A DNA stretch of 64,000 bases. It comes from Candidatus Poribacteria bacterium. Its GTDB lineage: Bacteria; Poribacteria; WGA-4E; PCPOR2b. The stretch is from positions 6,336,001-6,400,000 of the forward strand of contig OZ220744.1 of the NCBI GenBank assembly GCA_965116925.1. Direction: 5' to 3'. The translations under genes were made by a program, and so were the position numbers. The number at the start of each line of letters is the position of its first letter. The stretch's first letter is position 1. Below the pieces are notes generated by a model. It saw only the letters and a program-made list of their open reading frames with translations, was not told the origin of the DNA and ran no database searches. Below, piece by piece: positions 1 through 64,000 of this stretch.

Positions 1-473
1 ATGACATAAATCTTACCCCCTACCACCGCAGCAAGCGTCGACATCCTCGGGGTGGGCATATCGGTTTTTGCTGTCCACGTGTCAGTCTTGGGATCATATT
101 CATCGGTCAGCCCAACCGCTTGGAAATTATCCTCCGTCCCCCCAAACGCGTAAATCTTCCCCCTGACGATGGCACTACTTACCCGAAATCTGCCTCGCTG
201 CCATTTCTGTTTTACGTCCCATACGTCCTTTACGGGATCATATTCGCCCACAAATCTGCCCGGCGGTTTCAGGTCATCCTGTCCACCAAAGCCGTAAAGT
301 TTCCCATTAAACGGTTGGACACCTAGCCCCCAGATACCTACAGCCCGGTCACCGAGTTGTGGTAGATTGACTTTCTTCTCCCATTCTCCTGCGAAACTGA
401 CCGCTGAAAAGCCGAGCAGCCCGCACACTATCAAGCCTGTTAAAATGCTATATTTGATACGGTATTTCATCAT
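1..473 (-). CDS. Secreted Kelch-repeat beta-propeller protein, paralog 3 (3' end runs off the window)
   Basis: Not in the ORF track. Manual translation from ATG 473 gives MMKYRIKYSILTGLIVCGLLGFSAVSFAGEWEKK...NGKLYGFGGQDD...GKIYAFGGTEDNF...YDPKTDTWTAKTDMPTPRM, collinear with the two upstream paralogs. Confidence 0.9.
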   Translation of the reverse strand, partial: MMKYRIKYSILTGLIVCGLLGFSAVSFAGEWEKKVNLPQLGDRAVGIWGLGVQPFNGKLYGFGGQDDLKPPGRFVGEYDPVKDVWDVKQKWQRGRFRVSSAIVRGKIYAFGGTEDNFQAVGLTDEYDPKTDTWTAKTDMPTPRMSTLAAVVGGKIYV

Positions 474-490
474 AAACAACTCCCAGCTTT

Positions 491-1570
491 TTATTGACTG
501 TGCTTAATTTTTCCCCATTGCGTTGCTAGTTTATCTTGAGGGGAGACCGAGAAGGCTTTTGGAAAGGGCCAACCGTCCGCGGTATAGACCTGTGTTATCC
601 CAGCGATACCAACGTGCCCGGCGATGGCATAAATCTTCCCGTTCAGAACGGTTGATGCTAAACTCGCCCGCCCGGTTGGCATCTGATCCTTTAACCTTGA
701 CCATTTGTTCTTTTCTACATCGTATTCAAAAACCGTCCAATGATAGCGCCACCCGTCAGATAGGCGTCCATCTCTGTCGTTCCCGCCAAATGTTCTACCC
801 CCGATGGCATAAGCCTTGCCACTGTTGACGAAGCTGACCGCCATATCGTAATAGGCGACTGGCATGTCTGCTTTCTTCGTCCAAGTGTCTGTCTTCGTAT
901 CATATTCCTCGGTCAGGTCGGTATACTTTTGATGGGTCTGATCCACGGCACCGCCACAAATGTAAATCTTACCCCTCGCAGCAAAAGCACCTGACCCCCA
1001 CCTCGGGTTTGGCATATCCGCCTTCTTTTCCCAAGTATCGGTTATGGGATCATAGACCTCGACAGCGGCTGACGGAAAGTAGAAGGATTCCGCCCCGCCG
1101 ATGACATAAATCTTTCCGCCCACCACAGCGGTTGCTGCCATCATCCTGGGGGTCGGCATATCGGCTTTAGGAGTCCATGTGTCGGTCTTGGGATCGTACT
1201 CGTCCAAGAACGGGACCGCCTGAAAATTATCCTCCGTTCCACCAACGGCATAGATTTTCCCCCTTATCAAGGCACTGCCTAGCCGAAATCTGCCCCTTTG
1301 CCATTTCTTGATTCGGGTCCATACGTCTTTCTCTGGGTCGTAGACATGCACCAGTTTGCCCGCAGGCTGCAGATCATCTTGTCCACCAAAGGCATAAATC
1401 TTCCCATTGACCGCCTCTGCGCCCAACCACCAAGCACCGCCTGAAATGGCGCCCATTTTTGGTATCGCAGCTTTCTCTTCCCATTTTCCCGCAAAGCCTA
1501 CTGTTGAAAAACCGAGCAGCCCACACATTACTAATCCCGTTAAGAGATAACGTGGTATCCGATACTTCAT
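491..1570 (-). CDS. Secreted Kelch-repeat protein, paralog 2, with C-terminal VSPQDKLATQWGKIK motif
   Basis: Six GKIY-x-x-GG...YDP-x-x-D-x-W repeats and an N-terminal signal peptide (..GFA|G). Start moved to MKYR (ATG 1570), which follows GGAGG. Confidence 0.92.
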   Translation of the reverse strand: MKYRIPRYLLTGLVMCGLLGFSTVGFAGKWEEKAAIPKMGAISGGAWWLGAEAVNGKIYAFGGQDDLQPAGKLVHVYDPEKDVWTRIKKWQRGRFRLGSALIRGKIYAVGGTEDNFQAVPFLDEYDPKTDTWTPKADMPTPRMMAATAVVGGKIYVIGGAESFYFPSAAVEVYDPITDTWEKKADMPNPRWGSGAFAARGKIYICGGAVDQTHQKYTDLTEEYDTKTDTWTKKADMPVAYYDMAVSFVNSGKAYAIGGRTFGGNDRDGRLSDGWRYHWTVFEYDVEKNKWSRLKDQMPTGRASLASTVLNGKIYAIAGHVGIAGITQVYTADGWPFPKAFSVSPQDKLATQWGKIKHSQ

Positions 1571-1590
1571 AATGCACACCTCCATCTTTT

Positions 1591-2673
1591 TTATGGTTTC
1601 TGCTTAATCTCGCCCCACTGCGTCGCCAGCTTGCCCTGAGGATCAACCGAAAAGACATTAGGAAAGGGCCAGCCATCGGGGGTGTATACCTCTACCTCCC
1701 TGCGCGGTCCGTTGTGATGCCCGCCAATGGCATAAATCTTTCCGTCCACAACAGCTGTCGCTAAGGTGCCCCTACCGGTTGGCATCTGATCGTTCAATCG
1801 TTGCCACCTGTTCTTTTCGACATCATATTCTAAGACTGTCCAGTGAAGGACCCAGCCTTGAAATTTAGGACCATCTTTTTCTCTCCCATCGAAGGTCTTC
1901 CCGCCAATGATATACGTCTTCCCACTGTTGACAAAACTAGCTGCCATGTCGAAAAACGCAATTGGCATATCGGCTTTCTTCGTCCAAGTATCTGTCTTTG
2001 GATCGTACTCCTCGGTCAGGTCGGTATACTTCTGATGGGTGTTATCCACGGCACCGCCAAAGATGTAGATCTTACTCTTGATTGTCACCGCCGGCATTCC
2101 CCATCTCGGATTTGGCATGTCCGCTTTCTTTTCCCATGAATCTGATACGGGGTCATAGACTTCAACTGCAGCGGAAGGAAAAAAGAAAGATTCCGCACCG
2201 CCAATGGTATAAATCTTCCCGCCTACCACAGCGATGGCGAATCCCATTCTTGGGGTCGGCATCGGTGCTTTAGCGGTCCATGTGTCCGTTTTGGGATCAT
2301 ACTCATCGACGTTGGGAAGGGTTTCAAAGTTATTCGCTGTTCCACCAAAGGCATAAATCTTACCCCGTACTGTGGCGGTGCCGAGCCGAAATCTCCCCTG
2401 TGGCAATTTCTTCTTTTCTATCCAGTCCTCCTTTAGGGGATCATATTCCTTCACAACTTTACCCGGATCTTCCAAGTCATCTTGGCCCCCAATGGTATAA
2501 ATTTTGCCATTCACCACTTCGGTGCCTAACCCCCATAACCCGCCAGAGAGGGCACCGATTTTCGGCATATCCGCTCTCTCTTCCCACTCTCCCGCAAAGC
2601 TGATTGTCGAGAAACCGAACATCCCACACGCTATCAAGCCCGCTAGGAGGTAACCTAGTTGCCAATGTTTCAT
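1591..2673 (-). CDS. Secreted Kelch-repeat protein, paralog 1, with C-terminal VDPQGKLATQWGEIK motif
   Basis: Same Kelch repeats and signal peptide. Start moved to MKHW (ATG 2673), which follows GGAGA. Confidence 0.92.
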   Translation of the reverse strand: MKHWQLGYLLAGLIACGMFGFSTISFAGEWEERADMPKIGALSGGLWGLGTEVVNGKIYTIGGQDDLEDPGKVVKEYDPLKEDWIEKKKLPQGRFRLGTATVRGKIYAFGGTANNFETLPNVDEYDPKTDTWTAKAPMPTPRMGFAIAVVGGKIYTIGGAESFFFPSAAVEVYDPVSDSWEKKADMPNPRWGMPAVTIKSKIYIFGGAVDNTHQKYTDLTEEYDPKTDTWTKKADMPIAFFDMAASFVNSGKTYIIGGKTFDGREKDGPKFQGWVLHWTVLEYDVEKNRWQRLNDQMPTGRGTLATAVVDGKIYAIGGHHNGPRREVEVYTPDGWPFPNVFSVDPQGKLATQWGEIKQKP

Positions 2674-2831
2674 GATGTATATCTCCATCCGCTTTTGCTG
2701 TTTCCGTTAACTTCTCCCCACCTCGTCGCAAGCTTGCCTTGGGAAGATATAGCAAATTTCTCAGGAACTCGTCAACACGTTACCACCACTGCGTGGAGCG
2801 GAGCAACCGCCTATCTAACCCTCGATCGCAG
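2670..2831 (-). pseudogene. Collapsed remnant of a gene carrying the same C-terminal motif
   Basis: GGAGG SD (2836-2840) is followed by CTG-RSRVR*AVAPLHAVVVTC*RVPEKFAISSQGKLATRWGEVNGNSKSGWRYTS*. Its 3' junction resembles the paralog1/paralog2 junction. Confidence 0.7.
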
Positions 2832-2865
2832 TATTCCTCCGTGTTTTGCCAAAAAGAACAGAATC

Positions 2866-2894
2866 ATTCTATCAAACATTACTGCCTTTGTCAA
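2866..2894 (-). promoter_or_regulatory. Sigma70-type promoter of the Kelch operon
   Basis: TTGACA-N17-TAGAAT on the minus strand, with an extended -10 TG. Confidence 0.7.
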
Positions 2895-3045
2895 GTTAAA
2901 ATCTCCCTTGAGAAGGTTCGTCTAGATTGCTGAATTTCTTTGGATTTCAACCGTTCAAAGAGATTGATTTATTACGCAATTTATGCTAAACTAAGTTCAC
3001 AATCGGGCAATATCCACATCACAAGATAGAGGATGGATCTTATCC

Positions 3046-3672
3046 ATGTTTGAAGCAAAGTTGAGATCAAAGATCAGTACAATACTCTCGCCCCTTGCGA
3101 AGGTAATCGTATCGCTCGGCATCACTGCGAATATGGTCACGATGTTCGGTTTGCTGGTTAATTTGGTGGCTGCCTTCTGCCTGGCGACTGATCGGTTAGT
3201 AGCAGCGGGGTTGTTGATTTTATTCGGGGCGAGTTTCGATATGATAGATGGTGCCGTTGCGCGTGCGAGAACATCGACCAACTCTTCGGGAGCACTGCTA
3301 GACTCTGTGATTGACCGGTATTCAGAAGCAGTGATATTCCTTGGTGCCCTTATCTATTTTCATCATCTACAGAATTTTTTTGGAGTGGTATTGGTTTTCG
3401 CAGCGGTGATTGGGTCGATACTTGTCAGCTATGTGCGTGCCAAAGCGGAGGGACTTCAAATTGAATGCAAGGTTGGACTGATGCAACGGCCCGAAAGGAT
3501 TATATTACTGGCGTTAGGCGTTCTGGTGCAAGGTCTTATTCCAGATCAGTATGCATTTTTGCAGTCAAAGGGGATTATTCTCTTCGGTGTGTTCGCGATT
3601 CTTGCTGTGACCGCGCATATCACCGCTATCCACCGACTCATCTTCTCTTTTTCCAAACTGAGCAATCATTGA
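3046..3672 (+). CDS. CDP-alcohol phosphatidyltransferase (phosphatidylinositol-phosphate synthase-like)
   Basis: DMIDGAVAR...GALLDSVIDR signature, plus SYVRAKAEG...GLMQRPER as in PIP/AIP synthases. Confidence 0.88.
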   Translation: MFEAKLRSKISTILSPLAKVIVSLGITANMVTMFGLLVNLVAAFCLATDRLVAAGLLILFGASFDMIDGAVARARTSTNSSGALLDSVIDRYSEAVIFLGALIYFHHLQNFFGVVLVFAAVIGSILVSYVRAKAEGLQIECKVGLMQRPERIILLALGVLVQGLIPDQYAFLQSKGIILFGVFAILAVTAHITAIHRLIFSFSKLSNH

Positions 3673-3714
3673 GTTAATAGGAATCACCTGCGATTGTTGT
3701 TAAACTTACACTAC

Positions 3715-4392
3715 TCACATTGCCTCCGGCTCTCGCTTCCGAATTAGGTTCGGAATCAACGACACCAGAACGATGAAAATACCTGCACCAGCGAGGTAGA
3801 TTAACGTTTTCTTGATATTCCCTTCGCCAACGTTCACTGCAGCACCCAACTGGACGTAGGCAGCGGTGCCGGGTAGCATACATATCCATGAGACGAAAAA
3901 GTAAGTGGCAAACCGTATCTTCGTGAGTCCATAAGCGTAGTTCTGTAGGTTAAATGGAAAGAGCGGGACGAGCCGGGTAATCATCAACATCCGCCAGCCC
4001 TGCCGTTGCACTCCCTCATCAATTCGTCGAAATTGTGTATTACCTTGGACCCAGCCCTCCACCATGCCGCGAGCAACGTAACGCGCGATCAGAAAGGCGC
4101 ATGAGACACCGATTACCGCCCCGATGGAGGCGTAGACAACCCCCCAGATGGGCCCAAAGGCGAGGCCAGAGAGCATTGTAACAGGCAAACCGGGCAGAAA
4201 GAAAACGGTCGCAAGGATGTAAAAGCCGATGTATACTAGCGGAGCGATTACGCCGAAACTGTTGATTTTCTCTTTGATTTTGGGGATATTATCGCGCTTG
4301 AGATAATCTGTTACACCGTAGTGGCTTAATAGGCTATACACACCAACAATAATAATAACAGCGATGATAATCTTCACAAGGTTCCGTTTCAT
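3715..4392 (-). CDS. TVP38/TMEM64 (DedA/VTT) membrane protein
   Basis: FFLPG...GLAFG...RLVPLFPFNLQNYAYGLT motif. Confidence 0.9.
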   Translation of the reverse strand: MKRNLVKIIIAVIIIVGVYSLLSHYGVTDYLKRDNIPKIKEKINSFGVIAPLVYIGFYILATVFFLPGLPVTMLSGLAFGPIWGVVYASIGAVIGVSCAFLIARYVARGMVEGWVQGNTQFRRIDEGVQRQGWRMLMITRLVPLFPFNLQNYAYGLTKIRFATYFFVSWICMLPGTAAYVQLGAAVNVGEGNIKKTLIYLAGAGIFIVLVSLIPNLIRKREPEAM

Positions 4393-4467
4393 GGCGTTTT
4401 GATTCCTTCTTAGCGGTTGTTAAATCTAATGTAAGTTGATAGTTGTTGAAGTCCTAGGAGATATAAC

Positions 4468-5595
4468 ATGTCCAAAACCTACAGCGCAGCCGTCATCGGA
4501 TCGACCGGCAAAGGCGGCTACGGACATCGCCTAGATACCGCATTCGATATCGATGGCGTCGAACTGGTTGCCATTGCTGACCATGATCCTGAAGGACTTT
4601 CGGATGCTGGTGAGCGGTTGGGAGTTTCCCGACTCTACCGTGACTACCGGCAGATGCTTGAAACGGAAAAACCCGCCTTCGTCAGCATCGCTCCGAGCTG
4701 GGTCACAGAACGTGTCCCAATGATTGAAGCCGCTGCGGCGGCGGGGTGCCACATCTATTGTGAGAAACCTGTTGCGGGCAGCCTTGCCGAAGTCGATGCG
4801 ATAGTTGCCGCCTGCCAAAACGCAAAAGTGAAGATGGCGGTCGCCCATCAGTGGCGTGCGATGCTCCCGGTTCAAAGGATAATCAAAGATGTCAAAGCCG
4901 GTAAGTTTGGAAAGCTGCTTCGTGTCCGCACCCGTCCGAAGGACGACAGCCGAGGTGGCGGCGAAGAATTGCTCCTACACGGGACACATCTGTTCGACCT
5001 GATGATGGCTTTCGCCGGTGAACCACGCTGGGCGAGCGGACATGTCAGCGTTGATGACCGAGACGCCACAACGGACGATACAGGTCAGGGTAATGCCCCC
5101 GTCGGTCCCATCATCGGTGATTCCATTTCCGCAGTATTCGGCTTCGACAACGGTGTTCGAGGGTTCTTCGACTCTACCGCCGGTTTGGCTATCCCTGGCG
5201 AATCAAATTTTGATAACCTGTACGGGCTGTCCCTTGAATGTGAGCGAGCGTCGCTGGAGCTCCGTGAACCGGGCGATGTCTACATCTATCCTGTGCCACG
5301 GGTATTGCCCGACCTTCAAGATCTCGCTTGGAAACGGGTCTGGCTGCCGGAATGGCATGGGCGGCCTGAACACGCACCGTCCCTGCTTCGAAAGAACTGG
5401 CTTAGCATAGGCAACAAAACCCTTGCTCGGGATCTGATCGATGCCGCTGAGGCTGACCGCGAACCGCTCTCTAGTATTCAGATGGTGTGTTTCGTAAATG
5501 AGATGGTTCAGGGTGTCTATAGTTCGCACCTGCACTCTGGTCGTCGAATCACCATTCCTCTAGCCGAACGCGCTCATCCGCTCGACGGATCGTAA
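4468..5595 (+). CDS. Gfo/Idh/MocA family oxidoreductase
   Basis: N-terminal Rossmann fold, CEKP motif, GGG-x-LL-x-HGTHLFD, AGGAG SD. Confidence 0.9.
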   Translation: MSKTYSAAVIGSTGKGGYGHRLDTAFDIDGVELVAIADHDPEGLSDAGERLGVSRLYRDYRQMLETEKPAFVSIAPSWVTERVPMIEAAAAAGCHIYCEKPVAGSLAEVDAIVAACQNAKVKMAVAHQWRAMLPVQRIIKDVKAGKFGKLLRVRTRPKDDSRGGGEELLLHGTHLFDLMMAFAGEPRWASGHVSVDDRDATTDDTGQGNAPVGPIIGDSISAVFGFDNGVRGFFDSTAGLAIPGESNFDNLYGLSLECERASLELREPGDVYIYPVPRVLPDLQDLAWKRVWLPEWHGRPEHAPSLLRKNWLSIGNKTLARDLIDAAEADREPLSSIQMVCFVNEMVQGVYSSHLHSGRRITIPLAERAHPLDGS

Positions 5596-5600
5596 AAGAC

Positions 5601-6695
5601 CTACGACTCTCTGTTTTTACTAACCCCCTCAGCACAGACTAGCAGTAAAATAAGTGCGCCTTGGGTAATCAGAAATAGCTCCCTCGGTACGTTCGTTAAG
5701 ATCTCGATGTCCAGTGCGCCTTTGTTTAGCGCGCCGAATAGAAGGGCGGCAAAAAGAATACCGTAAGGGTGGTTCCTGCCAAGCAGGGCAACCGCAATAC
5801 CGGTAAATCCGAAACCGGGGGAGAAGTTATCAAGGAAACGGTAGCGATAACCCATCACCTCCCACACTCCAGCAAAACCCGCGACCGCTCCACTCAACGC
5901 CATTGTCCAGGCCGTCACGCGACGCACATTAATACCTGCGTAAGTGGCAACCTCTGTGGCATTGCCGACGAAACGAATCTCATATCCCCACTTGGTATGC
6001 GTCAGCAAGAATTGCGTCAGCCCAATTAGCCCAAACGCAAAAAACAGCGTGATGTTTACGGGGTTACTTGGCAGAAACACCGATGAAAAAGCAGCCAATC
6101 GTGGCAGCTGCGCCGCTTCATGAATCAGGGGTGTGTGCGGTGTCATCTGATCCGGTGCCTTATAGACCTCGGTAACAAGATAATTTGTCAACGCGATTGC
6201 GATAAAGTTCAGCATGATGGTGTTGATGACTTCATGCACACCGTAACGCGCTTTGAGTACCCCCGGTATAGCACCCCACAGCCCCCCTGCGAGAGTTGCA
6301 GAAGCCAAGCAAGTAGGTATGATAATCCAGCCGCCTCCCCAGTTCAGGTGAAACCCGACCCATGCCGCGGCGAATCCTGCGAGATAGAGTTGCCCTTCGC
6401 AGCCGATGTTGAAAAGCCCGCCCTTAAATCCGAGCATGACCGCAAGCCCGGTAAAGATTAAGGGGGTTGCGTTAAATAAAACGTAACCAAAGTCGTCGAG
6501 ACTACCGAAGACACTCTGCCATAGGAGTCCGTAAACTTCAAATGGACTGTTACCAAAGAACAAAATTAAGGCGCCGCCGAGCAGAAATGCGGCACAGAGA
6601 GCGAAAATAGTGGGTAGCAAGCGAGGTGAGACATCGCCTGTAAGATGCGAGAGATGAGACGTTATGCGCGATGTGTAGTCTGCGAGTTTGCCCAT
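5601..6695 (-). CDS. Sugar/nucleoside ABC transporter permease
   Basis: TPLIFTGLAV...GLFNIGCEGQ...HEVINTIMLN...GFTGIAVALLGRNHP. Start trimmed to MGKLAD (ATG 6695). Confidence 0.88.
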   Translation of the reverse strand: MGKLADYTSRITSHLSHLTGDVSPRLLPTIFALCAAFLLGGALILFFGNSPFEVYGLLWQSVFGSLDDFGYVLFNATPLIFTGLAVMLGFKGGLFNIGCEGQLYLAGFAAAWVGFHLNWGGGWIIIPTCLASATLAGGLWGAIPGVLKARYGVHEVINTIMLNFIAIALTNYLVTEVYKAPDQMTPHTPLIHEAAQLPRLAAFSSVFLPSNPVNITLFFAFGLIGLTQFLLTHTKWGYEIRFVGNATEVATYAGINVRRVTAWTMALSGAVAGFAGVWEVMGYRYRFLDNFSPGFGFTGIAVALLGRNHPYGILFAALLFGALNKGALDIEILTNVPRELFLITQGALILLLVCAEGVSKNRES

Positions 6696-6721
6696 TCTCC
6701 GTTCCGAGAGTCTCCGCCCTG

Positions 6722-7861
6722 TTATTCTGATAATGCTGCTAACAAGCGCATCACATCTGCGCTCCCATTGTAGAGATGGGTTGAAATCCGCATCCGACCG
6801 AATTCGCCCCAACATAGCACACCCATCTTAGCTAACCGTGCCTGCATCGTGTGTGCATTTTCAACTAAAAAGCAGGTGTTCCCGGATCGCGCCGATCGAT
6901 CCTGTGGACTGATGACTGTAAACCCTAGATTTTCCACCCCAGCACTAACCAACTCGGACAGTGTCCGGGCATGGTCAGAGATTCGCTCGATTCCAATCGA
7001 GAGCAGTACCTCCAACGCTCGGTCTAGGTGCATCACCACCAGCATTGATGGGTTGCCCGGTTCCAGGCGTTCAGGCATCGGCTGCTCCTCGACTTCCGGG
7101 GCGCGTTCCGCCTCTTGGGGAGGCCATACCACTAAGTTGTGCCAGCCGAAACAGGTTGATGCGATCTGCCCCTCTGCACCCTCGCTCAGATACATGGGGG
7201 CGACACCGTGGGTGGCAAGCAACCACTTGTAGCTGCTGCTCACAGTCAAATCGGTCAATCCTGCAGGAACATCCACAACCCCCGCAGCATGGGTCGCATC
7301 CACTGCGAAAAGCGTATTCCTCTGTTGAAGTCCGTCAGAAAGCTGCGCTATGTTCAAGCACTGTCCTGTATAAAAGCTAACTTGACTCACCGCTAAGACC
7401 CGCGTTCGTTCATCCACCGCATCTAGCAGATCGGTCTCGTGCACCAGCCAATCCCGATGTGGCACCAATCGCACCTCTACCCCACGAGCGCGGAGGTCCC
7501 GCCAAGCGTAGGCGACCGATGGAAACTCCAAATTGGTTGTTACTACATTGTCTCCCTCCTGCCAGTCCAGACCGCGCGCGAGCCAATTCATCCCCTCCGC
7601 TGCCGATGGCATAAACGCAATCCGCTCGGAGGGTACACGCCAAAGTTCGCCCATCCGGCTTCTACAGCGCTCTCCTCGGGCGTAAATTTCTTCACGCCCA
7701 TCGTGTCCAGCACTCTTCAAACGGGCAAATTCCATGTACACCGCTTCCTGCGCTTTCAGCCAAGGTGCTTCTCCCCCCGTGCAGAGATGCGTCACGCCCT
7801 CTAGTCCTACAAATTGATCGGGAGAGATAAGTGGTTTGATGTGTGTGTCGGAGCGGTTCAT
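6722..7861 (-). CDS. Class V PLP-dependent aminotransferase / cysteine desulfurase-like
   Basis: EFPSV, VDATHAAG and SSYKWLL (PLP lysine) motifs, plus RISTHLYN. Confidence 0.88.
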   Translation of the reverse strand: MNRSDTHIKPLISPDQFVGLEGVTHLCTGGEAPWLKAQEAVYMEFARLKSAGHDGREEIYARGERCRSRMGELWRVPSERIAFMPSAAEGMNWLARGLDWQEGDNVVTTNLEFPSVAYAWRDLRARGVEVRLVPHRDWLVHETDLLDAVDERTRVLAVSQVSFYTGQCLNIAQLSDGLQQRNTLFAVDATHAAGVVDVPAGLTDLTVSSSYKWLLATHGVAPMYLSEGAEGQIASTCFGWHNLVVWPPQEAERAPEVEEQPMPERLEPGNPSMLVVMHLDRALEVLLSIGIERISDHARTLSELVSAGVENLGFTVISPQDRSARSGNTCFLVENAHTMQARLAKMGVLCWGEFGRMRISTHLYNGSADVMRLLAALSE

Positions 7862-8084
7862 GTGCACCTCATTTGCGTATCACAGCGTTCGCTGGTATAG
7901 ATATATCGACGTTGGGATTATAGCAATAGTTCACTAGGAATACAACGCAAAAGTTCAACGGGGTAACTCTCTTTCGTTTGAAATCCTTCGCTTTAGTATT
8001 GAGAGAATGTTTGGGTTCTGCTAAAATAACAGATGCTTCATGTTAAGAGATTGTACATGAGAGAAACATGAAAGGGCACCTAAT

Positions 8085-9008
8085 ATGCAATCCTTTTCCA
8101 TTGACAGTGATGCAATTTCGCTTCCACGAGGGGCGTGGGCAAAAGCACATCGCCTGAATGTGAGTTGGCGTGGGAGCCCCATTACTGCCCTGAGTCAAGG
8201 CGAATATCGCGCCTACCTGTTCCCCGTATATACCCCGGCGGGGTTCGCCGTGACCTCCGAGAGTCCGATAGATCACCCACACCACAACTCGCTTTGGATC
8301 GGTGCTGATCATTTCCATTGTCATTTGCCCTTCTCGACAGACGCCTATGAAGAAGCGACCTATAACTTCTACGTCAACGATACCTTTCAGGGACGGGCAC
8401 CGGGACACATCGTCAGTGTTTCAGTGGAGGAGACGGAGGTATCAGAAAACCATCTCCGGCTCATACAGACGCTCAACTGGCAAGGACCGTCCGAATGGGG
8501 TGCACCTCAAGGACGGATCCTCGCAGTCGAAACCCGTACCATCGATATCTACCCCGGCGAAACCGCAAACCTGATCGACATTCGTTCACAGCTAAGTCCA
8601 ACCGATTGGGATATCAAAATCGGACCGACGCGCCACGCCTATTTCGGTGTTCGCATGGTCGAATCCCTACGCGCTACAGCGGGCGCGACCCTTATTGATG
8701 CTGATGGTCGCTCTGGAGGTACGGCGATAAGTGGCGGGAACGCAGATTGGGTGGACTGTTCAGGACAAATTGCTGCGGATAGGTACGTGGGTGTGACGTT
8801 GTTTCGATACCCTTCTACGGCTAGTGCGTCGTGGTATATCGCTGATTGGGGAACACTAGCAGTGAATCCATTTGCGCGAGAGGGGCGAATGATAAGAGAT
8901 GGTGAGGTACTCGACTTGGCAGTTCGGGTCGTTGTTCACGATGGAGACGCAGAAGCAGCGGGGCTCGAGGGGCTGTATCAGCGTTTTATCCAAGAGGTGG
9001 GGGACTAG
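8085..9008 (+). CDS. PmoA/DUF6807-family hypothetical protein
   Basis: YLFPVYTPAG...DHPHH-x-SLW...FGVRM...W-x-D-x-SG pattern. Confidence 0.65.
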   Translation: MQSFSIDSDAISLPRGAWAKAHRLNVSWRGSPITALSQGEYRAYLFPVYTPAGFAVTSESPIDHPHHNSLWIGADHFHCHLPFSTDAYEEATYNFYVNDTFQGRAPGHIVSVSVEETEVSENHLRLIQTLNWQGPSEWGAPQGRILAVETRTIDIYPGETANLIDIRSQLSPTDWDIKIGPTRHAYFGVRMVESLRATAGATLIDADGRSGGTAISGGNADWVDCSGQIAADRYVGVTLFRYPSTASASWYIADWGTLAVNPFAREGRMIRDGEVLDLAVRVVVHDGDAEAAGLEGLYQRFIQEVGD

Positions 9009-9026
9009 CGAAAAAGGAAGTAAAGC

Positions 9027-9332
9027 CTAACGCTGCTGGGCTTCCATATACGCCCGCAAGACTGCGTTCATACGTGTCTGGTAACCGCTTCCATGAGATT
9101 TGAACCACTCTAAAACATCGCTATCCACGCGCAAGGATATGGCACGCTTCGGTTGTGGCATCACGACTTGAGCATTTGCCCAAAACGTCTCATCCGTTGG
9201 TTGGGCATCCGCATCTGATGCAGCTGCTACTTCAATCTCGGACTCAGTCATATTTTTGACATGCTCCCAATCTGTCTGTGAATCCTTTGGGAGGTTATTT
9301 AGAGAATATCTCAAAGTATTTTTTCCTTTCAC
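9027..9332 (-). CDS. brnA: BrnA antitoxin
   Basis: TDWE...ISLRVDSDVLEWFKS-x-GSGYQTRMNAVLR ribbon-helix-helix motif; overlaps brnT. Confidence 0.92.
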   Translation of the reverse strand: MKGKNTLRYSLNNLPKDSQTDWEHVKNMTESEIEVAAASDADAQPTDETFWANAQVVMPQPKRAISLRVDSDVLEWFKSHGSGYQTRMNAVLRAYMEAQQR

Positions 9333-9570
9333 GGCGATTTGCTCTCCTTGCTGAGATTATACGCCAAATGCCGTCTCGAATGGTGTAGACAACATACAAG
9401 ATGACATCCTCGACGGTGCCCATCGCGGCGATTCGTTTTTCACCATAGTTATGGCGATTATCAACTACTGTGAGTGTTGGACGCTCAAAGATACGCACTG
9501 CATCCACAAAATCAATGCCGTGCTTTTCAATATTACGCTGGTTTTTGATCGAATCCCATTCAAATTCCAT
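9295..9570 (-). CDS. brnT: BrnT ribonuclease toxin
   Basis: MEFEWD-x-x-KN-x-x-N-x-x-KHGIDF...GEKR...RIISARRA. Confidence 0.93.
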   Translation of the reverse strand: MEFEWDSIKNQRNIEKHGIDFVDAVRIFERPTLTVVDNRHNYGEKRIAAMGTVEDVILYVVYTIRDGIWRIISARRANRRERKKYFEIFSK

Positions 9571-9580
9571 GACATGCTAT

Positions 9581-9609
9581 AGTATACATTCTGTATATAC
9601 AAATGTCAA
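9581..9609 (-). promoter_or_regulatory. brnTA promoter with palindromic operator in the spacer
   Basis: TTGACA-N17-TATACT. The spacer contains the near-palindrome CATTTGTATATACAGAATG. Confidence 0.8.
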
Positions 9610-9777
9610 TATGCAAAAACGCACACAGTTAGGCAGGTGCTTTTTTGTTGACGCATCGGCATATTTTTGACTACAATCTTTGAGACAATTCTTTTTTTAT
9701 TCTTTCAGTTATCATCTAATTCCTTACGTCGAACTAACGTTACCTAAGCGTTTATCACCCCTAGGAGGACATTAATT

Positions 9778-10509
9778 ATGGCAGTAAATGGAGCAGTACC
9801 GAAAGCCCGTTCTGAAGGTCGGGGACCGACGATTTGGCTCGCTGGTACTCCCGACGAGTTGGAGCCGTTAATGCCGCTGGGCATTGCTGGAATTGTTACC
9901 AATACCGTAGTGCTTAATCAATACGCTAAGGAGTACGGTTCAGTCATCGACCTGATCAAAGCATATCTTGACATAACCGACAAGCCTGTGGTCATGGAAA
10001 TTGATGGTCACACAGTCGAGGAACTGCTTGCGGTTGGGAAAGTATTTACTGACCTGTCGGATCAAATTATCCTGAAAATTCCCTGCACGTTTAATGGGCT
10101 CAAAGCCTTCAGCGTCCTCAAGGCAGAGGGGGTCGAGACCTTTTGCACAACGGTTTTTTCCTTGACCCAAGCCGCTGCGGTGGCTCAAGCCGGGGTCGAT
10201 CACATCCTGCCGTTCTGTGATCCTGTCAAAGCGGTGGGTGGTGATCCAACTCAACTGATACGTGAATGCGCACAGATGTTCAGTGGCTGGGAACAGCGGC
10301 CCTTTATCATGGCGGCACTTGTCCGCTCGGTGGAGACAGCCCACGCCGCCTTCCGTGACGGTGCTGATGAGCTCGTCACCATGTGCACGGTCTATCGTGA
10401 GATGATGGACCACCCGCTCACTGACGAATGGAACAAAACCTTCTTGGACGAGTGGGTTGATATGCACGAGAATGGGTTGCTCAAAGGCGTGCCGGTCACG
10501 CTTCATTGA
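9778..10509 (+). CDS. Divergent transaldolase / fructose-6-phosphate aldolase family protein
   Basis: GIVTN, LKIP (Schiff-base Lys), TTVFSLTQA and MAALVRS motifs; AGGAGG SD. Confidence 0.82.
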   Translation: MAVNGAVPKARSEGRGPTIWLAGTPDELEPLMPLGIAGIVTNTVVLNQYAKEYGSVIDLIKAYLDITDKPVVMEIDGHTVEELLAVGKVFTDLSDQIILKIPCTFNGLKAFSVLKAEGVETFCTTVFSLTQAAAVAQAGVDHILPFCDPVKAVGGDPTQLIRECAQMFSGWEQRPFIMAALVRSVETAHAAFRDGADELVTMCTVYREMMDHPLTDEWNKTFLDEWVDMHENGLLKGVPVTLH

Positions 10510-10594
10510 AGTTGAGTTTCAATTCTGTATGTAGTCCTTCACTACTATCAATGATGATAAAAATGTTTGAGGGGTTTCCTTGCCCCGATACATG

Positions 10595-10626
10595 AGGCGA
10601 ATGGTTCAACCCATTCGCCTTTTTTA
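10595..10626 (+). terminator. Rho-independent terminator (copy 1 of a ~66-bp direct repeat, 10595-10661)
   Basis: AGGCGAATGG-loop-CCATTCGCCT followed by a T run. Confidence 0.75.
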
Positions 10627-10816
10627 TTAATTATCCCGGAAAGACTGGTAAGAGATAACCCGATTTTTTTTCAGACAAGCTACTCTGAATCCTGATCGCA
10701 GCATCTGGGAAACATGGTTTAAGGAAAAATTCAATTAATTTTCCCAAAATCATAAAAAAGTGCTAGAAAAAATCACAGAACTGTGTTTTATAAAGTGTAA
10801 GGGAGGAATCAGAATA

Positions 10817-12286
10817 GTGGCTAACGACAAGGCACTCATTTCCCGCGCCCAATCTGGAGATGAACAGGCATTTGCTGACCTGATGCGGGCGAATTATGCC
10901 TTCGTTTATGCGATCGTCATCGGAATTATGGACAATCCCCACGATGCCGAGGAAGTTGTCCAAGACACCTTTCTGAACGCCTATCATGGTTTGGCACAGT
11001 ATGAAGAGCAGACCAAATTCAAAAGTTGGTTGGCAACAATTGCGCGAAATCGTGCGCTAAACTGGTTGCGAGAACAAAGAATGGATACCGTGTCCATCAA
11101 CGAAGTGGAGGAGCACACACTTCAGGCTCCGAATACGCTCGACGACCAGTTGATACGCGACGAACAGAGAGAGCTGATTCGCCGTGCAACAGAAATGCTT
11201 TCGCAAAAAGATAAAGAGATTGCTCGCTCTTACTATCTTGATGGTGCAAGCTACGACGAATTGACGAAGACGCACGGATTGTCATACAAGGCGATTGCGT
11301 TCCGGCTGTCACGTGCGAAGCGGAGACTCGCCAAACGATTGCAATACCTGCTTACTGGTTTATCTGTTCCTCCTGCAACGACACTCAAACAGATCTACTC
11401 AGGAGGATTCACCGCCATGAAAATCGGAACAGCTCTTGCCAACAGAGGCAAAGTCCGAGATCTCTATGACCTCGGTGAGGAATTATTAATTATCTCAACA
11501 GATCGGATTTCGGCGTTTGATGTTGTGCTGCCGAATGGGATTCCGTACAAAGGGCAAATCCTGACCGGACTCTCTGAGTTCTGGTTTGATTACACAAAAC
11601 CGATTGTCGATAATCATATCATCACGACCGATGTTTCGCAGTATCCTGACGTGCTGCAAGCGGACGCGGAAGTGCTTAAAGGGCGATCAATGCTTGTGCG
11701 GAAAGCCAATCGAATCGATATCGAATGCGTCGTGCGAGGGTACATCGCGGGCTCCGCGTGGTCGGAGTATAAGCAGGATGGAACGGTATGCGGCGAAAAG
11801 CTGCCGGCAGGGCTAACCGAATCAGAGCGGTTGCCAGAACCCATCTTCACTCCTTCTACGAAGGCGGAGCATGGTGAACATGATGAGAACATCTCAATTG
11901 CAGAGATGGAGGCGGAGATTGGAAAGGAGTTGTCAGAAAAGATTATCCAAACCAGTTTCGCGCTGTTTGAAGCCGCGAGCGAACATGCCGAAAAGTCCGG
12001 AATCATCCTCTGCGACACCAAGTTTGAGTTCGGGGAGATTGACGGTCAACTGATTCTCATTGATGAGGTCTTCACCCCCGATTCATCACGCTTTTGGCCC
12101 AAGGACGAATATAAGCCCGGTAGCTCCCCACCCAGCTTTGACAAACAGTATGTTCGTGATTACTTGAGTGATATTGGATGGAACAAAGAGCCCCCGGCAC
12201 CTGAGTTGCCAGCAGAGGTCATCCGCCAAACCAGCGAAAAATATCTGGAGGCGTATCGCCTGATTGTTGGGCGGGAATTATTGTGA
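10817..12286 (+). CDS. purC: ECF sigma-70 factor fused to SAICAR synthetase (PurC)
   Basis: N-terminal region 2 (DAEEVVQDTF..FKSWLATIARN) and region 4 (GASYDEL..RLSRAKRRL). C-terminal GKVRDLY, TDRISAFD, IECVVRGY, DTKFEFG, DEVFTPDSSRFW and DKQYVRD. GTG start follows GGAGG. Confidence 0.92.
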   Translation: MANDKALISRAQSGDEQAFADLMRANYAFVYAIVIGIMDNPHDAEEVVQDTFLNAYHGLAQYEEQTKFKSWLATIARNRALNWLREQRMDTVSINEVEEHTLQAPNTLDDQLIRDEQRELIRRATEMLSQKDKEIARSYYLDGASYDELTKTHGLSYKAIAFRLSRAKRRLAKRLQYLLTGLSVPPATTLKQIYSGGFTAMKIGTALANRGKVRDLYDLGEELLIISTDRISAFDVVLPNGIPYKGQILTGLSEFWFDYTKPIVDNHIITTDVSQYPDVLQADAEVLKGRSMLVRKANRIDIECVVRGYIAGSAWSEYKQDGTVCGEKLPAGLTESERLPEPIFTPSTKAEHGEHDENISIAEMEAEIGKELSEKIIQTSFALFEAASEHAEKSGIILCDTKFEFGEIDGQLILIDEVFTPDSSRFWPKDEYKPGSSPPSFDKQYVRDYLSDIGWNKEPPAPELPAEVIRQTSEKYLEAYRLIVGRELL

Positions 12287-12362
12287 AGGTTGGGCTGTGA
12301 TGCTAGACATCTGTTGACGTACTCCCAAACCTAAAGGATTGAGATTCGCACCCATTTCAATT

Positions 12363-12501
12363 TATGGTAGATTTTAGAATTAATAAGACACTCCAAAATG
12401 CACAACCAACCCCCTAAATCCCCCTTATCAGGGGGACTTTGGAAACTTCGCGAAGGTCGAAGTTATTGGTAAATGTCCACTTATTTTTAGAATTCACTAT
12501 A
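12363..12501. mobile_element. MITE family A copy
   Basis: Ends TATGGTAGATTTTAGAATTAA ... TTATTTTTAGAATTCACTATA, with an internal CCCCCTTATCAGGGGG hairpin. Confidence 0.7.
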
Positions 12502-12549
12502 GAATGAGAAGCTAAATTAACCAAAAACTCTATTCCGCAAGACTTCACA

Positions 12550-12580
12550 AGGCGAATGGTTTAATCCATTCGCCTTTTTT
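12550..12580 (+). terminator. Rho-independent terminator (copy 2 of the direct repeat, 12550-12615)
   Basis: AGGCGAATGG-loop-CCATTCGCCT followed by a T run. Confidence 0.75.
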
Positions 12581-12736
12581 ATTGATTGTCGCCGAAAAGA
12601 TTGGTAAGATAACCCAAGTTGCCACCTGTGAAGATGTTCCTGTTATCAGCAGATGGCTTTGTCTATCTGTGGTGAATACCCTCTTATTCAACTGGTTTTT
12701 TGCTAAGTTTTATGACTAATGAAGGAGACATACAAA

Positions 12737-13600
12737 ATGGCTGAACCCTTGAGGATACTCTCAATTGGCGCACACCCGGCGGATATTTTCGATCAATCCG
12801 GTGGTACAATGGCGCATCACACAAGTCGAGGAGATTACGTCGGTTGTGTGGTGTTGACCCACGGTGCCCGTGTGCATGACGCTGTGATCAGTGACTCAAT
12901 GTTTCATCGCGAGGAGGTTCCAGATGAATCTGATCTACTGGCGTTGATGGAAGAACGCTCAGATGTCAAAGCGGAAGAAGTTCGTAAGGGGTGCAAGATT
13001 TTGGGCGTCGAAGATATCTACTTCTTTGGTGCAGACGACGCTGTACTGCTTGTTACGGAGGAGACGGTGAAACGGCTAGCGCGGTTGTTGCGCGAGGTGC
13101 GTCCCGACATTATCCTGACCCACTTTCCCAAGGAGGGCGATGGATTAACTAACGCACACGCTGTCGCGGGACAGATTACGCTCCACGCCATTTCACATGC
13201 GGGTAGCGTTGATCCGGGCGATCGAAATACACCCCACAAGGTAGCACAGGTTTTCTTCTTTGGGGCCGGTGCGGCGGCTATACCACGAAGCGTATGGCAA
13301 TCCGAGGGCGGCTATTACAACGATGTATTTGTTGACATCACGGATGTGGCAGATAAGAAACTAGCGGCACTGGATTGCTTGGTAAGTCAGGGATATGGTG
13401 GAGCGTATGCCCGCAAACGGATTGAAACCAGCGATGGTGCGTTTGGCAGCGCAGGCGGTTGTGCCTATGCGGAGGGATTTATCTCATCAAGTGCGGAAAC
13501 CCATTACTACTTACCCGTCACGGAACACGCGCTCAAAAACGCTCGTGCCTCCGACCATGAACGGATAGCGGCGAACTCTTATCGGGTTTCGGTTGACTGA
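12737..13600 (+). CDS. PIG-L/LmbE family protein (GalB oxalomesaconate hydratase-like motif)
   Basis: GAHPAD, LTHG, RPDIILTH, VDITDV..KK and AEGF motifs. Start MAEPL follows AAGGAG. Confidence 0.82.
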   Translation: MAEPLRILSIGAHPADIFDQSGGTMAHHTSRGDYVGCVVLTHGARVHDAVISDSMFHREEVPDESDLLALMEERSDVKAEEVRKGCKILGVEDIYFFGADDAVLLVTEETVKRLARLLREVRPDIILTHFPKEGDGLTNAHAVAGQITLHAISHAGSVDPGDRNTPHKVAQVFFFGAGAAAIPRSVWQSEGGYYNDVFVDITDVADKKLAALDCLVSQGYGGAYARKRIETSDGAFGSAGGCAYAEGFISSSAETHYYLPVTEHALKNARASDHERIAANSYRVSVD

Positions 13601-13663
13601 AAGACGTGGGGGCGGGTTTGCAACTTCCCGCCCCTATTGTGTGATTGAGGATTTAGAAATCTC

Positions 13664-15022
13664 TCAATAACCGCTTTCTCGTGAGGTTGATGCACACCAT
13701 CGTGATTTCATCAGGAAGTGCATCAGGATATCGCGCGCTTCGGTGGTTCCAATCTGATGCAGTGTATGCGCGGCGTTGGCGCGGACGTACCGGTTCTCAT
13801 CCTTGAGTGCGGCTTTCAATGCAGGAAGTGCTTCCTCGGCTTTTGAACCAATTCGCGCTAACGCAAGCGAGGAGTTTCGGCGTACCCATTCATCCGTATC
13901 GGATAATCCCTCCATCAACGCAGGAACCGCTGTCGAACATGATTGTGTAACAATGCCCAACCCCTCTGCGGCAACCTTCCGAACCTCCGCCGATTTGTCT
14001 TTTGTCCCTTTGATTAGCGTGGGTATGGCTTCCTGAGCGGCTGATCCCATGTCTCCCAACGCGTCAACTGCAATCACACGTACCCCTTCGTTTGGGTCGT
14101 TCGCGGCGTCTGTCAGGGCTGACACGGCGGGGGCACCAATTACGCTCAACGCATAGCTAGCATTTCGGCGTACTATCTCAGATTCATCGTGCAAGGTTTC
14201 AATCAACGCTGAAACAGCGGACCCGCCCACTGCCCCCAACGCATAAGCGGCGTTGAGACATGCCGATTCCGACTCGCTTCGCAGTGAATCGATTAGTTCA
14301 GGGATAGAGCCGTTTTCTGAGGCACCCGCCCCGTTGCCCGTTCCCAAATGCCACGCCCATAGGTGTTTCCACATCAACTTTTGTCCATCGTCGCTGGGTG
14401 TCCACTCTGTTTCCTCATTATTCCAAGAGGGACTCTGAGGCTCCTCCATACGCGTAAAGAGGAACTTCATCATATACCGATTCGTGTCGGTGCGGTTCGG
14501 CATGGCGCGATGCCAGAGGTCGTAATGGACGATGGTCATTGACCCCGCCTCCCCGGCAAGCGGTAACTCTTCCTGTCCATTATCCGGTCGGTCGTTGTAA
14601 CACTGGCTCTGCGGAAGCACCCCCGTCGGTCCTCGCACTTCAGGGGTATCTTGCGGATAATAGAATGCCATCACCCAACGGGTCGGATGCCGTCGTCGCG
14701 TCCAACTGTCCTTGTGCAGTCTCTGTCCGGTACTGCCCGGTGGGTTGTAATGGCAGTGGCGGTGCGGATGCGTGTAATAGTTTGGACCTACAAGACCCGT
14801 CAATGCGCCATCGACAACGGGATGATCAAAGATTTCCTGAATATCAGGGATTCTGGGTATCAGGTTGTTCCCTGGGTTGCCTTCGTGCTCAAACACCGCT
14901 TCAGTCTGCTGGAAGATCGCCTCGTGAAAATCGGCAGGAAGGTCGGTCTTGATGTTGATATACCCGTTAATAATAAAATGCTGTATCTGCTCGTCGGTGA
15001 GCGAATGTTTGCTGTCAGCCAT
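13664..15022 (-). CDS. Phytanoyl-CoA dioxygenase (PhyH) domain fused to HEAT/PBS-lyase repeats
   Basis: LHKD...GPT...LWH Fe(II)/2OG motifs, then repeated D-x-x-x-x-VR-x-x-A-x-x-AL-x-x-IG. Confidence 0.88.
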   Translation of the reverse strand: MADSKHSLTDEQIQHFIINGYINIKTDLPADFHEAIFQQTEAVFEHEGNPGNNLIPRIPDIQEIFDHPVVDGALTGLVGPNYYTHPHRHCHYNPPGSTGQRLHKDSWTRRRHPTRWVMAFYYPQDTPEVRGPTGVLPQSQCYNDRPDNGQEELPLAGEAGSMTIVHYDLWHRAMPNRTDTNRYMMKFLFTRMEEPQSPSWNNEETEWTPSDDGQKLMWKHLWAWHLGTGNGAGASENGSIPELIDSLRSESESACLNAAYALGAVGGSAVSALIETLHDESEIVRRNASYALSVIGAPAVSALTDAANDPNEGVRVIAVDALGDMGSAAQEAIPTLIKGTKDKSAEVRKVAAEGLGIVTQSCSTAVPALMEGLSDTDEWVRRNSSLALARIGSKAEEALPALKAALKDENRYVRANAAHTLHQIGTTEARDILMHFLMKSRWCASTSRESGY

Positions 15023-15039
15023 TTTGAAAAACTCCTTTC

Positions 15040-15271
15040 TATAGTAGATTTCAGAATTAACTAGACACTGTAGCGCAAACTATTAGTTTGCAGGTTAAGA
15101 TCACAATCTAACAGATTGTGGTACAAAAAACTATCTGCTTTTATAGTAGACCTTAGAATTAATGAGACACGCCAAACCAGGGCGGTTGAAAACCGCACCT
15201 ACCGGGGGCGAAAGTGTTCATTTATTTTTAGAATTCACTATAATGTCTACTTATTTTTAGAATTTACCATA
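15040..15271. mobile_element. Nested MITE family A (inner copy 15142-15242)
   Basis: Two left ends (15040, 15142) followed by two right ends (15242, 15271). Confidence 0.75.
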
Positions 15272-15287
15272 ATTATATTGGAAAACT

Positions 15288-16289
15288 CTACCACCGAAAT
15301 AGGTGAGGACCAAAGTCTGCCCTGTAGTATTGTCTGATTGCCTCACCGGGAGTAGCAACTTCATCGATTCGCCCCCGGTCTTCATCCGTTACCTCTACGT
15401 CTATTGCCCCCAGATTGTCCTCCATCTGTTCCATTGTGCGGACGCCGACGATTGGGCTGGTGATCCCCGGCTGCTGGGCGCACCATGCCAACGAAAACTG
15501 GCTCGGTGTACATCCTTTCTCTGCTGCAATTGCCAAGACAACGTCCAAGACATTGAACGCCGCATCTGAGAACAGATCCGCGTTTTGGCTCTCATCTTGG
15601 TAGCGTGCGTCCGCCGGGCGTGCCTCGCCGCGTCGATACTTCCCGGTGAGAAATCCACCCGCCATCGGCGACCACGGGATCAGTGCCGTTCCATACGTCT
15701 GTGCCATCGGGACTAACTCCCGCTCAATGCTCCGATCCAACAGGTGATAGGGCGGCTGTTCGCAAATGAAGCGGTTGAGTCCCAACTCTTTTGAAGCCCA
15801 CAAGGACTCAACTACCTGCCACGCAGCGAAGGTACTGCTACCGATGTAGCGCACTTTACCCGCCCGAATCAAATCGTCCAACGCCCGGAGCGTTTCGTCG
15901 ATCGGTATGTCTGAACAGGGACGATGGATCTGGTAGAGGTCAATATAGTCGGTTTGCAAACGTTGGAGCGATGCCTCGCACTGCTCGATGATGTGTCGGC
16001 GACTGTTGCCTTGTGCGTTTGGGTCTTCATCGTCCATGCGGAAGTGGACTTTGGTTGCCAACACGATTTGCCCACGTTTCCCATTTCGCTTGAATGCCTT
16101 CCCGACCATCTCCTCACTCTTGCCACGGACGTACATATTCGCTGTGTCAAAGAAGTTGATGCCCCCATCAATCGCTCGGTCGATGATGTCCATGGAGTCG
16201 GACTCGTTCGTTCGACCGCCGAACATCAAGCAACCCAGACAGAGCGTGCTTACTTTTGTGCCTGTCCTACCGAGACTGCGATATTCCAT
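15288..16289 (-). CDS. Aldo/keto reductase
   Basis: FFDTANMY, LATK, SLQRLQTDYIDLYQIH and WSPMAGGFLTGKY motifs. Confidence 0.95.
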   Translation of the reverse strand: MEYRSLGRTGTKVSTLCLGCLMFGGRTNESDSMDIIDRAIDGGINFFDTANMYVRGKSEEMVGKAFKRNGKRGQIVLATKVHFRMDDEDPNAQGNSRRHIIEQCEASLQRLQTDYIDLYQIHRPCSDIPIDETLRALDDLIRAGKVRYIGSSTFAAWQVVESLWASKELGLNRFICEQPPYHLLDRSIERELVPMAQTYGTALIPWSPMAGGFLTGKYRRGEARPADARYQDESQNADLFSDAAFNVLDVVLAIAAEKGCTPSQFSLAWCAQQPGITSPIVGVRTMEQMEDNLGAIDVEVTDEDRGRIDEVATPGEAIRQYYRADFGPHLFRW

Positions 16290-16358
16290 CTGTACCTCCT
16301 CTTTTTTGCGTTCCCTAGTTGTGTTGCTATTAGGGCAACCACAAGGGTTGCCCCTACT

Positions 16359-17132
16359 TTATTTCTCTGCGACCACGGGGTTACGCAGGACACCGACACC
16401 TTCGACCTCGATTTCAACGGTGTCGCCAGGGGCGATGGGGCCCACGCCGGAGGGTGTGCCGGTCATGATTACATCGCCGGGTAGGAGGGTCATCACTGCG
16501 CTGATGTAGGAAACCAAGTGAGCGACAGAAAACACCAGATCAGAGGTGTTGGAATCCTGCACCACTTTGCCGTTCAGCCGCGTTTTGATATCGAGGTTGT
16601 TTGGATCTAAGTCGGTGGCGATCACCGGACCGAGCGGACAGAAGGTGTCGAACCCCTTGCCGAGCAGCATACATCCCATCTCCATCTCAGCGAATTGGAT
16701 AACCCGCTCGCTGATGTCATTGCCACAGGTGTAGCCGAGCACATGATCGAGGGCATCCGCTTCCGAGACGCGTCGCGTCTCTTTGCCTATAATGACCGCC
16801 AATTCACACTCGTAATGCACCTCTTTGCCTTGGTGGGGATAGATGATAGACTCTTCCGGACCGATAGCTGTCAGAGTTGGTTTCATGAAAAGCATCGGAT
16901 TGGTGGGAAGCTCTTTCCCCGCTTCACGGGCGTGTAGGACGTAGTTCAGACCGACGCCGATAATTCTAGGGGATTCGACCGGCGCAAGGACCGTCACCTG
17001 ATCTATATGGGTGACAGCACCGCTCGTATCTAGGCTCTCGAAAGGGCAGCCGGCTAGTTCGCGGATGCTCCCATCATCGTCCAGAATACCGTAACTCGCT
17101 TCTCCATTGCTGCGATAACGTAGGATCTTCAT
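16359..17132 (-). CDS. Fumarylacetoacetate hydrolase family protein
   Basis: GLNY..H, FMKP, YECEL, NDISER, KGFDTFCPLGP and TGTPSGVG motifs. Confidence 0.95.
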   Translation of the reverse strand: MKILRYRSNGEASYGILDDDGSIRELAGCPFESLDTSGAVTHIDQVTVLAPVESPRIIGVGLNYVLHAREAGKELPTNPMLFMKPTLTAIGPEESIIYPHQGKEVHYECELAVIIGKETRRVSEADALDHVLGYTCGNDISERVIQFAEMEMGCMLLGKGFDTFCPLGPVIATDLDPNNLDIKTRLNGKVVQDSNTSDLVFSVAHLVSYISAVMTLLPGDVIMTGTPSGVGPIAPGDTVEIEVEGVGVLRNPVVAEK

Positions 17133-17163
17133 GTTTCATATCTCCTTATAGTGTTTAGAATTG

Positions 17164-18288
17164 TCATAATTGTCCGCGTGGAATATCCACGCCCGCTGCA
17201 TACTTTTCTACAGCTTCAGGATCCAACTCTAGCCCCAAGCCCGGCTTGTTCGGATCGGGTGACCACATGCCATCTTTGGGTTCTGACCACTCTTTGTAGA
17301 CAGTTTTGTCCGATTCCTCAGATATCCCTAGGTATTCCACTACCTTCAGGTTCGGCGTGGCACAGGCGAGGTGTAGGTGGATGAGTTGGTAGGCGTGCGG
17401 CGCGACCGGGAGGTTGAACGCGTGTGCAAGATGTGCCACCTTCATCCACTCTGTTATGCCTCCCACTCGTCCGACATCTGGTTGAACGATGTCCGCTCCG
17501 CCACGAGCGATGAGTTCTTTGAAGCCGAACTTGGTGTATTCGTGCTCGCCTGTGGCGACGGGGATGTTGATCGCTTTGGCGATGGCTGCCAATCCGTCGA
17601 TGTCGTCAGCCAACACCGGCTCCTCAAACCAGCCGACGCGATACTCTTCAAAGGCTTTGCCCATATAGATTGCCTGCTTGGCGTAATAGCCGTTGTTGGC
17701 ATCGATGTAGATCTCAATGTCGTCCCCAACCGCCTCGCGGACGGCGGCGAGTCGTTGGATATCTTCTCGCTCACTTTTGCCGAAGTCCTTGCCGACCTTC
17801 ATCTTGACCGCTTTGAAACCGCGGTCAACATAACCGGTCTGCTCTGCCACCAACTCCTCTAGGTTAAAGTTTGTCCAACCGCCGCTGCCGTAGACCGGGA
17901 CAGAATCGGTGTAGGGACCCAACAGTTGATAGAGCGGGACGTCAAAGTGTTTCGCTTTCAAATCCCATAGGGCGACATCAACAGCGGAGAGGGCACAGAA
18001 CGCCAATCCCTTGCGACCCACTCCCCGGACGCACCAGAAGAGATCATCCCAAATCTTTTCGATATTTAGTGGGTCTTGACCTACTAGCAGTTCCTTGAAG
18101 GTGCCCTCTATGAGCGTCTGTCCTGCGCGCCCTCCACCTGATGGGCTCAGTCCTTCGAGACCGGAATCGGTGATAATGTGCACGAAGCACGCGTTGCGCC
18201 CTCTTGCCACATGGCGGATGGTGGCATCTTGAATCGCGCTGAGATGTGGCAGCGACAGCAATGTCGTCTTGACGTCTGTTATTTTCAT
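17164..18288 (-). CDS. Mandelate racemase / acid-sugar dehydratase (enolase superfamily)
   Basis: KMK, DAN, EEP, GEH, QPD and APH motifs. Confidence 0.92.
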   Translation of the reverse strand: MKITDVKTTLLSLPHLSAIQDATIRHVARGRNACFVHIITDSGLEGLSPSGGGRAGQTLIEGTFKELLVGQDPLNIEKIWDDLFWCVRGVGRKGLAFCALSAVDVALWDLKAKHFDVPLYQLLGPYTDSVPVYGSGGWTNFNLEELVAEQTGYVDRGFKAVKMKVGKDFGKSEREDIQRLAAVREAVGDDIEIYIDANNGYYAKQAIYMGKAFEEYRVGWFEEPVLADDIDGLAAIAKAINIPVATGEHEYTKFGFKELIARGGADIVQPDVGRVGGITEWMKVAHLAHAFNLPVAPHAYQLIHLHLACATPNLKVVEYLGISEESDKTVYKEWSEPKDGMWSPDPNKPGLGLELDPEAVEKYAAGVDIPRGQL

Positions 18289-18416
18289 AAAGCATTTCCT
18301 CTATAATTTGGGGCATCGTCTAAAATTGACACCCACGGGTTGGTTTATAGGTTTAATCTGCTTCATCGAATCGTATAACACTGGTTTTATTATATTGTGC
18401 CTGTTTTCAAATATCA

Positions 18417-20101
18417 TCAGAAACCTGCTACCCCCGTCTCATACAGGGGATCTGCCCCCGCATGGAGTTTCCCGTCCTTGTTGATGCTTACTCCTGTGGG
18501 ACGCCCAAAACCGCCACTGGCTGCGGCGTTCATACTCACAACGCGGTGTCCCATATTCGCCAATGCGCGCTGTACATCTTCAGGGATCCGTGATTCGAGG
18601 AATGATTCCTCGTACAGGGCTTCCGCCCACACGCGAGGCGCCTCCATCGCGGTCTGAATATCCATATCGAAGTCGATGCAGTGGATGAGCGCGTGAACTA
18701 CGCCGCTCATGCTGCGTCGGGCACCCGGCGCGTCCACTGCCAAAAACGGCCTGCGGTCACGGAAGAAGATGGGGACATGTGCACCGCGCGGAGGACGCCG
18801 AGTCGATCCGAGGGAGAGCGGGCGGCCCGGCACTGGATCGAAATTGCACATGTGGTCATTCATGACGATTCCCGTGCCGGGTATCACGACATACGATCCA
18901 AACGCGTTGCCCAAGCTAGTGAGCATGTTAAATATATTCCCTGCACGATCAGCAACAGCGAGTGTTGTTGTATCGTGACCGCCAACCGATTTTGTGTTCC
19001 CTTGCACCGGCTTCGGGGATTCACCGTCTTGTAAGGCGTGGGCGACACCGGTTCTACATCATATCGCGCTTTGTCGAGCCGGATACGGTTGGCGACTTCA
19101 GCAGCGTAATCCTTACTCAGTAAGCCCTGTTCGCGCGGAAATGCGAAGTAATTCACCCATGCCCGCCGCATGGTTTCGAGGATCAGGTGGCGATAGGTCG
19201 GACTGTCGGGACCGAAGCGCGCAAGGTCAAAATTCTCCAAGATGTTCAGCGTCTGCGTGAGGAAATTGGAATCCCCTGGGGTATAACGCAGCCCACGATA
19301 TTCACCAAAGTGCTCCTCATGCAACTCGCGGGTATCAGACTCATAATTTGCCAAGTCGTCGTCAGTCAGGATGCCACCACCCCGTTCTATCTCAGCGATA
19401 ATTGCTTCAGCGATCCTGCCTTTGTAAAAAGCGTCTGCTCCGCCCTCTGCAATTGCGCGATAAGTGTCGGCAAGTTCAGAATACGTCAGTTTGTCGCCCG
19501 GTGCCCAGAAGGTTCCCGGTGCTGGTGGCAATCCATCTACCAAGTAGAGTTGACCTAAAAGCAGGAATTGATGGAAGTGCTTCATGACTCTTGCAATCGT
19601 TACGGTGGTTCGTGTATCCACCTCTATCCCGTTCTCCGCTAATTCGATGGCTGGGGCGAGGACATCTTTGATCTCCATTGTCCCGTAACGCTCCAATACA
19701 GCGCATAGTCCCGCTACAGTCCCCGGTATCGCTACAGACTTATGTCCGATGATATTGGCATCGTCGCGCACATTTTCCCAACCGTAGAAGCCACCCTGTC
19801 CCGGCAAGAGTTCAAACATATCCGGTGTCGCTGCTGCCGGTGGCACGGTGGTGTCATCGAAAATAGTCGTTTTGCTTTGATCAGCAGAGTGGACGCAAAT
19901 GATACCGTTGCCACCAACGCCACACATGCCCGGCTCCGCGAGTTGCGCGACGAATGCAGCGGCTACGCCTGCGTCTACTGCGTTGCCACCTTGCTGCATA
20001 ATCTTCACGCCGGTCTGGGCGACGAGGTCATGACCACCTGCGACCACGCCGTTCTCTGCAACGATTTCTTTCCTTGTAGACTCGATGCTGCTCTGTATCA
20101 T
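18417..20101 (-). pseudogene. ggt: Gamma-glutamyltransferase, split by a 1-nt frameshift near 19030
   Basis: The 5' ORF has GGNAVDA..EPGMCGVGG..IPGTVAG. The 3' ORF has the catalytic DTTTLAVAD, FGS..GTGIVMND and GADP. The two are in different frames. Confidence 0.8.
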
Positions 20102-20102
20102 C

Positions 20103-21341
20103 TCAGCCTCTTTCGAGCACAATGCCTTCCCGCTCGATCCGTGCGAACATCTCTTGATATGCCGGTGTGCCATCGTTGTCCCAATATTCTGTGGAGATCG
20201 GTGAGTCGTAGCTCATTGGGATGAGGCGGCTCCGATCCGGCCGCACCATGAAGATGGAGTTTTTCGGATCCGCGATGTTGTACATCTTCGTCCCGTTCTT
20301 GAACTGCGACTTAATAATCCACTTTTCCTTTTCTGGTAGTTTCAGGTTCTCCAGTCGTTCTAGCGCGTTTCGGTCGAGCGTGAGACCCAGTCCCGGCTTT
20401 TCTGGTACGCGCAGAAAGCCGTTGATTGGCTCCAGCCGTTCCTTCACAACATCGTCCTTCCAGGTTTCGGTGTCAGCGAAAAAGTGGAAGGTCGCTGTCG
20501 GAAACGCAGCCATCATGTGCGTCGTCATCGTCCGCGTGATAGTGCCGCCTACGTTTTGGAGCATAAACGGACTGTTGTCCGCTGCAAAGAGTCCAGCGCG
20601 ACGGATAGCGTCTCCGATCCTGGAATGCCCTAGCATATATGCATCGGCGGGTTTCATCAACACCTCGTAGGTCGCACCCATCGGGAAATGGTGGAGGACG
20701 ATGGGCAACCGTGATCGCTTACGCAGTTCGATATACCCCTCAATATCCTCTCCCGGCAGGGGATCTTCAAAACATCCGGCGATTGGGTATTGTTCTAGTT
20801 TGGCGAGTAGCTCCGGCATGTGGTCGTCTGTACCGTGCATGGTGAAGTCGTAATGGATCTTGAACCCCTCCGGCGCAACCGCTTGCATCGCCTCGGTTTG
20901 GTCCATGACGTTCTCAAAGGGTGAGAGATGGTATTTCAGCCATGTGTACCCTTGTGCGGCGTACTGCTCTACTGTTTCCGCCATGAGATGGGGATGTGTG
21001 GACACCGTCCAACTTCCCACCGGCACCCAAGAGCGGTATTTCTGCCCAAATAGTTTGTAGACGGGTACACCCGCGTACTGCCCCATCAGGTCGTACATCG
21101 CTGTTCCCAATCCGAGGGAGATCTCGTCCCCTATCCAGTCAAAGGGATTGGTTCCGATGTACCCGTCGATCACTTCCTCTGATTCTGCACTTCCGCTCTC
21201 TCCCAGCCCTATTAGTCCGTTGTTCGTGTGCACGACGTACACGGTGCGCGTGATGGGACCGTAGAAGTGGTTGAGTTGATATGCGATCCAGTCCACATAT
21301 TCGAGGGTAATTGGGTGGACTTCGATTTCAGTAACTTTCAT
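20103..21341 (-). CDS. Divergent enolase-superfamily protein with C-terminal extension
   Basis: GLGE, AMYDLMGQYAGVPVYKLFG, FEDP and VPEKPGLGL motifs. Confidence 0.82.
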   Translation of the reverse strand: MKVTEIEVHPITLEYVDWIAYQLNHFYGPITRTVYVVHTNNGLIGLGESGSAESEEVIDGYIGTNPFDWIGDEISLGLGTAMYDLMGQYAGVPVYKLFGQKYRSWVPVGSWTVSTHPHLMAETVEQYAAQGYTWLKYHLSPFENVMDQTEAMQAVAPEGFKIHYDFTMHGTDDHMPELLAKLEQYPIAGCFEDPLPGEDIEGYIELRKRSRLPIVLHHFPMGATYEVLMKPADAYMLGHSRIGDAIRRAGLFAADNSPFMLQNVGGTITRTMTTHMMAAFPTATFHFFADTETWKDDVVKERLEPINGFLRVPEKPGLGLTLDRNALERLENLKLPEKEKWIIKSQFKNGTKMYNIADPKNSIFMVRPDRSRLIPMSYDSPISTEYWDNDGTPAYQEMFARIEREGIVLERG

Positions 21342-22746
21342 GTTGGTCTCCGTCTGATGTTGCTCGCTTAAGTTCCGATTGAAGAATCTGCCGATTACCC
21401 TCCGAGGCTAACCGCTTGACTGCATCCCACTCCTCTAATCTGTGGTCTCCTATGGTAAGTGGGAAGACGCAGTTGTTGTGCAGCAGCGGATCTGCGTCCG
21501 GATCAAATCCGTAGATCTCACCCGCTCGTTCCCATTCGACGGTGCCGGGGATAGGTGTGAATTCTGCGGGTTTCACCTGAACCCCCTGAGCGTGTACAAA
21601 CTTGATACTTTCAATCACCTCTTCCAATGGTTGTCCGGGCAGTCCCATCAACAGATAGACGCCGATATCCTTTGCCGTGAATCCAGCGGCTTTCAATCGT
21701 TCGACTGCACGGGTGAAGCCGTTGTTGGTGACCTTAGGACCGGTCAACTTTTGCCGTGCCACATCGCTGGTTTCCAAACTAATTCGGACTGTTTTGAATC
21801 CGGCGGCGTACATTTTATGTGCAAGTTCCTTGTCAATCACTTGGGCGTGCATTGAATTAGGCGTGTGGAAGTAGAGCTTCAGTCGGCGTTCAAGGACTTG
21901 GTCTAGGATTTTGTGGATGTGTTTCCTCGCGTTGAGTAGCAGCGCGTCATCGTAGAATGCAAAGTTTTGTGCCCCAAATTCGTCGTAGCACCACTGGAGT
22001 TCATCAACAACCTGCTTGGGATCGCGTTGTCGGAAGCCGGGACTGACCGAACGCACGGCGCAGTAGGAGCAGGTCATCGGACAGCCGCGCGCTGTCAGAA
22101 CCGCTGCAAAATCGAGTTTACGGATAAGGTCATGGGCGGGAAAAGGGTAGTCGTTGATGTGGAGTGGGAGTTGGGAGTAGTCCGATTGGTTTCCTGTCAA
22201 CTGATCGACCAGTCTCAGGGCGGAGAGTTCCCCTTCGCCTTTGACCACGAAATCCGCTCCCGATTTTTCCACTGCATGTTTGTAACAGAGCGTCGCATAC
22301 GTCCCACCGAGCACCACGGGCACATCGGGATAGCGGTGCTTGACGCGGCGGATTACCTCATGGGGGCCCGGATACCAGTAGGTCATCTTTGATGTCACTA
22401 GTACCACATCCGGCTTTGGGCGTTTATCCAGTTCCGACTCAAAAATCTCCGGTGTGATGCCGTACCGGCAGAAATGGCGCGGTACATCTTTGACAACCTC
22501 CGGGCGTTCAACCGGTTCTCGGTGATATTTCCCGGTGCCGTAGGCGTTGCCCTTGGGGGCGGTCAGTCCTTGCAGCTTGAGGAGGTCGGGATTGTAGCGG
22601 TCGAGACAGTCGATAAAATCGAGTTGATACCCGTGCTGCCGGAAGATGCTACCGATAGAGAGCAAGCCGATCGGTTCCACCCAGAGATTGAAGGCTGCGA
22701 AATCGTAGATCCACGGGTTGATGAGCAGCAAACGACGTTTTGACAT
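21328..22746 (-). CDS. B12-binding domain radical SAM protein
   Basis: RGCPMTCSYC (CxxxCxxC), GGTYAT, GEGE, FYDD and LMGLPGQ motifs. Confidence 0.92.
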   Translation of the reverse strand: MSKRRLLLINPWIYDFAAFNLWVEPIGLLSIGSIFRQHGYQLDFIDCLDRYNPDLLKLQGLTAPKGNAYGTGKYHREPVERPEVVKDVPRHFCRYGITPEIFESELDKRPKPDVVLVTSKMTYWYPGPHEVIRRVKHRYPDVPVVLGGTYATLCYKHAVEKSGADFVVKGEGELSALRLVDQLTGNQSDYSQLPLHINDYPFPAHDLIRKLDFAAVLTARGCPMTCSYCAVRSVSPGFRQRDPKQVVDELQWCYDEFGAQNFAFYDDALLLNARKHIHKILDQVLERRLKLYFHTPNSMHAQVIDKELAHKMYAAGFKTVRISLETSDVARQKLTGPKVTNNGFTRAVERLKAAGFTAKDIGVYLLMGLPGQPLEEVIESIKFVHAQGVQVKPAEFTPIPGTVEWERAGEIYGFDPDADPLLHNNCVFPLTIGDHRLEEWDAVKRLASEGNRQILQSELKRATSDGDQHESY

Positions 22747-22766
22747 GACAGCGTTTCCTTTTGTTT

Positions 22767-23657
22767 TTAACTCGATGTTCCGTCTTGGTCGTTGATGAGT
22801 TCCATGAGTTTTTCGAGGGTTTCTGCATCCAAGTTGAGTCCCCGCAATCGTTCCTCAAGACTCAATCCGCGTAATCGTTCCTCAAGACTCAATCCGCGCA
22901 GTCGTGCTTCGGGGGACATCTGCTCTACCATATCGTTTTCGTTTAAAAAAGCAATCAGATCTGGTCCGAACACTTTCGCCATACGCTCAAGTTGTTTGTC
23001 GTATAGACTTTGCTTTCCAGCCATTGTTAAGACCTCCTTTGTCAGGTCAGGGTTTGTACGAGAGGCGTAGTCAATGTATGTTGCGTTTTCTTCTTCAATC
23101 AACCGAAGTATGAACCGCCGAAATTTCTCCTTTGAAGCTGAAAATATCAGCAGCGGATAATATTTCGGTTCAAGCGGAAGCTCGTTACACACAAGCAGGT
23201 GAACAGGTAGGAGATCTGTGCTGACATAATGTCCAACGCCGATTTCTTCCCATTTCACATCATTTTGGCTCTGGTGCAAGACCTTAATTGGTTTGCGAGC
23301 AGAGACAATAGTAACAGTCATTTCGGAGCTAGAGATTTTTCTTTCACCCAGATAAAGATGAGTGCGACCGAGAATCAGGTGATAGTCGAAGATTGTCAGC
23401 GGATCGCTTTTGCCTTTGAACTCGATTGAGTTATGAGCGCGAAAGAAATCGAAAGCGGTTCCGTGCCGGATCTTTTCCAAATTGCCAGTTTGCTCGGCAA
23501 CAACCAATACATCCATTGTGCGAGGAAGGCGGCTAACCTCAACCTGCGTCTGAATCGGGATGCCTAATTCTCCGAAGCTAAATGTCAATACTTCCTTGAG
23601 AATTGGATCAATTTCATGTCGTTCAATAATAGATCCGGTGTTGTCATCGGTGGACAT
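22767..23657 (-). CDS. PD-(D/E)XK/Rpn-like hypothetical protein with C-terminal (LSLEERLRG)n repeats
   Basis: E...D...IEFK nuclease-like motif; 27-bp tandem repeats at about 22846-22898; internal AAAGGAGGT + ATG at 23024. Confidence 0.7.
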   Translation of the reverse strand: MSTDDNTGSIIERHEIDPILKEVLTFSFGELGIPIQTQVEVSRLPRTMDVLVVAEQTGNLEKIRHGTAFDFFRAHNSIEFKGKSDPLTIFDYHLILGRTHLYLGERKISSSEMTVTIVSARKPIKVLHQSQNDVKWEEIGVGHYVSTDLLPVHLLVCNELPLEPKYYPLLIFSASKEKFRRFILRLIEEENATYIDYASRTNPDLTKEVLTMAGKQSLYDKQLERMAKVFGPDLIAFLNENDMVEQMSPEARLRGLSLEERLRGLSLEERLRGLNLDAETLEKLMELINDQDGTSS

Positions 23658-23716
23658 TATACTTTTTTGCCTTCACTCCCTGCTAGTGCGAAAGTAATGT
23701 TTTCGGCTTCAAATTT

Positions 23717-25771
23717 CTAAGCGGCCCCGACATCTTCTAGCGGCACGGTCATCTGCATCGCACCGAAGCGAACCACCGCTTTCTGGGTCTGTGGGTCCAC
23801 TTCACTGAGTATCCCAACGCTGTCTAGACTGTGCACGCGGACTTCATCGCCCGTTTTCAATTCGTGGATGAACCCCTGCCGTTCCTGTTCTTCTGGAAAT
23901 TCGCTGAGTTCATCAGCCATGTAGGTACTGATTTCAGATAGTGATTCGAGCAGCGATCGCCGGGACGCTTCCGACTGATACAAACGGTCAATCTGTCCTT
24001 TGATTTGGTGGATTAGGGCGTAGGTATCCCCACTGAGTTGTGCCTGCATCTCCTTTTCGTGTGTGGAGATTTCGTCCAATTTTTGACGATATTCGCTTTC
24101 TATACGCGCTGCCTTCGCACCCGCTTCTGTCGCGGCGCGCTTATTTTTCTCCATTACCACCTTGGCAGCCTGTAGCTGATTTATCAATTCGGCTGCCCCG
24201 TCATCTTGCCCCGCTGAACTTTTTTCTGCGTCTGCAATTACTTCGTCTGGCAGACCCAAGCGTTTGGCGATCGCTAGCGCATTGCTGCTGCCGGGGGTGC
24301 CGATCAATAGTTTGTAGGTTGGTCGCAAGGTCGTTACATCAAATTCCACAGACGCATTTTCGACCCTTGGCACAGTGTAGCCGAGATTTTTGAGCGGACT
24401 GATGTGCGTTGAGACAACTGTGCGTGCGTTGTGCGTGTGTAGATATTCGAGAATAGATTTGCCCAACGCTGCGCCCTCCGCTGGATCGGTGCCGCCGCCC
24501 AATTCATCAAGCAGCACCAAGCTGTTCTCATCGGCGGACGAAAGGATCTCTGCGATGTTACGGAGATGGCTGGAGAATGTGCTCAAGCTTTGCTCAATGC
24601 TCTGTTCGTCGCCGATGTCTGCTGATATGTGTGAGAATACAGCCAGTTCAGAACCTTCTCCTATTGAGATGTGCATTCCCGATTGCGCCATCAGCGTCAG
24701 TAGACCGACCGTTTTCAGCGTGATGGTCTTGCCGCCGGTGTTGGGACCCGTGATAATCAGGGTGTTAAAATCGTCGCCTAGACGGAAGTCGATGGGGACC
24801 ACCGCTTTGATATCCGAATCTTCCTCCCGCTGCAGGGTTAAGAGCAATGGGTGACGTCCCGCCTTGAGGTTGAGCCTTCCGTTTGCATTCAAGGTAGGCG
24901 GATTCATCTCATAATCGCGGCTGAAACGCACTTTTGCATACGTCAGATCCAGATGGGCGAGGATTTTCAGTGTCTCTCCCATCGGTTCGGTTACCGCTGC
25001 AATCTTGGCGGTGATTTCGCGGAGCAGCCGCACAATCTCTGCCCCTTCGGCGTCTATTGCAGCTTGTAACTCATCCCCCAGTTCGCGTACCACCTCCGGC
25101 TCGATAAATACGGTATTGCCACGGTCGGATCTGTCTCGCACTGCGCCGGGTACACGGGACGCGTCGCGCTCTTTCACGGCAATCACAGGGCGTCCCTTCC
25201 GCTCGCGTATAATCGGATCTTGTAAGTGTGGACTGATACTTTTTGAGCGGAGGGTTGATTGCAGCCTGCCCTGAATGCGTCCTTTCAGCGTCTGAATCGT
25301 TTTGCGGATTGATTTCAATTTAGGACTGGCACTGTTCTTGACTGCACCGTTTTCATTCAGCGTATTCTCAATCTTCGCCTCAATATCGGGATACAGCCGA
25401 ATTTTCTCTGCTAGTCGGCTGAGATGGGGATAGTCTCCCTTTGCATCTTCTAGGTATGCTTTGACAATCCTGAAGGCGCGGAGGGTATCCTTGATGCTCA
25501 TAATCTCCTCAATAATGAGGAGATCCGCTCCTTTGTCCAGCTTCTCTAGAATTGGAGAGAGATCGTGCAAGCCCCCCAATGGCAGATAGCGATCCGGCGA
25601 CAATAGCCTTTTCAACTCGGTCGTTTCTGCGATAAGTCGCTCAATCTGATGTAGGTCGGTCAGCGGTTGGATTTCCTGTGCTAGCCTTGCCCCCAGCCCT
25701 GACGCTGCATAGCCGACCAACAGCTCTTTGATTTTGTCATATTCCAGAACGTCGAGCGTGTGTTGGTTCAC
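23717..25771 (-). CDS. mutS2: MutS2-family protein lacking the C-terminal Smr domain
   Basis: LEYDKI, TVFIEP, GRHPLL, TGPNTGGKT, DIGDEQSIEQSLSTFSSH and DELGGGTDP motifs. Ends after a KOW-like segment. Confidence 0.9.
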   Translation of the reverse strand: MNQHTLDVLEYDKIKELLVGYAASGLGARLAQEIQPLTDLHQIERLIAETTELKRLLSPDRYLPLGGLHDLSPILEKLDKGADLLIIEEIMSIKDTLRAFRIVKAYLEDAKGDYPHLSRLAEKIRLYPDIEAKIENTLNENGAVKNSASPKLKSIRKTIQTLKGRIQGRLQSTLRSKSISPHLQDPIIRERKGRPVIAVKERDASRVPGAVRDRSDRGNTVFIEPEVVRELGDELQAAIDAEGAEIVRLLREITAKIAAVTEPMGETLKILAHLDLTYAKVRFSRDYEMNPPTLNANGRLNLKAGRHPLLLTLQREEDSDIKAVVPIDFRLGDDFNTLIITGPNTGGKTITLKTVGLLTLMAQSGMHISIGEGSELAVFSHISADIGDEQSIEQSLSTFSSHLRNIAEILSSADENSLVLLDELGGGTDPAEGAALGKSILEYLHTHNARTVVSTHISPLKNLGYTVPRVENASVEFDVTTLRPTYKLLIGTPGSSNALAIAKRLGLPDEVIADAEKSSAGQDDGAAELINQLQAAKVVMEKNKRAATEAGAKAARIESEYRQKLDEISTHEKEMQAQLSGDTYALIHQIKGQIDRLYQSEASRRSLLESLSEISTYMADELSEFPEEQERQGFIHELKTGDEVRVHSLDSVGILSEVDPQTQKAVVRFGAMQMTVPLEDVGAA

Positions 25772-25798
25772 GGTGATTCGTTCCCTTGAATCTCAGTG

Positions 25799-26887
25799 TT
25801 ATTTGTCTCCTAGAACCGCTTTCAATCCCTTTACAAATCGTTCATTTTCTTCAGGTGTGCCAATTGTCACACGGATGGAGTTGGGGAAGCCGTATCCAGC
25901 CACAGGACGCACGATCACACCTTTTTGCATCAGCGCGTCGGAGATTTCACTGCCGGAACGGTCAAAATGCACTAGAATGAAGTTCCCCTCGGATTCGACA
26001 TACGCCAATCCTATCTGATCCAACGCTTCATATAGATACGTTTTGCCGATGGCATTGACCTCTTGGCTACGACGTACATGCTCGGCATCTTTCAACGCAG
26101 CCCGCGCTGCCGCCTGCGCGACGAGGTTGCAGTTGAACGGTTGACGCACCCGATTCATTGTTTCGATAATATCGGGTTTGGCGAGTCCGTATCCGATTCG
26201 CATCCCCGCAAGCCCGTAGATCTTGGAGAACGTCCGCGTGATGATGACGTTACGTCCTTCGTGGATATAGGGCAGTGTCTGCGGATAGTCGGGTCGATCG
26301 ACATATTCGTAGTAGGCTTCGTCGAAGACAACGAGGACATTGTCCGGCACACGCGCCATCAATTTCTCGGTTTCCGTTTTCGTAACCATTGTCCCGGTCG
26401 GGTTGTTTGGGTTGGCGATGAAGATGACGCGGGTCTGATCGGTGATTGCATCTGCCATTGCCGCCAAGTCCTGCGTGTAACCGTCCATCGGCGTGATGAT
26501 TGACTTCGCACCGAACACCTTGGCGACCAGCATGTAGACGACAAAGGCACTCTCCGAATAGATCACCTCGTCGCCCGGCGATACGTAGGTCTCCCCGACT
26601 AGTTGTAGCACTTCGTTGGAGCCGTTTCCTAGGATCAGGTTTTCGGGGGGAACGCCGATGTGCGCTGCTAGATCCTGTTTTAGGTAGTAGGCGTTTCCGT
26701 CGGGGTAGAGGTGCACCTGTGTTGCTGCATCTTGAATTGCTTGCATTGCCAAGGGCGAAGGACCCAGCGGGTTTTCGTTCGATGCTAGCTTGATAATATC
26801 CGAGATGCCTAACTCGCGCTGGACCTCTTCAATCGGTTTGCCCCCTTGATAGGGTTGGATGGTTTCAATTCCGGGTTTCGGTTTCAT
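25799..26887 (-). CDS. hisC: Histidinol-phosphate aminotransferase
   Basis: KLASNENPLG, NPNNPTG, DEAYYEY and RTFSKIYGLAGMRIGY motifs. Confidence 0.95.
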   Translation of the reverse strand: MKPKPGIETIQPYQGGKPIEEVQRELGISDIIKLASNENPLGPSPLAMQAIQDAATQVHLYPDGNAYYLKQDLAAHIGVPPENLILGNGSNEVLQLVGETYVSPGDEVIYSESAFVVYMLVAKVFGAKSIITPMDGYTQDLAAMADAITDQTRVIFIANPNNPTGTMVTKTETEKLMARVPDNVLVVFDEAYYEYVDRPDYPQTLPYIHEGRNVIITRTFSKIYGLAGMRIGYGLAKPDIIETMNRVRQPFNCNLVAQAAARAALKDAEHVRRSQEVNAIGKTYLYEALDQIGLAYVESEGNFILVHFDRSGSEISDALMQKGVIVRPVAGYGFPNSIRVTIGTPEENERFVKGLKAVLGDK

Positions 26888-27003
26888 TGATTACCTCATG
26901 GTTCGGCTATCAGTTTTTTATGCCTAACAAGTTATTGTAGGGAACAGTGATTTTTACCGCAGAGACGCAGAGAGCGCAGAGGAAAAAATCTATATAATAG
27001 GAA

Positions 27004-27134
27004 CGCTCATGTTAAGATTTAGTCCAAAGAAACCGAATATTCGTAGGGGTTGGGCCCCCCAACCCTTACGGCGGGCGGGGGACCCCGCCCCTACGATTTC
27101 GATTCGTGTTTTGCACTTTCTTTTTACATGAGCC
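27004..27134. mobile_element. MITE family B copy with 8-bp target duplication AATAGGAA
   Basis: Ends CGCTCATGTTAAGA ... TCTTTTTACATGAGCC; AATAGGAA at 26996-27003 and 27135-27142; GTAG...CTAC hairpin doublet inside. Confidence 0.85.
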
Positions 27135-27137
27135 AAT

Positions 27138-27601
27138 AGGAATTACATAGTTGAACGGTGAAATCCAATCCCTTCCGCTACGCGGAATCTACACCTCCGT
27201 TTCAATGGCCCACCAGCACGATTCGGCAATTTGGCAGGGCCCTGGCAGGTCCAAAAAAAAATCAATCACGCATCGGGGTGCTATCATTAGCTGATGTCTC
27301 TCTGAACTCTGATGGGGCCTAGCTTCCGAGCGTTTGTAGATTTTTACCCCGTAAGAGAAGGTGCGTCCAAACGGCTTTTTGACCTGCCAAATACGCCCTA
27401 TTTATGAACCGTTTTTGACTGAAATGGCACCATAACCGTGCCAAATGTCAGGGATTTGGCAGGTCTCTGACAGGTCACAACTCTAAAGTGCGTAAGTCCT
27501 GAGTAATATAAAGTTGGAAGATTGGGGGTGGCTTCCTGCCATTCGTCCCGTGCTTGGTTCACTATATTATACCCTATTTTTTGACCGTATGCGTAAATCC
27601 T
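27138..27601. repeat. Non-coding element with repeated TTTGGCAGG(TC) motifs, bounded by AGGAATTACATA / TGCGTAAGTCCT-like inverted ends
   Basis: Motif copies at 27230, 27243, 27381 (inverted), 27438 (inverted), 27455, 27468 and 27535 (inverted). Right-end-like sequences end at 27500 and 27601. Confidence 0.5.
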
Positions 27602-27756
27602 GTTTTATCTTTATGGTGATCCAATTTCTTTAACAGAGGAAATAACAGATGAGAGATGCCCTATCCCATATAATTGTTCTCTCTTTCTGTGGTCGCCTTG
27701 CTTGACTAAAAAGTATCACGAACTTCAGGTTGTGTCAAGGGTAAACAGTGGAGCGT

Positions 27757-27869
27757 TAGGGTCATTTGATTCTCCCGTAGCCTCGATCTCCCGGTCGAGG
27801 CTACGGCGGGGCAAGATGCCCCGCCTACGAATTTGGGTCATTCCGAAAACGGAAAACCAAATAACTCTA
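27757..27869. mobile_element. MITE family C copy
   Basis: TAGGGTCATTT ... AAATAACTCTA ends. Shares GGCGGGGCAAGATGCCCCGCCTACG with 36634-36756. Confidence 0.72.
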
Positions 27870-27967
27870 GAGAGGCGTTTTGAGATTGACAGTATTGTTC
27901 TGCTTGGGGTAGAATGGAAATTGATTTCTACGTGGTGGGAGGACAGCTCGTTGATAGGAGGAGAGGG

Positions 27968-28774
27968 ATGATTATCGAATGGAATACCCACATTTTTAGT
28001 CCAGATTTGCAACGGTATCCGTTTCATGAGAGGGCATCTTACACGCCCGATGCCTCTAGCCAACCGGCGGATCCGCTGGGGGCATATCTGGCGCAGATGG
28101 ATCAACACGGCATTGACCGTGCGGTGTTGGTGCATCCGGAGCCTTATGGGGATGATCACCGGCTTGTTCTGGACTGCTTGGAACAGGAACGGGAACGTGT
28201 CAAGGGCACATGCCTGTTCTACCCAAGGGATCCGGACGCGCCTCGCAAGATGGAGGAGTTGGTGGCGCGGCAGCCCCGGATTATCGCAACGCGATTCCAC
28301 GCCCATCGCGGCAAGGAGACGTATCTGGATAGCCTGACTAGTCCCGAAGTGCGGCGGATCTGGGAGAAGGCGTTGGACTTGGATCTAATCATCGAGCTGC
28401 ATATCGGACCGGACCATGCACAGGGGGCGGCGGAGATGTTGCGTGATTACCCGGAATCCACAGTGTTGATTGACCATTTGGCGGAGCCGCACATGGGGGA
28501 TGCGGTGGAGTTTGCACATGTTCTGGATTTGGCGGATTTCGATGCCGTGTATATGAAGCTTTCGGGTCTCAATCATTTTGCTACGGATGCGCCGCTCTAC
28601 TTGAGCGCTCGCTCGTTTACCCGTCGTGTCATCGAAGCGTTTGGGCCGGATCAGATGGTCTGGGGCAGCGGCACACCCGATATAGTGGATGCACATCTAG
28701 CGGAATATACAGAGGCGGACCGGCAGAAGGTGAAAGGGGAAAATCTGGCGAGACTGTTGGGCTGGGAAGCGTGA
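27968..28774 (+). CDS. Amidohydrolase_2 family protein (lactonase-like)
   Basis: THIF..RYPF, GIDRAVLVHP..YGDD, LIDHLA, MKLSG and FGPDQMVWGS motifs. ATG follows AGGAG. Confidence 0.85.
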   Translation: MIIEWNTHIFSPDLQRYPFHERASYTPDASSQPADPLGAYLAQMDQHGIDRAVLVHPEPYGDDHRLVLDCLEQERERVKGTCLFYPRDPDAPRKMEELVARQPRIIATRFHAHRGKETYLDSLTSPEVRRIWEKALDLDLIIELHIGPDHAQGAAEMLRDYPESTVLIDHLAEPHMGDAVEFAHVLDLADFDAVYMKLSGLNHFATDAPLYLSARSFTRRVIEAFGPDQMVWGSGTPDIVDAHLAEYTEADRQKVKGENLARLLGWEA

Positions 28775-28950
28775 AACGTAAAACGTGAAACGTGAAGAAT
28801 AATGCGTAATACGTGATGTGTAAGAAAAACACCGCGTAGGCGCAGCGGGCACAGAGAAGGAGAAAACGGGAAGATAGGAAGGTGGGAGAACGAGAAGGGG
28901 AGAACAGGGGAAAGCGGGAAGGGTTCATTGGTTCATTAGTTCAGTTCATA
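28770..28950. repeat. Short tandem repeat tract (7-mer (A/G)CGT(G/A)AA, purine-rich GGGAGAA-like, GGTTCATT 8-mer)
   Basis: GCGTGAAACGTAAAACGTGAAACGTGAA. Related units occur at about 48865-48912, 55459-55506 and 58281-58323. Confidence 0.7.
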
Positions 28951-29124
28951 GGTTATGGAACCCTGATTACATTGAGGACAGTTTCTACGTCCCGATCACA
29001 GATTAGGAAATCTGTGGCTACGAAGGGGTATTTCCGGCATAGGGATCCCCGATAGGATCGGAATTCAAAGCAATATGCCTACTACTAGCAACCTAGGTTA
29101 GAATAAGGAGAGAGAGGATTTCTG

Positions 29125-29883
29125 ATGGAACGTTTTCCTATTTTTGAATCATACGAATTTGGTGAGGAGCAGAAGGCAGAGATGGACAAGGTCGGGCATT
29201 TCGTTCTCCCCGGTATCTTGACGTCGAGGGCGTGTGAACGATTGACCGAATCGCTGTCGTACATTCAATCGCTTGTTCCGAATGCGACTGAAGGACATGA
29301 GCCGAATCGGTTTGCTGCGGAATACGACGTATTCTTGGAGAGCTTGATTGGTCACCCGCAGATGGTCACGCTCGCCCGACAAGTACTTGGGGCTGACATC
29401 CGCTACGATCACTGTGTTACGCTCAACCGACCGGGTGGCAATCAAGGGACTCGTTGGCATAGTCACGAGTACTCGGACGACGATCCGAGTCTAGGCTTCA
29501 TACGCATCTTCTTTTACGTCAATGGTTTTGATGTTGATGACGGTGGGTTGAAGGCTGTTCCGGGGAGTCATCTGTATCGGGATCCGAAGATCCATTTCCA
29601 GACGGATGAGGAGCTGCTATCAGGATGGATGGCGGGCAAAGAACACCCGCTTACCGGTGGATCGTTAGAGATAGAAGACCTATCTGTTCCTGATGGCACG
29701 GTGGCGTTGATGTGGACACACGCGGCACACGCCGTCAGTCCGAGGCAACCCAATAGTAAGACGCGATGGACGGTGGTCTATGCCTACCGTAACCCCGGCA
29801 GACCCTCTGCTGCGCGTTGGATTAGTGAGGAGTTTGAGCGTAAGGCTATTGATGGGGCGGAAGGATTGATGGGTCTTTATTAA
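29125..29883 (+). CDS. PhyH-family dioxygenase (H-x-H variant)
   Basis: GHFVLPGIL, WHSH, GGLKAVPGSH and AH..SP..R motifs. Confidence 0.85.
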   Translation: MERFPIFESYEFGEEQKAEMDKVGHFVLPGILTSRACERLTESLSYIQSLVPNATEGHEPNRFAAEYDVFLESLIGHPQMVTLARQVLGADIRYDHCVTLNRPGGNQGTRWHSHEYSDDDPSLGFIRIFFYVNGFDVDDGGLKAVPGSHLYRDPKIHFQTDEELLSGWMAGKEHPLTGGSLEIEDLSVPDGTVALMWTHAAHAVSPRQPNSKTRWTVVYAYRNPGRPSAARWISEEFERKAIDGAEGLMGLY

Positions 29884-29890
29884 TGAGGAA

Positions 29891-29917
29891 TAGGGAACGC
29901 AGATCTGCGTTCCCTAC
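29891..29917. repeat. REP-like perfect palindrome
   Basis: TAGGGAACGCAGATCTGCGTTCCCTAC, identical at 63499-63525. Confidence 0.8.
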
Positions 29918-30010
29918 GAAACGGTGTTGAGATTCACATCTTGACATAAGAATGTCGATTTTGGAAAATCGACCTACAGAAGTCCGAAATTGTTTTGAGT
30001 GTATCAAGAT

Positions 30011-30113
30011 TATAGTAGATTTTAGAATTAATGGGACACGCCAAACCGGTGCGGTTACAAACCGCACCTACCGGGGGGGCGCAAGTATTTCTTTATTTTT
30101 TTAATTCACTATA
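30011..30113. mobile_element. MITE family A copy
   Basis: TATAGTAGATTTTAGAATTAA ... TTCACTATA. Cargo GCGGTTACAAACCGCACCTAC is almost identical to that of 15142-15242. Confidence 0.75.
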
Positions 30114-30122
30114 GTTAAAGCA

Positions 30123-30503
30123 TCAAATCTCGGCATAGACTTCGAGCATATTTCCTTCAGGATCAGCAAAGTAGACCGTTCGGTGCCCCCTCGGCTGGTC
30201 GGTAGGTGGCTCAAGGATTTTCACGCCTTTGGCGACGAGTTGGTTGTAGCACAGATCTACTTCGGACGGTGATACTAGAAAGGCGAGCTGCACGCCGGGT
30301 AGATCTGGACGAACACCGTTCCCGTCGTAATATCGGGTGCGTTTGCGCAGCGAAAGCAGCACATCGCCTGCACGGAATGTCAAGCCTGTCTCAGACTCAG
30401 AGGCCACCGGAAAGGGGAACAGATCGCGGTAGAACGCTTTCATTGTTGCTAAGTCGTCACAGAGAATGATTGCGTAGTTGAGTTGTTTAACGGGGGTAAG
30501 CAC
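30123..30503 (-). CDS. VOC/glyoxalase family protein
   Basis: DL..MKAFYRD...GHRTVYFADPEGNMLEV. Confidence 0.9.
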   Translation of the reverse strand: MLTPVKQLNYAIILCDDLATMKAFYRDLFPFPVASESETGLTFRAGDVLLSLRKRTRYYDGNGVRPDLPGVQLAFLVSPSEVDLCYNQLVAKGVKILEPPTDQPRGHRTVYFADPEGNMLEVYAEI

Positions 30504-30519
30504 GGTTGAATCCTCGATT

Positions 30520-30627
30520 TATAGTAGATCTCAGAATTAATGAAACACTCCAAATCGGCGCAGTTGGAAACAGCGCCTACCAAACATGGGGAGCGAAAGT
30601 GTCTATTTATCTTTTGAATTCACTATA
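30520..30627. mobile_element. MITE family A copy
   Basis: TATAGTAGATCTCAGAATTAA ... TGAATTCACTATA, with cargo GCGCAGTTGGAAACAGCGCCTAC. Confidence 0.75.
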
Positions 30628-30651
30628 AGATAACGATGTAGGAAAGATTGA

Positions 30652-30737
30652 CGCTTATGTTAAGAAATCGTGCAAAGAAACCGAGCTTTGAGGAAAAAAC
30701 TCGGTTTCTGCTCGCACCCTTTCTTTTTGCATGAACC
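30652..30737. mobile_element. MITE family B copy with 8-bp target duplication AAGATTGA
   Basis: AAGATTGA at 30644-30651 and 30738-30745; internal AGAAACCGAG...CTCGGTTTCT hairpin. Confidence 0.85.
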
Positions 30738-30769
30738 AAGATTGAAATTGAGAAACGCCTTGAAGTTCC

Positions 30770-32839
30770 TCAAAACAGAAAGCCGGACTCAAAGAGGTAG
30801 GACATCTTGGTAAGTACCGCCCGCTCGCCGTCGGTGCTGTCGGCGAACACAAGGAAGAAGCGGCTCTCTGGGGTGAAGCGGTAATCAAAAACGGAATTGA
30901 AATTGTACTTTACTTCGTGAGACATGCGCTCGTCTACCCGCTCTGCAAAGATTCGCCAACCCATTCGTCGGGTGAATTGGTAGGTGGTATTCACCCCGAC
31001 GATGAGTGTATTGCGATGTTCGCGCCAGAAGAAATTACTTCCGTTCAGGCTGAAGCTGAGTTTGCCAAAGAGGTTGACAGTGGTGGAGAACCGCGTGTAT
31101 CGACTATACTTGTTTTGCCGCGGTCCGAACCGATTGTACAGCGATAAGCGTCCCCATTTGGGCCGGTAGCTAATATTTGTGCCGATATATTCTCTATCGT
31201 AAAGTGCTCCGCCCTCGCGTCGCGTACCGCTTCCAACGAAGGTATATAGATCAAACTTGCCGATATCAACTCCGCCAGATAGCCCGATACGCCGATCCCA
31301 TAACAGGTGTTGTCCGTTGAGTTTATAAAGGTGGTAACCGCTTACGTAGTATCCGCGGACGAGGTTGTCTTTGTCGAATCGATGTCTATATCGCAAGCGG
31401 CCGAATGTCTTGCGGAACGCCTCATCTTCCAACCCCATCTCATTTGGACGAAAACCTTCTGGCATATCTTCGACGCGGGCTTCGGCACCCAAACCGCTCT
31501 CATGATCCCAGCTCATAGAGGCGTGAAACGCTGAGTGCATCTCACCGTGGATCCAATCGGTCACATATTGACCGCGAGCGGTCACGTCACGGTGGAGTGC
31601 GAACCGACCATCTAACGAAAGCAAGGTAACATCTCGGTCTTCCTGATGTTTCTGCAAACCCATTGCACCAATCACTGTGCGCTGACCAACGTTTCGGCTG
31701 ACTCGCGTTGCAAGGAGGTTTGCTTGTTTCTTCTGATCGTCATCGTAGCGGTCAACCATCGTTCCATAGGTATCGATGAAGGCGAAATTATAGTTCCCAA
31801 CCTTCCCCGTTGATTTGACACCGTAGTCGATGTCCTGAACTCGACGGCTATAAAATAGGTCAAGTGGTAGTTCAAACAACTCCGACCCTTCGCGGAAGAA
31901 GGGGCGGCGTTCCGGTAGAGACATCTCTCGATCGCTTGAGACGCTGATGCGCGTAGAATCGCTCTCCAGTTGTGAGAAGTCAGGGTTAAAAGTCAGGTTT
32001 GTGGTAATGTTCGTCGAGAACGGGATAGCAACGTCTAAACCAGCATTCATATCAATTGACTCGCCTTCTATCGAGCGTTGGGTGACGTAAGGCAGAATAT
32101 CAATCTTTCGATTCGCATTCACTTTGTTGAGTTCGAGGTCTGCCAGCTGACCGAACTCCGAAACCCGACTAAAGTCGTCTCCGGTATCCGCCCACGTATA
32201 ACGGGTCCCTTCCATCGGATGTGGTCGCGCAAAGTTAATGCCCCACGTCGTTGTTTCGGGATCGAAGCGGAGTTCACTGAAAGGTATTGCCATTTCTGCT
32301 GTCCAGTGGTTTCCATTCTTCTGGACCTTTGCCTCCCAGTTCGCATCCCATGCTTGGTCAAAGTTACTCTCGTTGCTGATTTTTGCATCCATCTGGGTTC
32401 CTAGCGTGTTGACCGCCAGCACATAGCAGTTACGTTGATCGTGATAGGTATCAAGCAGTACCTGCACCGTATCGTCCTGCCAGACAGCGGAATCGCGGCG
32501 CGTTTGTGTCTCGCGCAACGCCTCCATATTCGGCTCCTCGCAACGCAAGCCAACATAAAGCGTACTTTCATCATACAGGACCATTGCCTTAGTGCCCAAC
32601 TCTGCGGGGACTCCGTGTGAACCTTCTACGCGATAAAAATTGTCCGCGATCTCGGCTTCCTCCCAGACGCCATCACAGAGATCTCCGTCAATAACAGGCG
32701 GCGTATCGAGCCATTTGGCTTTGATAACACGACCGGAACTTTGACTATCAGCAAAAACTGACGACCCTAAACATACTGTTGTGATTAGAATCGCCAAGGT
32801 TATCCATCGTTGTCGTTGAACATTTATCCACATTATCAC
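30770..32839 (-). CDS. CBM9-like + DUF5916 outer-membrane protein
   Basis: Signal peptide, PPVIDGDL, LDTYHD, WTAEMAIPFSEL and NPDFSQLE..LPERRPFF.EG..LFYSRR motifs; C-terminal Phe. Confidence 0.8.
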   Translation of the reverse strand: MIMWINVQRQRWITLAILITTVCLGSSVFADSQSSGRVIKAKWLDTPPVIDGDLCDGVWEEAEIADNFYRVEGSHGVPAELGTKAMVLYDESTLYVGLRCEEPNMEALRETQTRRDSAVWQDDTVQVLLDTYHDQRNCYVLAVNTLGTQMDAKISNESNFDQAWDANWEAKVQKNGNHWTAEMAIPFSELRFDPETTTWGINFARPHPMEGTRYTWADTGDDFSRVSEFGQLADLELNKVNANRKIDILPYVTQRSIEGESIDMNAGLDVAIPFSTNITTNLTFNPDFSQLESDSTRISVSSDREMSLPERRPFFREGSELFELPLDLFYSRRVQDIDYGVKSTGKVGNYNFAFIDTYGTMVDRYDDDQKKQANLLATRVSRNVGQRTVIGAMGLQKHQEDRDVTLLSLDGRFALHRDVTARGQYVTDWIHGEMHSAFHASMSWDHESGLGAEARVEDMPEGFRPNEMGLEDEAFRKTFGRLRYRHRFDKDNLVRGYYVSGYHLYKLNGQHLLWDRRIGLSGGVDIGKFDLYTFVGSGTRREGGALYDREYIGTNISYRPKWGRLSLYNRFGPRQNKYSRYTRFSTTVNLFGKLSFSLNGSNFFWREHRNTLIVGVNTTYQFTRRMGWRIFAERVDERMSHEVKYNFNSVFDYRFTPESRFFLVFADSTDGERAVLTKMSYLFESGFLF

Positions 32840-32841
32840 TA

Positions 32842-35157
32842 CTATCTCCTATCTATTTGCCAAGAAGAATCGTCAATCGAATCTGTTTTTTTGAACTGTT
32901 TACGATACATATCTGCGTACATCCCATCAGCGTCTAACAACTGCTCATGGGTGCCAATCTCAACAATCTTACCCTCTTTCAGCGCAACAATCATATCCGC
33001 ATTCAGAATGGTTGAAAGTCGATGTGCGATGACAAATGAGGTTCTGGATTGCATCAACCGATCCAGTGCCTCTTGAATCTGTGATTCAGATTCCGTATCC
33101 AAATTGGAGGTCGCTTCGTCCAGAATCAGGATGCGCGGGTCTCGTAAGATGGTGCGTGCAATGGCGATGCGCTGTTTTTGCCCGCCAGAGAGACGCATCC
33201 CGCGTTCCCCGACCTCTGTCTCGTACCCCTCCGGCAACTGATCGACAATAAACTGATGTGCGTTGGCGGCGAGGGCGGCTTGCACCACCTCCTCGTCCGT
33301 GGCGCCGAGTTTGCCGAATCGTATGTTCTCAGCAACCGAACCCGCGAACAGGAAATTATCCTGCAACACAATTCCCATCTGATTTCGCAGCGACTTAATC
33401 GAAACGTCACGGAGGTTATGCTCATCTAGGAAGATATTCCCCTCTACTGGATCGTAAAATCTGGAAATCAGGTTTGCAATGGTGGTTTTTCCACACCCTG
33501 ATGGTCCCACCAGTGCCACCATCATCCCCGGCTTAGCTTCAAGGTTGATATTGTGCAGAACCGGGTTCTCTGGTTCGTAATGGAAGAAAACGTCTTCAAA
33601 CTTGACATGGCCGCGAATGTTGGTAAGGTTTATCGCGTCGGGCGATTCTTCAACGGTCGGCTCCGAATCGAGCAGGCCGAAAACGCGTTCAGCTGAAATC
33701 ATCGCCTCTTGAATCTGTGTGTTGACCCGAATCAGGTTCATAATTGGCTCTTGGAGGCGTTCCATAAATTGATAGAAAACGAGCATAGACCCGATGGTAA
33801 AGTCGCCCTGAATGACTAAGTATCCCCCATAACAGAGGACGGCAGCCCTGCCGATTGACCGGAAGAAGAGTGCAACACGGCCCATCGCTGTTTGGGTTGC
33901 CATGATTTTGATTCTCGATTCAAGGGTCTCGCGCATATTATGGAACAGCTGTCGCTCATGGTAACGTTCCCGATGAAAAGCCTTGACAACCTTTGCTCCC
34001 GCGACCGCCTCGTACATCCCTGTTGCAATATCCGCCCATTTGTGCCGCCATTGGCGCCACATCGGACGCAATCGTTGGATGAAGATGTGATAGTTCCCGA
34101 TAATCAGTGGGAAGATCAACAAGGAGAAGAGGGTCAGCTTCCAATCCAAGTACAGCATAATGCCCAGCATGAGTATGAAAGTGACCGCATCGGTTACGAT
34201 CCGAATGGTTGTTTCGGTGGCGAGGTTCCGCAGCGAAGCGACATCCTCCCTGACCCGTGAGATGATCTGTCCCGTCCCTTGGGATTCATAGAAGCCCATC
34301 GACAGGGACTGTAGGTGAGAGAACACCTTATTTCTCAAGTCAAACAGGATGCGTTGACTGACCCATGTCATGACGTAGGTGCAGAAGTAGGACAGGACGC
34401 CGAAAATCGCATAGTAGACAATAATGGTGCAAAGGATAATAATCAACCAATCGATCAACGTATAATGAAACTCACGCCCTAGCAAGGTGTGTGTGACCGT
34501 CGCGGCGTAAACTTTGATTTCACCTTCGGCGGCGTACAGCTTACCGTTTTCTTTCCAGATCGTATGCTGTTTTCCGGTTGCCCTATCAATAACGAGCCAG
34601 TGGCTGCCTGCCTCTTCAACCGAGACAATTGTCTTTGAAGATAGCAGAATTTTCCGATCCTCGAACGCTTTATGCAACTTTTTAGAGGCTTCCTCGACCT
34701 CCTTGCGCAAAGGATCCGGCATCCTTTGAAGTTCCGCTACATCGGTCACTGCCTCAAGTTTTTCTAAATATTGGTTCTTCTGGAAATCTGAATCAAGCCG
34801 AAATACCTTGTGATTGATGCGGTATTTCTGCCCTGTTTCCGTATCGTCGATCCTCCATTTTTCTCCCTGATTTTCAATCGAGACGACCGTGCTTGAGGAG
34901 AGTAAGATCCCGTGGCTATCAAGCTGCTCCCTCAACGCGTTAGAAAGCGTTGCCTGATTGTCTAGATCATCCCGAAACGCCAAATCAATGCTTGCCAGCG
35001 GTGCATTAGCGGACTCCAAAACTGTATCAATAAGGAATTTCTGGACAAGCGGCATGAATAGCGGCGACTGCCCGACAAGCACGACCAAGAAAAAGCCGAG
35101 GATCAGCTTGGGTATATAAGGCTTCGCGTATGCAAATAATCTGAAAAACTGTTTCAT
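32842..35157 (-). CDS. ABC exporter (TMD + NBD) with a large insertion in the first extracytoplasmic loop
   Basis: GPSGCGKT, LSGGQKQR, ILDEATS and IAHRLST motifs; about 170 extra residues after TM1. Confidence 0.92.
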   Translation of the reverse strand: MKQFFRLFAYAKPYIPKLILGFFLVVLVGQSPLFMPLVQKFLIDTVLESANAPLASIDLAFRDDLDNQATLSNALREQLDSHGILLSSSTVVSIENQGEKWRIDDTETGQKYRINHKVFRLDSDFQKNQYLEKLEAVTDVAELQRMPDPLRKEVEEASKKLHKAFEDRKILLSSKTIVSVEEAGSHWLVIDRATGKQHTIWKENGKLYAAEGEIKVYAATVTHTLLGREFHYTLIDWLIIILCTIIVYYAIFGVLSYFCTYVMTWVSQRILFDLRNKVFSHLQSLSMGFYESQGTGQIISRVREDVASLRNLATETTIRIVTDAVTFILMLGIMLYLDWKLTLFSLLIFPLIIGNYHIFIQRLRPMWRQWRHKWADIATGMYEAVAGAKVVKAFHRERYHERQLFHNMRETLESRIKIMATQTAMGRVALFFRSIGRAAVLCYGGYLVIQGDFTIGSMLVFYQFMERLQEPIMNLIRVNTQIQEAMISAERVFGLLDSEPTVEESPDAINLTNIRGHVKFEDVFFHYEPENPVLHNINLEAKPGMMVALVGPSGCGKTTIANLISRFYDPVEGNIFLDEHNLRDVSIKSLRNQMGIVLQDNFLFAGSVAENIRFGKLGATDEEVVQAALAANAHQFIVDQLPEGYETEVGERGMRLSGGQKQRIAIARTILRDPRILILDEATSNLDTESESQIQEALDRLMQSRTSFVIAHRLSTILNADMIVALKEGKIVEIGTHEQLLDADGMYADMYRKQFKKTDSIDDSSWQIDRR

Positions 35158-35192
35158 CGTGGACCTCCATGGCCCTACAATTCAGTCACCGC

Positions 35193-36281
35193 TTACATTT
35201 TAGTCTTTTCACTAGTTTGAAGCACATTCCGAATTTCTCTGGTTGCCTTTGTCTCCGCTACGACAGTTTTTTGGAGTACTTTAATCGCCGCACGGCATTT
35301 CGGTTTGAAGTGACTCATCGCTTCTTTCGGGGTCAGTGCCCCTTGATTAGCGTGCCTCCACAAGCCAATCCGAGAGAGTCCCAAGCCGAGTCGGACTTTC
35401 GCCTTGTCATCCGTCGAAGCATCTTCGTGCGCTTCAAGTGAAGGCAGTACCCTCTGGACAGCTTTGAGCAATCCTACAACCTTCTGGTACTCAGCAATCG
35501 CTTCATCCAGATGCTCTACTTCCTCATCTTCAAAGTATTCTCTGATCATCTGTAGATAGTCCACGGCTGCTGTCCGGGCTTCAATAAATTTTGTTAGTGG
35601 TTGTCCGCTCCACTTCATGACTTTAGAAACGTTATGCTCGGTCAGCTTTCTTCTTCGACTCAGCAGACCGCTCAGGTGTGCGATCAGTTCGTCATAAGCT
35701 GCGAGGCCGATTGCACAACCGTGAATCTTTCGGCGGGTCTCTGCCATTTTTCTTGCAACGCGCAAGGTGCCTAGGGCTGCGTCACGCTCCTTGGGTTCGC
35801 GTTCACGCTCACCGATCACAAATTGGTAGTAACCGTGAGGTCCCAGTTCAAGAAAACCGCCGCTCGGCTGCCACTCTTTGTGGAGTTCTGCGGTTTTGAT
35901 CTGATACCGAGAGCCGTTTTGGCAGATAAGAGTTTCGGGGCCGTTATCCTGGGTCAGGAATGGGCAAGAATCGTCAAACGGTAGTAATGTTGGCTTTCCG
36001 GCACTCGTATTTTCTTGGAGCCGCTCTGATGCAGCCTCATAGGTGTCATCGTATGAGACTTCAAAGCTATAGCCGAGCGTCCGGCAGGTTGCACGCAGTG
36101 GGTTGTGAAAGAAGGTATTCATCCCTGCTTCAGGGTCAGTGCGGTTGTAAAAGAAACGGAAGGCTTCACCGGACGCACCCATCAGATAGGTGTATGAAAC
36201 ATCTTCCTTGCGGTACTTCAAGGCTTCTTGGACAGTGTGGATGTAGTCTATAGGTCGTGCTAGGGGCATTGGTTGATTCAT
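35193..36281 (-). CDS. Hypothetical protein (YxYLMGxSGxAFRF family)
   Basis: Long ORF co-oriented with the downstream ABC exporter. Start MNQPM follows GGGAG. Confidence 0.7.
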   Translation of the reverse strand: MNQPMPLARPIDYIHTVQEALKYRKEDVSYTYLMGASGEAFRFFYNRTDPEAGMNTFFHNPLRATCRTLGYSFEVSYDDTYEAASERLQENTSAGKPTLLPFDDSCPFLTQDNGPETLICQNGSRYQIKTAELHKEWQPSGGFLELGPHGYYQFVIGEREREPKERDAALGTLRVARKMAETRRKIHGCAIGLAAYDELIAHLSGLLSRRRKLTEHNVSKVMKWSGQPLTKFIEARTAAVDYLQMIREYFEDEEVEHLDEAIAEYQKVVGLLKAVQRVLPSLEAHEDASTDDKAKVRLGLGLSRIGLWRHANQGALTPKEAMSHFKPKCRAAIKVLQKTVVAETKATREIRNVLQTSEKTKM

Positions 36282-36633
36282 TGTTACTTCTCCCGGCTTT
36301 TTCAGCCTTTGTTGTTGGGTTTTTGCCAACATAGAATGATGGAGTGGAGTAAAATAGCCTCCACCATAGCGATACAGAGTGGCTGTTGTGCATAAATTGT
36401 GCCAACTTTACCTCCAAGCCCATAAATGGGGCTAAACCCTTGCTATGACTGAATTTTCAAGGAGAGGGTGTGGGCCCGAAGGAATATTTGAATCGTTACA
36501 AAATGTGACAGTCAAGGGAGATTATTTGGAGAAAAAGGTGGGCTGCAGCGCATCAGCACTGACTTTGGGCTTGATGTGTTACATTTTGCAACACGATACA
36601 TTTTGCAACAGGGTAATATGAAACGTGGAGGCA

Positions 36634-36756
36634 TAGGGTCATTTAATTCTTCCGTAGCTCGATATCTTGGTTAACGCAACGGCGGGGCAAGATGCCCCGC
36701 CTACGGGTTCAGGTCGTTCCAAAATCAGTCAAAAAACCAAAAACTAAATGCCCCTA
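36634..36756. mobile_element. MITE family C copy with perfect 9-bp target duplication GTGGAGGCA
   Basis: TAGGGTCATTTA ... TAAATGCCCCTA ends; GTGGAGGCA at 36625-36633 and 36757-36765. Confidence 0.87.
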
Positions 36757-36840
36757 GTGGAGGCATTTTTCCTATTGTCAATCATTGATGGGAGGTGTTA
36801 AAATATCTCTGAATATAGAAAAACGCTTAATTTTAGTTTT

Positions 36841-37842
36841 TTGAAGGGAAACATGCAGGTGGATATGAACCGATCCAAACTTGTTGTCGGCTCATTGATA
36901 GCGGAGCCGGGGCAAAGTGTCGAAGGGCATCTAAAAGTAGGGAATATGCAGGATGGTACGCCTTTCCGGTTGCCGATTGTTTTAATTAATGGTGCACAGG
37001 GTGGGAAAACGCTCTACCTACAAGCAGCGAGCGATGGGGACGAGCTTAATGGGATTGCCGTCATCCATGAGATTTTACGCCAGATTCGCCCCAATAGTCT
37101 GCGCGGTCAGATTATTGCTGTTCCGATTGTGAACTTTCACGCTTTTCACGCCAGACAAGCTCACAGTCCCGTTGATAACATGAAAATGAATCGATGCTTT
37201 CCGGGACGCCCCGACGGCACTTCTAGCGAGCGGATTGCTTACAAGCTCTTTCATACGGTCGTCCGCCAAGTTGATTACTGTATTGACCTGCATCAAGGGG
37301 GTATCCACCCCATGATCGATGAGGTTCGAGTGCGTGTTGACCCAAAACACCCGCAACATGCAGCCTGTCTTGAGTTGGCTCGTATCTTTGGAATGGGTTA
37401 CATCTTTGACCAGAAGGGCCCGAAGGGTCAGCTGGCTCAAGCGGCACCGGAGATTGGTATTCCAACGATAGATCCGGAATTAGGTGGGTGTCACGGTTGG
37501 GACGCTGCTAGCATCGCAAAGGGGGTGCAGGGTGTGTTGAACATCCTTAAGTACTATGACTTTATTGATGGCGAACCGAAACTTCCCCAGCGGCAGGTCA
37601 TTATCAACAAGTTTGTGTCACTTTGTAGTGACCAAGGTGGCTTTGTGTATTACCAAGCGGACCTGTATGATCGGGTTGAAGCGTATCAACCGATTGCAGA
37701 AATTTGCGATGTCTTTGGTCATTTACGGGAAACTATCCGGACGCCTGAAAGTGGCATCTTCTGGTCGCGTCCGGTGTACCCGATGGTTGCTAGCGGCGAG
37801 TTGATTGGGAAGATCGGTATTCCGTCTGACTACATTCAGTAA
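36841..37842 (+). CDS. Succinylglutamate desuccinylase / aspartoacylase (M14) family protein
   Basis: DGDELNG, MNRCFPG..GTSSER, IDLHQG and ELGG motifs. Start uncertain. Confidence 0.88.
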   Translation: MKGNMQVDMNRSKLVVGSLIAEPGQSVEGHLKVGNMQDGTPFRLPIVLINGAQGGKTLYLQAASDGDELNGIAVIHEILRQIRPNSLRGQIIAVPIVNFHAFHARQAHSPVDNMKMNRCFPGRPDGTSSERIAYKLFHTVVRQVDYCIDLHQGGIHPMIDEVRVRVDPKHPQHAACLELARIFGMGYIFDQKGPKGQLAQAAPEIGIPTIDPELGGCHGWDAASIAKGVQGVLNILKYYDFIDGEPKLPQRQVIINKFVSLCSDQGGFVYYQADLYDRVEAYQPIAEICDVFGHLRETIRTPESGIFWSRPVYPMVASGELIGKIGIPSDYIQ

Positions 37843-37975
37843 GAGGAAGAAAACGAGAGAACGCGACGACGAGACAACGAGCAGAATTTAACGCAAAGTC
37901 GCAATGGCGCAAGGGAAACCCGAAAGCGGGAAGACGGGAAAACCGGAAAACGGGACAGTGAATTATCGCGTTTTC

Positions 37976-38869
37976 TCATTTTCCCATTTGTGCCAGAATG
38001 CCGGTCCAATTTTCTCCGTCTTTCAGTTGACGGACCTCAAGCACTCGGAAATCATTTGCCTCCAACTGCGCTTCGATCTGCGACGCCTCGTTTGCTAGAA
38101 TCCCTGACAGTATCAATCGCCCCGCCGGCTCAAGAAATTTCGGACATCTAGGAATCATCGGCAGGAGAGCTTTTGTAAGGATATTAGCGACAATGAGCGG
38201 ATATCTTTGCCTTTCAAGCACGTTCAGCCCGTCGCCCTGATGTAAACGGATAACTGATTCCACTTTGTTGAGTTGAATGTTGCTTCGAGCAATTGGAATC
38301 GTTGTCGCATCCAAATCAACAGCATCAACCCGCTTGGCACCCAACTTGGCGGCTGCAATCGCCAGGATCCCAGAGCCTGCGCCAATATCAGCGACAACCT
38401 CCTCCTCCTTTATGGCTGCTTCCAGTAATTCCAACGCAAGTTGTGTTGTGGGGTGTTGGCCTGTGCCGAATGCCATTCCCGGATCTAATCGGATCAAGAC
38501 CTCAGATGGTTCGGGCACAATATCATCCCATGTTGGTGCAATGACTAAGTGCTTTCCGATCCTTTGAGGTGGGAAGGCTGACCGCCACTGCTCTGACCAA
38601 TTAGCTTCCTCAATGGACTTTAGCGTGATCTTTGCAGGCTGCGTGTCGATCCCCGCTTGAATTAAACTGGCGAGAAATTCACGCAGATCATGGACGCGCT
38701 CACCGATGAGGTCGTCCGTTGGGAAGTAGGAGATCAGCGTGACAGCGGGAGAATTTGGGGGGAGGTTGTCTCTTATCTCGACGCCCGTTGCATCGCGTTC
38801 AAAGAGGTAGTTTGCAACAGCCTCCGACGCTTCTTGAGAAGTTGTGATTGTTACCTGAGCCCATTTCAT
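37976..38869 (-). CDS. prmA: Ribosomal protein L11 methyltransferase
   Basis: LDPGMAFGTGQHPTT, DIGAGSGIL and ANIL motifs; follows dnaJ. Confidence 0.95.
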   Translation of the reverse strand: MKWAQVTITTSQEASEAVANYLFERDATGVEIRDNLPPNSPAVTLISYFPTDDLIGERVHDLREFLASLIQAGIDTQPAKITLKSIEEANWSEQWRSAFPPQRIGKHLVIAPTWDDIVPEPSEVLIRLDPGMAFGTGQHPTTQLALELLEAAIKEEEVVADIGAGSGILAIAAAKLGAKRVDAVDLDATTIPIARSNIQLNKVESVIRLHQGDGLNVLERQRYPLIVANILTKALLPMIPRCPKFLEPAGRLILSGILANEASQIEAQLEANDFRVLEVRQLKDGENWTGILAQMGK

Positions 38870-38936
38870 AGCTCTTTGATCAGGAGGTTCACTACTGCGG
38901 CTTCACAATCCACACAAAATCGTCAACTTTCATCGT

Positions 38937-40106
38937 TTATCCGTTTTTGTCCTCGTTGTGATCATCATGGCGGTGGAAAAATTTGTCACCAAGTTTATCG
39001 AAAAAGCCTGAATGTTCTTCGCCCTCGCCTTCAGCGCGAGCCTGTACAAACGCTTCCAAAAGCTCTTTTTCGCGCTCTGTTAGGTTCTTCGGGGTTTCAA
39101 CTTGAATCTCAACAATGAGATCTCCGGAGCCGTAGTGATTGTAGTAAGGAATGCCCTTGTGGGGAATCCGTAACCTTGTGCCAAATTGTGTGCCACTGGG
39201 AATGGTGAGTGTCGTTGTGTCATCAATCGTCGGAATTTCAATTGTAGTGCCGAGTGCAGCTTGTGGGAATGAGATCGTCGCTCTCGTTACCAGATCATTA
39301 TTTTCTCGGACAAAAAGTTCGTGGGGTGCTACATGGATGATAACAAAGAGATCACCGGGCGGTCCTCCATTGACTCCCGCTTCGCCTTCCCCTCGCATCT
39401 GAATTTTAGCCCCCGTATCAACCCCTTTAGGGATACGAACCTTGATCTGACGAACGTTCCGAACCAGTCCCTGTCCACGACATTCGTTACAAGGCTTTGG
39501 AATCACCCTGCCTTCACCCTGACAGCGTGGACAGGTGCGGGACATACTAAAGAAGCCTTGTGTTCGAGTGACTTGCCCACGTCCAAAACACTCTGGACAG
39601 GTCTCCGGTTTGGATCCGACTTCGGCACCGGTGCCGTGGCAGGTTTGACAGGTTTCCAAGCGCGGGACATCAATGGTCAAGGTTTTTCCGAGCATAACGT
39701 CTTCTAAAGAGATTTCCAGATCATATTGTAGGCTCCGTCCACGCTTGGGGCCTCCCTGCCTGCGGCTAGAGCCGCCAAATCCAAAGAGATCTCCAAAATC
39801 ACCGAAGATGTCCCCGACAATATCCTCAAAATTACCGAAGTCAAATCCGCCTGCGCCCATCATTCCTTCGAGCCCTGCATGACCAAACTGGTCATAGCGG
39901 CTCCGTTTCTCGGAATCGCGCAATACCTCGTACGCTTCGGTTGCCTCTTTGAATTTTTCTTCGGCTTCTTTGTTATCAGGGTTCTTATCAGGGTGGTATT
40001 TAATTGCCAGTTTACGATAGGCTTTCTTAATCTCATCTTCGCCCGCGTTTCGACTGACATTGAGTACTTCATAGTAGTCGCGTTTTTGCGCCATGGTCTT
40101 CTCCAC
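38937..40106 (-). CDS. dnaJ: Chaperone DnaJ
   Basis: HPD J-domain, G/F region, four CxxCxGxG repeats. Confidence 0.97.
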
Positions 40107-42040
40107 TATTTTTTATCTGCTTTGTCGTCCGTGTTTTCGTCAACAACTTCCGCTTCAGCGTCAACAACAGTTTCGTCCGATGTTTCTGCTTCTGTGGTCG
40201 CATCTTCTGTTTCCGCTGTTGCCTCGGATTCGGCTGCTGCTTGGGCATACATTACTTCTGCTAATTTGTGACTTGCCTGCGTCAGCGCATCGGTTTCCGC
40301 CCTAATGGCTTCGATGTCATTTCCGTTCAATGTTTCCCTTAATTTTGCGATCGCACTTTGGACTTCGTTACGATCTGCTTCAGAGATCTGATCCTCATAT
40401 TCGTTGAGGGACTTTTCCGTGCTATAGATTAGCGAGTCGGCATTGTTGCGTGCCTCGGCTTCCTCTTTCTTTTGTGAATCTTCTTCGGCATGTTCTGCGG
40501 CGTCTGTAACCATCTGCTCGATTTCCGCGTCGGACAAGCCGCCTGAGGATTCGATCCGAATTTTCTGCTCTTTCCCTGTCCCAAGATCTTTCGCAGAAAC
40601 ATGCACAATGCCATTCGCATCAATATCAAATGTCACATCGATCTGTGGCGTTCCACGCGGTGCTGGAGGAATACCTATCAGATCAAATCGACCTAACGTG
40701 CGATTATAGGCTGCCATATCACGCTCGCCCTGGAGCACATGTATGCTCACAGCTTCTTGGTTATCTGAAGCGGTTGAAAAGGTTTGGCTCTTCTTAGTCG
40801 GGATGGTGGTGTTTCGTTCGATCAGGCGTGTGAAGACACCGCCAAGTGTTTCGATGCCGAGTGAAAGGGGGGTGACATCAAGTAGCAGCACATCCTTAAC
40901 CCCTTCATCGCCGGATAAGACCCCCCCTTGGATTGCTGCCCCAATGGCAACCACTTCATCGGGATTGACCCCTTTGTGCGGCTCCTTACCGAAAAACTGC
41001 TGAACTGCTTCCTGTACCTTTGGCATCCGTGTCTGACCGCCGACTAGTACCACTTCGTCAATGTCCGATGCGCGTAGCTCGGCATCAGCAAGGGCTTGGC
41101 GACACGGTTCAATTGCCCGATCAATCAGGTCTGCGGTAAGTTGCTCCAGTTTCGCCCGCGTGAGCGTTAGATTCAGATGCTTGGGTCCACTTGCGTCTGC
41201 GGTAATGAAAGGCAGATTAATCTCTGACTGTAGTGCCGTTGATAATTCACACTTTGCCTTTTCCGCTGCTTCCCTCAAGCGTTGGAGCGACATTGGGTCT
41301 TGCCGCAAATCTATGCCGTTCTCGTTAAGAAATTCTTCGGCTAACCAATCGACAATTTTCTCATCGAAGTCATCGCCCCCCAAGTGTGTATCCCCGTTTG
41401 TGCTTTTGACCTCGAAAATGCCTTCGCCAATCTCAAGGATTGAGATGTCAAAGGTGCCGCCGCCTAAATCGTAAACGGCAATTTTCTGATCCGTTTTTTT
41501 GTCTAACCCATAAGCGAGGGAGGCGGCTGTCGGTTCGTTAATGATTCGCAGTACTTCAAGTCCAGCGATTTGCCCGGCGTCTTTGGTGGCTTGACGTTGT
41601 GCATCATTAAAATATGCAGGAACCGTGATGACAGCTTGCGTAACCGTTTCACCGAGGTACGCTTCCGCTGTCTCCTTCATTTTACGCAAAACGAGTCCTG
41701 AAATCTCAGGAGGCGCGTGCTCACGATCATCAATCTTGACTCTCGCTTCACTACCGCTTCCCTCAATTACCGCATAGGGCACCCGCTGCATTTCTTCACT
41801 AACTTCATTATAGCGTCTCCCCATGAAACGTTTGACCGACGAGACGGTGTTCTGGGGGTTTGTTACCGCTTGCCGTTTCGCAACCTGTCCAACAATCCGC
41901 TCACCCTCTTTCGTAAAGGCGACAACAGAAGGGGTGGTGCGATTACCTTCAGCATTTTCGAGTACCTTCGGTTCTCCGCTTTCTAAAACTGCGACACACG
42001 AATTCGTTGTACCGAGGTCTATGCCGATTACCTTACTCAT
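40106..42040 (-). CDS. dnaK: Chaperone DnaK
   Basis: [22 protein letters not shown] and DLGGGTFD motifs. Start trimmed to ATG 42040. Confidence 0.98.
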
Positions 42041-42701
42041 TCGATTCTTCCTCCTCGATGCTCGGGACTTCACTTTCCGCAACCTGTTCGCTTTTTCCCT
42101 TAGAAACCGAAACCATCGATGGGCGAATCACGCGATTGTGTAACATATATCCTTTCTGCCACTCTTCAATGACGTTATTTTCGGGAACCTCTTCCGATTC
42201 AACGTGCATCACCGCTTCATGTTGCATGGGATCGAACGGTTCATTGACGGCTTCAATTGGAGTTACGCCGCGCTTTTCGAGGAGGCTGAGAATGCCCTTG
42301 TAGATCATCTCAACTCCCTCGGCAAGGGCGTCAACATCTTGGGATTCTTTTGTCGACTGGATTGCTCTTTCGATACTGTCTATCGTCGGGATTAGTTCTT
42401 TTACGAAGCTTTCAAGTGCGTATTTTAAGGATTCCTCTTTCTCGCGTTCAGCTCGTTTTTTTGAGTTATCAAACTCCGCGATTGTGCGGAGCATCTGGTC
42501 GTGTTGCTTCTCGGACTCAACTTTATATGCTTCATATTCGGCTGTGAGATTGGCAAGTGCCTCTGCTTCGGGTGAGTCCTCCGATTCAGCACCCACACTG
42601 GACTCTGCTGAGGCATCGTTGGTCGGTGGATTCTCTGCCTCCTCCGAATTGGCTGTTTCTATTTCTTGTTCTTCCACATCTGTGTTTTTTTCTTCTGACA
42701 T
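42033..42701 (-). CDS. grpE: Nucleotide exchange factor GrpE
   Basis: [17 protein letters not shown] and [14 protein letters not shown] motifs. Confidence 0.96.
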
Positions 42702-42754
42702 ACGTATGACCTTTCTAAGGAATAGCTAAAAATAACAGTTACATGTTGCTAACA

Positions 42755-43783
42755 CTAAAGTGATTCTTCAAACAATTCGCTAACCATCTGGGAAGTAAAT
42801 TTGACAATTGATACGATGCGTGGATACGCCATCCGGGTCGGTCCGATAACGCCTATTGTTCCAAAGTGATTCCCGCGCACCCGGTAGCTTGATCTGACGA
42901 TACTGCACATTTCCATGCCTTCACAGCCGTTTTCACTGCCGATAAGCACCTGAATTCCGAGGGGGTCTTGCCGGGTGGCTAGCAGGTCGGCGATCTGCTC
43001 CTTTTGTTCCAAAACCCGAAATAGCGATTCTATCTTCTGAACTTCTCCAAACTCGGGATGACTGAAGAAGTTGGAAGTACCGTCGATGTAAACATGAGTT
43101 TCCTGCTCTAGTGCAAAAGTATTCCGCGTAACAGTTGCTATTGGGTCGGACAGGTGTTGATCGAAAACAGCCCTTAATTTTGCAGGATCTTGTGAAATCT
43201 GCCGTATCTGCTTCAACGGTAGCCCTGCTAACCTTTCATTTAATATCTGGTTTATCCGGTAGAGTTCCTCATCGGACAGATCTTTAGGGATGGAAACGAC
43301 CTGATTTTTAACGGCTCCCGAAGCCATCAATAAAACTGCAAGTATATGCTCGCTATCAATCGAGATAAGTTCAAGGCGGCGTAGGATACTCTCATGCAGC
43401 TCTGGACTCAAGACGACGCCGATATGATGGGAAATCGCAGACAGAATCTTGGATGTCTGCTCCATAATCTCTTCAAAATCACGCCGAGATGAGGCATATC
43501 CATCTCGGATAAATTGCTTTTCCCTTCGACTCAACTTTTGGGCGGTCATCAGGTTATCAACGTAGACACGATACCCTTGCTCCGTCGGAATGCGCCCGGC
43601 GGAGGTGTGCGGATGCGTCAGATAGCCAAATTCCTCCAGATCCGCCATAGTATTCCGCAGCGTCGCCGCACTTAACCCCATGTCATAGTCCTGCACAATT
43701 TTCTGTGAACTGACAGGTTCTGCTGTCCGGTTATAGCAATCGATAATTGCTTCTAAAACGGCATGTTTTCGAGAGTCCAGCAT
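42755..43783 (-). CDS. hrcA: Heat-inducible transcription repressor HrcA
   Basis: SAATLRNTMADLE..GYL.HPHTSAGRIPT and GVIGPTRM.Y motifs. Confidence 0.96.
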   Translation of the reverse strand: MLDSRKHAVLEAIIDCYNRTAEPVSSQKIVQDYDMGLSAATLRNTMADLEEFGYLTHPHTSAGRIPTEQGYRVYVDNLMTAQKLSRREKQFIRDGYASSRRDFEEIMEQTSKILSAISHHIGVVLSPELHESILRRLELISIDSEHILAVLLMASGAVKNQVVSIPKDLSDEELYRINQILNERLAGLPLKQIRQISQDPAKLRAVFDQHLSDPIATVTRNTFALEQETHVYIDGTSNFFSHPEFGEVQKIESLFRVLEQKEQIADLLATRQDPLGIQVLIGSENGCEGMEMCSIVRSSYRVRGNHFGTIGVIGPTRMAYPRIVSIVKFTSQMVSELFEESL

Positions 43784-43824
43784 AGGAGTTATCAACAGGA
43801 TCGCCTCAATTCGCAGCGTTTTTT

Positions 43825-43851
43825 TTAGCACTCTGTTCTTGAGAGTGCTAA
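43825..43851. promoter_or_regulatory. CIRCE operator
   Basis: Perfect TTAGCACTC-N9-GAGTGCTAA upstream of hrcA. A minus-strand TTGACA lies at 43882-43887. Confidence 0.97.
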
Positions 43852-43978
43852 TGAATTAAACTACCATTTTTCAGGGGGATTTGTCAAGCAAAAAGGAAAC
43901 GTAGCAGATGGGAAACTGGTTACGTCGGGAGTTTCAGAACAATCCGCTGGCTGCAGAAATCCGCAAGAACAGAAAGAA

Positions 43979-44017
43979 AAACAGCCTGAAACCGGGCTAA
44001 CAATTTCAGGCTGTTTG
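43979..44017 (-). terminator. Rho-independent terminator after the oxidoreductase operon
   Basis: AAACAGCCTGAAA ... TTTCAGGCTGTTT stem with a T-rich tail on the minus strand. Confidence 0.7.
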
Positions 44018-44068
44018 CAGATTGTGATTGATATAGATTGTGTTACGCTGAATGCCTCACGGACTGGC

Positions 44069-44968
44069 TTACATCATCTGTTTGACGATGGATTCGCCTT
44101 GCTCCTTTGTAATGGCGAGATCCGTCTTTCTGCCGAGCGCGCCGTCCTGTAGGACCGGTTCAAGGTCTTCCAGCGCGTCACGGGTGGTGTCCTCATAAAA
44201 CAGACCGATAGGAATCTCATCGCCCCAAATCATTGCTTGTTGAAGCGCAGCTTGCATATCGGTGGGATCATGTCCTTCCTCTTCAAGTTTATTCACACGC
44301 TGCTTGAAGAAAGCGAAGGTATTGTCCTTATTAAAGGTGATACAGGGACTGAAGACATCCAGGAGTGCAAATCCGTTATGCTCGATCCCTCTATACATCA
44401 ATTCGGAGAGGTGTTTCGTGTCGCCGCTGAACCCGCGTGCCACATAAGTCGCGCCTGAGAGGATCGCCAACGCGAGTGGGTTCAGGGGTTGTTCGACACT
44501 ACCAAAGGGGGTGCTCTTCGTCTTCATGCCCATTCGGCTTGTCGGCGAGGTTTGACCAATGGTCAATCCGTAGATCTGGTTGTTCATCACAATGTACAAG
44601 ACATCAATATTGCGGCGAACTGTGTGGAGGAAATGATTTCCGCCTATACCATATCCATCGCCATCGCCCCCTGTGACGATGACTTTCATCTCATGATTGG
44701 AGAGTTTCATACCTGTTGCCACAGCAAGTGATCGTCCGTGCAGGGTATGCATCCCATAGGTGTTGATGAATCCGGGGAGGTTGGATGAACACCCAATCCC
44801 GCTAATCGTGATAAAGTCATGCGGTTCGCGCCCCGTTTTGGCGCAAGCCATTTCAAGGGCTCTCAATACACCGAAATCACCACAACCGGGGCACCAATCT
44901 GGGGAAATGCTTCCCTTAAAATCTTTCGCTGTTGGAGCCGCCTTTATAGGCTTTGCATCGTTTGCCAT
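44069..44968 (-). CDS. korB: 2-oxoacid:ferredoxin oxidoreductase beta subunit
   Basis: WCPGCGDF, SGIGCS, LHGR, GDGD...NNQIYGLT.GQ.SPT and SPC motifs. Substrate specificity not determined. Confidence 0.92.
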   Translation of the reverse strand: MANDAKPIKAAPTAKDFKGSISPDWCPGCGDFGVLRALEMACAKTGREPHDFITISGIGCSSNLPGFINTYGMHTLHGRSLAVATGMKLSNHEMKVIVTGGDGDGYGIGGNHFLHTVRRNIDVLYIVMNNQIYGLTIGQTSPTSRMGMKTKSTPFGSVEQPLNPLALAILSGATYVARGFSGDTKHLSELMYRGIEHNGFALLDVFSPCITFNKDNTFAFFKQRVNKLEEEGHDPTDMQAALQQAMIWGDEIPIGLFYEDTTRDALEDLEPVLQDGALGRKTDLAITKEQGESIVKQMM

Positions 44969-44979
44969 CTTATTCCTCC

Positions 44980-46761
44980 TTATACTACAATTTCTTGATA
45001 CGGGATATACAACTCGGTCTTACCAGCCTCAATCTCTTTGGCACCATCAACGATATGGTGTGGCATAAATGGCTCACCATCATATTTACGAATATGGCCA
45101 TCAGCCTTGAAGCCGGTTTCGCCACGCAGGAAGCGAGCAAACTGACCGGTATAATTACCTTCAACAACAATACCGTGCTTACACTTTGAGAGTACCTGAT
45201 TCACCTTCTCTTCGTCCAGCGGATAGAGCCAGCGGAAGTGAATATGGTTCGTGCTGTACCCTTCTGCTCTGAGCAGACTTGCCGCTTCGTCGATGAGGCT
45301 GTCTGTGGAACCCCAACCAATCAAGGTAAGTTCTGCATCTTCAGGACCCGTGAGCGTGGGAGCTGGCAAATCAGCCATAATACCATCCATCTTACGCTGA
45401 CGTTTTTCCATGATGTCCCGACGTTTGTGCGGATTTGTGAACTCGTCACTGATCAATACGCCATCTTCATCGTGGTCATCCGTTGCCACAACATGGACAT
45501 GCCCTGGTGTTCCGGGCAATGCTCGTGGAGAAATACCGCTCTCCGTAATCTTAAACCGCTGATACTTATCGTCTGAACCGTTTTCTTCGGTGATGATCTC
45601 GCCCCGATCGATTTTCTGCTCCCACTTAATAAGGTCTGGATCGATATTTGTGTATCCCATGGAGAGTGTGAGATCGGAAAGTACCATCCCCGGGCACTGA
45701 TATTTATCGGCTAAATTGAAGAGTTCTGGAATCACATCGAAGCCATCAACGATACTGGTTGGCGCGACAATAATTTTTGGGAAGTCGCCTTGGCTGGCAC
45801 CAAGCAGCTGCCACAGGTCGCCTTGTTCGGTCTTGGTCGGTAGCCCAGTGGAGGGCCCGCCGCGTTGGACGTTAATAAAAACTACCGGAATTTCCATCAT
45901 ACCGGCACTTCCGATAGCCTCGGTCATCAGCGCGAAACCGCCGCCGGAGGTTGCACACATCGCACGACATCCACCGTGGGCAGCGCCGATTGCCATATTC
46001 GCGACACCGATTTCGTCCTCAACCTGCCGAACCATGATTCCCAAGTCGCGGGCATTGGCAGCCATCCAGTGCAATACACCGGTCGAAGGACTCATCGGGT
46101 AGGCACAATAGAATTTAACCCCAGCTGCTGCGCCCCCCATTGCCATCATGTCGTTGCCGGTTGTCACCGCTAGCGGTTTGTCTTGCATTGGCAGTGATGT
46201 AGGGAACGGTGTGAAATGTTCAGCAGCATGGTCAAACCCTGCTCTAGCGATACCGACGTTTTCGTCGACAACTGCCTGACCTTTTCGCTGGAACTGGATC
46301 GTTAAAATATTCTCCAACTGTTCCAAGCCAGCACCCAGCATATTAAGCGCGGCACCGAGCAGCAGCGTATTCAGCATGATCCGGTTTCGGCTGTTGTTGG
46401 ACAACTCCTTAAAGGAGAGCGGACATAACTGAACGCCCTCGGGGACATCTGCTTCTGGCTTCGTATTGTCGCTGTTGTAAAGAATCGCCCCACCGGGGAC
46501 AACGTTCTGAAGATGCTTGTCCATTGCGTCTTGGTTCAACGCAATGACCAAATCAATCTTATCACCATGGTTAGCAATGGGTTCGGAGCAGAGCCGCATG
46601 GTTAAAAAGGTGTGGCCTCCACGGATGAGGGATTGGTAGGCACTATAAGTGAACGCATAGATGCCACGACGTGCACAAATCCTCAACAGTAACGGTCCAC
46701 TACTCTCAATACCCTGGCCGGGTGCTCCACCCATACCAATGGCAAAATCGTAATTTCCCAT
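44980..46761 (-). CDS. korA: 2-oxoacid:ferredoxin oxidoreductase alpha subunit (gamma-alpha fused)
   Basis: GAPGQG, IRGGH, YPMSP, QVEDEI, TSGGGFALM and QRGGPSTGLPTK motifs. Confidence 0.92.
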   Translation of the reverse strand: MGNYDFAIGMGGAPGQGIESSGPLLLRICARRGIYAFTYSAYQSLIRGGHTFLTMRLCSEPIANHGDKIDLVIALNQDAMDKHLQNVVPGGAILYNSDNTKPEADVPEGVQLCPLSFKELSNNSRNRIMLNTLLLGAALNMLGAGLEQLENILTIQFQRKGQAVVDENVGIARAGFDHAAEHFTPFPTSLPMQDKPLAVTTGNDMMAMGGAAAGVKFYCAYPMSPSTGVLHWMAANARDLGIMVRQVEDEIGVANMAIGAAHGGCRAMCATSGGGFALMTEAIGSAGMMEIPVVFINVQRGGPSTGLPTKTEQGDLWQLLGASQGDFPKIIVAPTSIVDGFDVIPELFNLADKYQCPGMVLSDLTLSMGYTNIDPDLIKWEQKIDRGEIITEENGSDDKYQRFKITESGISPRALPGTPGHVHVVATDDHDEDGVLISDEFTNPHKRRDIMEKRQRKMDGIMADLPAPTLTGPEDAELTLIGWGSTDSLIDEAASLLRAEGYSTNHIHFRWLYPLDEEKVNQVLSKCKHGIVVEGNYTGQFARFLRGETGFKADGHIRKYDGEPFMPHHIVDGAKEIEAGKTELYIPYQEIVV

Positions 46762-47069
46762 TTTATATCCTTTCTATCATAGGTTTTCCACCTATTTGAA
46801 AACCGCAAATTAACAAAGCCAAATTTCCCCTGTGTCGTGAGGGAGGAGAAATTTGCTTCTGACTATACCAAATTCAGGAGTGCTGTTCAAAAATTGGTTG
46901 AATATTTAAGTGAATACAAGTTTTTATAGTTGAATTAGGTCTGGACAGCAAAAAACCATATTAAGCATACCACATCCTACCTTATTTTTCAAATGAATTC
47001 TATACAACTAGCGACATCCCGTGCGTCCGTTGAGGGAAGATGTTTTCTTTTCAAGCCCCAATTTTAATT

Positions 47070-47663
47070 TCACAGCTCGCCCAACGCTTTTTCTGCTTCA
47101 GGTGTTCCAATTTCTGACAACGCAAAAGCGACATGTTCGCGGACTCGATCGGATTCATCAGTCAAGGTGGCTATCAGAGCCGGCACAGCGTCGCTCGCAG
47201 CCTCACCGACATTTGCCAGTCCAATCGCGGCGTAGGTGCGAATATCTATTTCATCGTCGCCGAGTGCCCGAATCAGAGCCGGTACAACAGCTTGGGTAGA
47301 CTGTGCAATGGTGCTCAATGCGCGGACAGCATATTCGCGGACGGGGTCATAGGTGTCGTTTAATGCCTCAATTAAAGCCGGAACGGCAGGTTCTCCAATT
47401 CGAGCGACGGCGTCGGATGCGTTGAGCGCGACATGCCTGAATTCATGAGCAAACGTATCTATCAAAGCGGGAACGGCGGGTTCTCCAATCTGTGCTAGGG
47501 CGTCAGCTGCACCATCGCACACATCCCAAATCACGTTTTCTAACGCCGCTATCAGATCAGTCACCGCAGATTCACCAATCTCAACCAAGGCTGCAATCGT
47601 CGCTTCTCGATCCTCGTCATATTCCAACTGTTCAATCAATTCATCAATATCGTAATCTTCCAT
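47070..47663 (-). CDS. HEAT/PBS-lyase repeat protein
   Basis: Repeated IGEPAVPALI-x-x-L units. Confidence 0.88.
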   Translation of the reverse strand: MEDYDIDELIEQLEYDEDREATIAALVEIGESAVTDLIAALENVIWDVCDGAADALAQIGEPAVPALIDTFAHEFRHVALNASDAVARIGEPAVPALIEALNDTYDPVREYAVRALSTIAQSTQAVVPALIRALGDDEIDIRTYAAIGLANVGEAASDAVPALIATLTDESDRVREHVAFALSEIGTPEAEKALGEL

Positions 47664-47726
47664 AAAATATCCTTAGCAGCGTCTGCTGACGGAATTACCT
47701 TCTTTTCTTCAGTTTAGACGTTTCGT

Positions 47727-48845
47727 TCATCCTTCCAGTGCGAGTAAAAAAGGATTTTCCAACACGTCAATCAACCGACGCAAAAAACGGGCTGCATCGG
47801 CACCATCAATCAAGCGATGGTCGTAGGAAAGGGCAAGCGGCAACATTAGACGCGGCTGAAATTGGTCGTTGATAAATACCGGTTCAATCTGACTGCGGGA
47901 AACACCGAGAATAGCAACTTCGGGGTAGTTGATTATCGGGGCAAAGTTTGTCCCACCGACATTGCCAAGGTTGCTTATCGTGAAGGTTCCGCCCTGCATC
48001 TCTTCCAAACCGAGTTTCCTATTTCTTGCCTTCTCCGCTGCCTGATTCAACTCAGTTGCTAATTCGGTAATGTTTTTCTGATCGACATTGCGGATAACGG
48101 GTACTAGAAGCCCTTGTGGCGTGTCCACTGCTACACCGATATGATAATATCTCTTGTAGATAATCTCTGCTCTATCCATATCCACGCTTGTGCAGAACTG
48201 CGGGAACTGTTTCAACGTGCCTGCAGCAATTTTGAGGAGTATTGCTGTGATGGTGAGTTTGCCGCCGGCAGTCTCAACTTTTGAGCCGTACTGTTTTCGG
48301 AGTTTTTCTAGCTCTGTGATGTCCGCCTTATCGAAATTCGTGACATGCGGAATCATCCCCCAAGCGGTAGCCATATGTTTCGCGGTGGCACGGCGTATCC
48401 CTCCCATCGCTACCCGCTCAATTTCGCCCCATTTCGAGAAATCAAGTAGCGTTTCAGCGGTTTCAGTGGGTGGTTGCGCTTTGGCTGCTGCAATGGTTGG
48501 TATCTCTTCCCGTTTTTCCACGCTGGCAGGTGGAGGCGACGCCACCTTGGGAACAGGAGTCGTTTTCTGCGGTGTCATTAAGGGTTTGGGCCCTTCTTCG
48601 CCCGTTCCCTCCGTGTCAACCGTGAGAATCGGCTTTCCAACCTCCACGATTCCACCTTCCTCCACATGAATCGCCGTGATGGTGCCGCTGATGGAAGAGG
48701 GTATTTCGATAGCAGCCTTATCTGTTTCAATCTCTAGGACCGGTTGATCCACTTCGATTGTGTCTCCGACAGACACTAGCAGGGCAACGACATCGCCGGC
48801 GTCAATGTCTTCTCCGAGTTCGGGGAGGTTAAATTCGATTGTCAT
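47727..48845 (-). CDS. 2-oxoacid dehydrogenase E2 (dihydrolipoamide acyltransferase), one lipoyl domain
   Basis: ETDKA lipoyl Lys, GGTFTISNLG and SYDHRLIDG motifs. Start trimmed to MTIEF. Confidence 0.92.
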   Translation of the reverse strand: MTIEFNLPELGEDIDAGDVVALLVSVGDTIEVDQPVLEIETDKAAIEIPSSISGTITAIHVEEGGIVEVGKPILTVDTEGTGEEGPKPLMTPQKTTPVPKVASPPPASVEKREEIPTIAAAKAQPPTETAETLLDFSKWGEIERVAMGGIRRATAKHMATAWGMIPHVTNFDKADITELEKLRKQYGSKVETAGGKLTITAILLKIAAGTLKQFPQFCTSVDMDRAEIIYKRYYHIGVAVDTPQGLLVPVIRNVDQKNITELATELNQAAEKARNRKLGLEEMQGGTFTISNLGNVGGTNFAPIINYPEVAILGVSRSQIEPVFINDQFQPRLMLPLALSYDHRLIDGADAARFLRRLIDVLENPFLLALEG

Positions 48846-49021
48846 ATCTGTTACCCGTAGAATATGAAACGTGAAAGGTGAGATGTGAAAGGCGGAAACC
48901 ATTGGTTCATTGGTACGGTCCGGCCTACCGTTACGGCGTTGGGTTTTAGAGCTCCGGTTCAACCCAATCTACGTGCGGCACGGTTGTCGCACCACTGAGG
49001 CTATGGATCGGGTGAGACGGC

Positions 49022-49984
49022 TTACCTATTAGATAGGGCAAGTTCTTCTTTTAACTGCAAGAGTTGTGCTTCTGGAAGATTGGTGATTTCAGAAATGAGC
49101 GTCATTTCCATTCCTTTGGCAAGCATTGCCTTTGCAGTTTCAATCTTCTCTTCAATTCTGCCTTCCTGCTTGCCCTTCTGTTCACCCTCAAGCAGCCCTT
49201 CCTGCTTACCCTCACGCAAACCGTTTTGAAAAAAACGCTGCCTCTCCTTCTCTAATGCTGTGACTAACATCGTCTTCACCTCCTCTTCAGTCCGATAAAT
49301 GGACTCCAATGACTCATAATCGTCAGATTCAATTCGTCCGTGAAAAGCTAACTGCCTAAACCAGTTTAAGAACAGACTCACCGCCTGTCTATCCGCCTCC
49401 GCCGAAAACACATTCAGCAGCTCCGCCTCTAGCACATCTAAGTTGTAATGGGATTCTGCCAGAAACAACGTTGATACGATGTTTCGGATTTTTAACAACG
49501 CCTCCTGACTGTATTGGTTTTCAGCAATCAGGAAATACTGAAAATCTAACGCGAACCTACCGAGTGGTGGTGTCCGCTCAATTAACGCCGAAAGATTGAC
49601 CGGTGCCGTCCAACGTGCCTCTCCATTGTACAGCACAATTGGAAAGACCGCCGGCAGTTTGTTGACACCGCTGTTATTGACGAGAAAATCCATGTAAAAG
49701 TTGGTGATATAGTTCAGCACCCGCAACGCCATGAACGGGTCAACGGTAGATTGAAACTCGATGAGAATATAAATATAGACCTCGCGGTCCTGAAACTGGA
49801 TTTTGTAGATTAAATCACTCTCGGTTTCTTTGTAGTGTTCGGAGATAAAGGATTTATCCAAAGGTTCACAGGTGTCGAAATCGAGCGAATGGACCCATTC
49901 TTGGTTGACGAAGGTTTCAAGGAGTTGTCGAAAGATGGTCCGATTTGAGAATAGTTTCTTATAGCCGCTGTCGTGAATATTCAT
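49022..49984 (-). CDS. Rpn family recombination-promoting nuclease (YhgA-like)
   Basis: HD.GYK.LFS, ESDLIY, LIEFQS, PIVLYNG..W and EG-x-x-EG repeats; internal SD + ATG at 49270. Confidence 0.92.
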   Translation of the reverse strand: MNIHDSGYKKLFSNRTIFRQLLETFVNQEWVHSLDFDTCEPLDKSFISEHYKETESDLIYKIQFQDREVYIYILIEFQSTVDPFMALRVLNYITNFYMDFLVNNSGVNKLPAVFPIVLYNGEARWTAPVNLSALIERTPPLGRFALDFQYFLIAENQYSQEALLKIRNIVSTLFLAESHYNLDVLEAELLNVFSAEADRQAVSLFLNWFRQLAFHGRIESDDYESLESIYRTEEEVKTMLVTALEKERQRFFQNGLREGKQEGLLEGEQKGKQEGRIEEKIETAKAMLAKGMEMTLISEITNLPEAQLLQLKEELALSNR

Positions 49985-49987
49985 CAC

Positions 49988-50095
49988 TATAGTAGATTTG
50001 AGAATTAATTAGACATTGTGAACGAGCCCCGATAGACCGGGATTCACCGAATTAGGGCACACGGTGTGTGCCTACTACTAGCAACTTGAGTTAAG
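49988..50095. mobile_element. MITE family A left end plus REP-like cargo (truncated)
   Basis: TATAGTAGATTTGAGAATTAATTAGACA. Shares CCCCGATAG..CGG.ATTCA and TGCCTACTACTAGCAAC with 29047-29100. Confidence 0.6.
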
Positions 50096-50189
50096 ATACA
50101 GTAATTATACATTCTCCTGCCTTCACGAGTCAACCGAGAGAAGAAATAGATCGCTCAATATCGGGACACCCCTCTAAGTGGAAGGGCTA

Positions 50190-51932
50190 TCACACGATTA
50201 CTTCCTCCAGCCCTGTTTTGAGGAGTTGTGAAAATCGTGAATTTGGGTCTCCGACAAGGCGTTCCCGCTCTCCATGCTCTTGGATTTCGCCATCTTCCAA
50301 GATCATTATTTCATTGACCCGTTCAACAGTACCGAGACGATGGGCAATGATAATGCCTGTTCGGTTACGGAGCAGCTTTTGAACCGCACGATCAATCTGT
50401 TGTTCGGTTGCCGGATCCAGTCGGGACGAAGGTTCGTCAAGGATAATGATTCCCGGATCTTTGAGAAATACCCGCGCAAATGCGAGCAATTGCGCCTCTC
50501 CAGCGGAAAGCTCTCCAGAAGCGATTACAGTATCAAGCCCGTTTGACAGCGACGCATACCATTCTGACAACCCCAGTTCTTCAATGACACTCAAAATCTG
50601 TGAGTCAGTGATTTCAGCGTTGAAAAGTGTGATGTTGTCCCGGACAGATGAATAAAAAAGGTGAACATCTTGCGTGACCAACCCCACATTTTGACGTAGG
50701 TTATCTTGCTGCACCTTCATTATCGGCATACCGCCCAGACGGATTTCGCCTATATTTGGCTCGTAGAACCGAAACAGTAAGCGAGTCATAGTTGTTTTGC
50801 CGCTACCCGTCCGCCCCAACAGACCGAGGACTTTGCCCGGTGCTAGGCTAAAGGAGATCTTTTTTAGAACGGGCTCGCCTTCAGTGTAGTTGAATGTTAC
50901 CCCATCAAATTCGATTGAGATTGCACCTGAGGCGGGCAGTGTTTCCGTTCCGTCTTGAATGTGAGCGGTTGTACGCTGCAAGGTCTCGATTCGTTTTAAG
51001 CCCGCTGTCGCCTTCTGAAGATCGTTAAGTTGGCGACCGATTTGGTCAAGCGGATGCCGGAACATAGCGGTATAATAGATGGCCATCATGACTGTGCCGA
51101 TCGTAAACGTTCCTTCCTGAAAGAGATAGATACACATACTCATCGAAATCGCAAGTCCTAGGGCAAACATAATCGTCGTGGTTGCCCGCACAATCTCGCC
51201 CATAATCTGGGACCTCAGTACCCGTCTGTAAGCATCACTGTTGACATCGTAGAACCGATCCATCGTATAGGCGCTTCCACCGTTTGTCCGAATGTCTTCA
51301 ATCCCAACCAGCCGCTCTTCTATAAAGCCGTACAGTTTGGAATAACCCTCTCGCTCGGCGGTGTACGCTGGAATGGCGACGCTTCGTATGAGGTTGCAGA
51401 TGACAAACGCAATAATTACAAACGCTGTTAGTGCAATACCCAGCCGCAGATCCTCTCGGGAGAGTACGATGAGGACGCCAATTAGGAGAAAAGTGTTGCC
51501 GATAACCTGCAACACAAATTCCGAGAAGAAGTTTGAGAGTGCTGTTGTATCACCGTCCACGCGTTCAACCATCTCTCCGGGGGTATATTGGTGATGAAAC
51601 GACATGTCGAGATTCAGACAGTGAAACGCTAAATTCTCTCGCATCCGATTGGTTACTCGCCAACCTACATCCTGCCCCATATAGGAACTAATCAGCATGA
51701 TAATTTGCCCAAAGATGCCAACTGCAAGGAATAACCCACCGGCGACAAACAGATTTCGGAGCGCGCCCCCGGCTTTTGCCATATCAATGAAGTCGCGAAG
51801 AATCCACGGACCGTACAACCTTAAACCAATCCCACCAAAAATGAAAACAGCAAGTAGGATCACCCGAAACCACAGGGGTTTAAGATAGTACGCAAGGAGT
51901 GAGATGTATTGTCTAAGTGGTACTCTTTGCAA
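50190..51932 (-). CDS. ABC exporter (TMD + NBD)
   Basis: GRTGSGKT, LSAGEAQ, LDEPSS and IAHRL motifs. Confidence 0.93.
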   Translation of the reverse strand: MQRVPLRQYISLLAYYLKPLWFRVILLAVFIFGGIGLRLYGPWILRDFIDMAKAGGALRNLFVAGGLFLAVGIFGQIIMLISSYMGQDVGWRVTNRMRENLAFHCLNLDMSFHHQYTPGEMVERVDGDTTALSNFFSEFVLQVIGNTFLLIGVLIVLSREDLRLGIALTAFVIIAFVICNLIRSVAIPAYTAEREGYSKLYGFIEERLVGIEDIRTNGGSAYTMDRFYDVNSDAYRRVLRSQIMGEIVRATTTIMFALGLAISMSMCIYLFQEGTFTIGTVMMAIYYTAMFRHPLDQIGRQLNDLQKATAGLKRIETLQRTTAHIQDGTETLPASGAISIEFDGVTFNYTEGEPVLKKISFSLAPGKVLGLLGRTGSGKTTMTRLLFRFYEPNIGEIRLGGMPIMKVQQDNLRQNVGLVTQDVHLFYSSVRDNITLFNAEITDSQILSVIEELGLSEWYASLSNGLDTVIASGELSAGEAQLLAFARVFLKDPGIIILDEPSSRLDPATEQQIDRAVQKLLRNRTGIIIAHRLGTVERVNEIMILEDGEIQEHGERERLVGDPNSRFSQLLKTGLEEVIV

Positions 51933-51972
51933 GCGGATTTTGTCCTTTCATCAAAGCGAGTAATCCTAGAAG

Positions 51973-52036
51973 CGGGGTCATTTAGTGGAACATCGGGATT
52001 CGGAGATCCCTCCTACATGAGAACTATATGCCCCTA
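51973..52036. mobile_element. Short MITE family C copy
   Basis: CGGGGTCATTTAGT ... ACTATATGCCCCTA ends; flanks TCCTAGAAG / TCCTAGAGA; cargo GGGATTCGGAGATCCCTCCTAC. Confidence 0.65.
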
Positions 52037-52038
52037 TC

Positions 52039-53457
52039 CTAGAGAATATCCGCTTTAATCATGTTCGTCGTTCCCGGCACATCCGCCGGTATCCCCGCGA
52101 TGATAACCACCTGATCCCCCATCTGGGCAAGCCCTGATTTCAATACGGCTTGCTTTGCACTTGCAATCATCGTGTCTGTGTCAGGCGCGAATTCAATTGA
52201 GACCGGGAATGCCCCCCAAAAGAGCCCTACACGCCGGAGCGTAGTTTCATAAGGACTGACAACTGCAATCGGTGCAGGTGGACGATATTTAGCCACTAGT
52301 CTCGCGGTTTGACCTGACCGTGTGCAGCAAATAATTACTTTTGCGCCAATTTCTATAGAGGTGTGACAAGCAGCGTGTGCAATTGCATCCGGCACGTTCT
52401 CTTCAAGGGTGATGGGTTGGCGTTTGAAGTATTCTACGTAGTCGATGGTAGTTTCAGTTGTCGTGGCAACTTGAGCCATTGTTCGGACTGCGTCAGAGGG
52501 GTATTTGCCGATAGCCGTCTCTCCGGAAAGCATTAAGGCGTCCGTGCCATCGAGAATCGCGTTAGCGATGTCTGTGACCTCTGCTCGTGTGGGACGTGGG
52601 TTGACAATCATTGATTCAAGCATCTGGGTTGCGGTGATGACTGGCTTACCCACAAGGTTTGCCCACTTGATAATCTCCTTTTGGATGAGCGGCACTTCAG
52701 GAAGGGGGACCTCTAACCCCAAATCCCCTCTAGCGACCATCACACCGTCTGCTTCAGTGAATATTTTATCTAAGTGATCCAATGCCTCACGTTTTTCTAG
52801 TTTGGCGATAATCGGTATATCGGAATCGTGTTGTTGAAGGATTGATCTAAGGTTCTGAAGGTCCGCGGCACTTCTGATAAAGGATTGGGCGACCCAATCA
52901 ACGCCGTGATCAATTCCAAAGCGCAGATCCTCGACATCTTTTGGGGTTGGAATGGGAGTTTGTAGTGAGATATCGGGAACACTGATCCCCTTGTTTGAAC
53001 GGAGCAGCCCACCGGCGATGACTTCGCAGATGATATCTGTGCTTGTAGTCGAAATCACGCACAACTCAATCTCTCCATCCGCCAATAAAATGCGATTTCC
53101 CGGTTTAATGTCGGCAACCAATTCGGGATAGCTGATTGATACGGTGTTGAGATTGCCGACGATTTCCTGTGTTGTGAGAGTGAACTTTGCATTCGGGGAT
53201 AACTCAATTGGCTCGTCCGAGAATTTGCCGATTCGCATCTTTGGTCCCGAGAGATCTTGCAAAATTGGTATTCTCACGCCGAGCTGCTTGGATGCTGTTT
53301 TCAGATGGGCGATGGTTTGTGCATGATCGGCGTGTGAGCCGTGGGAGAATGAAATTCTTGCGACATTCATCCCTGACTCAATCAGTGAACGTAACATTTC
53401 TGGTGAGCTGCTAGCGGGACCGATCGTACAAACAATATTTGTGCGTTTCCGTTGCAT
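52039..53457 (-). CDS. pyk: Pyruvate kinase
   Basis: IVCTIGPAS, DLSGPK, MVARGDLG, ATQMLESM..PTRAE and MLSGETA motifs. Confidence 0.97.
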   Translation of the reverse strand: MQRKRTNIVCTIGPASSSPEMLRSLIESGMNVARISFSHGSHADHAQTIAHLKTASKQLGVRIPILQDLSGPKMRIGKFSDEPIELSPNAKFTLTTQEIVGNLNTVSISYPELVADIKPGNRILLADGEIELCVISTTSTDIICEVIAGGLLRSNKGISVPDISLQTPIPTPKDVEDLRFGIDHGVDWVAQSFIRSAADLQNLRSILQQHDSDIPIIAKLEKREALDHLDKIFTEADGVMVARGDLGLEVPLPEVPLIQKEIIKWANLVGKPVITATQMLESMIVNPRPTRAEVTDIANAILDGTDALMLSGETAIGKYPSDAVRTMAQVATTTETTIDYVEYFKRQPITLEENVPDAIAHAACHTSIEIGAKVIICCTRSGQTARLVAKYRPPAPIAVVSPYETTLRRVGLFWGAFPVSIEFAPDTDTMIASAKQAVLKSGLAQMGDQVVIIAGIPADVPGTTNMIKADIL

Positions 53458-53696
53458 ATTATATTTTTTATGTTGGCTGCTATATGTTCCGAAAAATGTA
53501 CGGTTATGGACATTCTATCAGGATTAATTACCCCGATCAAGCGAAAAAGCGGTAAAAAATTGGCACTTGATTTCAAAGATAAACTTTGCTACACTCTTTG
53601 AACGTTTCTATACTTGATAATTAGCATAAATTCTTTGGAAAATCGATCCTAGTATCTTCGCACTGATATCTCCAATAACTGATCTACAAACCATCA

Positions 53697-55469
53697 ATGA
53701 TCTTTACTATCAACAAAATCCATCACAAGATCTTCCTCACTTATAGTTCTGTATTCCTTATCATAATCGTAGGAATCTTCGTGGTCGCACGTGTTGCTAT
53801 CGTGCGGACTTTAGATAGTCAGATTCAAGAGGAGGTTCAAGAGTTCAGAACACGGCTTACCCACACGATAGATCTGCTTCGCCAAGATATTGAGGAAAAA
53901 GTTCAGCGCGAAATCAAGGACTGGCGTGTCGTTCAGGCGATCCGAAACCGTGAGCCGTATCCCCCTAGCATCACCGACAGTGTAATGGATATCTTGGAAT
54001 ATGGAACCGACGAGGGTATTGTTACTGCAAGTAAAGTGGGCAATGATGCTAACTTGCGCCATGGAGAAAAAGATCTGGAAGCGTTAGCTCTGGCCCGAAA
54101 ACCGAAGCCAGAACCAGCATCGCGGCTCCGAACACCTGAAGCACGGACGACAATCGAGATTACATTGCCAATTCAAGCGGAGGGTAATTTTTTGGGATTT
54201 GTCACCGGCGGCTATTTTTTACATAAACATCTCAGCCAAGTCCTAAAGGATCTGACACTCCATCCGATCTTTCTCAAGGAAGGTACTCGCCTCGTACCGC
54301 TGAACGCCCCCGGCGAGACGATCCCAAAGTACCAACGAGAATCGCTCCTAGCGCATGCAGATGACGCATATCAGACGTTTCCAAAGATTGAGCTAATAGG
54401 TGTGCCGCACAGCGTCAGTCGTATCCTAATTTTAGCCTCAAATATTGAGATGCAGACTGAAGCGCAGCAGAAACCCCAAGTCGTTGGGCCAGAGTTGGTT
54501 CTTGCATACTCCCATCGGGATCAGATTGCACTACAACAGCAGCTTATGTCTATCCTACTTATCATCGGTGGGGTTGGACTGATTTTAGTATACATTGTCA
54601 GTTATATCGTTGGACTTCAAATGACAAAACCGATCAATCAGTTAGCGGCGGGAGCGGCTGAAATTGCGTCAGGCAATCTTGAACAGCGGGTCGCCCTCCA
54701 AAGTCGAGATGAAATCGGTAGATTGGCGAGTGCTTTCAACCAGATGGCGGCAACGCTGAAGACGAGTCTAGAGAGACAGCTCGCTGCCGAGCGACATGCA
54801 GCGTGGGGAGACGCTGCCCGTTGGGTTGTCCACGAGGTTAAGAACCCGCTATTTCCCATTCGGCTTTCGATCGAAAACCTGCAGCGAGCCTATCAAAGTG
54901 GGGACACCCGACCAGCGATGTTTGATGAAATTTTTGTACAATGCACCGACATAGTTATTGAGGAGGTGGAACGACTACAGCGACTGGTAGATGAGTTCGA
55001 TCAGTTTGCACGAATGCCCCCTCCTAAACGGGAGCTATCTGATTTCAATCAAATCGTGCAGAACGTGGTGAGCCTGTACGCGGAATCCGTCGAGAACATT
55101 CAGATTCAGGCGAATCTTTCCTCTGATCTCCTTCCTCTCTCTCTTGATTCGGAGCAGATCACACAGGCGTTAGGAAATCTGATTAAGAATGCGATCGAAG
55201 CCATGCCTAACGGCGGAACACTGAACGTCTCGGCTCAATCGGTAAGTGAGACGAAAATTCAGATCCAGATTCGAGACACCGGCATCGGTATGTCACCAGA
55301 GACGCTAGCACAGATTTTTGAACCCTATTATACAACAAAAGATACGGGGACAGGACTGGGCATGGCGATTGTTCAGCGTATCATCACCGATCACGATGGA
55401 GAAATATTCGTCGAAAGCGAAGAAGGGGTTGGCACAACCGTTTCGATTGAATTGTTTCGTGAAACGTGA
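53697..55469 (+). CDS. HAMP-domain sensor histidine kinase (NtrY-like)
   Basis: Two TM segments, HAMP, HEVKNPL.PI, NLIKNA, DTGIG and GTGLG motifs. Confidence 0.92.
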   Translation: MIFTINKIHHKIFLTYSSVFLIIIVGIFVVARVAIVRTLDSQIQEEVQEFRTRLTHTIDLLRQDIEEKVQREIKDWRVVQAIRNREPYPPSITDSVMDILEYGTDEGIVTASKVGNDANLRHGEKDLEALALARKPKPEPASRLRTPEARTTIEITLPIQAEGNFLGFVTGGYFLHKHLSQVLKDLTLHPIFLKEGTRLVPLNAPGETIPKYQRESLLAHADDAYQTFPKIELIGVPHSVSRILILASNIEMQTEAQQKPQVVGPELVLAYSHRDQIALQQQLMSILLIIGGVGLILVYIVSYIVGLQMTKPINQLAAGAAEIASGNLEQRVALQSRDEIGRLASAFNQMAATLKTSLERQLAAERHAAWGDAARWVVHEVKNPLFPIRLSIENLQRAYQSGDTRPAMFDEIFVQCTDIVIEEVERLQRLVDEFDQFARMPPPKRELSDFNQIVQNVVSLYAESVENIQIQANLSSDLLPLSLDSEQITQALGNLIKNAIEAMPNGGTLNVSAQSVSETKIQIQIRDTGIGMSPETLAQIFEPYYTTKDTGTGLGMAIVQRIITDHDGEIFVESEEGVGTTVSIELFRET

Positions 55470-55555
55470 TGCGTAAAACGTGATGCGTAAAAAATTGGTT
55501 CATTGGTGTCTAATCTACAGAGTTCATATCAGAAGGATGTGCAATACGCTCGGTT

Positions 55556-56227
55556 TTATTCCTGACGTTTTAAGGTTTGGATTCCTGAAGCAGTGCCGAT
55601 AATGACTTGGTCAGTTCGGTTAATGAAAAGTCCGTTATCAACAACGCCGGGGATATTATTGATGATGCGCTCAGTGGTAACTGGATCAAGAATACCATCA
55701 AAAGTGCAGTCCAAGATATAATTGCCGTTGTCACTAACAAAATTAGGACGCAGGGTCGAGTCTCGGCAGATCCGGTTGAGCGCGAGTTGGGTTGAACCCC
55801 AGCCAAATGGGACAACCTCCACCGGTACAGGGAAGTTGGATCCTAATTGTTCTACTTGCTTTCCTTCGTCAACGATGATGATCAGTCGTCTGGAGGCGTG
55901 GGCAATGATTTTCTCTCGGACTAGCGCGCCCCCCGCTCCTTTGATGAGATCGAGGGTGGGGTTGACTTCATCCGCACCGTCAATGGTTAAATCGATCACA
56001 GGGTATTCCCCAAGGGTTGAGAGCGATATACCTTGTTGAGTCGCGATTTCTTCTGTCTGTTTGGAGGTTGGAATACCAATAATATCAAGACCGCTCCGAA
56101 CTTTTTCGCCAAGTTTTAGCAGCGCGTAGTAGATTGTTGAGCCTGTGCCGAGCCCGACGATCATGCCGGACTCCACTTCTTCGACAGCCTGTTCTGCCGC
56201 GAGTTGTTTCAGTTTTTCTGTTTCCAT
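55556..56227 (-). CDS. rpiA: Ribose-5-phosphate isomerase A
   Basis: GLGTGST, DGADEV, KGAGGAL.REK and SDNGN motifs. Confidence 0.97.
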   Translation of the reverse strand: METEKLKQLAAEQAVEEVESGMIVGLGTGSTIYYALLKLGEKVRSGLDIIGIPTSKQTEEIATQQGISLSTLGEYPVIDLTIDGADEVNPTLDLIKGAGGALVREKIIAHASRRLIIIVDEGKQVEQLGSNFPVPVEVVPFGWGSTQLALNRICRDSTLRPNFVSDNGNYILDCTFDGILDPVTTERIINNIPGVVDNGLFINRTDQVIIGTASGIQTLKRQE

Positions 56228-56312
56228 ATTTTCTCCTGATAGGGATTCGTTTTGATAAATCGGGATTGATATTCATTCGCCTTGAATTGTTTCCGGGCAC
56301 CGTTTCTAATTT

Positions 56313-56404
56313 GGCTCATATCAAAAGAAGATGCAAAGCACGAAGAGAAACCGAATTTTCAAGAAAAAACTCGGTTTCAGATGCACGATTTTTTAACATG
56401 AGCG
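56313..56404. mobile_element. MITE family B copy (reverse orientation) with 8-bp target duplication TCTAATTT
   Basis: TCTAATTT at 56305-56312 and 56405-56412. Confidence 0.85.
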
Positions 56405-56500
56405 TCTAATTTTAACACTTCACGGGAGGGTTTTCTACCCAAATTGTTGTGTCTCACGTATGACACAATACACATTACAACCCTGCAAGGATAACCGCAA

Positions 56501-58234
56501 ATGAATCTATACCTCCGCCTATTAAGTTACGTTAAGCCGTACTGGAAAAGCACGGTGGTTACGCTAATAGCAATGTTGGTTGTATCCGTCGGCAATCTGG
56601 TTCCAACATGGATTGCAGGGCGGATTGTTATTGATGGGGTGATTGTACAGCGGGATGTCAGCCGTTTGCACTGGATCGCGCTCCTGCTGCTTGGCGTTTA
56701 TCTCGTAAAGAGCATCGCGGTAATGTTGGCAGAATGGTTGTCCCACGAAATCGCTGAAAAGATTATTTACGATATGCGGACGCAGATCTATAGCCATTTG
56801 CAGAAACTTTCGTTTCGCTTTCACAAGGACAGCACTACCGGCGATATGATGTCGCGTGTAGTGAATGACATCGACGCGATGCGGGATATGCTTGCTCACA
56901 CCATACACATATTCATTGTGCAAGCGTTGACCTTTATCGGGATTGCTATCATATTGTGTGCCACGAACTTGAAAATGGCGATCCTGACCCTTGTCCCGAT
57001 CCTGATTCTGGGACCGTTGATTGTCCACTTCGGTATAAAGCTGCGTCTCATTTCCCGCGATGTACGTGCAGAACTTGCGGAGGTCAACGCTCGTTTGCAA
57101 GATAACCTTTCGGGAATCTTCGAGATTCAAGCCTTCGCCCGTGAACCTTATGAGGAGAAGCGGTTTATCGCCCGATGTGCCGACTACCGGAACTCAATCA
57201 TCCGAGGAGTACGCCTGTGGGCGCGGCTGAATCCCGCCGTGCAGTTTTTGCTTGGCGCGAGTTACGCAGCGATTCTGTGGTACGGCGGTTGGCAGATAAT
57301 TACCGGATCGAGTGATATGACCGTTGGACAACTGTTTATTTTTCTTGGATTTTTGTGGCAGCTGTTTATGCCGATTCAGATGGCAAGCCACGAAAATGAA
57401 CGGTTGCAGAAAGCCCTCGCCGCTGGCGAACGGATGATGGAGTTGTTAGACACAGCCCCTGAAATTAAAGACCTCCCGAATGCTTGGACGGGGAAGATTA
57501 AAGGGGAACTTTTGTTTGAAGATGTTTCGTTCAGGTACACGGATGAAGATGTCTTGACAGATGTGAATCTCAAAATCCGACCGGGGGAGACAATCGCTTT
57601 CGTCGGTCCCAGTGGTGTCGGCAAAACGACGTTAGTTGGTCTTGTGCCGAGATTCTACGATGTAACCGGCGGACAGGTGAAGGTTGATGGTGTCAGTGTG
57701 CGGGATTGGCAAATTCAGGCGTTGCGGCGTCAGATTGGGCTTGTGCCACAAGAGACGTTCTTATTTAATGGAACAATTGGAGAGAATATCGCTTACGGCA
57801 AACTGAACGCAATACAGATAGAAATTGAAATGGCAGCGAAATCCGCTAATATCTATGACTTTATCGCAGGTTTACCAGATCGTTTTGATACCGTTGTTGG
57901 GGAGCGCGGTATGCGTCTCTCTGGTGGGCAAAAGCAACGGGTTTCCATTGCGCGTGCCATTTTGAAAGATCCACCCATCCTCATCCTTGATGAAGCCACC
58001 TCCTCTGTTGATACGGAATCAGAACAGCTAATCCAGCAGAGCTTGGTAAACCTACTGCATGGGCGTACCACACTGATTATTGCTCACCGACTTGCGACTA
58101 TCAGATTTGCGGATCGAATCGCCGTATTGGCGGACAATCGAATTGTCGAACTTGGGACACACGTCGAGCTGCTTTCACAGGGGGGACTATACACACGGCT
58201 TTACAATGCACAGTTTGGGGACAAGGGCTCGTAG
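56501..58234 (+). CDS. ABC exporter (TMD + NBD)
   Basis: GPSGVGKT, LSGGQKQR and LDEATSS motifs. Confidence 0.94.
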   Translation: MNLYLRLLSYVKPYWKSTVVTLIAMLVVSVGNLVPTWIAGRIVIDGVIVQRDVSRLHWIALLLLGVYLVKSIAVMLAEWLSHEIAEKIIYDMRTQIYSHLQKLSFRFHKDSTTGDMMSRVVNDIDAMRDMLAHTIHIFIVQALTFIGIAIILCATNLKMAILTLVPILILGPLIVHFGIKLRLISRDVRAELAEVNARLQDNLSGIFEIQAFAREPYEEKRFIARCADYRNSIIRGVRLWARLNPAVQFLLGASYAAILWYGGWQIITGSSDMTVGQLFIFLGFLWQLFMPIQMASHENERLQKALAAGERMMELLDTAPEIKDLPNAWTGKIKGELLFEDVSFRYTDEDVLTDVNLKIRPGETIAFVGPSGVGKTTLVGLVPRFYDVTGGQVKVDGVSVRDWQIQALRRQIGLVPQETFLFNGTIGENIAYGKLNAIQIEIEMAAKSANIYDFIAGLPDRFDTVVGERGMRLSGGQKQRVSIARAILKDPPILILDEATSSVDTESEQLIQQSLVNLLHGRTTLIIAHRLATIRFADRIAVLADNRIVELGTHVELLSQGGLYTRLYNAQFGDKGS

Positions 58235-58246
58235 CTTTGAAATCTT

Positions 58247-58412
58247 GACTCATGTAAAAAGAAGGTGCAAAGTGATAGGAACGTGAAACGTAAAAACAAA
58301 CTATTGGATCGTTAGTTCATTAGCAATAAAGAACAACAATCTTCCGGTCTACGACCGAAAGTCCGAGAGTTGGCTCCTACGGTTACTGTTGCACGATTTC
58401 TTAACATGAATC
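58247..58412. mobile_element. Degenerate MITE family B copy (reverse), different cargo, no clear target duplication
   Basis: GACTCATGTAAAAAGAAGGTGCAAAG ... TGCACGATTTCTTAACATGAATC. Confidence 0.65.
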
Positions 58413-58419
58413 ACCCAAC

Positions 58420-59148
58420 TTAGTCAGTATAGCGTTGTTTGCCGTTGAAGGAAATTCGGGGCCAGGTTGTATGGGGCCAATCCGTGAACTGATACGGGAT
58501 ATAGTGGTTTGCCATGACGTGGCGCAAAGCACCACGCTGCTTGATTGGACCTCCGCGATGAATCAAGCGACCGTGAAATAACACTGCATCGCCCTGATTG
58601 GCTATAATGGAAATCTCAGGACGGTTGTTCTCCTCAAAGATCCGTTCGGTCTTCGCGTGGCGATACTCGTAATCCATTTTCCCGTTCTCATCTAGTGTCT
58701 CCCAGTACGTTACAAGTTCCCCTTTGTGTGAGCCGGGCTGTATATAGATAGTGCCGTTTGTCTCGTTGACATCTACCAAAGGTAGCCAAGCGGACATGCA
58801 GCCGGGGAGGGGACACTGGTCCTGGTGGCGTCTCCCTTCAGAGCCTTTGTAGAAATACATGGTTTGTATGCCCTCAACATCAGCTTCAAAACAATCTTCC
58901 AGCGGCTGGCGTAGACGGGAATCGATCAGCAAGGAAAGTGCTTTCGGATCATACAGATGCTGATTGTGTGTACGACCCCAATTGTCTGGTTCGCGGGGTG
59001 TGAAACCTTCAAGCGTTTTTTGCCCTGAATGAAGTGCCATCATGTGTTCAACGAACTCCTCGCACTCCGCTTTGGAAAAGACTGATTTCAGGATGGTATA
59101 GCCATCCTGATCGTACTGTGCTTTTTGTTCTGGGGTTAGACCTTTCAT
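58420..59148 (-). CDS. PhyH-family dioxygenase
   Basis: DGY, HQD, NGT...PGSH and FHGRLIH motifs. Confidence 0.88.
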   Translation of the reverse strand: MKGLTPEQKAQYDQDGYTILKSVFSKAECEEFVEHMMALHSGQKTLEGFTPREPDNWGRTHNQHLYDPKALSLLIDSRLRQPLEDCFEADVEGIQTMYFYKGSEGRRHQDQCPLPGCMSAWLPLVDVNETNGTIYIQPGSHKGELVTYWETLDENGKMDYEYRHAKTERIFEENNRPEISIIANQGDAVLFHGRLIHRGGPIKQRGALRHVMANHYIPYQFTDWPHTTWPRISFNGKQRYTD

Positions 59149-59262
59149 TAAAAAACTCCTTTCATATTGAGTGACCTTTGGTGCTAGTTATGGACAAAGT
59201 CGTTTCCACATTGTTCAAGAGCTCATTGATTTATTTCTTCTTACGTTCTTGCCTTTGGATGC

Positions 59263-59334
59263 ACATGTCGCCCCTCTGGGGCTTGGGAGAAGGTCCCTAT
59301 CGCCCAGCTATAGACATGTCGCCCCGCTGGGGCT
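59263..59334. repeat. Direct repeat of ACATGTCGCCCC(T/G)CTGGGGCT hairpin
   Basis: Two copies about 50 bp apart in intergenic DNA. Confidence 0.7.
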
Positions 59335-59444
59335 AAATGAACCCACGAACCTTTCCCGTCCCGTTCCGAGTATCCCAAGTATTGGGATTTTCACGCATCA
59401 GGTACTCTATCCTGATTCAGACGACAATTATGAGCCCCCTTCAT

Positions 59445-60641
59445 CTATTTCTCCTCGTATAGCCACGCGATCGGACGGATAACCATTTTGCGGTAGCGGG
59501 GCCAGGAGGGTGGATCTGTGGAGGCATCTAGCTGCGGGCCGAAGTCGTAGAGCAGCACAACTTCGTCCTCGAAGAAATGCGCGTTCGGATACGATACATA
59601 TATCATGTCAGCCGGCAGCTCACCGAGTTCTTTTTCGCCGCGAACCATACCGATTTCATTGTCGGGACGAATGCGGTCAGATCTATCCATCGGACCGCCA
59701 ACTTCAAGCGTCTTGAAGTGTCCCCAACTGCCCCCATCATCTGTCGAGATAGCGAGTGACAAGCGTGAGCGGCGAAAACCACGACGGATTTCATCTCCGC
59801 TCACCTGATTCCACACGCAGAGCAGGTCTCCAGTGGTTGGGATGACGCGAAGTCGGCACGGCGAGTATGAACTGGCAAGTGCTGTTGGCTTAGGTAAGGA
59901 CCATGTTAGTCCTTCGTTATCACTGAAACTTTGGTAGAGGCGGCCCAACGTTGTTCGGAACATCATTAGGAGTCGTCCATCGCGGAGTTGTACCGCACCA
60001 GGCTCGTCGCAGGGCCACATTCCGCCGTAACCGTCTTGGTGCCAGATCACGATGTCTTGAGGGCATCGTTTCCAAGTGCCGCCCTCGTTGTCTGAAAAGT
60101 AGACTTGACTCGTGTCAATCTCCGGACCGTGAGCGTGCCCCTCTGTTTTGAAACGCTTTCCTTGAAAGGTGCCGTAGGCACCGGCGTCCTTCAGTTCCGG
60201 AAACGTGCAGGGTGGACAGAACCGCGTGGGTAAAACTAAGCGACCTGACCGGAGTTGAAAGAGTACATCGTGATAGTTACTCGCGGTCTCACCGGGTAGG
60301 TTGATGAGTGTTTCTTCTGACCATGATTCACCTTCGTCGTCGGAGGTGCGAAAGCAGAGTGCATAGCCAGCCAATGTTCCACCGGCTGTGCCGCTAAGGC
60401 GACCGTAGAGGAGACCGATCTTGCCTGACTGCAAACGCCCTAGGCAGGTCGGGGCACCTGTTCCAGTAATAGGTTCGTTGCCGGTCTGAAGCGGTTCACC
60501 CGCCGACCAAGTTCGTCCCCGGTCATTGGAATAGCTAACATTCAATCCCGACCAAACCATCAGCCATCGTCCATCCTTCAGTTTGATCATACCTTCGTGC
60601 GCTCCCGGGGCGCGCCCTTCAAAAACTGTAGAATCTGCCAT
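59445..60641 (-). CDS. BNR/Asp-box sialidase-family protein
   Basis: Five S-x-D-x-G-x-T/S-W Asp boxes. Confidence 0.85.
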   Translation of the reverse strand: MADSTVFEGRAPGAHEGMIKLKDGRWLMVWSGLNVSYSNDRGRTWSAGEPLQTGNEPITGTGAPTCLGRLQSGKIGLLYGRLSGTAGGTLAGYALCFRTSDDEGESWSEETLINLPGETASNYHDVLFQLRSGRLVLPTRFCPPCTFPELKDAGAYGTFQGKRFKTEGHAHGPEIDTSQVYFSDNEGGTWKRCPQDIVIWHQDGYGGMWPCDEPGAVQLRDGRLLMMFRTTLGRLYQSFSDNEGLTWSLPKPTALASSYSPCRLRVIPTTGDLLCVWNQVSGDEIRRGFRRSRLSLAISTDDGGSWGHFKTLEVGGPMDRSDRIRPDNEIGMVRGEKELGELPADMIYVSYPNAHFFEDEVVLLYDFGPQLDASTDPPSWPRYRKMVIRPIAWLYEEK

Positions 60642-60765
60642 TGCTCGTGTCCTTTTCAAAGGTTAAAAATATGATATATTTTTTTTGCAATTTTGTGACA
60701 TAATGTAGGACAATATCATTGTATAATGTTTTAATTTCGCATTCAACAAGATTATATAAAAAAAT

Positions 60766-60857
60766 GGCTCATGTTAAGAAATCGTGCAAAGAAACCGAGT
60801 TTTTCCGAAAAAACTCGGTTTCTCTTCGTATTTTGCACTTTCTTTTGATATGAACCG
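60766..60857. mobile_element. MITE family B copy
   Basis: GGCTCATGTTAAGAAATCGTGCAAAGAAACCGAG ... TTTCTTTTGATATGAACC, flanked by AAAAAAAT on both sides. Confidence 0.78.
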
Positions 60858-60885
60858 AAAAAAATAAGGGATAAACGGAGCCAAC

Positions 60886-61674
60886 ATGATTACCGAGCAA
60901 GAGGTTCAACAGTTTTCCGAGATGGGCGCAGTGACAATCGATACGCCGTTGACGCAACAGGAGCTCTCAGCGGCATCAGCCGTGTTTGATCGCCTGCTTC
61001 CGTTTAGTGAACCGGGGGCAGGAGAAGAACCGCGCTATCGGGTCAGCACAACGTGCACCTTCTATGATCCAGAATTGTTGGACATCATCCAACATCCATT
61101 TTTTGAGGAAGTCGCCAAGCGTGCGCTACGAGCTGATGAGATAAGTTTCTTTCAAACTGCCATCGTGACAACTTATCCATCGCCAAATACTCCCTTCAGC
61201 TTCTACCAACACGTGGATGTCCAATACAGCCTCTCGAATCTTGACGCTACTCCTAGGTATATGGTTTGCACCTTTTTTGTCTGGATAGATGATGTAACGG
61301 CACAACGTGCGCCCTTGATGTATCGTCCCGGCAGCCATCGACTGATAGCTAAATACAGAGAAAACCGACCGGAGCTGAAAGGCAGCGTTCCGCTTGTCGG
61401 AGGTGTTATGTTGGATGGGCTGCCTGCACTTGGTTACGCTGAGGCAATTCCTGTGGTGGCGCGAGCGGGTCAGGCGACCGTCCTGACCACTGCGATGGTG
61501 CACGGCGCATCAACCAATGTGGACATCGTTCCTCGTAAGGCGATGGTTATTACCTTCACGGCGGCGGAGGTAGAGATTGGTCTGCCCCAGAATCAGGCGG
61601 AGACTAAGCGGGCTTATGACCGTGAGTTAAAAAGGCTTCTTCGTCCTGAACGAGCACATATTGTTCCTGCTTGA
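60886..61674 (+). CDS. PhyH-family dioxygenase
   Basis: HVD, RPGSH and MVH...R motifs. Confidence 0.82.
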   Translation: MITEQEVQQFSEMGAVTIDTPLTQQELSAASAVFDRLLPFSEPGAGEEPRYRVSTTCTFYDPELLDIIQHPFFEEVAKRALRADEISFFQTAIVTTYPSPNTPFSFYQHVDVQYSLSNLDATPRYMVCTFFVWIDDVTAQRAPLMYRPGSHRLIAKYRENRPELKGSVPLVGGVMLDGLPALGYAEAIPVVARAGQATVLTTAMVHGASTNVDIVPRKAMVITFTAAEVEIGLPQNQAETKRAYDRELKRLLRPERAHIVPA

Positions 61675-61730
61675 GAGGGAGGAATCTCCGAATCCCAACG
61701 CCAGATAGCCTTAATTTCACCATAACGACT

Positions 61731-61944
61731 AGGGCAATCGCATATAGAAATTTTGCTTGACGGTAGCGCGAATTCGGGTCATTGCATCTGTTTATTTGAC
61801 GCCCGAGGGCACCGAATCCGTTCATTTGGACGTGATTTCACACACTCATTGGAACAACATCTACTGAATTGTTGGACAAATCATACAAAACAAAGGACTG
61901 CCTACGCTATAACCGTTTCAATCGCTTTCACATGCGATTGCCCT
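61731..61944. mobile_element. Putative MITE family D
   Basis: AGGGCAATCGCAT ... ATGCGATTGCCCT 13-bp perfect terminal inverted repeats; flanks CGACT / CGACC. Confidence 0.55.
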
Positions 61945-62271
61945 CGACCTTCATCAAATACAGATGGAAATTTATACGTACTCATGTTATATATGGACAA
62001 AATCAATGATGTGGTGATTTGAATATATACACTGAAAAACACGACACACTGCCATTATCGCCGTCGGTGTCTTTGGAGGTAGATTGAAACCTCTTGTTAA
62101 TTGCGATTCTTGCTGTCTTGTTTACCTCTCTTTTCTGTGCAATTTTTTCACACGCTCGTAAATTTTGCACAATAAATTGCGCGTACTCAGACAGGTTTTA
62201 CAGTTTCCCCCCTTGTGTTTTTGACTCTTCCGAGATTCGCGCTAGTTGGTACAATTCTTGCTTAAAGCCTT

Positions 62272-62333
62272 GTAGTTCGGCGATTTATCGCCGTAGGACA
62301 CCATTTCCAACGCCCGATGAATCGGGCAACTAC
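62272..62333. repeat. Inverted REP-like doublet (REPIN-like)
   Basis: GTAGTTCGGCGATTTATCGCCG ... GCCCGATGAATCGGGCAACTAC. Confidence 0.7.
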
Positions 62334-62418
62334 AGCAGGAGTACCATCAAGGATCTCGTAGAGAACAACGATCGTTGTTCCCTACTGAAGTGCGTAACTC
62401 CTAAGGAGGATAATTAAA

Positions 62419-63489
62419 ATGCCTGAAATTCGAGTTGCCGTTGTTGGTATCGGAAACTGTGCATCTTCTTTGCTCCAAGGTATTGAATACTATCGAGATG
62501 CCAAAGAGGATGAGTTCGTTCCCGGTCTGATGCACGTTAAGTTTGGACCCTACCATGTGAGTGATGTTAAAGTTGTTGCAGCTTTTGATGTAAATAAGAA
62601 CAAGGTCGGGCTGGATGTTGCTGATGCGATTTTTGCCGAAATCAACAATACCATAAAATTCTCAGATGTGCCAAAGACCGGCGTGATTGTTCAGCGTGGT
62701 GCCACGATGGATGGGTTTGCCAAATACTACCATGAGACGGTCGATGAATCGCCGGCTGAAGTCGTTGATGTCGCTGAGATTTTGCGCGAAAGTCAAGCCG
62801 ATATTCTCATCAATTATCTACCTGTTGGCAGCGAGGCAGCAACAAAATGGTATATGGCGCAGGCGTTGGACGCCGGTTGCGCTGTTGTCAATTGTATGCC
62901 TGTATTCATCGCAAAAAATGACGAATGGCGTGCAAAATTTGAAGCCGCAGACTTGCCTATCGTTGGAGACGATATTAAGGCGCAATTCGGAGCCACTATC
63001 GTTCACCGTACGCTAGCAAAATTGATGAGTGACCGCGGCGTGAAACTTGAACGCACCTCTCAATTGAACGTTGGCGGAAATATGGATTTCAAAAACATGC
63101 TGGAAAAAGAGCGGTTGGAATCCAAACGCATCTCCAAGACGGATGCCGTTGTCTCCCAACTCAACCATGAGGTCGCACCGAAAAATGTCTATATCAGTCC
63201 CAGCGATTACGTGCCCTTCCTCGAAGATCGGAAATGGTGCTATCTCTATCTCGAAGGAACCGCATTCGGTGATATTCCCGTCCGGGCTGAATTCAAATCG
63301 GAGATATGGGATTCGCCCAATTCGGCGGGTGTAGCGATTGACGCGATTCGTTGCTGCAAAATTGCACGGGACCGCGGGATCAGCGGTGCCCTTTATGGCC
63401 CAAGTGCTTACTTCATGAAATCACCACCACGTCAATATGCTGACGCCGAAGCCTTGGCGATGGTGGAAGATTTCATCGGCGGTAGATAA
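62419..63489 (+). CDS. ino1: Myo-inositol-1-phosphate synthase
   Basis: [39 protein letters not shown] and WDSPNSAG motifs. Confidence 0.96.
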
Positions 63490-63600
63490 GGGATAGCATA
63501 GGGAACGCAGATCTGCGTTCCCTACTTGCAGTCGAATCCATGGGAAAGCATAGCCATATTTTGCTTTCCCATTTTTATTATTTTGGTAAAGGAGTACGAG

Positions 63601-63950
63601 ATGCCACATTTTCGCGCCATTCACACGATTAAACTAAAGCCGCATGTTGAACGCGAACAGTTTGAGGATTTTATGCTACATCAATTTCTACCTACAGTTC
63701 GAGCGCTGCCTAACTGTCTGAATGTCGAGCTACTCAAAGGGTACAGTGGAGATCTTGCCGGCTTCGCACAATCCGGCACAATTATATCTGGATGACGCTC
63801 TGGGAAAGTGTGGAGGCGAATAACGCTGTTTGGTCAAGAGAAGGCGTCCACCGCACACCGGACGAAATATTGGAAATTAACGCCAAACTCCATCATTATG
63901 CGGCGAACTATTCGCTAGTCGGCGGGTTTACCGTAGAAGCAACGGTCTAG
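63601..63950 (+). pseudogene. Small ABM/dimeric alpha-beta barrel-like gene with a 1-nt frameshift near 63775
   Basis: AAGGAG + ATG 63601 (MPHFRAIHTIKLKP...ELLKGYSGD). Another frame continues NYIWMTLWESVEANNAVWS...EATV* to 63950. Confidence 0.65.
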
Positions 63951-64000
63951 GTCATGAATCCACAATGAGATTTGGGTTATTCTTAGATCCAGTCCTGCAA

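Follow-up and report, generated by a model that had tools for sequence, protein, structure and literature searches.

The window analysed here was a stretch of 64,000 nucleotides from a Candidatus Poribacteria genome (G000). Positions 10817-12286 of its plus strand comprised a single open frame of 489 aa, running from GTG 10817 to TGA 12286. The Shine-Dalgarno (SD) sequence AGGGAGG favours GTG 10817 as the start over an upstream GTG at 10760. The original prediction had described an ECF sigma factor with regions 2 and 4 followed by a full PurC, and Pfam and NCBIfam models confirmed this order in the one frame (Table 1). Both sigma regions lay in a short core within aa 22-171, as expected for an ECF (group 4) sigma factor. 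The sigma half scored 92.9 bits against TIGR02937 (ECF superfamily, cut-off 42.9), and its fold matched SigE, SigW and AlgU. None of the named NCBIfam equivalogs among the 25 models listed reached its cut-off. The SAICAR_synt domain was placed by Pfam at aa 209-458. This half scored 415 against PRK13961 (cut-off 251) and 236 against TIGR00081 (cut-off 190). It was affiliated with the long Ade1 type by sequence similarity to yeast Ade1 1A48 (E 1e-77), and its fold matched Ade1-type structures with TM values of 0.85-0.90, depending on the target. Pfam gave only sigma region 2, sigma region 4_2 and SAICAR_synt; a SnoaL-like or TPR extension was absent, as was a MerR helix-turn-helix or coiled coil with a TipAS-type effector.

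Table 1. Features of the sigma-PurC locus and its borders, in window positions.
Feature	Position	Strand	Remarks
Transaldolase-family gene bounding the variable slot on the left, outside the cassette	9778..10509	+	PF00923
Terminator-like hairpin, left copy of the 48-nt direct repeat flanking the cassette	10595..10642	+	also around ECF paralogs elsewhere in the genome
Promoter-like element common to the ECF family; putative autoregulatory promoter	10755..10792	+	upstream of 39 family genes
Ribosome-binding site for GTG 10817, start of the full-length gene	10800..10806	+	pairing with the 16S tail of the genome, -10.4 kcal/mol
ECF sigma region 2, aa 22-88	10880..11080	+	Sigma70_r2 PF04542, E 9e-17
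ECF sigma region 4, aa 119-171	11171..11329	+	Sigma70_r4_2 PF08281, E 9e-6
Linker from the membrane-anchored parent ECF, aa 176-200 of low confidence in the model	11342..11416	+	
Internal SD AGGAGG (11401-11406; Ser-Gly-Gly codons) with in-frame ATG 11417	11401..11419	+	-10.3 kcal/mol
MKIGTA, stub of the parent's C-terminal module, transmembrane helix gone	11417..11434	+	
Copy of the genome's own purC, Ade1/long type	11435..12286	+	92.7% nt, 97.5% aa
High-copy intergenic repeat, not cassette-specific	12340..12500	.	up to about 300 genomic matches, very high contig depth
Right copy of the 48-nt hairpin repeat	12550..12597	+	88% identical
PIG-L deacetylase-family gene bounding the variable slot on the right, outside the cassette	12719..13600	+	PF02585

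An AlphaFold model built from a 124-row alignment showed two domains and a low-confidence linker (pLDDT 84, pTM 0.61), with pLDDT mostly above 90 in the PurC half. It replaced an earlier, poor model from a 14-row alignment (pLDDT 61). Prediction of a complex between the two halves scored 0.00 in two runs, with the controls not folded, and it is no evidence either way. The PurC half retained all 89 positions that were invariant across 143 native PurCs. Judged by conserved positions and fold, it appears to be a catalytically intact SAICAR synthetase.

The junction was covered by a Logan contig of run X1, possibly the source sample, which spanned 11023-11530 with zero differences and thereby crossed the interval 11380-11460 that had been singled out for checking. 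No reads were placed on the locus from the raw-read run X21, of which about 1 in 100 reads was sampled. A junction-spanning piece was absent among the pieces listed for run X2, which comprises 2135 further pieces. RNA run X3, from another strain, held only parent-type and native-type contigs, breaking at 11434-11435. An assembly artefact would fit a junction-spanning contig that came only from X1 and a raw-read run that placed nothing. Against it, both halves were found together in 18 genomes and in 35 of the 120 database proteins listed, from independent assemblies and with synonymous divergence from the native copy. The same junction type was present in G008 and in the proteins P0001-P0008 of other assemblies. 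Because the fusion recurs, the artefact is refuted and its probability is negligible.

A second purC had been proposed as a target of the search, and a native stand-alone copy was indeed present at C1:5730787-5731680 on the minus strand, about 600 kb from the fusion and with its own N-terminus. The native protein matched the fusion from residue 207 at 97.5% aa. Of the changes between the two genes, 53 were synonymous and 7 non-synonymous (dN/dS 0.034). They also held a 125-nt identical run (p=0.0014), which suggests patchy purC gene conversion in G000. The sigma half had ten paralogs in the same genome (63-71%), all showing the same sigma core and linker, then a transmembrane helix and an extracytoplasmic domain. 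Nearer unfused relatives (86-92%) were encoded by further members of the genus. Among the 120 database proteins closest to the sigma half, 23 carried PurC and 97 lacked it, and in 94 of the latter a transmembrane helix followed the sigma core. The hydropathy maximum was 0.57 in the fusion vs 2.5-2.6 in four parents; a helix was recognised in the parent and none in the fusion. Since the paralogs share core and linker before the helix, and 94 of 97 unfused relatives carry this helix, purC is concluded to have replaced the membrane sensor. As far as gene comparison can show it, a duplicate of a membrane-anchored ECF gene swapped its transmembrane sensor in frame for a copy of the host purC. By the same comparison, the Poribacteria ECF gene was shown to have a layout of sigma, linker, SD with ATG and an exchangeable C-terminal module. 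Among the 41 sigma-like ORFs of G000, only this one carried a near-identical copy of a non-sigma gene as extension. A decayed remnant of a close sigma relative was located at C1:2619836-2620042, comprising the promoter element and the first 47 or so codons, frameshifted.

The hexamer AGGAGG and the in-frame ATG of the junction were found as described. The protein starting at this ATG had been called a PurC of normal length. With 289 aa vs 298 in the native protein, its length is near-normal; MKIGTA, its first six residues, is of sigma-parent origin and stands in place of the 15 N-terminal residues of the native enzyme. An SD with ATG was present at the junction in 17 of the 18 fusions, the SD pairing at -8.4 kcal/mol or below and the ATG lying 10-39 codons before the KVR motif. 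In the control, 7% of 600 windows reached -7 kcal/mol. The claim that one gene makes both sigma-PurC and stand-alone PurC is therefore well supported at the sequence level, and the gene probably yields a soluble sigma-PurC fusion plus free PurC from 11417. The first Gly codon of the linker was GGA in 33 of 38 family genes vs 15% of Gly-Gly pairs genome-wide, the family genes being kin and so not independent. The SD with ATG also occurred in 42 of 44 rows of ECF extensions other than PurC, two of which represent one gene. The internal start thus belongs to the ECF chassis and is inherited from the parent, and its presence is therefore no proof of selection for two products. Capture of purC by a sigma and internal-start cassette at the AMKIGT linker, offered in the original prediction, is the origin that the comparison showed, with an SD owned by the chassis. 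It had been set as an alternative to the two-product reading; the two are compatible, and both are supported to a differing degree. G004 held the sole fusion without the SD and ATG. Its cassette comprised a separate purC with its own ribosome-binding site, and the fused PurC was still conserved, an arrangement that would fit a need for both fused and free PurC.

The cassette occupied a variable slot. Among 17 genomes of the genus, the slot contained no sigma gene in six, the parent only in three, the fusion without parent in six and both in two. The empty-slot joint was present in runs X1 and X2. A genome-wide search with a position weight matrix of the promoter-like element returned 17 top rows, all at family sigmas, a sigma remnant or their array genes. 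The element scored 56 at the cassette, -8 upstream of the native purC and -14 upstream of the HAD-family gene described below. The value upstream of purE was 0.3, which is above the random 95th percentile (-4.5) and far below the family sites. A purine regulon as target was rejected as far as tested, with native purC, the HAD gene and purE scored. Because the motif is absent upstream of the native purC, a self-loop is the better fit and a role in the purine regulon is unlikely. The sigma factor would accordingly drive its own promoter, as we infer from the element; conservation of the element could also reflect shared ancestry of the family genes.

PF01259 was found in 169 of 176 Poribacteria genomes with 191 matches. 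The fusion survey followed long frames and multi-match genomes from the 150 matches listed, and its count is a lower bound. ECF-PurC fusions were confirmed in at least 18 of the 176 genomes, ten of them among the 20 genomes of the window's genus, so that the fusion is not confined to one genome, a state that, together with a decaying sigma half, would have refuted the regulatory reading. The native purC was also present in 15 of the 18 fusion genomes; the other three were drafts, 79-88% complete. A sigma tree of 27 chosen rows needed 11 changes, eight of them forced by strong branches, and the AU test on these author-chosen rows rejected one clade (p=1e-5). A quick tree of 89 rows showed 13 changes, seven of them forced. 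On this phylogenetic evidence, PurC is considered to have been gained repeatedly by unrelated sigma subfamilies, and some of the changes may be losses. In the PurC tree, the 18 fused rows needed 16 changes, no fewer than with shuffled labels (mean 15.6). The fused PurC paired with the native copy of its own genome in G000, G005, G008, G015, G021 and G119. The unfused parent was often the nearest relative and adjoined the fusion (G004, G015, G021, G119, G134 and G141). Junctions differed, several with short motifs common to parent and native purC, and the leftover hydrophobic stub was absent or more polar in several lineages of genus g1. The fused copy of G021 was 99.5% identical to the native purC, including about 100 nt past the stop. 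In a search for sigma-PurC beyond Poribacteria, only P0008 among the best 150 representatives covered the whole profile, and further fusions may be concealed in 50% clusters whose representative is a plain PurC. In G100 (L079), the one purC detected was split by a frameshift or stop, either a real break or a sequencing error.

Both halves of the fusion are under purifying selection, as shown by pairwise averages that are non-independent. For the sigma cores, dN/dS was 0.15 in fused genes vs 0.12 in parents, and the decaying sigma half that would have spoken against a regulatory role was not seen. For PurC, it was 0.07 in fused copies vs 0.06 in natives. Excluding P0021 (frameshifted tail) and P0071, 52 fused and 143 native PurCs were compared. 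All 89 invariant positions were kept in 28 of the fused PurCs, the window copy included. Departures concentrated at Ser336 and Ser313. Every native had Ser at 336; 11 of the 52 fused copies, spread over at least four lineages, had W, F, L or C there, and the window copy had Ser. Ser313 was changed to Thr in eight. In distant PurCs, A, G, C and N were tolerated at Ser336, and occasionally Y or F. The Ser336 changes are only suggestive, because the site is not strictly conserved in these distant proteins and relaxed constraint may explain them.

In the 120 closest sigma relatives, Pfam recognised PurC (23 of 120) and no other domain besides those of the sigma factor. The PurE family (PF00731) gave exactly two matches in all 20 genomes of the genus, and no frame exceeded 355 aa among the 150 of 344 matches listed (one frame of 355 aa in G052). 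Lyase-family genes held at most three matches in every genome of genus g1, with no extra matches. Capture of purC is specific, and nothing comparable was seen for PurE or the lyase family in genus g1. Of the multi-match genomes, 15 of the 19 examined carried an ECF-fused purC copy; G158 and G043, with two PF01259 matches each, lay outside this set. An unfused extra purC was present in G059 and G123 and as a fragment in G170, with no sigma gene in the fetched flanks of these three, and G004 also held one. The last of the 19, G100, was the genome with the single split gene. A HAD-family gene, which we take to resemble nucleotide 5'-phosphatases, was matched in 18 of 20 genomes of the genus. It was doubled in exactly three, where the gene follows the fusion. 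The co-copied genes (L027:10773-11447, L038:9346-10020 and L033:6937-7611) were located at two independent loci, and the native gene lay about 50 kb from purC.

Other core proteins were also found behind ECF sigma factors. ECF-FtsZ fusions were present at L070:3524-5182 in G134 and in many genomes of family f2, often in frames of 1350-1450 aa, and the ECF-FtsZ gene of G134 was the parent of the adjacent sigma-PurC gene. Ten of 120 proteins listed joined an ECF to a whole, diverged DnaN-like clamp (DNA polymerase III beta) with a junction Met, at 42-45% to DnaN of G000 (P0463, P0481, P0483, P0485, P0492, P0504, P0508, P0509, P0516 and P0519). Three unrelated MerR-PurC fusions (P0224, P0259 and P0349) were detected among 31 long PurC representatives scanned, joined just before the GKVR motif. 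The P0259 cluster comprised 27 members, one of them labelled Oscillospiraceae. Intact MerR-PurC was found at none of the 80 purC loci retrieved with P0259; one of these (L097) showed a broken MerR remnant just upstream of purC.

The parent gene has the same layout as the membrane-anchored ECFs with fused anti-sigma domain (IutY and ECF48, ECF52 and ECF53, e.g. SCO4117), as set out in the available text of PMC8999054: an ECF core, a linker, one helix and an extracytoplasmic domain. The fusion differs from this type in having lost helix and sensor and in carrying a cytoplasmic housekeeping enzyme from the host, and an enzyme extension of the PurC kind is not mentioned for these ECFs in the same text. 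A soluble domain likewise stands behind sigma region 4 in ECF41 and ECF56 (SnoaL-like), ECF42 (TPR) and ECF238 (Cys-rich), according to the accessible parts of PMC7826278 and PMC8999054. Those extensions are described there as group-specific, whereas the fusion carries a near-identical, intact purC of its own genome that was gained repeatedly by unrelated sigmas. The tipA gene gives two in-frame products (PMC7762955, PMC6078987, in the portions available). The fusion would resemble TipAL/TipAS and AlbAL/AlbAS, in which one gene gives a regulator and a free C-terminal domain with self-activation, the two products being predicted for the fusion. The TipA class has a MerR helix-turn-helix and a drug-binding domain, whereas the fusion has a sigma factor and a metabolic enzyme and so is no member of it. 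Sigma-PurC probably joins the ECFs with regulatory extensions, and by analogy may work in a TipAL/TipAS-like manner. The enzyme half shares family and fold with the Ade1-type SAICAR synthetases (yeast Ade1, 1A48/2CNQ; M. abscessus PurC, 3R9R), and differs in being an extra copy on a transcription factor. No description of a sigma-PurC fusion was found in the literature searched, which lay mostly outside subscription papers. SAICAR, purC and Poribacteria do not occur in the main text of the ECF re-classification paper (PMC7826278), whose supplements list group extensions and may bear on novelty.

For the function of the gene, a self-activating two-product cassette similar to TipAL/TipAS is favoured tentatively, at somewhat below an even chance, with PurC as both output and sensor. 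An ECF duplicate exchanged its transmembrane sensor in frame for the host purC copy, and such swaps took place many times in the phylum. The gene would yield soluble sigma-PurC and free active PurC from 11417, and the sigma factor would fire its own promoter. The fused PurC would take over the role of the sensor. Whether it has bound substrate or product, is blocked by an analogue or is under attack from a foreign protein would gate the sigma factor. Trouble at the CAIR-to-SAICAR step would then lead to more PurC, plus the co-copied HAD-family gene in some genomes. This weight was given because the ECF-fused form prevails among extra purC copies, fused and free PurC coexist in G004 and the changes in fused copies fall at sites of their own. 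The repeated origin on unrelated sigmas, the specific capture of purC, the conservation of both halves and the ECFs with FtsZ and DnaN also speak for it, as do the MerR-PurC fusions, in which the swap was made on a different class of regulator. Against such a loop, the linker is of low confidence in the model, and an in-frame fusion is expected from SD-ATG recombination or where the native start is lost. The fusions differ widely in junction length and in sigma subfamily, and an allosteric interface specific to the pair would therefore have to evolve anew in every case. A constitutive amplifier is the main rival, possible but less favoured: loss of the anchor would free the sigma factor, its own promoter would be constantly active and more PurC (and HAD) would be made, with no control of sigma by the fused PurC. 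Its weight reflects direct precedent and a swap that would succeed whichever sigma and linker were involved. In the available text of the sources, truncated IutY was active without signal (PMC8999054), and TipAN and MtaN, freed of the effector domain, were constitutively active (PMC7762955). The conserved catalytic positions (all 89 in 28 of 52 fused copies), the unfused extra purC of G004, G059, G123 and, as a fragment, G170, the HAD gene, whose doubling was limited to the three genomes that carry it behind the fusion, and the restriction of the promoter motif to the family's own arrays are also consistent with it. The amplifier fails to explain why most extra purC copies are fused to an ECF rather than placed behind any strong promoter, why G004 conserves a fused PurC next to a free copy and why recurrent Ser336 changes are limited to fused copies.

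The sensor-and-output loop can also be seen within a wider reading, which we consider rather unlikely, that Poribacteria ECFs form a modular platform for surveillance, in which copies of core proteins at risk are built in as baits. PurC would have entered it repeatedly and in recent times, and the FtsZ and DnaN copies are more diverged. Whatever strikes the true target, be it an inhibitor, a toxin or a protein of a phage, would strike the fused copy too; the sigma factor would then be switched on and more free target made from the internal start. The MerR-PurC fusions that recur in other lineages would be the same answer to the problem, pointing to a natural attacker of SAICAR synthetase. The integrated decoys of plant NLR receptors, and likewise duplicated-target resistance genes, are cases in which a regulator or cassette carries a copy of the host target; the similarity to sigma-PurC is one of resemblance only. 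It is improbable that the sigma factor itself is the point. PurC would in that case be a soluble cap by which an anchored ECF becomes a trans-activator in the cytoplasm, acting on the parent's regulon, with incidental enzyme activity. The six genomes in which the fusion adjoins its unfused parent and the hydrophobic stubs trimmed or made polar in several g1 lineages agree with this. For this purpose a simple stop codon, or a soluble domain of any kind, would suffice, yet PurC was chosen repeatedly and is nearly as constrained in fusions as in natives (0.07 vs 0.06). A neutral by-product of a recombination-prone family, looking intact through gene conversion with the native purC, is disfavoured and highly improbable. 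Conversion is likely, given the 125-nt identical run in G000 and the G021 copy that is 99.5% identical past the stop, and the cassette is accessory, the slot lacking a sigma gene in 6 of 17 genomes and the empty-slot joint occurring in X1 and X2. On the other side, fused copies at dS 0.3-1.3 from their own native copy still showed dN of 0.01-0.11, the sigma half, which cannot be converted from purC, was conserved, and the control genes were without comparable copying.

In this phylum of sponge symbionts, unrelated sigmas converged many times on one intact housekeeping enzyme of their own genome, and the recurrence provides strong comparative evidence for selection acting at the SAICAR step. 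The pattern hints at a direct route from a core metabolic enzyme to gene control, which is undescribed in the literature found. If PurC gates the sigma factor, metabolism or target damage would be wired to transcription in a new and direct way, and the protein would be a ready-made biosensor for PurC ligands and inhibitors. If it does not, the gene would still be a natural plug-and-play expression chassis.

The surroundings of the fused and native genes showed further small features. Two small overlapping ORFs were present at 9027-9570 on the minus strand of the window, presumably a BrnT/BrnA toxin-antitoxin pair. The region upstream of the native purC was likewise a variable slot, with a small TIR-domain gene directly before purC in four genomes (L049:7834-8235, L051, L058 and L041). 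P0071 (TIR-PurC) was set aside and is probably a read-through of the TIR gene just upstream of the native purC. At C1:5634586-5658500 of G000 (L002, L003), six membrane-anchored ECF paralogs were interleaved with TolB-like repeat genes (labelled by eye) and had the upstream element in common.
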